DNA from: Bacteriovoracia bacterium
Lineage (GTDB): Bacteria > Bdellovibrionota > Bacteriovoracia > Bacteriovoracales > Bacteriovoracaceae
Assembly (NCBI GenBank): GCA_046570105.1
Contig: JBKHVI010000029.1
Span: 1 to 34,440, forward strand
Length of the DNA stretch: 34,440 nucleotides
Direction: 5' to 3'
Below the pieces are notes generated by a model. The model did not search any database. It saw only the letters and a list, made by a program, of their open reading frames with translations, and was not told the DNA's origin. This document shows, one piece after another, positions 1 to 34,440 of the stretch. Every line of letters begins with the position of its first letter. The first letter of the stretch is position 1. The position numbers and the translations under genes were made by a program.

Positions 1-96
1 TTCGCGTAAGTAATCTATGAGCTTACCAACAGGCGGATTTGCCTGAGCTAAACCAGTCACAATAAGAAGCGAAATAGTTAAAATCACTCGTAACAT
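1..96 (-). CDS. 5' part of a secreted protein (runs off window start): MLRVILTISLLIVTGLAQANPPVGKLIDYLRE...
   Basis: ATG at 96-94, frame open to position 1; classic signal peptide ending AQA; not in ORF track. Confidence 0.7.
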   Translation of the reverse strand, partial: MLRVILTISLLIVTGLAQANPPVGKLIDYLRE

Positions 97-103
97 GAGC
101 GAC

Positions 104-130
104 TTATCGGCTTACTGAGTGGAATTTTGA
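104..130 (-). promoter_or_regulatory. sigma28/FliA-type promoter for the 1..96 gene
   Basis: Minus strand TCAA-N15-GCCGATAA; consensus is TAAA-N15-GCCGATAA. Confidence 0.65.
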
Positions 131-150
131 GGGGAGAGGTCAGCTTTTGC

Positions 151-177
151 TAAGTCTTTATAAGTAATAGCCGATAG
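151..177 (+). promoter_or_regulatory. sigma28/FliA-type promoter for 186..515 and 503..2026
   Basis: TAAG(151-154)-N15-GCCGATAG(170-177). Confidence 0.65.
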
Positions 178-185
178 GTCTATCT

Positions 186-515
186 ATGAAGCGAATGCTC
201 ATCTTAATACTGTTACTAATTAATCAAAGCTTTGCCGCTGAAGTCTGGAAAATTGGCGAGCAAGAACTCAAACTGATTAAATGCCCAGAAAAAATGTGCA
301 TGTATCATTGTGCAGAAAAAAACTGTCGTGCACTTAAAGCAATGAACAATCCACTTAAAGCAACACTGACTGATGATGGTCGGAATCCAGGTTCAGGAGT
401 TTGCAAGAAACAAGGTGGAGAAGTCTCTATCGCCGAATCGAAGTCAGGACAGATGGCGCTTTGTCGTTTTCCTGATGGCAGCCAAATTAGCTTGGATGGC
501 CTATGGGTTTGGTAG
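186..515 (+). CDS. small secreted Cys-rich protein with C-terminal DUF333-like domain
   Basis: Signal peptide; NPGSGVCKKQGG...LCRFPDG resembles the DUF333 NPAxxxCxxxGG...CxxPdG pattern. Confidence 0.65.
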   Translation: MKRMLILILLLINQSFAAEVWKIGEQELKLIKCPEKMCMYHCAEKNCRALKAMNNPLKATLTDDGRNPGSGVCKKQGGEVSIAESKSGQMALCRFPDGSQISLDGLWVW

Positions 516-2026
516 TTTTCTTAACACTCATTTTTAGTCTCAATGCTGAAGCCAAGAGCTGTCGCTTGCCTGATAAACCGGTGCAAGATCAGGACGGACT
601 AGGTTCGTGTTATGCCAACACAGCTAGCCTCATGATGGAGCATAATCTCAAGTTACCTTCAACTCCTTCTTATTTTCAGTTAAGCATGAATGCCTCAGCT
701 CATCGTGGAACGTTTATGTACACCGACAAAGAAGGTGTAAGCGATCTTTTCAATCGCGGTGGTTGGGTTTGTGAAACGTTTGATAGTGCTAAGAAAGAAG
801 GATACTGCGACTCGGGGACATTTGAGTGGGATGCCGTAGGCACAACTGATCCTCAATTGGGACAAGAAACGTTTCTTAACTCATTGGGTGCACTTATTGA
901 AAATCATCGAGCTGAATTAAGCAGGCTTAGTAATACCAAAATGTTTAGTGAAGAGCGGCAAAAGCTGGAGCGTCAGTTGGCCGGTGTTTTTCAAAACCGA
1001 GCTCAGCTATGTCAGACCAAGCAAGAAGATTTTTTAGCGGATCGATTTTTCGATCGTCTCAAACGAAAGTGGTCTGATCGCTTAAAAAGAATGAAGCCTG
1101 GGGCGGATCGAACGGCCCTGTCCAAGATGTATGATAAAACATTTACTGCTGGGCTTGCTACCCCCGAAGCACGGGCCTATCTGACAAATGATTTTTTGCC
1201 ACGCTCTTTCGATGATGCGTTTCTTGCGACTAATCCAAGCGTAGATGCTTTAAAACGCAGAAATATGCTTCCAGAAAAAATGTTTGAAATCTGGTGGTGG
1301 AATAAATTGAAGTTACCAGGAAAGTTCTCTCCTTTTGAGTATGAAGGTTATGAATATGTGAAAGATTACAAGTCCCGCTCAGCTTGCCGTGAAGATGAAA
1401 CAATTGTAGCGGTAAAGTCTTTAGTGTTTGGCTGTGGACAGGTACCGGCCATTATTGAACCTCGTCATGAGGAAACGGCCCGTGATGTGTTAAAAGCAAT
1501 CCAACTCGCAACACGCTCAGGTGAAGCTGGACTTAAAGGATTGGTCAATCTGATCTCGCCCATGTGTGGAGCTGAGATGCAGGCACGCAAAGGAAAAATC
1601 AAAGCTGGGTGTAACAACAAATCGATTTCGGATGAGCTGGGTGCGGTTGCTGCTGCTGCAGAAATGGAAGATGAAATTTGCCAAGGGCGGGCCGTGGGGA
1701 TTGCCTTTTGTACCGGCTTTTTAAAGTCTTCCACACCAATCAACTCTCAATTTTGCACCCAAGATGTTCCAGGGATTGAAAAGCATGGTCGTCACGCAGT
1801 GGCACTCGTGGGTGTGAAAAATAATCTTGTGGGTGAACGAGTGTTTCTGATGCAAAACTCTTGGGGACGCTCATGTCCCTTTCTTCAGCATAGTGGTGGA
1901 AAAATTCCTGATGCCCTCAAGGGGCTTGTTGAATGCGAAATGAGTAATGGCTCACCCACTGGTCGCTTCTGGGTCAATGAAAAATTAATGATGAATAACA
2001 CCTACGCTTACCAAATTATTAAATAA
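503..2026 (+). CDS. secreted papain-like (C1) cysteine peptidase with large insertion
   Basis: Signal peptide; QDQDGLGSCYA (Cys36), HAV (His431) and QNSWG (Asn452) catalytic motifs. Confidence 0.8.
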   Translation: MGLVVFLTLIFSLNAEAKSCRLPDKPVQDQDGLGSCYANTASLMMEHNLKLPSTPSYFQLSMNASAHRGTFMYTDKEGVSDLFNRGGWVCETFDSAKKEGYCDSGTFEWDAVGTTDPQLGQETFLNSLGALIENHRAELSRLSNTKMFSEERQKLERQLAGVFQNRAQLCQTKQEDFLADRFFDRLKRKWSDRLKRMKPGADRTALSKMYDKTFTAGLATPEARAYLTNDFLPRSFDDAFLATNPSVDALKRRNMLPEKMFEIWWWNKLKLPGKFSPFEYEGYEYVKDYKSRSACREDETIVAVKSLVFGCGQVPAIIEPRHEETARDVLKAIQLATRSGEAGLKGLVNLISPMCGAEMQARKGKIKAGCNNKSISDELGAVAAAAEMEDEICQGRAVGIAFCTGFLKSSTPINSQFCTQDVPGIEKHGRHAVALVGVKNNLVGERVFLMQNSWGRSCPFLQHSGGKIPDALKGLVECEMSNGSPTGRFWVNEKLMMNNTYAYQIIK

Positions 2027-2027
2027 T

Positions 2028-2954
2028 TTAGCGCCAGTGAAATTCCCACGCTTTGTGAATCCCTGAATCGGCAAAATCCGGCGGTACAGTCCAACGAGTA
2101 ATCTCTTTAGCTTCGGCTGCCAGCGCTGGATCGAGTTTGAATTTGCGCTTATTCGTTGAAAAGTAGAGTACGCCGCCAGCATTGAGGCGCTTGAGGCATT
2201 CTTCAATCAAAAAAACATGATCGCGCTCAATATCTAGGACATCTTCCATGCGCTTAGAATTTGAAAAGCTAGGCGGATCGAGCACGATAATATCAAAGCG
2301 CTCTTCAGGAATGTCTCTTAGCCATGCCACCACATCGGCCTGCAGGAATTTGTGATCCTGGTAGGGGATTTCATTCAATAGAAAATTGCGGCGGGCCCAT
2401 TGCAAATACGGATTCGACATATCTATCGACATCACACTTTGAGCGCCACCTTTGGCGGCGGCCACACTTAAGGAGCCGGTGTAACAGAATAGATTGAGCA
2501 CTTTTTTATTTTTAGCCGTTTTGAGTAATTCGCGACGCAAAGGGCGATGGTCAAGAAATAGTCCGGTATCAAGATATTTGCGCAGATTAATTTCAAAATA
2601 GAGCGGACCTTCCTGCACCGTGAAAGTTTCATCCGCCTTAGGGTCAATCACTTCGTATTGATCATGGCCTTTTTGGCGTTGTCGGCGTTTGATGATGATA
2701 TGTTCTTCAGGGATTTTTAAAAGATCGACCAGCGCTGCAATTGTTTCTGCGTGGTGACGCGCGACGAGTTCAGGAGCTTCTTCAACTTCGCGACCTTGGT
2801 CATAAAAGAGACAATAATTCTTGTATAAATCGATCAGGTAGGGAAATGAGGGAATATCTTGCGCATAAAGACGCCAAGCTTCCACGTTTTGCGCACGAAA
2901 TTGGCCCGACAAACGTCGATAATTCTTTTGCAGGCGGTTGGCTATTTCGGACAC
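2028..2954 (-). CDS. rlmK: 23S rRNA SAM-dependent methyltransferase, RlmK-like (C-terminal half of RlmKL; RlmI/K family)
   Basis: ANRLQKN start, YLDTGLFLDHR, VLNLFCYTGS, DPPSFSNSK, FSTN motifs; GTG start with AAGGA SD. Confidence 0.8.
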   Translation of the reverse strand: MSEIANRLQKNYRRLSGQFRAQNVEAWRLYAQDIPSFPYLIDLYKNYCLFYDQGREVEEAPELVARHHAETIAALVDLLKIPEEHIIIKRRQRQKGHDQYEVIDPKADETFTVQEGPLYFEINLRKYLDTGLFLDHRPLRRELLKTAKNKKVLNLFCYTGSLSVAAAKGGAQSVMSIDMSNPYLQWARRNFLLNEIPYQDHKFLQADVVAWLRDIPEERFDIIVLDPPSFSNSKRMEDVLDIERDHVFLIEECLKRLNAGGVLYFSTNKRKFKLDPALAAEAKEITRWTVPPDFADSGIHKAWEFHWR

Positions 2955-3010
2955 GTGTCAATCCTTTCGAAGTTTTGCTAATCTCCTTACTATACTCGAA
3001 GGGTGTAAAC

Positions 3011-3340
3011 ATGTCTGCAGACCATGATAGAGATGAAGATGGTAAAAGCGGCGTAGCTGTCGCACGCAAAGTAAAGCTTGAGCGTCCCAAGCCGTGGAAA
3101 GTGCTGCTGCATAATGATGACTACACCACCATGGAATTTGTGGTGCACATTTTGCAAAAATATTTTGCAAAGAGTCGCCCTGAAGCTCAAAGCATTATGC
3201 TGGAAGTCCACACGCGAGGATATGGCGTCTGTGGAATCTTCACCTTTGAAGTCGCTGAGTCAAAAAAAGAAAAAGTCATGAAATATGCCCGTGAAAACGG
3301 ACATCCCTTAAAATGTAGTATTGAACCTAACGAAGATTGA
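3011..3340 (+). CDS. clpS: ATP-dependent Clp protease adaptor ClpS
   Basis: VLLHNDDYTTMEFVV, MLEVH..G, HPLKC motifs; true start ATG 3011 lies inside track ORF 2741..3340; adjacent to clpA. Confidence 0.95.
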   Translation: MSADHDRDEDGKSGVAVARKVKLERPKPWKVLLHNDDYTTMEFVVHILQKYFAKSRPEAQSIMLEVHTRGYGVCGIFTFEVAESKKEKVMKYARENGHPLKCSIEPNED

Positions 3341-3421
3341 GACAAAGCTCAGTCACCCTTGCGTCTTTCAAAAGAGTGCCCATCCTAAAGATGTGGCCAC
3401 TTTTGCCTCAAAGGATTGTTT

Positions 3422-5761
3422 ATGATTAGTCCCCAACTTGAACTTATTCTCAACAAAGCTATTCGTAAGGCCAATGAACATAAGCATGAGTTCCTCACGC
3501 TAGAAAATGTTCTCTTGGCGATGCTGGAAGATGCCATGGTGGTTGATGTGCTTCGTGACTGCGGCGCTAAGCTTGATGAACTTCGCCGTGACTTAGAAGT
3601 TTTTATTGCGGATAAATCGAACTTTAGTCTACTGGCCGATGAGGATATTGAAGAACTCAATCAAAAGCAGTTCGGAAATGAGCAGCTCAGAGAAGCTGCT
3701 CGCGAAAATGGTATTCGTTATCAACCAGAAATTTCCATGGCCCTTCAGCGTGTGATTCAGCGTGCAGCTATCCATATTCAGAGTTCAGGTAAAAAAACCA
3801 TCCAGGCGATCAATCTCTTGGTCGCTCTTTTTAGTGAAAAAGAAAGTCATGCCATCTATTTCTTGAACAAACAGGGAGTCGAGCGCGTGGATGTGGTGGA
3901 AAAAATCGCTCATGGCACTGATCGCCCCAACACGCAGCCTGAAGAAGGCCGTGACAGTCAAGAAAATGACGGTCCGTTTAGAAAAGAAGAGAAGTTTGAG
4001 AAGGCCTTGGCCGATTTCACCGTCAATCTTAACGAAGAAGCGCGCCAGGGTCGCCTCGATCCTACCATTGGCCGCGCTGATGAGATCCAAAGAATTACTC
4101 AGATCCTTTGTCGCCGCCGTAAAAATAATCCCATTTTGGTGGGAGATGCCGGTGTGGGTAAAACAGCGATCGCTGAAGGTCTCGCCCAGGCCATCGTGGA
4201 TGGAAAAGTTCCAGGCCCCTTGGCGAAAACAACTGTCTATTCATTAGACATGGCCTCACTTCTTGCCGGCACTAAGTTCCGCGGTGATTTTGAAGAGCGC
4301 TTGAAGATAGTTTTGCAGGCGATGGAGAAAAAGAACTCCAAAGACGGCAGTATTCTCTTTATTGATGAGATTCACACCATAATTGGCGCTGGTGCCACCA
4401 GCGGAGGCAGCATGGATGCCTCCAATCTTTTGAAGCCTGCTCTCTCAAAGGGTCAGTTGCGTTGTATGGGCTCAACCACATTTGAGGAATATCGCAAATA
4501 TTTTGAGAAAGATGCCGCCCTCAATCGTCGATTCCAGAAAGTGGATGTACCTGAGCCATCGCTAGAAGACACTTATCAGATCCTCCAAGGCCTCAAGCCA
4601 CGCTTAGAAGAACATCACGGCGTGAAATATTCCGATGAAGTCGTCCAGACGGCGGTTAATCTGTCGCAGAAGCACATCAGCGACCGCAAGCTACCAGATA
4701 AGGCGATTGATGTGATGGATGAGTTGGGGGCCTATTTGCGCTTGAAAGCGGATTGGGTGCAAGGTCGTGAGGCCACCATCGCTGAAGCAGAGTACATCGT
4801 CGCTAAGATTGCGCGAATTCCAGAGAAAAGCGTTTCGGGTAATGAGCGTGAGAAGTTGCAGAATCTTGAGCGCGACCTCAAAATGCTCATCTTTGGTCAA
4901 AATGAGGCGATCGAGAAGGTCACGAACTCGATTATCATGTCACGCTCAGGCCTCGGCAACACCCAGAAGCCCATCGCCAGTTTCTTGTTTGCAGGTCCCA
5001 CCGGCGTCGGCAAAACAGAGCTTGCAAAACAACTCGCAATGCAGATGGGGGTCAATTTCTTGCGCCTCGATATGTCGGAGTACATGGAGAAGCACACTGT
5101 TTCGAAGCTTATTGGAGCACCTCCTGGATACGTAGGATTTGATCAAGGTGGCTCACTCACTGATGCTGTTCATAAGACGCCCTATACAGTCTTGTTGCTC
5201 GATGAAATCGAGAAAGCTCACTCTGATATCTACAATATTCTCTTGCAGGTGATGGATCATGGAGCACTGACAGATTCCAATGGACGCACCACTGATTTCC
5301 GCAACGTCATTTTAATTATGACCTCAAATGCCGGCGCTAAAGATATGGAAGCAGGCGCGATCGGACTGTCAGGAAAAGTGGGCGGTGAAATCAATACGGC
5401 CAAGCGCGATCAGGCGATCCGGCAATTTTTTACCCCCGAGTTTAGAAACCGTCTTGATGCCGTTATCCACTTCAATCGATTGAAGCCGATCAACGTTGAG
5501 GCCATCGTAGAAAAGTTCTTGATGGAGCTTGAAGGCCAGCTGTTGGAGAAAAAAGTAGAGCTTGAAGTCACTTCTGAGGCCCGCGCATGGTTAGCCCGTC
5601 ATGGTTTTGACGATAAATTGGGCGCAAGACCTGTTGGAAGACTTGTTGATGAGAAGATAAAGAAGCCTTTGGCCCATGAAATTCTCTTCGGTCGTCTCGA
5701 AAAAGGTGGTCGCGTGGTGGTTGATGAGGGTGCTGATGGACCTGTTTTCAAATTTTCCTAA
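3422..5761 (+). CDS. clpA: Clp protease ATP-binding subunit ClpA
   Basis: Clp N-domain, two AAA+ modules ([16 protein letters not shown]), IGL loop, no ClpB M-domain; AAGGA SD before ATG 3422. Confidence 0.95.
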
Positions 5762-5846
5762 AGCTTTTTATGGGTACCAACCGAGAAGATAAAAAAGGAA
5801 ATATGAAAGTTTTTTTGGCGAAATCAAAAAAAAATGTATTTTTTGT

Positions 5847-5875
5847 TTGCGTTAGAAAAAAATCGTGTTTAAGCT
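5847..5875 (+). promoter_or_regulatory. sigma70-type promoter with A/T-tract UP-like element
   Basis: TTGCGT(5847-52)-N17-TAAGCT(5870-75), preceded by A/T tracts at about 5810-5846. Confidence 0.55.
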
Positions 5876-5920
5876 TTAGATAAGAAAGGTCAACGAACCA
5901 CTCATTTCTGGGAGGAAATC

Positions 5921-6004
5921 ATGGTTAAGAAAGCTGCTAAGAAAAAAGCCACTAAAAAAGTTGCAAAGAAAGCAACTAAGAAAAAGGCTGCTAAGAAGCG
6001 TTAG
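5921..6004 (+). CDS. 27-aa Lys/Ala-rich histone H1-like microprotein MVKKAAKKKATKKVAKKATKKKAAKKR
   Basis: GGAGG SD at 5911-15, ATG 5921, TAG 6002-04; 14 K, 1 R, 7 A; own promoter and terminator; below ORF-track cutoff. Confidence 0.85.
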   Translation: MVKKAAKKKATKKVAKKATKKKAAKKR

Positions 6005-6019
6005 TTCGCTCCTTTAGTT

Positions 6020-6047
6020 AAAGGGTCCTTCGGGGCCCTTTTTTTTT
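6020..6047 (+). terminator. intrinsic terminator, possibly bidirectional
   Basis: AAAGGGTCC-TTCG-GGGCCCTTT stem with C(UUCG)G loop, then long T tract; between convergent genes. Confidence 0.9.
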
Positions 6048-6057
6048 GCCTTTTTTT

Positions 6058-7359
6058 CTACTTCTTCTTTTTAATCCCACTCATACGTACCAATGCATTT
6101 AGCGGCACGCTTACTAGATAAGAGCGAGTGGCACTCACAAATGGCGCCCAGGAAATATTCTTCGAGGCGGCAGGGAGTGCGAGGAGACATAAAAACCTGA
6201 GTACAGAAGACGTGATAAATAATCCCAAATAGTTGTTCGTGAACCATTCACTTTGTAATAATTGTCCGCCCAAAAGAACACCGAGGCTCATGCCGAGCGT
6301 GTTGAAAAAAGAAATATAAGTCATCAGTGAGGTGCGTTCATGATCTTTGATGCGATCAAAGTACAGCATGATGGTGGCCAGCTCGAAGCCGGCCCAGGCG
6401 CAGCCGGAAACAAACTCAATAAAGACTAACCACGGATAAAAAGTCGAAATCGACCACCATAAAGGGGTCAGGCTGATGGCGAGGCAGCTAAAAAAGAGAA
6501 TTGTGGGTACTTGCTGAGGCTTGGCACGATATCTCAGAACTCGAAAAGCGAGAATTCGTCCTAAAAATGAAGTTGCGATAACGATGGTGTAGGGAAGTGG
6601 GCCCCAATTGAGCTTTCGAAGCATGTAAGGATCAAAATAAGCTCCACTGAACTGAACAACAAAGTACCAAAGAAACAAAAAGACGACGAGCTGGCCCTGT
6701 GGAGTACCTTTCAGGCGCTTTAGAAAGTCACGTAGGCGTACGCGCTCCTCACCGGTGGCAACAATTGCCACATCTCTATGAAGCGCGAGCTCGCGGGCAG
6801 AAAGAAATTTGAGAAGTGAGCAAAAAAGAAAAATACCACCAAACACCCACAATCGATCCGCTTCGGGTTGTTGCTCCATCAGCCAGCCAGTAAGAAGAAG
6901 GCCGGCAATGACAGCGACTTGCGCCCATGCATTGCGAAGAGCAAAAAATTTAAGGCGAAAGCGCGCGGGAATGGTTTCACCAATCAAGCGATGCCAAGGT
7001 GGTTGTGAGGAGAGTCCCGCCGCCCAGTAAAGCCCCAAAAGAAATATAACTAAATAAGTAGATTCTATTTTCCAGAATCCCATGGCCGCCAAAAGAGGAA
7101 AGGTGAGTGCTTGGATAATAACAAAGCCCACCACTCGTTTTTTCAGTCCCATGCGTCGAAAGGGGCCGCGTATCGCCAGCATTTGAAAACAAACACCAAT
7201 AAACATGGGAATAATTTTTCCAGAACCCGCCGCAACTTCCGAAAGTCCAAGCATCAGCATAAATGCCACAAAGTAGCTTTCTGCTAAGCCCACAGTCATA
7301 TTAGTGAAGGCAGCATCTCTTAAACTGGCGCGGACAAGTTGGTGGTTCGAAGGTTCCAT
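6058..7359 (-). CDS. MFS transporter
   Basis: 433 aa, about 12 hydrophobic segments in two halves, IPARFR loop motif. Confidence 0.8.
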   Translation of the reverse strand: MEPSNHQLVRASLRDAAFTNMTVGLAESYFVAFMLMLGLSEVAAGSGKIIPMFIGVCFQMLAIRGPFRRMGLKKRVVGFVIIQALTFPLLAAMGFWKIESTYLVIFLLGLYWAAGLSSQPPWHRLIGETIPARFRLKFFALRNAWAQVAVIAGLLLTGWLMEQQPEADRLWVFGGIFLFCSLLKFLSARELALHRDVAIVATGEERVRLRDFLKRLKGTPQGQLVVFLFLWYFVVQFSGAYFDPYMLRKLNWGPLPYTIVIATSFLGRILAFRVLRYRAKPQQVPTILFFSCLAISLTPLWWSISTFYPWLVFIEFVSGCAWAGFELATIMLYFDRIKDHERTSLMTYISFFNTLGMSLGVLLGGQLLQSEWFTNNYLGLFITSSVLRFLCLLALPAASKNISWAPFVSATRSYLVSVPLNALVRMSGIKKKK

Positions 7360-7404
7360 GGTATTTTGAATTATCTCTCAATGCTTATCAGTTAAGGAAC
7401 TATT

Positions 7405-7995
7405 GTGATCAAAAAGCTCAATCAGATTTTTTTTAAAGGTCTGATCCTCATTTTGCCCATCTCGCTCACTTTCTACTTATTATTTTGGATAAGTGTTAAG
7501 GTCGAAAGCTTGTTTGGTTCGATTATTCTTTGGGCCGTCGGCCAAGAATTTTATTTTCCAGGCACAGGTATTATCCTCACCATCTTGGTGATCTTTTTAG
7601 TCGGTTTAATGGCCCATAGTTATGTGACTGGGCCGATCTTTCGCTGGTTCACCGGCCAGATGGAAAAGTTCCCCCTCATCAAGGCGATCTACAATCCTTT
7701 AAAAGATTTGATGGCCTTGATTCCAGGCCGCGGTCAAGAAACCGCCGGCAATCAGCGCGTCGTCTTGGTTCCTTATGCCGGCGTGCAAGTTCTCGGCATG
7801 GTTACTCGCGAGAAACTAGATGAACTCAACCGTCCCGATCTCATCAGTGTCTATGTTCCATTCGGATATATGCTGGGTGGTATGACTCTACTTGTGCCAC
7901 GCGATCAAGTGCAAAAAGTAGATATGCCCGTCGATCAAGCACTGAAGCTTTCAGTCACTGCTTGGATTAAAGCGCGCGATGAGAAAGTCGATTAG
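7405..7995 (+). CDS. DUF502 family membrane protein
   Basis: FFKGLILILPISLT N-terminus, PLIKAIY, RVVLV, VYVP motifs; AAGGA SD. Confidence 0.8.
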   Translation: MIKKLNQIFFKGLILILPISLTFYLLFWISVKVESLFGSIILWAVGQEFYFPGTGIILTILVIFLVGLMAHSYVTGPIFRWFTGQMEKFPLIKAIYNPLKDLMALIPGRGQETAGNQRVVLVPYAGVQVLGMVTREKLDELNRPDLISVYVPFGYMLGGMTLLVPRDQVQKVDMPVDQALKLSVTAWIKARDEKVD

Positions 7996-8005
7996 AAGGA
8001 CTTCA

Positions 8006-8037
8006 AATTCGCCCGTTCATTAATTTACGGGTGAATT
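8006..8037. other. intergenic hairpin between convergent genes (terminator-like, no U tract)
   Basis: AATTCGCCCGT-N10-ACGGGTGAATT, 11-bp stem with one G-U pair. Confidence 0.5.
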
Positions 8038-8048
8038 GAGAATTGGGA

Positions 8049-8555
8049 TTAGACATCACTCAAAGTTTTCTTCAAATGCACACCTAGCTCATCCATCAGT
8101 GATGAGCGTAGGGAGAGTTGGCGTGTCGTGATGCCACTCATGGCCAAAATCTTTTTTGAGACGGCGTTTTCAATCGTGCCATTATATTTGTCAGAGAGAT
8201 AAATAACTTCTTTAATGCGCACAGTGGCGATCAACTTGGCACATTCATTACAAGGAAAAAGTGTCACGTAGAGACGCGTGCCTTCCAAGTTGCCTTTGGC
8301 ATGCAAAATAGCATTGGCCTCAGAGTGTACGACGTAAGCATATTTTTGTTGATCAAGCGGAAGCTCTTTCGATTTGTTCCAAGAAATCTGGGTTTCATCA
8401 ATCCCCGCAACTTGGCCGTTATAGCCCATACTGACTTGATGATTTTTGCTATCGACAAAAACACAACCGACTTTGGTGCTGGGATCTTTGCTTTTAAAAC
8501 TCGCCACGACAGCTTGGAGCATGAAGTATTCATCCCAATTGAGTTTGCTCTCCAT
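8049..8555 (-). CDS. dCMP deaminase (ComEB/Cd family)
   Basis: WDEYFM, SKDPSTKVG, GYNG, HSEANA, PCNEC zinc motifs. Confidence 0.9.
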   Translation of the reverse strand: MESKLNWDEYFMLQAVVASFKSKDPSTKVGCVFVDSKNHQVSMGYNGQVAGIDETQISWNKSKELPLDQQKYAYVVHSEANAILHAKGNLEGTRLYVTLFPCNECAKLIATVRIKEVIYLSDKYNGTIENAVSKKILAMSGITTRQLSLRSSLMDELGVHLKKTLSDV

Positions 8556-8557
8556 GA

Positions 8558-8938
8558 CTAGCTCCGTGCTCTAAAGAGCAATACTTGTTGAACTTCAAGA
8601 GTGGATTCATCTTGGAAGGCAGGAAAACTCATGCCATCCACCACATTAAAGAGGCAATCATAAAACCGCGAATCCCACGCGCCACTTTCATCAAGCCATA
8701 AAGTTTCTAAGGCTCCCGATGGATTGAGACGAAAAGTCATATTCACTTCAATCTGCTTAAGTCCGTCACGTTTGAGGTGCTTTCCACAAAGCTGAAAACG
8801 ACCTTGGTCACGGGCCAGAACTTTTTGTACTTCCGATTCCCAGTCTGACTTAGACGGACGAGAGGGTGTTGTACAACTGGTGCCGAGCATTGCAGCAAAG
8901 CACAAAAAAAGCATTCCAAGGCGACAATTCATCATCAT
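8558..8938 (-). CDS. lipoprotein with AgmX/PglI C-terminal (TonB-C-like) domain
   Basis: Lipobox-like LGTSC; FQLC...FRLNPSG...DC.......SFP pattern. Confidence 0.55.
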   Translation of the reverse strand: MMMNCRLGMLFLCFAAMLGTSCTTPSRPSKSDWESEVQKVLARDQGRFQLCGKHLKRDGLKQIEVNMTFRLNPSGALETLWLDESGAWDSRFYDCLFNVVDGMSFPAFQDESTLEVQQVLLFRARS

Positions 8939-8994
8939 GTCGGTAATATAAGCTGACCGTTAAGTCTTGGCCATGTCCTCTGAGGAGAGCTTTT

Positions 8995-9309
8995 ATGAAA
9001 TACGAAATTCCCCGCGAAGTTTTTAAGCAACGTCTCAATGATAAACTCAATTTCGCGATGGTAGATGTACAAGCGCAAGTTGCGGTGGCCTTTGAAGGCA
9101 CTCAGCACATTCCTTTCGGCTCGGATTTTGTGAGCAAATTTTCCGCCAAGTATCCTGCCAAATCACAAAATGTGATTGTTTATGCTTTAAATCGCGAAGA
9201 TGAAGCACCTGTGCAAGCTGCTGATGAACTAGCGGCAGCCGGTTATCAATTTGTTTATTTCTATCGTGGAAGTGACAAAGATCTCGTACTCGACAAAGGT
9301 CTTAACTAA
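8995..9309 (+). CDS. rhodanese-like domain protein lacking catalytic Cys
   Basis: VDV..., GTQHIP, VIVYA, AA..L...GY..V..Y.G pattern; GAGGAG SD. Confidence 0.65.
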   Translation: MKYEIPREVFKQRLNDKLNFAMVDVQAQVAVAFEGTQHIPFGSDFVSKFSAKYPAKSQNVIVYALNREDEAPVQAADELAAAGYQFVYFYRGSDKDLVLDKGLN

Positions 9310-9339
9310 AAAGGGCCCCGATCGGGGCCCTTATTTTTT
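9308..9339. terminator. bidirectional intrinsic terminator
   Basis: Perfect inverted repeat AAGGGCCCC-GATC-GGGGCCCTT flanked by A and T tracts, between convergent genes. Confidence 0.9.
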
Positions 9340-9349
9340 CATTCACATT

Positions 9350-9670
9350 TTAGCGTAAGAAACTGCATCGCACATCGGCCCAGCCTTGCACAAAACGATT
9401 CCAGACATCGAATGTGTAAGCGTAAGCAATGCGATGTTGGCCGGCGGGAATAATATCATTGAACTCAGCACGAATGACGTTTCCACGAATCGTTCTGCCA
9501 AAAGCAAAACCACGGCATTGGATCGGCTCGTAATAAGGATTATAAACTTTCGCACTTACGATATCGGCACGAATTTGTACGAATGGATTGGCATTAAATG
9601 CTCCCCATGCCAAAGCAGAAGCAGAGTGGGCCAGAGTGACTAGAATTGCTAAACGCAAAAGTGAGCGCAT
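9350..9670 (-). CDS. small secreted hypothetical protein (beta-rich, 2 Cys)
   Basis: GGAGG SD, signal peptide ending ALA, ends near the terminator. Confidence 0.75.
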   Translation of the reverse strand: MRSLLRLAILVTLAHSASALAWGAFNANPFVQIRADIVSAKVYNPYYEPIQCRGFAFGRTIRGNVIRAEFNDIIPAGQHRIAYAYTFDVWNRFVQGWADVRCSFLR

Positions 9671-9699
9671 AAAACCTCCATTAAGGACAAGATGTTGGG

Positions 9700-9729
9700 C
9701 TTATAAATGCAGCCGACGCAAGTTGTCAA
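9700..9729 (-). promoter_or_regulatory. possible sigma70 promoter of 9350..9670
   Basis: Minus strand TTGACA-N18-TATAAG. Confidence 0.4.
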
Positions 9730-9800
9730 TATATCTAGGTGACGTGTCTGCTGGAGAGATGGTAATTGATGTAAATTCGAAAGGTTAACTGGAGTCTTTT

Positions 9801-11258
9801 ATGCAAATTCCTGCGCATTTTCCCACTGAACCACAGCTTCTTTGGAGCTATTTTCATCAGTTCAATCAACTGCCACGTCCATCAAAGCATGAAGATAAAG
9901 TGCGTGAGTTTATTCTCGCTCGCGCTGCAAGTTTAAAACTAAAAACGCGCACAGATGAAGTGGGGAATGTGGTGGTTTATGTTCCAGCTACACCTGGCAA
10001 AGAAAAATCAGCGCCTGTCATTATTCAAAACCATATGGATATGGTGACAGATGCCGTACCTGAGAAAAAAATTGATTTTTATACCGATCCCATCACTACC
10101 ATGCGCGAAGGGGATTGGTTAAAAGCGGAAGGTACAACACTCGGAGCAGACAACGGAATTGGTTGTGCAGCAGCACTCGCTTTGATGGAAGCCAAAGGCA
10201 TCACTCATCCACCGCTCGAACTCCTTTTTACTATTGATGAGGAGACCGGACTCAAAGGTGCTTGGGGTGTCGATGCCAGTTTCTTTCAAGGTAAACGCAT
10301 GCTCAATCTCGACACAGAGGAGTGGGGAAGTTTCTACATTGGGTGCGCTGGCGGAATCGATTACGATCTCGAAGGTGAGCTGACTCAAGTCAAAACGCCT
10401 TGGAAAAACCCACAGTTTTTTAAACTGACTGTCGGTGGCTTCCTTGGCGGGCACTCTGGTGTTGATATACATGAACAAAGAGGCAACGCGATTAAATGTT
10501 TAGCGGAAATTCTCAACGAGATGTCTGCTGATCAATTGATGGTGCATGAAATTCGCGGTGGAAAAGCTCACAATATTATTCCCCGCGATGCATGGGCATT
10601 GGTTTCGATTGATGAATCTCAAAGAGATGTATTCCAAAAAGTGCTCAGCACGATTCAGGCCCGTTGGTTGAGTTTTGCCCCACAAAATGATCGTCAGTTT
10701 CATTTTGCATTAGAGGAGGCAGCTGCTCAAGATGTGGGCGTTACGGGAAGTGAACTCAAGCGAGTGATGGCTTTTTTGATGGCTTTCCCGCATGGGGCCC
10801 ATAAATATGATCTCGCCAGTAACAAAGAGCTGGTTGCTCTCTCAAATAATTTCGCGCTTTGCTTTTTAGTTCGCGGAAAGTTCTACGTGCTGACATCGTT
10901 GCGCTTCTTTGATCGTGAAGAGTGTCGTGCCTTAGAATCTCAGGTGACTTCGCTGGGAGAATTATTAGGCTTTAGTATTAAAAAGAATGGCGAGTATCCC
11001 AGCTGGAAACCTGTAAGAGAAAATCAACTGCTTGATCAGATGAGCAGTATCTATGAGCGCATCCATGGCAAAAAACCTCGTGTCACGGCCATTCATGCGG
11101 GCCTTGAATGTGGAATTTTGCGAGATAAAATTGGCCCGATTGATGCCGTTTCTTTTGGCCCGACAATTATGGGCGCCCATTCGCCTCAAGAGCGAGTTGA
11201 AATCTCGACTGTAACTGAATTTTGGAAATTATTAACCGCTGTGCTAGCAGAAATTTGA
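9801..11258 (+). CDS. pepD: aminoacyl-histidine (beta-Ala-His) dipeptidase, M20C
   Basis: PRPSKHE, QNHMDMV, TTLGADNGIG, TIDEETG, NLDTEE, GGHSG, HAGLECG, AHSPQE. Confidence 0.92.
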   Translation: MQIPAHFPTEPQLLWSYFHQFNQLPRPSKHEDKVREFILARAASLKLKTRTDEVGNVVVYVPATPGKEKSAPVIIQNHMDMVTDAVPEKKIDFYTDPITTMREGDWLKAEGTTLGADNGIGCAAALALMEAKGITHPPLELLFTIDEETGLKGAWGVDASFFQGKRMLNLDTEEWGSFYIGCAGGIDYDLEGELTQVKTPWKNPQFFKLTVGGFLGGHSGVDIHEQRGNAIKCLAEILNEMSADQLMVHEIRGGKAHNIIPRDAWALVSIDESQRDVFQKVLSTIQARWLSFAPQNDRQFHFALEEAAAQDVGVTGSELKRVMAFLMAFPHGAHKYDLASNKELVALSNNFALCFLVRGKFYVLTSLRFFDREECRALESQVTSLGELLGFSIKKNGEYPSWKPVRENQLLDQMSSIYERIHGKKPRVTAIHAGLECGILRDKIGPIDAVSFGPTIMGAHSPQERVEISTVTEFWKLLTAVLAEI

Positions 11259-11267
11259 GGTTGTCTT

Positions 11268-11615
11268 ATGTTTCCTTATGAATTTTATAAAGTTCTCCAT
11301 TTAAGCTCTCTGGTGTTGCTGCTGACGGGATTTGCCATTCAATTTTGGGGTGAAAAAACCAAGCTCCTTAAAATTTTAACTGGTGTAGCGACTCTTTTCG
11401 TTTTGGTTTCCGGAATGGGGCTGATGGCCCGCTTAGGCATCGGCCATACTGAAGCATGGCCTACATGGATTTATGTGAAATACTCGATTTGGCTGATTAT
11501 CGGTATTGGAAGTGCCGTTGTGGTGAAGCGTTTTCCTCAGCACGGAAAAAAAGCCTACGTCATAATGTTGGCGCTTTTTGTAGTCGCAGCCTATACCGCG
11601 AATTATAAGTTTTAA
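11268..11615 (+). CDS. small 4-TM membrane protein, SirB2-like
   Basis: YKVLH start, LVSG, WIYVK pattern, four hydrophobic helices; GAGG SD. Confidence 0.6.
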
Positions 11616-11657
11616 TTTCACTTTCCCAAGTGATACGAGGCCAGTTATCATCAACAC

Positions 11658-11885
11658 ATGTTGCATGTGTTGATTGATATTTTTGTAATTCTCGTCGTAA
11701 TCGATGCCATCGTGAGTTTTGTGCCAAATCCCCAGGTCAAACGACATCCGATGGTCATTCAATTGCGCAAAATTGTGGATGTTCCACAAAAACCTATTCG
11801 CCAGCTTTTGCCACCTAATATTCCCTTTGATCCTTCGCCGATCATTGTGATTTTGTTGCTTCGAATGATTGGAGCAATTCTGTGA
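11658..11885 (+). CDS. yggT: YggT family membrane protein
   Basis: IVSFVP..HP...L......KPIR..LP....FDPSPII. Confidence 0.85.
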   Translation: MLHVLIDIFVILVVIDAIVSFVPNPQVKRHPMVIQLRKIVDVPQKPIRQLLPPNIPFDPSPIIVILLLRMIGAIL

Positions 11886-11894
11886 GGTCAGTTC

Positions 11895-12704
11895 ATGGAT
11901 GATGTTTCTTTTCTCGTTCAAGAAACTATGCGTTTGAGTGAAAAACGCTTGATGGGTGAAATCGAAGACGGTGAAGAAACATGGGAGCCCATGTTTCTCG
12001 ATAGTGTCGAGCCTGCTCCTCAAGCTCCTGGTTTGTTTTTTCATCTTGAACAAACTGGCGGCACTTTTATTATCCGCACACTTGCCAGTGAAAATTTAGC
12101 AGTCGATCAGGAATTGATTACTGCTCATCCCGAAGAATATCCCACGCTGCGTTTGATAAACGATGGGGGAGTTCAGCTTAAAAAACTTAAGTGGTTTGAG
12201 CTCAACTCTTTTTCTGAAGCTGAAGTTGTTCATCAGAGAGTGGGTCAGCGTCGCTTTCCACGCCGTGAAGAAGAAGTTTGTAATTTAAGTGATCCAGGTT
12301 TTAGCTGGTGGTTGGAAAAGCATCCTCATGGCTTCAGTCTTTATTCTAAAATGGGACTACTCAAAGAAGGTCTCGTGCGCTTAGGTCCTCTGGCCGATGG
12401 CCAGCTTGCGCCTCATCGCTGGAATGATCTCATTCAATTACTAAGTCACCTTCCACTTAAGCTTGATGTACGTGCGGAAAATAATCGCTTTGTGATGTCG
12501 ACTGATTCAGAGCAATGGTTGCTTGAAGAATTTTTGCGTGTCTTCACTCGAGGGCAGGTTAGTGATGATCTGCAATCCGTTTTCCGCTTGCTCGGTAAAA
12601 AAGGTGTGAATGAAGGACTGCTTTCAACTTGCTGGTATTTTTTGCAAGAAGTGGCCGCCGTTCGTCGCTTTTGGCTTGAGATTGAAGATCAGCTCAATTA
12701 TTGA
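11895..12704 (+). CDS. hypothetical protein, possibly degenerate UvrC-N/Cho (GIY-YIG)-like
   Basis: 269-aa ORF with GAGG SD; faint colinear similarity to the UvrC N-half seen by eye (see findings). Confidence 0.55.
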   Translation: MDDVSFLVQETMRLSEKRLMGEIEDGEETWEPMFLDSVEPAPQAPGLFFHLEQTGGTFIIRTLASENLAVDQELITAHPEEYPTLRLINDGGVQLKKLKWFELNSFSEAEVVHQRVGQRRFPRREEEVCNLSDPGFSWWLEKHPHGFSLYSKMGLLKEGLVRLGPLADGQLAPHRWNDLIQLLSHLPLKLDVRAENNRFVMSTDSEQWLLEEFLRVFTRGQVSDDLQSVFRLLGKKGVNEGLLSTCWYFLQEVAAVRRFWLEIEDQLNY

Positions 12705-12934
12705 AGCTGACCGATTTCAGCTTTCGCTGCTAAGTAGCCTGTCACCATAACTTGGGCCAATGTGCCCAATTCTTCTTCTTCTTCGATTCCGTAAAAATCT
12801 TCCAAATGACGCACAAATAGTTCGAGGTCTTCGTCATTGAGATGTTTTTCTACGAGCGTAGTTACGGTATCGGCTTCCATATCGCTTAATTTTTCAAAGA
12901 ATTTCGCTAGGGTTGCATTCTTGGCCGATGTCAT
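12698..12934 (-). CDS. small acidic hypothetical protein
   Basis: 78 aa, AAGGA SD, helical acidic composition, 7-nt convergent overlap. Confidence 0.7.
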   Translation of the reverse strand: MTSAKNATLAKFFEKLSDMEADTVTTLVEKHLNDEDLELFVRHLEDFYGIEEEEELGTLAQVMVTGYLAAKAEIGQLQ

Positions 12935-13061
12935 AGAGATCCTTTACGGTATTAATAAAATTTAACCTTCATTCAAGCATGATTTTTCAATAACTAGCTA
13001 TTCATTATTGATAAATCATTTCACAACTATAACAATAAAATCTTTTGCAAAAGGTTTGGTC

Positions 13062-13949
13062 ATGAAGCTTCTTTTATTCTTAGCTCTCTTTTCATCATTA
13101 GTCTTTGCTGAGGAGCAGAAAAAAGATCAAAAGAAAAAAGAAGAAAAAGTTGAAGAAGTAAAACCTGCGCCAGCTGCTCCTGCTGCACCTCAAAAACGCC
13201 TCTCAATTGTTTATTTCTCAGAAGCTTTGGGTCCAGCCCTTGCGGGTGGCGACGGGTTTGTTCCTGATGCTGATAAAAAAGGAAATCCCGTTCCTGGTAT
13301 TGATGGATACAACGTTTGGAATCAGTTTGCTTTCCGTTACAAATTCGACAACGGCTGGGAGCCGTTCTTTAACGCTCGTTTCACATCTTTCTTTGGCAAT
13401 CGTGATCGCCTAGGAAGTGATGATGGTGTTTTGCGTACCGAGGATCAATTGGTCGGTGTCCGAAAGTTAATTTGGTCTAACAAAAGTGGATGGTCTTTCT
13501 TTGCTCAGTTCGGTTACCGCTTGCCGACATCTCGTCTTACAATTGATCAAAAATGGAATGGCCAGGTAGAGTGCTTTTGTATTCTCGACTGGACTCCGAA
13601 CAAGGATTGGAGTTTTGGGGCCTGGGTGACTCCGCGCTTTTACATTCCAAGTGGAGATTCAACAAATGAGCGCTGGAGACTTTACTACGCTCCATATCTT
13701 CGCCGTCGCTTCCTAAACGATACGACTTGGTTCCAGGCCATTCTCGAGCAAGAGCTCAGTCATAATGAGGCTAAGGGTGATAAGTCTTATAACTACTCAA
13801 CGCGCACTCTAAATTCCGCATACTTAGGTGTAGAATTTATGGCAACCGACACGCTTATTTTCTATCCATTCGTGCGTTCGGTGAATATTGCTAAGTTTGA
13901 TCCTGAAACTATCGCTGTAGGTTCTTGGATTATTTGGCTTGCCTATTAG
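13062..13949 (+). CDS. outer-membrane beta-barrel protein
   Basis: Signal peptide from ATG 13062 (MKLLLF...VFA), charged/Pro-Ala linker, alternating aromatic strands, C-terminal aromatic beta-signal (IIWLAY). Confidence 0.7.
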   Translation: MKLLLFLALFSSLVFAEEQKKDQKKKEEKVEEVKPAPAAPAAPQKRLSIVYFSEALGPALAGGDGFVPDADKKGNPVPGIDGYNVWNQFAFRYKFDNGWEPFFNARFTSFFGNRDRLGSDDGVLRTEDQLVGVRKLIWSNKSGWSFFAQFGYRLPTSRLTIDQKWNGQVECFCILDWTPNKDWSFGAWVTPRFYIPSGDSTNERWRLYYAPYLRRRFLNDTTWFQAILEQELSHNEAKGDKSYNYSTRTLNSAYLGVEFMATDTLIFYPFVRSVNIAKFDPETIAVGSWIIWLAY

Positions 13950-13979
13950 GTTGTAATTATTACGGATTAAGAGTGTATA

Positions 13980-14034
13980 GGTCATTTCGCTGGCCATGGC
14001 CCATCGCAAGGGCTATGGTGCGTCGAACATGACC
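13980..14034 (+). promoter_or_regulatory. long stem-loop in the leader of the DEAD-box helicase gene
   Basis: Nested pairings GGTCAT/ATGACC, TTCG/CGAA and CCATGGCCC/GGGCTATGG. Confidence 0.55.
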
Positions 14035-14054
14035 ATTCAACTCTCGGAGACTCC

Positions 14055-15734
14055 GTGAAATTTGCAGACTTAGGCCTTAGGGCCTCATCACTTGAAGCCC
14101 TTACAAAACTAGGCTTTGCCGACGCAACCGAAATTCAAGCGCAAGCTATTCCTCTCTTATTAGCAGGCGATATCGACTTCATTGGCCAAGCACAAACCGG
14201 AACAGGAAAGACAGCAGCTTTTCTTCTTCCACTTTTTGAAAAACTCGATCCAAAAGCTCGTCACGTACAAGCTTTGGTGCTCGCGCCGACTCGCGAACTT
14301 GCTAATCAGATCGAAGGTGAAATTGCAAAATTCACCACCACTGGTGACAAAGTTCGCTCACTCTCTGTTTATGGTGGCACACCGATCAGCGCTCAGTTAC
14401 GCGCTCTTCGTACAGCTGCTCCATCAATCGTAGTGGGTACTCCTGGTCGCGTGATTGATTTGATCGATCGCGGCGCTCTTCAACTTGAACAAGTTCGCTA
14501 TGTGATTTTGGATGAAGCCGATGAAATGCTCGACATGGGTTTCTTCGATGACGTTCAAACAATTATCGCCAACAGCCCGAACAAAAAAGTGTGGATGTTC
14601 TCTGCCACTTTGCCAGCTCCTATTCAAGGATTGGTGAAGAAGCATTTTAATGATCCAAAAGTTGTTAAAGTGACTAAGCAACAGCTCACCACCAACTCAG
14701 TTGAGCAGACTTACTTAGTTGCTCGTCCAGGTGACATGGTCGAAGCTCTCTGCCGCTACCTCGACAGTATTGATGATATTTACGGTCTCGTTTTCACTCG
14801 TACAAAAATCGGCGCTCAGCAATTGGCCGATGCTTTGAACTCACGCGGTTATGCGACTGAATCACTTCACGGTGATATGGAGCAAGATGCTCGTGACTTC
14901 ACCATGAAGCGCTTCAAAGAAAAGAAGTGCAAGCTTGTTGCTTGTACCGACGTTGCTGCTCGCGGTATCGACGTGTCAGATCTTACTCACGTTATCAACG
15001 TTGAACTTCCGATGGATCTTGAGTCTTATGTTCACCGTATCGGTCGTACCGGTCGCGGCGGAGCTAAAGGTATTGCTCTCTCAATCGTGACTCCAATGGA
15101 ATTCAGAAAGATCGCTCTTATCGAGCGCATCACTAAAGCACCTATTAAGCGTGTTGAACTTCCGGGCGTTGATGAAATTCGCGGTCGTTTGATTTCTAAA
15201 GCTGTGAAAGGTGTAACTGAGCTTGCGACTACGATCACTGAGCAGAATCATCCTGAATTTGCTGATTTCAAAACAGCGACTGAATCTATGAACAAAGAAG
15301 AGCTACAAAAAGCTCTTTATGCTCGCACGCTTGCTCCAACAATTAAGAAATACCGTGAAGCACGCGACCTTACTGCAATGGCACCAAGTCGCCGCGGTGA
15401 TGCTGGTGGAGCTCCAGGAAGAGATATGAATAGAGGCCCTGCTCGCGGAGCTGGTCAGCGTTTCATTATCAACATCGGCAGAATTGACGGAGCTAATCCG
15501 GGCGATCTGTTGAAATTCCTCCATCGCACAGCTGGATTGCGTGGTTCTGAGGTCGGCAGAATTGATATTCGCGACAAAGTTTCATTCTTTGAAATCGACG
15601 CTAATCAGGGTTCTCGCCTTCATAAAGTCAAAGGCAGCTCCTGGGGCCAACGTCGAGTGATGGTCGACATCGCCGACCAGATGGCGGCACCCGAGCAAGG
15701 CGCTCGGGTAAGAAGAGGTCCTCCAACTGCGTGA
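14055..15734 (+). CDS. deaD: DEAD-box RNA helicase with DbpA-type RNA-binding domain (DeaD/CsdA-like)
   Basis: AQTGTGKT, PTRELA, TPGR, DEAD, SAT, ARGID, HRIGRTGR; C-terminal INIGR.DG...G.IDI....SF domain; GGAGA SD with GTG start. Confidence 0.9.
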   Translation: MKFADLGLRASSLEALTKLGFADATEIQAQAIPLLLAGDIDFIGQAQTGTGKTAAFLLPLFEKLDPKARHVQALVLAPTRELANQIEGEIAKFTTTGDKVRSLSVYGGTPISAQLRALRTAAPSIVVGTPGRVIDLIDRGALQLEQVRYVILDEADEMLDMGFFDDVQTIIANSPNKKVWMFSATLPAPIQGLVKKHFNDPKVVKVTKQQLTTNSVEQTYLVARPGDMVEALCRYLDSIDDIYGLVFTRTKIGAQQLADALNSRGYATESLHGDMEQDARDFTMKRFKEKKCKLVACTDVAARGIDVSDLTHVINVELPMDLESYVHRIGRTGRGGAKGIALSIVTPMEFRKIALIERITKAPIKRVELPGVDEIRGRLISKAVKGVTELATTITEQNHPEFADFKTATESMNKEELQKALYARTLAPTIKKYREARDLTAMAPSRRGDAGGAPGRDMNRGPARGAGQRFIINIGRIDGANPGDLLKFLHRTAGLRGSEVGRIDIRDKVSFFEIDANQGSRLHKVKGSSWGQRRVMVDIADQMAAPEQGARVRRGPPTA

Positions 15735-15785
15735 TTGTGCAGAACTTAGCACGGTGTTAAGCTGGTCTTACGCAAGTAGACCAGG

Positions 15786-16430
15786 ATGGGCACCGTGCAA
15801 AATCAATACGAAGATGAATTCGAAGAAGTTCCCTCACCTTTTAGGAAAAGTGCCGTGCGAACACGCGCCACTTCTAATGGGAATCTTTTCTCGCGCCCAC
15901 TCGGTACGACACCTTCTGAAGCTCCTACTATTTTAGAAACTCCTACACGTAAATCTCCTGCTCGCCCAGAGCAGATGGACTTTACTCCTCAGCGTAGAAT
16001 GGCGACCACTCCTCAAGTGGAGTATCTCGAAGACGAAGACGAAGAGGATGAGGAAGAGGAAGAAGAAATCGAGAAGCGTCCAGCGCGTATTCGTCAGCCA
16101 AAACCGAAAGCAAAAAACAAAGTCGATCTTTTACCGCGTGTCGGTTGGGCGATTGTGGCGCTCTGTATGTTGCGCTTAGTATTCATGGAACGCGGAGTGA
16201 TTGATTACGTCGGCATGGATAAAAAAATTGCTGAACGCCAAACAGAACTGGTGCGTGTGCAAAAAGAGAATGATGAAATCGGCACAGAGATTCGTCGAAT
16301 CACTCTCGACAAATCCTATCAGCGCCAACTTGCAAAAGAGATTCTAGGTGTGATTGCAGCCGATGAATTTCTTATTTTATTTGCGGGGGAATCTTCGGAG
16401 ACTCTAAGCGAAGCTGATCGCCCACTTTAA
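15786..16430 (+). CDS. ftsB: FtsB/DivIC septum formation initiator family protein with long disordered N-terminus
   Basis: One TM, ERG, coiled coil, then LAKEILGVI..DE (AR..LG....E-like motif). Confidence 0.65.
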   Translation: MGTVQNQYEDEFEEVPSPFRKSAVRTRATSNGNLFSRPLGTTPSEAPTILETPTRKSPARPEQMDFTPQRRMATTPQVEYLEDEDEEDEEEEEEIEKRPARIRQPKPKAKNKVDLLPRVGWAIVALCMLRLVFMERGVIDYVGMDKKIAERQTELVRVQKENDEIGTEIRRITLDKSYQRQLAKEILGVIAADEFLILFAGESSETLSEADRPL

Positions 16431-16881
16431 GTTTCGCGCCCGTTTTCGAAATAGCCTTCATTTCTAGAACATGTCTGGCCCACACCACACGTGCGCGTGG
16501 AACGCGTGATTCGGGATAACGTCCTACGAAGTGGGGAAGTTTTCGTTCAATATCAATAATCTTAAAGCTTCTATCGAGATAAAACAGATCGAGATCAAAA
16601 TGCGTGTCGGGCATCCAAAAACCGCGCATGCCGTCTTCTTCAAAGATAAAGAGCATGCCATGGTCATCCGGCCAGTCTTCATTGCGTGTTCCTGAGAAGC
16701 CACGACGCTGGTCGACTTCCTCGATTGCCAGGCGTACGAGGATCTTGTCTTCGGGCGCAATGAGCCAAGCCCATCTTTCAGGGTCTTTATCTACCTGATT
16801 CTGGCACGCGGCCAGAAGCGTCAATAGAAAGAAACTAAGGATTCGATTGAGCTTAAATAAGCTCTGAGGCATCATTTCCAT
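16372..16881 (-). CDS. DUF192 family lipoprotein (start uncertain)
   Basis: Lipobox LAAC; RG.SG, GMLFIF, FWMPDT...LD, VLEM, GD motifs. Confidence 0.85.
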   Translation of the reverse strand: MEMMPQSLFKLNRILSFFLLTLLAACQNQVDKDPERWAWLIAPEDKILVRLAIEEVDQRRGFSGTRNEDWPDDHGMLFIFEEDGMRGFWMPDTHFDLDLFYLDRSFKIIDIERKLPHFVGRYPESRVPRARVVWARHVLEMKAISKTGAKLKVGDQLRLESPKIPPQIK

Positions 16882-16910
16882 GGCCTAATCCTAGGCCACT
16901 TTCCGAGGAG

Positions 16911-18704
16911 ATGACAATGACGAGCATTCGCGATTTATCAGGTCTCATGCGTACCCACACCTGTGGTGAGCTACGAGATTCGGATATCGGGAAAACCGTC
17001 ACGATCTGCGGATGGGTGAATAAGGTGCGCGACCTCGGTGCACTTCACTTTGTGGATTTGCGCGATAAACACGGCCTTACGCAATTAGGCTTTGAGCAAT
17101 TCAAAGGTGATCTTGCTGTTCTTAAAACTTTTTCTCTCGAATCTGTCGTGCGTGCTACCGGTGTGGTGGCTGCCCGTCCTGACTCGGCAAAAAATCCTAA
17201 GATGGCGACAGGCCTTGTAGAAGTTCAAGTGCAGTCAGTAGAACTTTTGTCTCATGCAGAGATTCCACCGTTCTTGCCTCATGGCCATACCGAAGCAACG
17301 GAAGATTTGCGTTTGAAGTATCGCTATCTTGATTTGCGAAGCGAGCGTTTGCAGAAAATCTTAAAGATTCGCTCCGATGCTACTCGCAAAGCACGTGAGA
17401 CGCTTTATGAATTAGGTTTCATGGAAGTCGAGACGCCGATTCTTTATAAGACCACACCGGAAGGTGCACGAGACTACGTTGTTCCCTCACGAGTCCACAA
17501 AGGCAAAGTCTACGCACTTCCGCAATCACCGCAAACGCTTAAGCAATTGTTGATGATTGCCAACAGCGATAAGTATTTTCAAATTTGCCGCTGCTTCCGT
17601 GACGAAGATTTGCGTGCTGACCGTCAGCCGGAATTCACTCAGATCGATATTGAAGTGAGTTTTCCGACGATGGATTATATGAAGAATCTCGCTTCGCGCA
17701 TGGTTTCTCGCATATTCAATCTCGGTGATGATTTTACTTTGAAAGGCATTACTTATGATGAAGTGATGGCGAAGTATGGCTCAGATAAACCCGATGTGCG
17801 TTTTGGCCTTGAGCAAATGAATGTGACTAAGATTTTCGCAAACTCCGCTTTCGCTACCTTTGCTGACATCGCGAAAGAAAAGCACGGCTTGGTGAAGGCG
17901 ATGTTCCTGCCAGTTAAGCTTGGAACACTTGCGCGTAAAGATATCGATGCACTCACAGAAGTCGTGAAGCCTTACGGCGGCAAAGGTGTGGCCTGGTTTA
18001 AAGTTGAAAATGGCGCGCTTTCCGGTGGTATTTCAAAATTTGTCACACCAGAAATTCAAGCGGGCCTTTATGAGAACTCACCAGAAAAAGGTGATGGTCT
18101 GTGGTTCTTCTGTGCCGACAAAAAAGATAATGTTGCTCATGATTGTTCAGACGCTGTTCGTCGCCATTTAGGAAAAACGCTTAAATTGTACAATCCAGAC
18201 GATTATGCGTTCTTGTGGGTTTATGACTTCCCACTCTTAGACGTTGATTTTGAAACTAAAGGAATTGGCGCTAAACACCATCCGTTCACCATGCCACGCT
18301 TGGATCAAATCGAGCACTTCATGTCGAACGATCTTGAGAAACTAGCTGCGTGTAAGGCGCAGGCCTACGATATCGTTTGTAACGGCTATGAGTTGGGCGG
18401 CGGCTCTTTGCGAATATTTGATAATAAAGTTCAATCGCGCATGTTTGAAGTCTTGGGCCTCTCACCAGAGGAAGCTCAACATCAGTTTGGCTTCTTTGTG
18501 GAAGCTCTGAAGTACGGCACACCACCACACGGAGGTATGGCCTTTGGGATGGAGCGACTCGTAATGATGCTCACAAAGACTGATTCCATTCGTGACGTCA
18601 TGGCGTTTCCGAAAACTGCGACCGCGACTGATCTCATGGCCGGTGCGCCTTCGAAGCCAAACGATGCTCAAACAAAAGAACTCAACTTCAAATGGCTTGA
18701 ATGA
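16911..18704 (+). CDS. aspS: aspartate--tRNA ligase
   Basis: MRTHTCGEL, RLKYRYLDLR, PEGARDY, ALPQSPQ, CFRDEDLRADRQPEFTQID, PPHGG; GAGGAG SD. Confidence 0.98.
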   Translation: MTMTSIRDLSGLMRTHTCGELRDSDIGKTVTICGWVNKVRDLGALHFVDLRDKHGLTQLGFEQFKGDLAVLKTFSLESVVRATGVVAARPDSAKNPKMATGLVEVQVQSVELLSHAEIPPFLPHGHTEATEDLRLKYRYLDLRSERLQKILKIRSDATRKARETLYELGFMEVETPILYKTTPEGARDYVVPSRVHKGKVYALPQSPQTLKQLLMIANSDKYFQICRCFRDEDLRADRQPEFTQIDIEVSFPTMDYMKNLASRMVSRIFNLGDDFTLKGITYDEVMAKYGSDKPDVRFGLEQMNVTKIFANSAFATFADIAKEKHGLVKAMFLPVKLGTLARKDIDALTEVVKPYGGKGVAWFKVENGALSGGISKFVTPEIQAGLYENSPEKGDGLWFFCADKKDNVAHDCSDAVRRHLGKTLKLYNPDDYAFLWVYDFPLLDVDFETKGIGAKHHPFTMPRLDQIEHFMSNDLEKLAACKAQAYDIVCNGYELGGGSLRIFDNKVQSRMFEVLGLSPEEAQHQFGFFVEALKYGTPPHGGMAFGMERLVMMLTKTDSIRDVMAFPKTATATDLMAGAPSKPNDAQTKELNFKWLE

Positions 18705-18731
18705 ACCAGTAAGTTAGCTTTGGATTAAATT

Positions 18732-18784
18732 TAGATTATAACGGTGGAGTCAGATAGCTTGAAATGACTTCACCGCTTAATCTA
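18732..18784. other. long intergenic hairpin downstream of aspS
   Basis: Nested stems TAGATTA/TAATCTA and CGGTGGAGTCA/TGACTTCACCG, 12-nt loop. Confidence 0.6.
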
Positions 18785-18789
18785 TAAGA

Positions 18790-19302
18790 ATGAAATATTT
18801 TATTCTTCTCTCGTGCCTCACGCTCTTTTCCTGCGCCAAAGAAAATGTATTTCCAAAAGTAAAATCAGCAGGGGAGCAGGTTGCATCAAAGTCAGCTCTT
18901 TGGTGGGATGCCAGTGCTCAAAAAAAAGATCCTTACTTTCTAAATGGCATTCGAGATCTCTCGAACAATGATCGCAACTGCTTATCAAATACTTATCCGC
19001 TGCTTGATACATTGCCAGAGAATGAGATAGCCATTCTGAGATTTGAGTATCGACATCTCGAGATTGATTTCAGAGATCGTCAACGTATATGGCTCAATGG
19101 AGATGAATTGAGTTTAGGAGCTATTTCTGATCCTGCTGAAGGAGTTATTCTAGAAGACCTCTCGCAAGTAAAGATTCAGTCTCAAACGGCGGCAGAAATC
19201 GCATACTTGTTGTTTTTTTATAAACGCTTAAGCGATCAAGAAGTCACGGATGTCGAGTGTGAGTTGGGCAAGAAATATAAAATTAGTTCTCTTGATTGTT
19301 AG
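18790..19302 (+). CDS. hypothetical lipoprotein
   Basis: MKYFILLSCLTLFSC lipobox. Confidence 0.65.
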   Translation: MKYFILLSCLTLFSCAKENVFPKVKSAGEQVASKSALWWDASAQKKDPYFLNGIRDLSNNDRNCLSNTYPLLDTLPENEIAILRFEYRHLEIDFRDRQRIWLNGDELSLGAISDPAEGVILEDLSQVKIQSQTAAEIAYLLFFYKRLSDQEVTDVECELGKKYKISSLDC

Positions 19303-20056
19303 TTTCTTCGCTTCTTACTTGGCAGGCAGGGAATTCAAGAATTCGAGAAGCCACGGCACTCGGATTTTTTATATTAGGTCGACGCTTTAATTTCTCCCAA
19401 TAGGAAGTGTCGCCCCACAATTTACCGCTTGCTTTGTAAACACCATCTTCCCCGCGCATGAGTTCTTCCATTATATCTACACCACATCTTAGGTTGTTGC
19501 GTGGGGGAGAGATATCTTTTGGCTCACAATTGACCCCTCGCCATCTTCTCGCACTGCGGGCCTGATCTAGTTGGAGTAGTCCAATTGCCGTTCCGTTGGT
19601 GGCATTTGGATTGCGAGCGCGATGATTGCAGCGAGATTCATCCCATGCTATCGAAGCAAAAGTCCAAACCCAAAAGCGTAAGCGCATTTCATAGCTTAAA
19701 GACTTCCAAGCAGGGCAAGTATAAGGACTATCTTCCATGCCCGGGCGATCGTCAGCATACATATGAGAGTCGCGTCCTTTCTCTTCTAGCGCCTCTTTTA
19801 GGATTAATCCGTATTCACCATACTCGCCATTGTCGGTAATAAACTTTGAGCAATCAGCTCCTTGAATTGAAAAACTATCTGAAAGACCAGTTTGATTAGC
19901 ACTGTCACAAGGCCTAAGGATTCCTTGCATTGCTCCCTCTCGCTCGACGCTTTCAAGAGTGTTTGAAATGAGGCGAATATCTGCAGGAGTTAACTCATCT
20001 TCTGCAAAGACTGGAAAAATAAAAATGAGAATGAATAAATAAAATAAATTTTTCAT
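19283..20056 (-). CDS. secreted SLT-domain (lysozyme-like) lytic transglycosylase
   Basis: Signal peptide; IAWDES (catalytic Glu), AIGLLQL, NLRCG motifs. Confidence 0.75.
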   Translation of the reverse strand: MKNLFYLFILIFIFPVFAEDELTPADIRLISNTLESVEREGAMQGILRPCDSANQTGLSDSFSIQGADCSKFITDNGEYGEYGLILKEALEEKGRDSHMYADDRPGMEDSPYTCPAWKSLSYEMRLRFWVWTFASIAWDESRCNHRARNPNATNGTAIGLLQLDQARSARRWRGVNCEPKDISPPRNNLRCGVDIMEELMRGEDGVYKASGKLWGDTSYWEKLKRRPNIKNPSAVASRILEFPACQVRSEETNNQEN

Positions 20057-20478
20057 TATTGCTGATATCTACAAGTAAAAGAATTACTGACATCATTGTA
20101 TGAGTAGATAATCTCATCCTTGTGTTTTTTTAAAGTATGAGTAATTGTCCGCTCATTTTCACTCTGCGGACAATGAGTTAATGAGATCTTGTTCTCAATC
20201 GATTGCTTATCGATAGTCGTCACAGATGTATAGCGACATGATTCTTTGGTCTCAGCATCAATCAATTGTGGTTCCGTAAGATGGGGGAAGAAAATTCGAG
20301 TAGATGCAATTAGAGTCATATCCTTTTCTGAGGACTTGATTTGTAAGTGCAATGTCTCCTCACACTTCTCATGTCCTGGAGTTATTAGATTATACTTTCC
20401 CATTTTGAAGGGAAGCTTTGCTGAAGCAATCGCACTGCCGGCAAATAAAAACAGGGTAAGTTTAAGCAGCTTGATCAT
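20056..20478 (-). CDS. secreted hypothetical protein (4 Cys)
   Basis: Signal peptide from MIKLLK; TAATG stop/start overlap with the SLT gene. Confidence 0.65.
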   Translation of the reverse strand: MIKLLKLTLFLFAGSAIASAKLPFKMGKYNLITPGHEKCEETLHLQIKSSEKDMTLIASTRIFFPHLTEPQLIDAETKESCRYTSVTTIDKQSIENKISLTHCPQSENERTITHTLKKHKDEIIYSYNDVSNSFTCRYQQ

Positions 20479-21043
20479 ATGACTCATGGGAAAGCGCCTG
20501 ATCTACGAGATTTACTGGTATTGTGGCGACTACTTCTTGATAGCTCAGCGCCCATCTTTCATATTGATGAGACGTTGTTTCACAAAAAGAAAATTGATCA
20601 ATCCAACTGTTAAGTAAAGGCAAACCAAAAGCTGCTAATGAGACAGTAGAAGCAAAAGCATGAAGAGCTGCATCTTTTGAAGTGGGAGCATGAATAGAGT
20701 GCTTAAAAATCTTAAGTCCTGGTGTCATGCCATTTAATGAAATACCAACAAAACTAATGGCAAAATAAATCAGTGGAGTCAGGGCGAGTTTGAGATACAT
20801 CGAATAGGTCGCAAATACTTTTGCACTATCACTTGGTAGTTCATTCATGCCAAGTGGAGCTAAAAAAGCCGACCACGCATTGACGGCCATCGAGACAAAA
20901 ACATAAGCGAGAATCCAATCAAAGGCCCAAGCGCAATAGACCGCCCAAGGATTCACTTCTTCCGGAGCGCCACGAAGACTTGGGTCGAGCAGAACAAATT
21001 CGCTAATTGAAACTTTGAGATAATCTGTGAGCTTTGGTGCCAT
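20462..21043 (-). CDS. RDD-family-like membrane protein
   Basis: AWAFD, Y.......GMTPG.KI, D motifs; AAGGAG SD. Confidence 0.6.
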   Translation of the reverse strand: MAPKLTDYLKVSISEFVLLDPSLRGAPEEVNPWAVYCAWAFDWILAYVFVSMAVNAWSAFLAPLGMNELPSDSAKVFATYSMYLKLALTPLIYFAISFVGISLNGMTPGLKIFKHSIHAPTSKDAALHAFASTVSLAAFGLPLLNSWIDQFSFCETTSHQYERWALSYQEVVATIPVNLVDQALSHESYDQAA

Positions 21044-21105
21044 GGCTTCTCCTTAATTTCTTATCGGAAAAAAGCCGCTGTCACCAAAGATCTGGAGTCT
21101 CTTAC

Positions 21106-23742
21106 TCAGGAATGCAGATCGCTCTTCAAGTCGTGCAGGGTTTGCAGCGCCTGTAAGGGCGTGAGATTCATAATATCTAGTGCCTTGAGACGCTTCTCAA
21201 GAGCAATCAAATGATCAGGAATCTCAGTCGTTGCTGGCATCTGGAAGAGTGAGAGCTGAGGAGGATCCACGTGATCCACCAGTGAGTGCTCGTGGTGTTG
21301 CTCTTCTAATTTGCCAAGAATTCCGCGGGCGCGTTTGAGAATGTCTTTAGGAAGCCCGGCCAGCTCGGCCACATGAATACCAAAACTCTGAGTGGCACCG
21401 GCCTCAATCAATTCATACATGAATTGAACTTTGCCTTTATGTTGCTCAGTTCTCACCGTGAGATTTTTGGCGGCCGGAAGGCTATCTGCCAGCTCAATCA
21501 ATTCGTGATAGTGAGTGGCAAAAAGTGTGAGAGATTTTAGTTTGGTAGCAAACCATTCAACCAGTGCCCAAGCGATCGAGAGACCATCATAAGTTGAAGT
21601 GCCGCGCCCGATCTCATCGAGGATAATTAAACTATCACTGGTGGCGTGACGAAGAATTTCTGCGGTCTCACTCATCTCCACCATAAAAGTCGATTGACCA
21701 CGAATGATATCGTCGCTCGCGCCCAGGCGACTGAAGAGATAATCACGCACGCCAAGTTCTGCTGATTGAGCAGGAACCCAAGCACCGAGTTGAGCGAGGT
21801 ATTGAATCAGCGCCACTTCACGCATGACGGTGGTTTTACCGGCCATGTTGGGACCTGTGATAAGTGCGAAAGAGCATTCGGCAGTTAAAGTCACATTATG
21901 TGTTACAAAGCGCTCTTGGATATTAGCGCGAATCAGCGGATGCCAGGCCCCTTGGATTTTTACGATGCGATCGTTGGTTATTGTCGGACGAGTAAAGCCT
22001 TCTTGTAGGGCGACCCATGCGAGTGACTGATAGACATCCATCTGGGCCAAACGTTTGGCGACATCCAGGACTACACCTGAGAGGTTCATGACTTGCGATA
22101 AGAGACCCTCAAAAATTTCGCGCTCGAGGCGTGAGAGACGCTCTTCAGCTGAAGTGATTTCAATTTCAAGTTTGGCGAGCTCTTCCGTTTGGTAGCGCTC
22201 ACCATTGGTGAGAGTTTGTTTGCGCTGAAAATGCTTGGGAGCTTTTCCAACATGTGAGTTAGAAATCTCGATGAAAAAACCTGCGAGGTTATTGGATTTC
22301 ACTTTGAGATTGGTGATACCGGTTTCTTGACGATAGCGCGCTTCAAGTGCTAAGAGTTCATCGGCCGCAGAGAGCGATAGACGTGATAGACGATCACGAT
22401 CTTTGTTCACGCCGGAGCGAATGAGGTTACCCTTATCAGCGTGAGCGCCCAATTCATCATTGATGGTTTTTTTGATTTCAATGGCGAGAGTTTGTAGAGC
22501 TTCGCGCTCTTTTTTATCCAGTGCTGGAAAGAAGCGGGAGAGGTCGGCTTTGGCGGCTGATTCTAAGGCAAAATAATGCTCAAGTGTGTTGGCGAGATTG
22601 ATCATATCTCCCGCATTGGCCTTCTTGGTGGTGGCCTTCGCCATAATGCGATCAAGGTCACGCACTTCAGCGAGCGTTTCACGCCAAGCTTTGAGGAGTT
22701 CGGGTTTCGCCATCAACGCCGCCAGCAGCTCTTGGCGCTTCGTGATCTGCGAGAGATCTTTTAATGGAGTTTGGAAAAAATGCTTCAAGTGACGAGCACC
22801 CATTGAACACTTCGTGCGGTCCATGAAACCAATCAATGAACTTGAAATTTGCGATGGATCACGAGGGAAAATCTCTAGACCTCTGAGTGTTGCCCAGGTG
22901 ACCTTAAGGCCATCGTTGCCGGCAATCAAACGGAAGGGGCGAATGTGTTGAATCTTATCCATCGACTGAGTCGAAGAGATGTACCAGCTTAAAGCGCCCA
23001 AGGGACAAAGCACGCTAGCGCGCGTTTGAATAATGCCATCACGCTTATAACCAGGAATGAGTTTTTCTAAGTAAGGTGCCGCGTGCTTCGGCTCAAACCA
23101 TTCAAGAGAAAGATGCGTTCGCAGAATATCAAGCTGAGTGAGTGTTTCTTCTAAGAAGGGAACTTTTTCCCATTGTCCGAGTGTGCTCAAAAATTCTTTG
23201 GGACGATAGACGAGGATTTTTTCCGCTACTTCTTCGGCTGAGTTAAGACTGAAGCCAAAAAAATCACCAGTGGTGAAATCGAGTAGAGTCAGAAGATAGC
23301 CGGCCTCATCCTGCCAGGCACAGCCGATATATTTATTTTCATTATTGCTAGCGCGATCCAGATCGTAAGGCACGGCCGGAGTTACAATCTGAGTCACACC
23401 TCGCTTAACGATACCTTTAACGTCTTTGGGATTTTCCAGTTGTTCGCAGATAATAACTTTCAAACCCATCTGACTGAGGCGATCAACGTAAGCCGCCGCT
23501 GCATGATGAGGAATGCCCGCCATGGGAATGGGTGTTTCACCTAGTTTTCCACGAACGGTGAGGGAGATGTTTAAGAGTCTTGCCACTTCACGGGCATCTT
23601 CAAAAAACATTTCATAGAAGTCGCCCATGCGAAAAAATAAAAGTTCCGTCGGATATTGCTTTTTGACGGCCCAATATTGTTCCATCATAGGAGTGAGTTT
23701 TACGCCTGTGGCGACCAAGTCTTTGAGAGTAGGGTTTTGCAT
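21106..23742 (-). CDS. mutS: DNA mismatch repair protein MutS
   Basis: TPMMEQY, FRMGDFYEMF, GPNMAGKT, STFMVEM, DEIGRGT, FATHYHEL, SFGIHVA. Confidence 0.98.
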   Translation of the reverse strand: MQNPTLKDLVATGVKLTPMMEQYWAVKKQYPTELLFFRMGDFYEMFFEDAREVARLLNISLTVRGKLGETPIPMAGIPHHAAAAYVDRLSQMGLKVIICEQLENPKDVKGIVKRGVTQIVTPAVPYDLDRASNNENKYIGCAWQDEAGYLLTLLDFTTGDFFGFSLNSAEEVAEKILVYRPKEFLSTLGQWEKVPFLEETLTQLDILRTHLSLEWFEPKHAAPYLEKLIPGYKRDGIIQTRASVLCPLGALSWYISSTQSMDKIQHIRPFRLIAGNDGLKVTWATLRGLEIFPRDPSQISSSLIGFMDRTKCSMGARHLKHFFQTPLKDLSQITKRQELLAALMAKPELLKAWRETLAEVRDLDRIMAKATTKKANAGDMINLANTLEHYFALESAAKADLSRFFPALDKKEREALQTLAIEIKKTINDELGAHADKGNLIRSGVNKDRDRLSRLSLSAADELLALEARYRQETGITNLKVKSNNLAGFFIEISNSHVGKAPKHFQRKQTLTNGERYQTEELAKLEIEITSAEERLSRLEREIFEGLLSQVMNLSGVVLDVAKRLAQMDVYQSLAWVALQEGFTRPTITNDRIVKIQGAWHPLIRANIQERFVTHNVTLTAECSFALITGPNMAGKTTVMREVALIQYLAQLGAWVPAQSAELGVRDYLFSRLGASDDIIRGQSTFMVEMSETAEILRHATSDSLIILDEIGRGTSTYDGLSIAWALVEWFATKLKSLTLFATHYHELIELADSLPAAKNLTVRTEQHKGKVQFMYELIEAGATQSFGIHVAELAGLPKDILKRARGILGKLEEQHHEHSLVDHVDPPQLSLFQMPATTEIPDHLIALEKRLKALDIMNLTPLQALQTLHDLKSDLHS

Positions 23743-23822
23743 GGGTTTATGCTCGCTTTTCCGATGGATTCAGTCATCTTAAAAACTCCCTCATGCGCGC
23801 TGCGCGATGGTACACTCAAACT

Positions 23823-24836
23823 ATGCTTTTTAAACCACTCAAATCAACAATAGTTATTGTCTTTTTTATTCTCCTCAACGCCTGGGTTGGCTATGGCGTT
23901 TGGACCCATCGAGCGGATGTGGATTGGGGAAATGATTCGAGTGCAGTGCTAGGAAAAGCACCTACTGAAATGAAAGAGTTGGAATACTTTCACTTAGATC
24001 TCGGCAGGCCTGCACTCTCTTTAGTCGCCGATGAAATGCACAGTGTGGGCGATGAAGTGGCGAGCTTCGTGCGTCCGCGCGGAACATATTCTCCCGATGA
24101 TAAGCGTGGCACTCTTCGCTATGAGGGACAACAAGCCGAGTACGTGAAAGCACGCGACACACTCAAACTTTTAGGGGCCGTGCAATTAGCTGAAGAGAAT
24201 TCCTCTTACCAGGCCGAAGAGCTGACGTATTACCTCAAAAAAGATTTGGTGGTGGGTAAGCGCGATGTGAAGGTCAAACATACTTTGCAAAAAACTGGCC
24301 AGGTAGTGAACATCACCTCCTTGAGTTTTAAGGCGCGACCCAAGCAAGACTGGGCAAGCTTTAAAGGCGAAGTCGATGGCGTAGTTACGCCGAAATTTAA
24401 GTTCCAGGCGCCCTTAGTTTTCCGCTCTCAAGAGATGGAATTAACGGGTAAAGAGGGACTGATCCAACTTAAGCATCAGGTCTATGTTAAGCGGGGAGAA
24501 ATGCAGATAACTGCCCGAAATGGTGACATTTTTCTTGAGCAGGCAAACAAAAAGCTCAAGTATTTCATTCTGAATGACGATGTGAAGGTGAAGGAAAACC
24601 TCGTGGATTCGAAGGGTCAGCCGCTCAAGCGTGAGGCCTATGCCGAAAGACTCGAAGGTTTTGGACAAGACCGTATGGTGCTCTCAGGAGCACCTCGTGT
24701 GTTGCAAGGAAAAGACGTGATCAAAGGCTATCGAATAACCATGCGTGAAAAAATGGAATTTATCGAAGTCGAAGATGCCATGTCAGATGTTCAAGTCAAA
24801 GAAGACGAGAGCAAAGATGCGAAGGAGCGCCGCTAA
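23823..24836 (+). CDS. LPS export periplasmic protein, LptC/LptA(OstA)-like multi-domain
   Basis: Single N-terminal TM then about 300 aa of beta-rich sequence; C-terminal LSGAPRVLQGKDVIKG.RI is LptA-like; TAATG-coupled to lptB; start 23823 vs 23793 uncertain. Confidence 0.75.
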   Translation: MLFKPLKSTIVIVFFILLNAWVGYGVWTHRADVDWGNDSSAVLGKAPTEMKELEYFHLDLGRPALSLVADEMHSVGDEVASFVRPRGTYSPDDKRGTLRYEGQQAEYVKARDTLKLLGAVQLAEENSSYQAEELTYYLKKDLVVGKRDVKVKHTLQKTGQVVNITSLSFKARPKQDWASFKGEVDGVVTPKFKFQAPLVFRSQEMELTGKEGLIQLKHQVYVKRGEMQITARNGDIFLEQANKKLKYFILNDDVKVKENLVDSKGQPLKREAYAERLEGFGQDRMVLSGAPRVLQGKDVIKGYRITMREKMEFIEVEDAMSDVQVKEDESKDAKERR

Positions 24837-25558
24837 TGGAAATGATGACAGCAACAGGTTTGAAAAAAACCTATAACGGCAGGACAGTAGTGAAGAACGT
24901 CGGTCTTGAAGTCAAACAAGGTGAAGTGGTGGGATTGCTTGGCCCTAATGGTGCAGGTAAGACAACTTCATTTTATATGATTGTCGGACTGGTTCGCGCT
25001 GACGAAGGAAAAATCCTTTTGGGCGATAACGATGTTACGTTGTTTCCTCTGCACGAGAGAGCTCGTCGCGGAATTGGCTATCTTCCTCAGGAAGCCAGTA
25101 TTTTTCGTGAACTCTCAGTAGAAGAAAATATTATGTCGGTTCTCGAAATTCGTGATCTCTCAAAACAAGAGCGCGTGAATATCTTGAACGAGTTGATTGC
25201 CGATTTTGGTTTGGATCATATTCGTAAATCAAAAGGCCGTGAGTTATCAGGTGGTGAGCGTCGTCGTGTGGAAATTGCGCGAGCACTGGCCCTCTCACCG
25301 AAGTTTGTATTGTTGGATGAGCCATTTGCTGGTGTAGATCCTTTGGCGGTCGCAGATATCCAAGGAATCATTCGCCAACTTAAAGAGCGTGGCATTGGTG
25401 TCTTGATTACCGACCACCAGGTGCGTGAGACGTTAGGAATTGTTGACCGAGCTTATATTATGAATCGGGGAGAACTCCTAGTGAGTGGAACTCCGGATGA
25501 AATTGTGAAAGACGAGACAGCGCGCAAGTTCTACTTGGGCGAAGAATTTAAGATGTAG
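24836..25558 (+). CDS. lptB: LPS export ABC transporter ATP-binding protein
   Basis: GPNGAGKT, GYLPQEASIF, LSGGERRR, DEPFAGVDP, LITDH, YLGE.F. Confidence 0.97.
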   Translation: MEMMTATGLKKTYNGRTVVKNVGLEVKQGEVVGLLGPNGAGKTTSFYMIVGLVRADEGKILLGDNDVTLFPLHERARRGIGYLPQEASIFRELSVEENIMSVLEIRDLSKQERVNILNELIADFGLDHIRKSKGRELSGGERRRVEIARALALSPKFVLLDEPFAGVDPLAVADIQGIIRQLKERGIGVLITDHQVRETLGIVDRAYIMNRGELLVSGTPDEIVKDETARKFYLGEEFKM

Positions 25559-25566
25559 GAGCCTTT

Positions 25567-27024
25567 ATGGCCGTAAAGATGTCCTTAGGTTTAAAGCAGA
25601 CGCAAAGCTTGATGATGACGCCGCAATTACAGCAGGCGATCAAGCTTCTGACTTTAACCCATTTAGAGATGACCAATCTGATTGCCCAAGAGATGGTGGA
25701 AAATCCCATGCTCGAAGAGACAGATGGTGAGTCGGCATCTGAGGCCAATGAAGAACCAAGTAAAGAGCAAATCGAACAACAAGAAGCGACCACCCAGGAT
25801 TTCCAAGGTGGCGAGCTGATTGAAGGTACTCGCCAAGATTTTGATTGGGAGTCCTACGCCGATTCATTTAATTCAACTTCTTCAACAGCTCCCAACACTC
25901 GCGAGGTCGGCGGCGCTGATGATATGCCCAGCTATGAGAATATGGTCTCCAAAGGCCAGTCTCTCCACGAGCATCTTGAGTGGCAGCTACGCATGGAGAG
26001 TTTGTCGATTGAAGAACTGGATTTTGCTATCGCGCTCATTCAAGACATTAACGACGATGGTTATTTGACGAGCCCACTCGATGAACTTATTGCACGCACA
26101 AAGCTTGATCGCGATGAAGCGGAAAATATTCTTGCGATGGTGCAATCATTTGATCCCGTCGGTTGTGCCAGTAGCACCATTCAAGAATGTCTTTTGGCCC
26201 AAGCACGAGCACTTGAAGAGCGCTCGCCATTAGCAGAGAGAATCATTGCCGATTATCTGGAAGATCTTCAGTCGAAAGATCATGCCAAAATCGCCAAAGC
26301 GATTGGAGTAAATAAAGATCGCGTGAAAGATGCTGAACTGGTCATTATGGGTCTTCACCCGAAACCAGGACGATTGGTTTCACCAGAAGAAACTCAGTAT
26401 GTTGTTCCTGATATCTTTGTCGCCGAAGTAGGCGGAGAGTTTGTGGTGCAGGTCAATGATGAGGGCGTACCACGTCTTCGCGTATCAAATCTCTACCGTG
26501 ATCTCTTGAAGAGCAAAGAAGGCGGAGCGGAAGCACAAGACTTCGTTCAAGAGAAATTACGTTCAGCTCTTTGGCTGATTAAGAGTATTGAAAACCGCCA
26601 GAAAACAATTACCAAAGTGGCGATTGCGATCGTTCGCAGTCAGCAGGATTTCTTTAAGCGCGGTCCAGAATATTTGAAACCGATGATCTTGAAAGATATT
26701 GCAGGTGAAATCGGTATGCATGAATCAACAGTCTCACGCGTGACGACGAATAAATTTATGCACACTCCACTAGGTACGTTTGAATTGAAGTATTTCTTCA
26801 ATACCGGTATCGGTGGAAAAAACGGTGGTATCGATATTGCCGGCGAAACGTTGAAATTGAAAATTAAAGAAATGATCGCTAACGAAGATCCACGCCGTCC
26901 TCTTTCGGATCAGCGTATCTCGGAGCTCTTAAGCACAAAAGACATCATCGTCGCCCGTCGTACCGTGGCGAAGTATCGCGAGATGATGGACATCTTGACG
27001 TCCTCCAAGCGTAAGAAGGACTAG
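25567..27024 (+). CDS. rpoN: RNA polymerase sigma-54 factor
   Basis: MTPQLQQAIKLL, HESTVSR, LKYFF, LSDQ, RpoN box ARRTVAKYRE. Confidence 0.98.
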   Translation: MAVKMSLGLKQTQSLMMTPQLQQAIKLLTLTHLEMTNLIAQEMVENPMLEETDGESASEANEEPSKEQIEQQEATTQDFQGGELIEGTRQDFDWESYADSFNSTSSTAPNTREVGGADDMPSYENMVSKGQSLHEHLEWQLRMESLSIEELDFAIALIQDINDDGYLTSPLDELIARTKLDRDEAENILAMVQSFDPVGCASSTIQECLLAQARALEERSPLAERIIADYLEDLQSKDHAKIAKAIGVNKDRVKDAELVIMGLHPKPGRLVSPEETQYVVPDIFVAEVGGEFVVQVNDEGVPRLRVSNLYRDLLKSKEGGAEAQDFVQEKLRSALWLIKSIENRQKTITKVAIAIVRSQQDFFKRGPEYLKPMILKDIAGEIGMHESTVSRVTTNKFMHTPLGTFELKYFFNTGIGGKNGGIDIAGETLKLKIKEMIANEDPRRPLSDQRISELLSTKDIIVARRTVAKYREMMDILTSSKRKKD

Positions 27025-27045
27025 AGATCGCGAGACAACTCATTC

Positions 27046-27073
27046 AGGAGGTGCTCCATGTAATCACATGTGA
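27046..27073 (+). promoter_or_regulatory. SD plus tandem start-stop element (AGGAGG-N6-ATG TAA tcac ATG TGA) upstream of hpf
   Basis: AGGAGGT 27046-52, ATG 27058, TAA 27061, ATG 27068, TGA 27071. Confidence 0.45.
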
Positions 27074-27116
27074 GAGAAAGTATCGTTTTGTGACCGTTAG
27101 GATTAGAGGAAATAAT

Positions 27117-27443
27117 ATGAATATAACCATCTCTTTCAAACATCTCGAACACACACCGGCGCTAGATGAGCGCATTCAAGAAAAATCAGAAAAACTAAAT
27201 AAGTTCTTTGGCGGCCAATTTAAAGTCCACTGGGTTTGCTGGTGCGACGAAAAAGGTGCTCACTGGGCCGAGATTAAAATCTCAGGTCAGCAGGAATGCT
27301 ACGCCAAGGCCCATGCAGACAATCTGTATAAGGCACTCGATCTAGTGGTCGAGAAAGCTGAACGTCAGTTAGAAAAACAAAAAAGTAAATTAAGAAACCG
27401 TGTCCATAATACGGAAGCCAATAAATATCGAAACGCTGGTTGA
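27117..27443 (+). CDS. hpf: ribosome hibernation promoting factor (short HPF/RaiA)
   Basis: MNITISFKHLEHTPAL...K..KL.KF, LYKALD....K.ERQL.K.K; GAGGA SD before ATG 27117; canonical position after rpoN. Confidence 0.92.
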   Translation: MNITISFKHLEHTPALDERIQEKSEKLNKFFGGQFKVHWVCWCDEKGAHWAEIKISGQQECYAKAHADNLYKALDLVVEKAERQLEKQKSKLRNRVHNTEANKYRNAG

Positions 27444-27445
27444 GT

Positions 27446-28336
27446 ATGCTCTCTCGCTGGTGGATTTATCTCAAGGAAATGTATCAACCGTCATCAAGGC
27501 TCTTATTTAGTGCCTTGATGACGTATCTCACCTGGAAACTTTGGCCAGGGGCCAAGCAGGAATTTCCTTGGATCCCGTTCATAGCGAGCACACTCACATT
27601 TGCACTGATGATTCTTTACTATCGCGTTTGCGATGAGTTTAAAGACGCAGACACTGATCGGCGCTTCTTCCCCGAGCGTCCAGTGCCATCAGGGCGGGTA
27701 ACTCTGAAAGACCTGCAGTATTTACGTCACACTGTTAGTGGAGTGGCGTTCTTACTGCAGGCCTTCATCCCTTATGCCTTCATTCCATTTTTGATTTTCT
27801 GGATATTCTCTTGGGGAATGGGGCGTTGGTTTTTCATGCCGAAACTGATTAGCGAAAATCGATTGTTAGCATTTCTAACCCATAGTCCTGTTGGTTTTAT
27901 TGGAGGGTTCTATTTACTCGCAGCGATGGTGCGAGATCATGGACCACTCATTTCCAGCACGAGTCTTGCTTTAATAGCAGTTCTCAATATTCCAGGTCTC
28001 GCCTGGGAGATTTTACGAAAAACTCGTTCACCCAAAGCTGAGCAAGAAGGCTACCAAACCTATTCACAGATACTAGGAACTGGCCCAGCTTTAACTCTTG
28101 CCGGCCTCTTTATCACTGCCACTCTGTTTCTATCAATTATGGTTGCACCCACTTGGGGATTGCCTGAGTGGACGATGACAGTCTTGTTGTCTGTGCATTT
28201 GGTGATATTAAGTCTTTTACCACTTATCTATGTGCGTTTAAAAAAACAGGCGCTCGAATTGCGCCTGTTGGGTGATATCTATAATGGCAGTGTGCTGCTT
28301 ATTCTACTTGTCGCGAGCTCAATGACAGTAGTCTAG
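27446..28336 (+). CDS. UbiA-family (prenyltransferase-like) membrane protein
   Basis: DEFKDADTDRRFFPERPVPSG Asp-rich motif, about 8 TM, degenerate second motif WEILRK....AEQEGYQTY. Confidence 0.8.
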   Translation: MLSRWWIYLKEMYQPSSRLLFSALMTYLTWKLWPGAKQEFPWIPFIASTLTFALMILYYRVCDEFKDADTDRRFFPERPVPSGRVTLKDLQYLRHTVSGVAFLLQAFIPYAFIPFLIFWIFSWGMGRWFFMPKLISENRLLAFLTHSPVGFIGGFYLLAAMVRDHGPLISSTSLALIAVLNIPGLAWEILRKTRSPKAEQEGYQTYSQILGTGPALTLAGLFITATLFLSIMVAPTWGLPEWTMTVLLSVHLVILSLLPLIYVRLKKQALELRLLGDIYNGSVLLILLVASSMTVV

Positions 28337-29740
28337 GCTGACTGTCGAGTTTGCGTCTCCGAGACGGTTTCCACGAGCATCAACCTTGTAGCAATAGCGT
28401 GCAGAAGTTCCGTAAGGGAAAGTAGCGTATCCAGCGGTACACTGATTGATGTCAATTGTGCTATTGGCATCTCCGAGACGATTGCCGTCTTTGTCGATAT
28501 TATAGCAATAACGTGCGCTCGTTCCGTAAGGGAAACTTGCTACGCCAGCGGTACAGTTTGACATTGATACGGTTGAATTAGCATCGCCCAATCGATTTCC
28601 ACGATCGTCAACTTTGTAGCAATAGCGAGCCGAGGTTCCATAAGCAAATGTAGCGAATCCAGCCGAACAGTAATCCATCGACACGGTTGAGTTAGCGTCG
28701 CCTAAGCGATTGCCTTGACGATCAACTTTGTAGCAATAGCGTGCTGAAGTTCCGTAGGCGAAGCTATTGTATCCGACTGCGCAGTAATCCATTGATACAG
28801 TTGAGTTGGCATCGCCTAAGCGATTACCTTGACGATCAACCTTGTAGCAATAGCGTGCAGCTGTGCCGTATCTGAATGAAGCGTAGCCGTTGTGAGCACT
28901 CGTACCAACATCGATTAATTCTTGTTCTACGGGAGGTGGAGTAACCACAACAGTGTTGTTTGATTGATTTTTTACTTCAATGACTTTAAGTGAATTTAAA
29001 CGACGAATCAGACGCAAGTTTGAGCGATCATCATTGAGAGGTAATTCTGGCATGTCTTGAAGCATCTCATGGGCCTCAACGATATGTTCTGCATAACGAG
29101 CAGCTTCAGCATCACGCGAGAGATCCCAGTTGACCATTTCTACTAGCTTGTAGAGCAAGCGGTACTGTGCGGTGGCATCTAGGACATTGATGACACCAGG
29201 GTACATGCCTTGCATGAAACTTGCGCCAAAACCGGCGTAAGATAGTTTGGTGGCAGTATCACCTGCTTGAGCACGACGTTGGAAGTTAAGATCTGATTCA
29301 TAGAAAGAAAGAGCAATTTGAATTGAACGTTGAATAATATCGAGGGCACTTTCTTGTGAGCCGATCTCTTCCATATCGACATTTTTCTCAAGCTCATCAA
29401 CTAAGAGCAGACCGCGATTAAGCGCGAAGCGCATGAACATCTGATATTGACGGCCCTCTGAGCGAGAAACGACAGAGCGTGCCGCGCGTTCAATATGCGA
29501 CAAGCGCTCACGCAAGGGAAGTGATTGTGATTGCTTTATTGCACGATTGAGTTGGTTCTGGGCATTTTGGGCCCAAGGGAGAAACTCAGCGACTTCTGCA
29601 TCAGTGAGTCGTGTGAGTGTGCCTTCAGCGAATTCACCACTCACAAGTTCAGTTGGTGCTGAGATTTCTGGAACAGAAATATCTGCGATGGCACTGAAGC
29701 TTAAAGTCAGTAACAGTGCTGGGATAATTAACTTTTTCAT
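28319..29740 (-). CDS. secreted protein: helical N-domain plus five 38-aa two-Cys repeats
   Basis: GGAG SD, signal peptide MKKLII...AIA, Pro/Thr/Val linker, repeats. Confidence 0.85.
   Translation of the reverse strand: MKKLIIPALLLTLSFSAIADISVPEISAPTELVSGEFAEGTLTRLTDAEVAEFLPWAQNAQNQLNRAIKQSQSLPLRERLSHIERAARSVVSRSEGRQYQMFMRFALNRGLLLVDELEKNVDMEEIGSQESALDIIQRSIQIALSFYESDLNFQRRAQAGDTATKLSYAGFGASFMQGMYPGVINVLDATAQYRLLYKLVEMVNWDLSRDAEAARYAEHIVEAHEMLQDMPELPLNDDRSNLRLIRRLNSLKVIEVKNQSNNTVVVTPPPVEQELIDVGTSAHNGYASFRYGTAARYCYKVDRQGNRLGDANSTVSMDYCAVGYNSFAYGTSARYCYKVDRQGNRLGDANSTVSMDYCSAGFATFAYGTSARYCYKVDDRGNRLGDANSTVSMSNCTAGVASFPYGTSARYCYNIDKDGNRLGDANSTIDINQCTAGYATFPYGTSARYCYKVDARGNRLGDANSTVSLDYCH
28322..28888 (-). 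repeat. 5 x 114-nt coding tandem repeat (GxxxFxYGTxARYCYxxDxxGNRLGDANSTxxxxxCxx)
   Basis: Period 114 nt, e.g. gtagcaatag at 28730 and 28844; last copy is 37 aa. Confidence 0.95.
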
Positions 29741-29764
29741 ATATAGCTCCAAAAATCTTTAATT

Positions 29765-30484
29765 CTAGTGATGAGTGAACTCTTTCATTGACCAGTTCGA
29801 GGTATCAATGAACACCATCTTGTCAGACCAGCTGAAACAGCCGCGCAAGAAAACCACCACGTAGCGTGATTCTTCCACCACTTCTACGCCCGTTGTTGTC
29901 AGTGTGCTCTTGAAAGCGAGGTGCATGCCTGGGCGAACTTCGCGAAGCACGTAGCTGCCTGCCATGTTGCCAGCAGAAATAGTTAATTGAGATTCACGGT
30001 TAGCGTCGGGTGGAGAAAGAGTCGTGCTCTTCTTGGCACCTTTGTAAGAGTAAGTTCCTGGTGTGTTTGGCAACCAAGGCATTGTCTCTTTTGAAGATTT
30101 GAAAACTTCAGCAATGTTGAAGCCGACGTTATTACCTGGGTTCGGTGCCATATTGATGCGCAACTTTGAGCCTTCAACAATCACACTTGCCGTGAGAGAG
30201 GGTGTGTAGTTGGAAGCACCGATGAGATTTTTTTGGTTATACAAAGGAATAAAACCGTAGCGGCCGATGGCGAATTCATCCACCAAGTAAGGCACCGCTT
30301 TTTCGCCGTCTTTAATGATTAAAGCAAGAAAACTTCCGTCGCGGCCTGGAAGATCGCGCACGAACATTTTAATGTCGCGTGATTGACCGTCATAAACACC
30401 GGCGCGAAGACCGGGTGTAAGAGTATTAGAATTTGCCAACGCAGCAGCGGTCAGCAGAACGTAACAAAGTAAGGCCTTAAACAT
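29765..30484 (-). CDS. secreted hypothetical beta-rich protein
   Basis: Signal peptide ending ALA; AAGGA SD; 24 nt upstream of the repeat-protein gene, probable operon. Confidence 0.8.
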   Translation of the reverse strand: MFKALLCYVLLTAAALANSNTLTPGLRAGVYDGQSRDIKMFVRDLPGRDGSFLALIIKDGEKAVPYLVDEFAIGRYGFIPLYNQKNLIGASNYTPSLTASVIVEGSKLRINMAPNPGNNVGFNIAEVFKSSKETMPWLPNTPGTYSYKGAKKSTTLSPPDANRESQLTISAGNMAGSYVLREVRPGMHLAFKSTLTTTGVEVVEESRYVVVFLRGCFSWSDKMVFIDTSNWSMKEFTHH

Positions 30485-30641
30485 AAGCGCATCCTTAAAA
30501 GAAGTTCAGATGCGATAATGTTAAGGGTTTAAAGAATTTTTCTGGGGTGAAGTGTAGGATTTATAGACCTAAAGTGCGGACTTTCAGTCAGCAATGGTCG
30601 TCAATTACGGAGCTAAGTACCTGAAACTCCTCTAGTTGCTT

Positions 30642-31235
30642 TTAGGAGTATTGGCCAAACAGAAATAAGCTGACAATTGCGTAGAGAATTAAATTAAACA
30701 AAGTTGTTACTCGAAGTATGAACAAAAACTGCGGGTCTTCTTTGGTGGCGTACCAAATTCCTTCTTCGCCCTTTGTTTTTTCTCTTACCAGTTTTAAGAA
30801 TGCGAAAGCATACCAAGTCTCGATACAAAGTGAGATCACCATGCCTAAGCTAAAGAGTTGAATCCACCAGCTGGCGAACATCAAACTTTGCCAGTGCCAA
30901 AGATAGCTACCAATCACGGCAGCAAGAGTGACCAAATCGTGGGTTATACCAATTTTTGGCGTCCAGTTTTTTGAAACAAAGAGCATATAGATTTCAGCAA
31001 ATCCTCTTATCCAAAAAGACAGTGTCAGAATGCCCCAGCCCCACCAAGCGGCCAGAGGCCAATCACCATGCATCAGAGTCAGTGGTGTGAGGAAGAACCA
31101 AACTGAAATAGTCCAATAAAGCCACAAAGCTTTTGAGATACTGATAGGTCCACCGAGCTTTATTCCACTGTTTTGGCGAAAGAACATCCACAAAGCGACT
31201 GGGATTGAGAGACATAAGTAAATCCAAAATAGCAT
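30642..31235 (-). CDS. hypothetical Trp-rich integral membrane protein (about 6 TM)
   Basis: GGGAG SD before ATG 31235; conserved-looking GGPISISK, NWTP..GI.HD and E..Y segments. Confidence 0.75.
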   Translation of the reverse strand: MLFWIYLCLSIPVALWMFFRQNSGIKLGGPISISKALWLYWTISVWFFLTPLTLMHGDWPLAAWWGWGILTLSFWIRGFAEIYMLFVSKNWTPKIGITHDLVTLAAVIGSYLWHWQSLMFASWWIQLFSLGMVISLCIETWYAFAFLKLVREKTKGEEGIWYATKEDPQFLFILRVTTLFNLILYAIVSLFLFGQYS

Positions 31236-31276
31236 TAACGCTCCCTTTCGTGCCCCACTCAAGAGTAGAATTCTTT

Positions 31277-32770
31277 ATGGGTTTGATTCAGTCTGGTGTC
31301 CATTTTAGCTTGCGTCAGTTAACGCGTAAAAGTCACGCGCAGTTTTTGAGCGAGCGTAAGAATTTACGTCAGACACAACTTGCTATCCTCAATCGTTTAT
31401 TAGGCGAATCAGAAAAGACAATTTGGGGGCAAGAAAAGGGAATTCGAAAGGGTTGGAGTTATTCTCAAATGCAATCAAAGCTTGCTCCAACCGATTGGCA
31501 TGAATGGAGTTCTTGGGTTGAGCGTGAAAAAAAAGTCTCATGCTCAATGTCGGTCGAGGTCACTCGCTATCAACCCACCAGTGGGTCAACTCATAAGCGT
31601 AAATGGATTCCTTACACTCGTTCATTCCTAAGTGAGATTGATCGCGCTACCGCCGTATGGATTCATGATCTCTACGAACAAAGTCCTGGCGTGAGAGAGG
31701 GCAAGCATTATTGGTCTCTGTCGTGGCTCCCGACTGAGCTTCGCCAAGAAATGAGTAATAACGATTTAGCTTATTTCCCGTGGCTGAAGCGCCTCTTCTT
31801 GGGTCAGGTCATGGCGATGGATGATTCTGTTCAAAGAGCAGAGACTTCAGATTTAGCTCGCCGACTTACCATTCAGAATCTGATTGAGTGCCGTGAGTTG
31901 AGTTTGATTTCAGTTTGGTCTCCCACTTTTCTATTGGGGATTTGTCATGATCTGTGGAGTGATAAATCTACTTATGCTCGAACTGCTTCTCAATCGACAC
32001 GGAGAATATTGCTGCAATCAAGTAATCTTGAAGAGTGTGTTAAACATCTTTGGCCCAAGCTCGCCTTGGTTAGCTGCTGGCAAACCGCTGATGCTGCTCA
32101 GTGGGCCAAAAAAACGCAGCAACTTTTTAGCGGCGTAGCTTTTCAAGGTAAAGGATTATTTGCCACCGAAGGAGTGGTGAGTATTCCGGTACAAGGCAAA
32201 ATGCATCTAGCGTACCAATCCCATTTTTATGAATTCGAGAAAAAAAATGGTGAGATCGTTCCCGCCTGGGAGCTAAAAGCTGGCGATGAAGTGACCGTAT
32301 TGATTTCTACAGGTAGTGGTCTGTGGCGCTATCGCATGGGAGATCGTGTCTTGGTTGTAGAGCTTGAAGATGGCTGTCCGATTTTGCAATTCTTAGGACG
32401 AGAGCATACGGTGGATATGGTGGGTGAGAAATTGTCATTTGATGCCGCTCGCGATGTGCTTAATAAGTTGGGCGAGAAAGCCATAATTATGCTGGCCTCA
32501 CCAGGTGATCCATCAGTAAAGCCCGGCTATGAAATAGTGTGGGAGGGAGTTGCTCCCGGAAATTTAGCTGAACGTGCCGAGATGCTTTTAAAAGAGCATC
32601 ATCACTATTTACTAGCACGAGAGCTCAATCAGTTGGCCCCTGCCAGAGTCAGAGAATGCACTAAGAGTGGAGAATTTTTTCAAAGCCTGGCCCGTGAGAT
32701 GAATTGGGTCTTAGGCGATATGAAATGGGAAGCTTTGATGAAGTTGCCAAAAAATTGGGAGAATGCCTAA
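31277..32770 (+). CDS. GH3-family adenylate-forming acyl-amide ligase
   Basis: PTSGST..K.IP.T, LFATEG, FYEF, GLWRYRMGD, F.GR......GEKL motifs; ATG 31277 avoids overlap with the divergent gene. Confidence 0.9.
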   Translation: MGLIQSGVHFSLRQLTRKSHAQFLSERKNLRQTQLAILNRLLGESEKTIWGQEKGIRKGWSYSQMQSKLAPTDWHEWSSWVEREKKVSCSMSVEVTRYQPTSGSTHKRKWIPYTRSFLSEIDRATAVWIHDLYEQSPGVREGKHYWSLSWLPTELRQEMSNNDLAYFPWLKRLFLGQVMAMDDSVQRAETSDLARRLTIQNLIECRELSLISVWSPTFLLGICHDLWSDKSTYARTASQSTRRILLQSSNLEECVKHLWPKLALVSCWQTADAAQWAKKTQQLFSGVAFQGKGLFATEGVVSIPVQGKMHLAYQSHFYEFEKKNGEIVPAWELKAGDEVTVLISTGSGLWRYRMGDRVLVVELEDGCPILQFLGREHTVDMVGEKLSFDAARDVLNKLGEKAIIMLASPGDPSVKPGYEIVWEGVAPGNLAERAEMLLKEHHHYLLARELNQLAPARVRECTKSGEFFQSLAREMNWVLGDMKWEALMKLPKNWENA

Positions 32771-33828
32771 TGGAGTCACTCTTAGAGCGCGATGGTTTGA
32801 TTGCACACAATTGGTATATCGCTTGTCTCTCTGTCGAAGTTAAGCCGGGCCAAGTCGTTCAACGTACAGTTTATGAAAAAGCCTTGGCAATTTTTCGAAC
32901 TGAAAGTGGAAGAGTTTCGGTTCTACCAGATCGCTGCCTTCATCGCTTGGCGCTTTTGTCACAGGGGGAAGTAAGAGGGGAGAGGCTCACTTGTATGTAT
33001 CACGGTTGGGAATATTCAACAGGTGGATCCGTCGAGAGAATTCCTTCCGAAGATCCTGATCAGCAAGACAGTAAAAAACATTGCTCGAAAGTTATACCTA
33101 GTGTGGAACAGGATGGTGCAATTTGGGTATGGATGGGGCCAGAAGCACCCATCACTGCGACACCTCCTTGGCGCTTTTCTTATGCTAATGATCCCGCATG
33201 GGAGCATTATTTTATGATCACGGATTTTCCCAATGAGGTGACGAACCTTGCTGAGAATTTTATGGATGTTCCTCATACGGTCTATGTTCATAAGGGATGG
33301 TTTCGTGATGAAAAAGCTGATCGAAAAAAAATCCCTCATACCGTTGAAACTCAAAATGGGCGAGTGCTAGTCACTTATCTGCAAAAAGAAGATGAGTTTT
33401 CGTGGGGAGCTAAACTATTGCTAAATCCTCATGGGGCCCCCATGCTTCACACGGATGAATATATTTACCCCAATATCACGCGGGTAGATTATATCTTTGG
33501 CAAGAACGGTTTTGTGATCAACTCACAAGGTACGCCTGTAGGTGCGCTCAACTCTCGCGTGTATACATATATCGCTTATAAAATTCCGTTCTTTAAAAAA
33601 TTATTGAAGCCACTTTTTGGTTTTTATACTCGCCAGGTGATCGAACAAGATGTCGAGATCATGCACAATCAAGGATCATCACTTCGACTGGATGGAACGT
33701 TGGCATTTCGGTCTACTCCTTGTGATGAGCTACATATCCAGATCGAGCGGTTGAGATCTTACGGCAAGACGGGAAATCCGTTGTTACAAAGCTTTACCGC
33801 CAAAAAAGAGATTAATTTTTGGATCTAG
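32770..33828 (+). CDS. Rieske non-heme iron oxygenase alpha subunit (VanA/KshA-like class)
   Basis: CLH-x16-CMYH Rieske motif; ENFMDVPHTVYVH plus EQD mononuclear Fe ligands; TAATG overlap with the GH3 gene. Confidence 0.92.
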   Translation: MESLLERDGLIAHNWYIACLSVEVKPGQVVQRTVYEKALAIFRTESGRVSVLPDRCLHRLALLSQGEVRGERLTCMYHGWEYSTGGSVERIPSEDPDQQDSKKHCSKVIPSVEQDGAIWVWMGPEAPITATPPWRFSYANDPAWEHYFMITDFPNEVTNLAENFMDVPHTVYVHKGWFRDEKADRKKIPHTVETQNGRVLVTYLQKEDEFSWGAKLLLNPHGAPMLHTDEYIYPNITRVDYIFGKNGFVINSQGTPVGALNSRVYTYIAYKIPFFKKLLKPLFGFYTRQVIEQDVEIMHNQGSSLRLDGTLAFRSTPCDELHIQIERLRSYGKTGNPLLQSFTAKKEINFWI

Positions 33829-34440
33829 CGCAATTTTTTCTGAAGTACCCTGAAGTGAGATTAGCCAAATCAGTGGAAGTGGACGAAAAAGTGCGTACAT
33901 TTTTTCACCAAGCACCTATGACCGGTAAAGGCATGCAATTGCTTTACTGGCGTGAACCTACTTTTAAGGCTTTTCTCGACTGTCATTCAGATCGCTCTTT
34001 TGTTTTTTTTGTAGAATCTCCAGAGGGAGATATTGAAGGAGCTGGCACAATTGTCATCCGGCCAGCGATGGTAAATGGCAAGCGTGAGATGGTAGGATAC
34101 TTAGGTGATCTGCGAGTGGATAATATTCGTCGCTGGGGCCGCTACTGGCGAAATTTTTATTTTGATCTTATGAAAGCGGCACCTCATATCGAAGAATTTG
34201 GCGGAGCTCGCTTTTACTATACAGCGATTCTTCATCAAAATACCAAGGCCCGCAAAGCCTTGGGTGAATCAAAAATTGGTTATCACCCTTATCATCAATA
34301 CCAAATGGTGAATGTGCTCAAACAATGGGCGCCAGTCTTTGATAAGTTTGCGACAAAAACGTGGAACGATCTCCCTTTGTCCGAACTTGAAAAATTCTAT
34401 CGCTTGAGTAATCTTGAGAAACCCTTGGGATGGGTGATTG
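33819..34440 (+). CDS. GNAT-like acyltransferase, 5' part (runs off window end)
   Basis: Open frame from TTG 33819 (or GTG 33855) to the end: ...YWREPTF...AMVNGKREMVGYLGDLRV...YTAILHQNTKARKAL; not in ORF track; overlaps the Rieske stop. Confidence 0.7.
   Translation, partial: MDLAQFFLKYPEVRLAKSVEVDEKVRTFFHQAPMTGKGMQLLYWREPTFKAFLDCHSDRSFVFFVESPEGDIEGAGTIVIRPAMVNGKREMVGYLGDLRVDNIRRWGRYWRNFYFDLMKAAPHIEEFGGARFYYTAILHQNTKARKALGESKIGYHPYHQYQMVNVLKQWAPVFDKFATKTWNDLPLSELEKFYRLSNLEKPLGWVI

Follow-up and report, generated by a model that had tools for sequence, protein, structure and literature searches.

A GH3-family amide ligase encoded with a Rieske oxygenase and a tandem GNAT in Bacteriovoracia: a candidate pathway for an exported acylated amide

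Three coupled genes at the end of the window

The window analysed here, a 34,440-nt stretch of a Bacteriovoracia genome, ends in genes for an amide ligase, an oxygenase and a predicted acyltransferase, and raises the question of which molecule these enzymes make or modify together. The genes and their divergent neighbour are the following.

30642..31235, minus strand: memb206, a multi-pass membrane protein of about 197 aa, outside known families.
31277..32770, plus strand: GH3-family acyl-acid amido synthetase (ATP-dependent, adenylate-forming amide ligase), 497 aa; Pfam GH3 and GH3_M.
32770..33828, plus strand: Rieske non-haem-iron oxygenase, alpha-only, with a VanA-type catalytic domain, 352 aa; Pfam Rieske and VanA_C.
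33819..34440, plus strand: tGNAT, a predicted tandem-GNAT acyltransferase, the 5' 207 codons of about 373 aa; assigned by predicted fold and orthologue identity.

The initial annotation described the last three genes as tightly coupled, and the junctions confirm this. The stop codon of the GH3 gene (TAA, 32768-32770) gives its last A to the ATG of the Rieske gene (TAATG at 32768-32772), and the tGNAT gene starts with TTG at 33819, 10 nt back from the end of the Rieske gene (stop at 33826-33828; overlap 33819-33828). With overlapping junctions on both sides, the Rieske gene is translationally coupled with both the GH3 and tGNAT genes. The GH3 start (ATG 31277) agrees with 497-aa homologues at 100% coverage, and the window end cuts tGNAT after 207 aa. 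The window has no tRNA and nothing that reaches an Rfam gathering score, PADLOC matched none of seven proteins to a defence system, and promoter and terminator counts in 30400-34440 did not exceed those of shuffled sequences.

The GH3 protein was identified by the N-terminal and central domains of the family (PF03321 and PF23571, at gathering score), with 72.4 and 52.5 bits respectively (both cutoffs 23.6). Plant GH3s (JAR1, GH3.5 and GH3.6) have the same two Pfam domains and are its nearest solved structures by sequence, the best being JAR1 and GH3.6 (E 4e-5; JAR1 4.4e-5), but they are longer (575-620 aa versus 497 aa). The C-terminal domain PF23572 was not detected by Pfam in the window protein and is precomputed for some homologues; the alignment to JAR1 reaches the C-terminal part, up to residue 423. 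The protein has all three nucleotide-binding motifs, and their key positions do not vary across 22 homologues (T101-S-G-S ... K109; K292-G ... A296-T-E298; R351-Y ... D356). The corresponding strings TSGSTHKRK, LFATE and GLWRYRMGD were matched by inspection to the plant motifs, which PMC12493201 gives for AtGH3.11 as SSGTSQGRPK, YGSSE and GLYRYRLGD; the third is close to its plant counterpart. Unlike the plant enzymes, the window GH3 sits in a bacterial operon, and a link to plant hormones is not expected in a predatory bacterium.

The Rieske protein matches Pfam Rieske (PF00355, 75.3 bits, cutoff 20.3) and VanA_C (32.5 bits, cutoff 23.5). The [2Fe-2S] ligands (C56, H58, C75 and H78, CxH...CxxH) are invariant in 12 Rieske sequences, as is the mononuclear-iron motif (N163, D166, H169, H174 and D294), whose residues we take to be iron ligands by analogy with solved relatives. 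The best of these relatives are SxtT (9.5e-20), SxtDIOX, DdmC, NdmA and KshA, and the alignment to them is significant over residues 8-183, about the first half of the protein. They share a two-domain architecture with the window protein, as does SdmA, and both sets of iron-site ligands are conserved between it and the alpha-only VanA-type monooxygenases. SdmA is also the best NCBIfam model (NF052579), but the score of 69.1 bits falls far short of the cutoff of 600 for this 4beta-methylsterol monooxygenase. More than 100 relatives with at least 50% identity carry generic names only and come from Bdellovibrionota. Unlike its named relatives, the window gene is flanked by genes for an amide ligase and an acyltransferase. 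Alpha-only Rieske monooxygenases all require a separate reductase; as the initial annotation observed, the window lacks one, with no reductase or ferredoxin domain in a Pfam scan of its 44 ORFs, and none was found in the scanned neighbours of five related loci (L003, L005, L008, L029 and L035).

The third gene cannot be recognised as a GNAT from family models, because the ORF has no Pfam or NCBIfam match. The fragment is 94% identical to P0294 and 88% identical to the N-terminal 207 residues of a 373-aa orthologue in locus L002, which at full length likewise has no Pfam match, including NMT and GNAT models above threshold. Relatives match GNAT models below threshold, except for two distant representatives that just pass Acetyltransf_1 (22.3 and 20.8 bits versus 20.7). 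Using AlphaFold2, we obtained a model of the L002 protein (pLDDT 93.6, pTM 0.90) with 246 Foldseek matches in PDB at E<=0.001, and the top ones listed are all GNATs or tandem GNATs. N-myristoyltransferases come first (8hbs, E 2.5e-12, TM 0.59) and the tandem GNAT MAB_4324 (7q3a) was matched at E 8e-11. N-myristoyltransferase, MAB_4324/Eis-like proteins and GlmA share the two-GNAT-domain fold over the full length of the predicted tGNAT; the N-myristoyltransferase and tandem-GNAT structures score TM 0.55-0.60 (E 2.5e-12 to 1e-9), with 9-12% identity to the N-myristoyltransferases in structural alignments. We confidently assign the predicted protein, at the level of fold, as a tandem GNAT closest to N-myristoyltransferases, and at this level the GNAT call of the initial annotation stands.

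GNATs bind the pyrophosphate of acyl-CoA through the motif Q/R-x-x-G-x-G/A. After the equivalent of strand 4, the window protein has RRWGRY and the family consensus is RGGR, a partial fit. The tGNAT family comprises 1,964 representatives at E<=1e-30 and has no Pfam model. No Rosetta-stone fusion of tGNAT with GH3 was found, and P0357 has no c2-like extra domain (c2 is described below).

Conservation and neighbourhood of the gene set

In a scan of 185,579 species genomes, 380 stretches encode a relative of the window GH3, and we counted co-occurrence in the best 80 of these 380 loci plus the window (81 sources). tGNAT is present in 76 of the 81 and c2, a small protein predicted by its fold to be a single-domain GNAT, in 70. 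Genes of efflux pumps are the commonest neighbours (RND permease in 40/81, membrane-fusion protein in 38/81), and the family c10 occurs in 27/81. The Rieske gene was identified in 13/81, plus one fragment, all Bdellovibrionota-like, and in none of the 65 Pseudomonadota loci among the best 80. The GH3, Rieske and GNAT genes do recur together in other genomes, but the Rieske gene lies outside the conserved core. The core is c2, GH3 and tGNAT, usually with tripartite efflux-pump genes alongside; the Rieske gene is an addition specific to one lineage and is found in Bdellovibrionota-like genomes only. The core is present in many Pseudomonadota and Bdellovibrionota; carriers include Alcanivorax, Thalassolituus, Oleispira, Marinobacter, Aquabacterium, Pseudomonas and Acinetobacter baumannii.

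Among the best 80 of the 380 loci, the order GH3, Rieske, tGNAT recurs in 10, and other loci have shuffled orders (Rieske-tGNAT-GH3 in L035, c2-Rieske-GH3 in L006 and GH3-Rieske-memb206 in L057). The 10-nt overlap of the Rieske and tGNAT genes is found in 9 of 11 adjacent pairs including the window, the other two having a 24-nt gap, and where GH3 and tGNAT are directly adjacent a 4-nt overlap is present in 26 of 58 pairs.

It had been suggested that the operon may continue beyond the window, and further 3' genes in four related loci support this. In L002, whose GH3 is 89% identical, the 373-aa tGNAT is followed by a gene of >747 aa, and in L003, L004 and L005 c2 comes after an RnfD-like/FG-GAP gene. 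In close relatives the operon therefore goes on with an RnfD-like/FG-GAP membrane protein and then c2. For c2 as for tGNAT, the GNAT assignment refers to the predicted fold, at about 10% identity to solved structures. Searched against PDB sequences, the c2, tGNAT and c10 profiles found nothing significant, the best match being the GNAT BH1408 (E 0.013, with tGNAT). In c10 the HxxxDG motif is invariant and 7 of 18 members weakly match PapA_C.

Upstream, memb206 is divergent from GH3, with 41 nt between their starts. Its longest ORF begins at TTG 31262, and the Atlas sequence begins at residue 10, which places the start at 31235. It has no match in Pfam, NCBIfam or PADLOC. Its Atlas look-alikes, like those of c2, are unnamed clusters; the nearest named cluster to c2 is a GNAT family (0.91, a lead only). 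Homologues of memb206 adjoin the cluster in six of the best 80 loci, all Rieske-bearing (L001, L003, L004, L005, L035 and L057), and from this co-location we infer that memb206 may be part of the pathway. A link to the UbiA gene of the window, also raised earlier, is rejected: BLASTP with the window UbiA matched nothing in the best 80 of the 380 loci, and in L001, the closest locus with an upstream flank, hpf is directly followed by memb206, without the UbiA block.

Several neighbours concern lipids or export. A fatty-acid hydroxylase adjoins memb206 in L003, two fatty-acid desaturases are encoded in L035, the upstream genes in Marinobacter (L049) include a lipase, its chaperone and an AraC regulator, and a PAP2 phosphatase is found in L035 and in a Citrobacter plasmid variant; each of these lipid-context genes is present in one or few loci. 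In Pseudomonas, HlyD and MFS genes come after tGNAT, and the A. baumannii record has the order HlyD-MFS-c2-GH3-TolC-like-tGNAT. The efflux-pump neighbours, which the initial annotation had missed, point to an exported product.

Precedents and the candidate pathway

OlsH is the sole bacterial GH3 with a characterised function (PMC12493201), so the earlier statement that bacterial GH3s are largely uncharacterised holds with this one exception. OlsH makes N-acyl ornithine from a free fatty acid with ATP and Mg2+, and its product then undergoes an O-acyltransferase step; OlsH and OlsI form the ornithine-lipid pathway of Singulisphaera acidiphila (same source). Like the window operon, the OlsH/OlsI operon has a GH3-family enzyme with three nucleotide-binding motifs beside one or more acyltransferases. 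By analogy, ATP-dependent, CoA-independent N-acylation of an amino acid by a free fatty acid would be common to OlsH and the window GH3, and a second acylation step is likewise expected here. The window GH3 is not an OlsH equivalog, since it scores 17.3 bits on the OlsH model (NF052613) against a cutoff of 620, and over residues 328-389 (the motif-3 region) only; a member of the same GH3 clade from Thalassolituus has no NCBIfam match.

The partners differ as well. Those of the window enzyme are GNAT-fold proteins, whereas the partner of OlsH is an alpha/beta-hydrolase, and no O-acyltransferase of the OlsI type was found in the window or the Bdellovibrionota loci. Beyond OlsH/OlsI, the present operon adds the Rieske oxygenase and the RnfD-like/FG-GAP protein, and efflux pumps are recurrent neighbours, unlike in OlsH/OlsI. 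The alpha/beta-hydrolase encoded in L049 is accompanied by a lipase chaperone. The stieleriacine (N-acyl-tyrosine) pathway was considered and ruled out: according to PMC12479983, it employs an N-acyl amino acid synthase rather than a GH3. Our literature search found no paper on the present GH3 clade or its partner genes.

We infer, tentatively, that the gene set quite possibly makes and exports a fatty amide that is oxygenated and carries several acyl groups. In favour are the enzyme identities, the co-occurrence and coupling of the genes, the lipid- and export-related neighbours and the OlsH precedent. By analogy with OlsH and the plant enzymes, GH3 would adenylate a free carboxylic acid (a fatty acid being the likeliest) with no need for CoA, and would then couple it to an amine of an amino acid or diamine. 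c2 and tGNAT may put more acyl groups, from acyl-CoA or acyl-ACP, on the remaining amines or hydroxyls. In the Bdellovibrionota lineage the Rieske enzyme would hydroxylate or desaturate the intermediate, with a reductase presumably encoded elsewhere, and the position of its gene between ligase and tGNAT would fit the making of a hydroxyl for tGNAT to acylate. Its closest solved relatives act on saxitoxin, dicamba, methylxanthines and steroids rather than fatty amides, which argues against this reading. So do the distance of the window GH3 from OlsH and the finding that a reductase or ferredoxin gene is neither present in the window nor conserved in the related loci. Since none of the 65 Pseudomonadota loci has a Rieske gene, oxygenation is dispensable for the core chemistry. 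The product would be an oxygenated, multiply acylated amide lipid, similar to a lipoamino acid, that is exported or set in the envelope.

Alternative products and wider reach

The same pump genes could instead serve detoxification, which we judge unlikely: GH3 and the GNATs would join carboxylic acids that are toxic or in surplus (free fatty, naphthenic or aromatic) to amino acids, after pre-oxidation of the acid by the Rieske enzyme, and the pump would expel the conjugates, in parallel with hormone inactivation by plant GH3s. The frequency of pump genes, the HlyD and MFS genes in Pseudomonas and the TolC-like gene within the A. baumannii operon are consistent with this, as is the enrichment of carriers in Alcanivorax, Thalassolituus, Oleispira, Marinobacter and Aquabacterium, which are hydrocarbon or lipid degraders; predatory Bdellovibrionota, for their part, meet large amounts of prey fatty acid. 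However, three or four acyl-transfer enzymes (c2, tGNAT and c10) exceed the needs of simple conjugation, no conserved catabolic or ring-cleavage genes lie nearby, and dedicated exporters go equally with biosynthetic clusters.

An exporter beside an amide ligase, acyltransferases and an oxygenase is also the general make-up of siderophore-type clusters. The product could be a secreted signal or chelator, siderophore-like or of another kind, made by NRPS-independent logic: GH3 would be the ATP-dependent amide-forming synthetase, the GNATs would acylate amines, as happens in aerobactin-type pathways, and hydroxylation would fall to the Rieske enzyme. A TonB-dependent receptor gene lies directly 3' of c2 in L003, but this is one locus only; most carriers hold just the three core enzymes, and none of the clusters shared by at least six loci is an uptake ABC system, an N-hydroxylase, a decarboxylase or an aminotransferase. 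We regard a chelator as improbable.

The similarity of tGNAT to N-myristoyltransferases, its best structural matches, raises acylation of a peptide or protein at its N-terminus or a side chain, GH3 supplying or ligating the acyl group to a ribosomal peptide or envelope protein. The four radical SAM genes of the Citrobacter plasmid variant and a PqqD-domain protein 1.7 kb downstream in L005 would suit such a target. This reading is also quite improbable: TM 0.55-0.60 at about 10% identity shows fold only, and the small-molecule tandem GNATs 7q3a and 5kf1 score nearly equally. Moreover, no conserved precursor peptide was found, as no ORF of 25-90 aa within 1.2 kb of the core is conserved across lineages; recurrent small ORFs there are shadows of neighbouring genes or occur in close relatives only. 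Catabolism of aromatic acids is the most disfavoured reading, since the annotation of Rieske homologues as "aromatic ring-hydroxylating dioxygenase subunit alpha" is a generic family label and, although the VanA_C domain and DdmC-type similarity suggest demethylase or hydroxylase chemistry on aromatic acids, neither the window nor the related loci encode a beta subunit, a reductase, ring-cleavage enzymes or downstream catabolic enzymes, and the partners are biosynthetic-type acyltransferases and exporters.

The exported acyl-amide remains our preferred reading. A stronger form of it, which we consider doubtful, is that the core turns free fatty acids, without CoA and by a route not described so far, into multiply acylated amide lipids of a new class, which are then exported. 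Such lipids might serve oil-degrading marine bacteria as well as Aquabacterium, Pseudomonas, Acinetobacter baumannii and predatory Bdellovibrionota as surfactants, signals or outer-envelope lipids; in a bolder sub-case, the N-myristoyltransferase-like protein would lipidate a peptide or protein. An exported acyl-amide, should the core make one, would mean a new lipid or biosurfactant pathway, with a bearing on oil-degrading bacteria, on the envelope and efflux biology of an important hospital pathogen, and on the way predatory bacteria deal with fatty acids from their prey. The genes are widely spread (380 stretches with GH3 relatives and 1,964 tGNAT representatives), and precedent for bacterial GH3s is scarce.

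The Rieske insertion is a clean case of modular tailoring, in which one step is slotted into a fixed core. On the Citrobacter plasmid, the radical SAM genes lie between GH3 and a tGNAT-like gene, the slot held by the Rieske gene in the window. Under the stronger form of the acyl-amide reading, these would be lineage-specific C-H-activating enzymes swapped at one position, which would diversify the lipid. One 817-aa tGNAT representative (P0366) is fused to B12-binding and radical SAM domains.

The GH3, Rieske and acyltransferase genes

Three genes on the forward strand occupy the 3' end of the window, as read from the ORF listing and the raw sequence, with Pfam for the first two:

31277-32770, +, GH3-family ligase gene
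32770-33828, +, Rieske oxygenase gene
33819 (TTG start), +, tandem-GNAT acyltransferase (tGNAT) gene, 207 codons and then the window end

The GH3 stop codon (TAA, 32768-32770) has one base in common with the Rieske ATG, and the tGNAT start at 33819 is ten bases ahead of the Rieske stop, bearing out the three coupled genes described in the initial annotation. The GH3 start is likely the ATG at 31277, since close homologues that align at 100% coverage also have 497 aa. Homologues and related loci place the source organism near Bacteriovoracia/Bacteriovoracaceae, within Bdellovibrionota.

The GH3 protein matches the N-terminal (72.4 bits) and central (52.5 bits) GH3 domains of Pfam. It keeps all three nucleotide-binding motifs (TSGSTHKRK, LFATE and GLWRYRMGD), recognized using the motif strings for GH3 adenylating enzymes in the available text of PMC12493201, and their key residues are invariant across 22 homologues. 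The closest solved structures by sequence are plant JAR1 and GH3.6 (E 4e-5). The second protein contains a Rieske domain (75.3 bits) and a VanA-type catalytic domain (32.5 bits), with the Rieske-cluster ligands (C56, H58, C75 and H78) and the iron motif (N163/D166/H169/H174/D294) invariant in 12 sequences. Its closest solved relatives, SxtT, SxtDIOX, DdmC, NdmA and KshA, are alpha-only monooxygenases, demethylases or hydroxylases that require a separate reductase. The Rieske protein is also the most conserved of the three (for example, 60% identity in L008, against 38% for GH3 and 37% for tGNAT).

The fragment of the third protein in the window matched nothing in Pfam or NCBIfam. Its full length is 373 aa in locus L002, whose GH3 protein is 89% identical to that of the window. 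An AlphaFold2 model built on an alignment of 36 family members (pLDDT 93.6, pTM 0.90) matches tandem-GNAT structures end to end, with N-myristoyltransferases at the top (E 2.5e-12, TM about 0.6) followed by MAB_4324 and GlmA. The GNAT fold assigned initially is therefore correct, and the model and structure matches refine it to a two-domain GNAT in a family without a Pfam model. At E<=1e-30 this family counts 1,964 representatives in a 50%-identity library, mostly named "hypothetical protein" by their sources.

Two further acyltransferase candidates recur next to these genes. The first, c2 (about 260 aa), is modeled (pLDDT 90.2) as one GNAT domain with a helical extension and best matches AAC(2')-Ia (E 5e-6), then NatD and ElaA. 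The second, c10 (about 320 aa), is on weak evidence probably a condensation/PapA5-type acyltransferase: its HxxxDG motif, which we take to mark such enzymes, is invariant, and PapA_C gives weak matches to 7 of the 18 members.

A conserved core and a lineage-specific Rieske insertion

Scanning a single genome for each species returned 380 GH3 relatives, and the best 80 of the 380 loci were analyzed by ORF calling, all-against-all BLASTP clustering and a presence table per locus. The longest ORF was called each time, which sets some starts too far upstream.

Presence of gene families in the 80 loci and the window (81 in total; contig ends account for several absences)
tGNAT: 76
c2: 70
RND permease: 40
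Membrane-fusion protein: 38
c10: 27
Rieske oxygenase: 13 (L061 adds a 92-aa fragment at its end)
RnfD-like/FG-GAP membrane protein (ORF4): 7
Multi-pass membrane protein memb206: 7

The usual order in Pseudomonadota is c2-GH3-tGNAT(-c10)-pump, and a 4-nt GH3/tGNAT overlap occurs in 26 of the 58 directly adjacent pairs. In Pseudomonas, HlyD and MFS genes follow tGNAT, and in L029 an RND/OEP system lies upstream. Some of the genera that carry the cluster, among them Alcanivorax, Thalassolituus, Oleispira, Marinobacter and Aquabacterium, are hydrocarbon or lipid degraders.

In the clade of the window (L003, L004 and L005) the order is memb206 (divergent)-GH3-Rieske-tGNAT-ORF4-c2, and ORF4 also immediately follows the third gene in L002. 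By this synteny, the operon almost certainly runs on beyond the window with ORF4 and c2, which strengthens the initial suggestion that it might continue. ORF4 encodes an unusual fusion of an N-terminal RnfD/NqrB-like membrane domain (NQR2_RnfD_RnfE, 47.6 bits), FG-GAP repeats and an ASPIC/UnbV domain, and is confined to Rieske-bearing loci (7/81):

L003, 13658-16468, ORF4 gene
L002, 2966-5206, ORF4 gene
L001, L004, L005, L035 and L057, ORF4 gene also present

The Rieske gene is an add-on specific to one lineage. In a quick IQ-TREE phylogeny of GH3 (80 rows, truncated L002 excluded), all 65 Pseudomonadota rows fall into a single supported clade (SH-aLRT 97). No Rieske gene was present within 10 kb in any of these 65 loci. 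Every locus with a Rieske gene is Bdellovibrionota-like; L018 and L043 have no Rieske gene. The recurrence around bacterial GH3 genes that the initial annotation proposed to survey is broad for the GNATs, and for the Rieske gene it is confined to Bdellovibrionota-like loci. Loci that have the Rieske gene keep it within the cluster despite changes of order (ORF4-Rieske-tGNAT-GH3 in L035, c2-Rieske-GH3 in L006 and GH3-Rieske-memb206 in L057), and the 10-nt Rieske/tGNAT overlap is conserved in 9 of 11 adjacent pairs.

Two further variants were detected by tblastn of a plasmid collection. Two 4-Mb Acinetobacter baumannii records encode, consecutively, HlyD-like, MFS, c2, GH3, TolC-like and tGNAT proteins, and in one of them (L081, NZ_CP104448.1) a complete tripartite pump is interleaved with the core enzymes; this record is filed as a 4.09-Mb "plasmid", which suggests a chromosome labelled as plasmid. 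The second variant lies on an IncF plasmid of Citrobacter portucalensis:

L082, NZ_CP134684.1, 51417-60726, cluster variant with c2-like, GH3, two radical SAM, tGNAT-like "N-acetyltransferase", two more radical SAM and PAP2 phosphatase genes

The PAP2 protein shares 39% identity with a protein encoded at the edge of the Bdellovibrio locus L035. In addition, one tGNAT-family representative (P0366, 817 aa) is a fusion in which a complete tandem-GNAT domain (residues 449-817) follows an N-terminal part with B12-binding and radical SAM domains. Together with the Rieske locus and the plasmid variant, this fusion indicates that the position separating ligase from tandem GNAT is filled by different C-H-activating enzymes in different lineages.

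Proposed pathway, alternatives and known systems

The data establish the classes of the enzymes, their coupling, a conserved core, its association with pumps and the lineage-specific Rieske insertion; the steps proposed next go beyond these. The GH3 enzyme would activate a free acid (most likely a fatty acid) by adenylation and join it through an amide bond to an amino acid or diamine; the available text of PMC12493201 describes the same chemistry, with ornithine, for the GH3-family N-acyl-ornithine synthetase OlsH. The GNAT-fold proteins would add further acyl groups, and the Rieske enzyme, served by a reductase encoded elsewhere, would oxygenate the intermediate, possibly making a hydroxyl that tGNAT then acylates. 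The product would go to the envelope or be exported. Lipid-related genes adjoin some loci: a fatty-acid hydroxylase next to memb206 in L003, two fatty-acid desaturases upstream in L035, and a lipase, lipase chaperone and AraC regulator upstream in Marinobacter L049.

As a whole we propose this mechanism tentatively, as somewhat short of an even chance. Against it stand the distance of the GH3 protein from OlsH (17 bits, with the cutoff at 620), the non-lipid substrates of the solved Rieske relatives, and GNAT assignments made from fold; moreover, the 44 window ORFs scanned contain no redox partner, with neither a reductase nor a ferredoxin domain, in agreement with the initial annotation. The ligase and the pumps could instead serve detoxification by acid conjugation and efflux, which we consider unlikely though the strongest of the alternatives. 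A siderophore-like product is improbable: a TonB-dependent receptor does follow c2, but in L003 only. Acylation of a peptide or protein appears marginally less probable again; among ORFs of 25-90 aa within 1.2 kb of the core, none conserved across lineages was found. Catabolism of aromatic acids is the least credible reading; no catabolic partner genes were found in the window or the related loci.

OlsH and its partner OlsI are the closest characterized system. They resemble our cluster in using a ligase of this family and in the two successive acylations expected of it, whereas the window GH3 falls far below the OlsH equivalog cutoff and the partner genes differ. Our literature search, which covered GH3 enzymes of bacteria and this clade within its carrier genera, returned only the OlsH paper, a follow-up review (PMC12971839) and PMC5997985, which in its available text is an in-silico list of A. 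baumannii targets naming the gene; no report of aminolipids in Bdellovibrio and Bacteriovorax was found. The enzyme families are ordinary; in this literature we found no description of the way they are combined, of how widely the combination occurs or of the swappable slot for a tailoring enzyme.

Other features of the window

Between hpf and memb206 lies a block (27440-30484) encoding a UbiA-like prenyltransferase (39 bits in Pfam; its score for NCBIfam PRK13592, 126 bits, falls short of the 443 cutoff) and two proteins of 477 and 239 aa with no assigned family. The suggested co-occurrence of UbiA with the cluster fails in the closest locus, L001, which lacks the block and where hpf abuts memb206. 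In L003 its slot holds the fatty-acid hydroxylase, and the interval looks like a variable insertion site.

28319-29752, -, 477-aa protein

This protein ends in some five repeats, each roughly 38 aa long and containing Cys (YGTSARYCYKVD..GNRLGDANSTVS..); at 28503-28860 the DNA forms a 114-nt tandem array. Its only domain match, to Thyroglobulin_1, is sub-threshold, and a 65% identical homolog is encoded at the edge of L004.

One 347-aa ORF (23793-24836, +), situated upstream of lptB, rpoN and hpf, combines an LptC-related region (35-195) with an LptA/LptD_N region (212-321) and may be a fused LptC-LptA. Finally, a ClpS-ClpA pair of the ordinary kind is encoded at 2741-3340 and 3416-5761 (+). 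In the longest ORF the ClpS domain covers residues 115-193, so that the true ClpS start is probably later.
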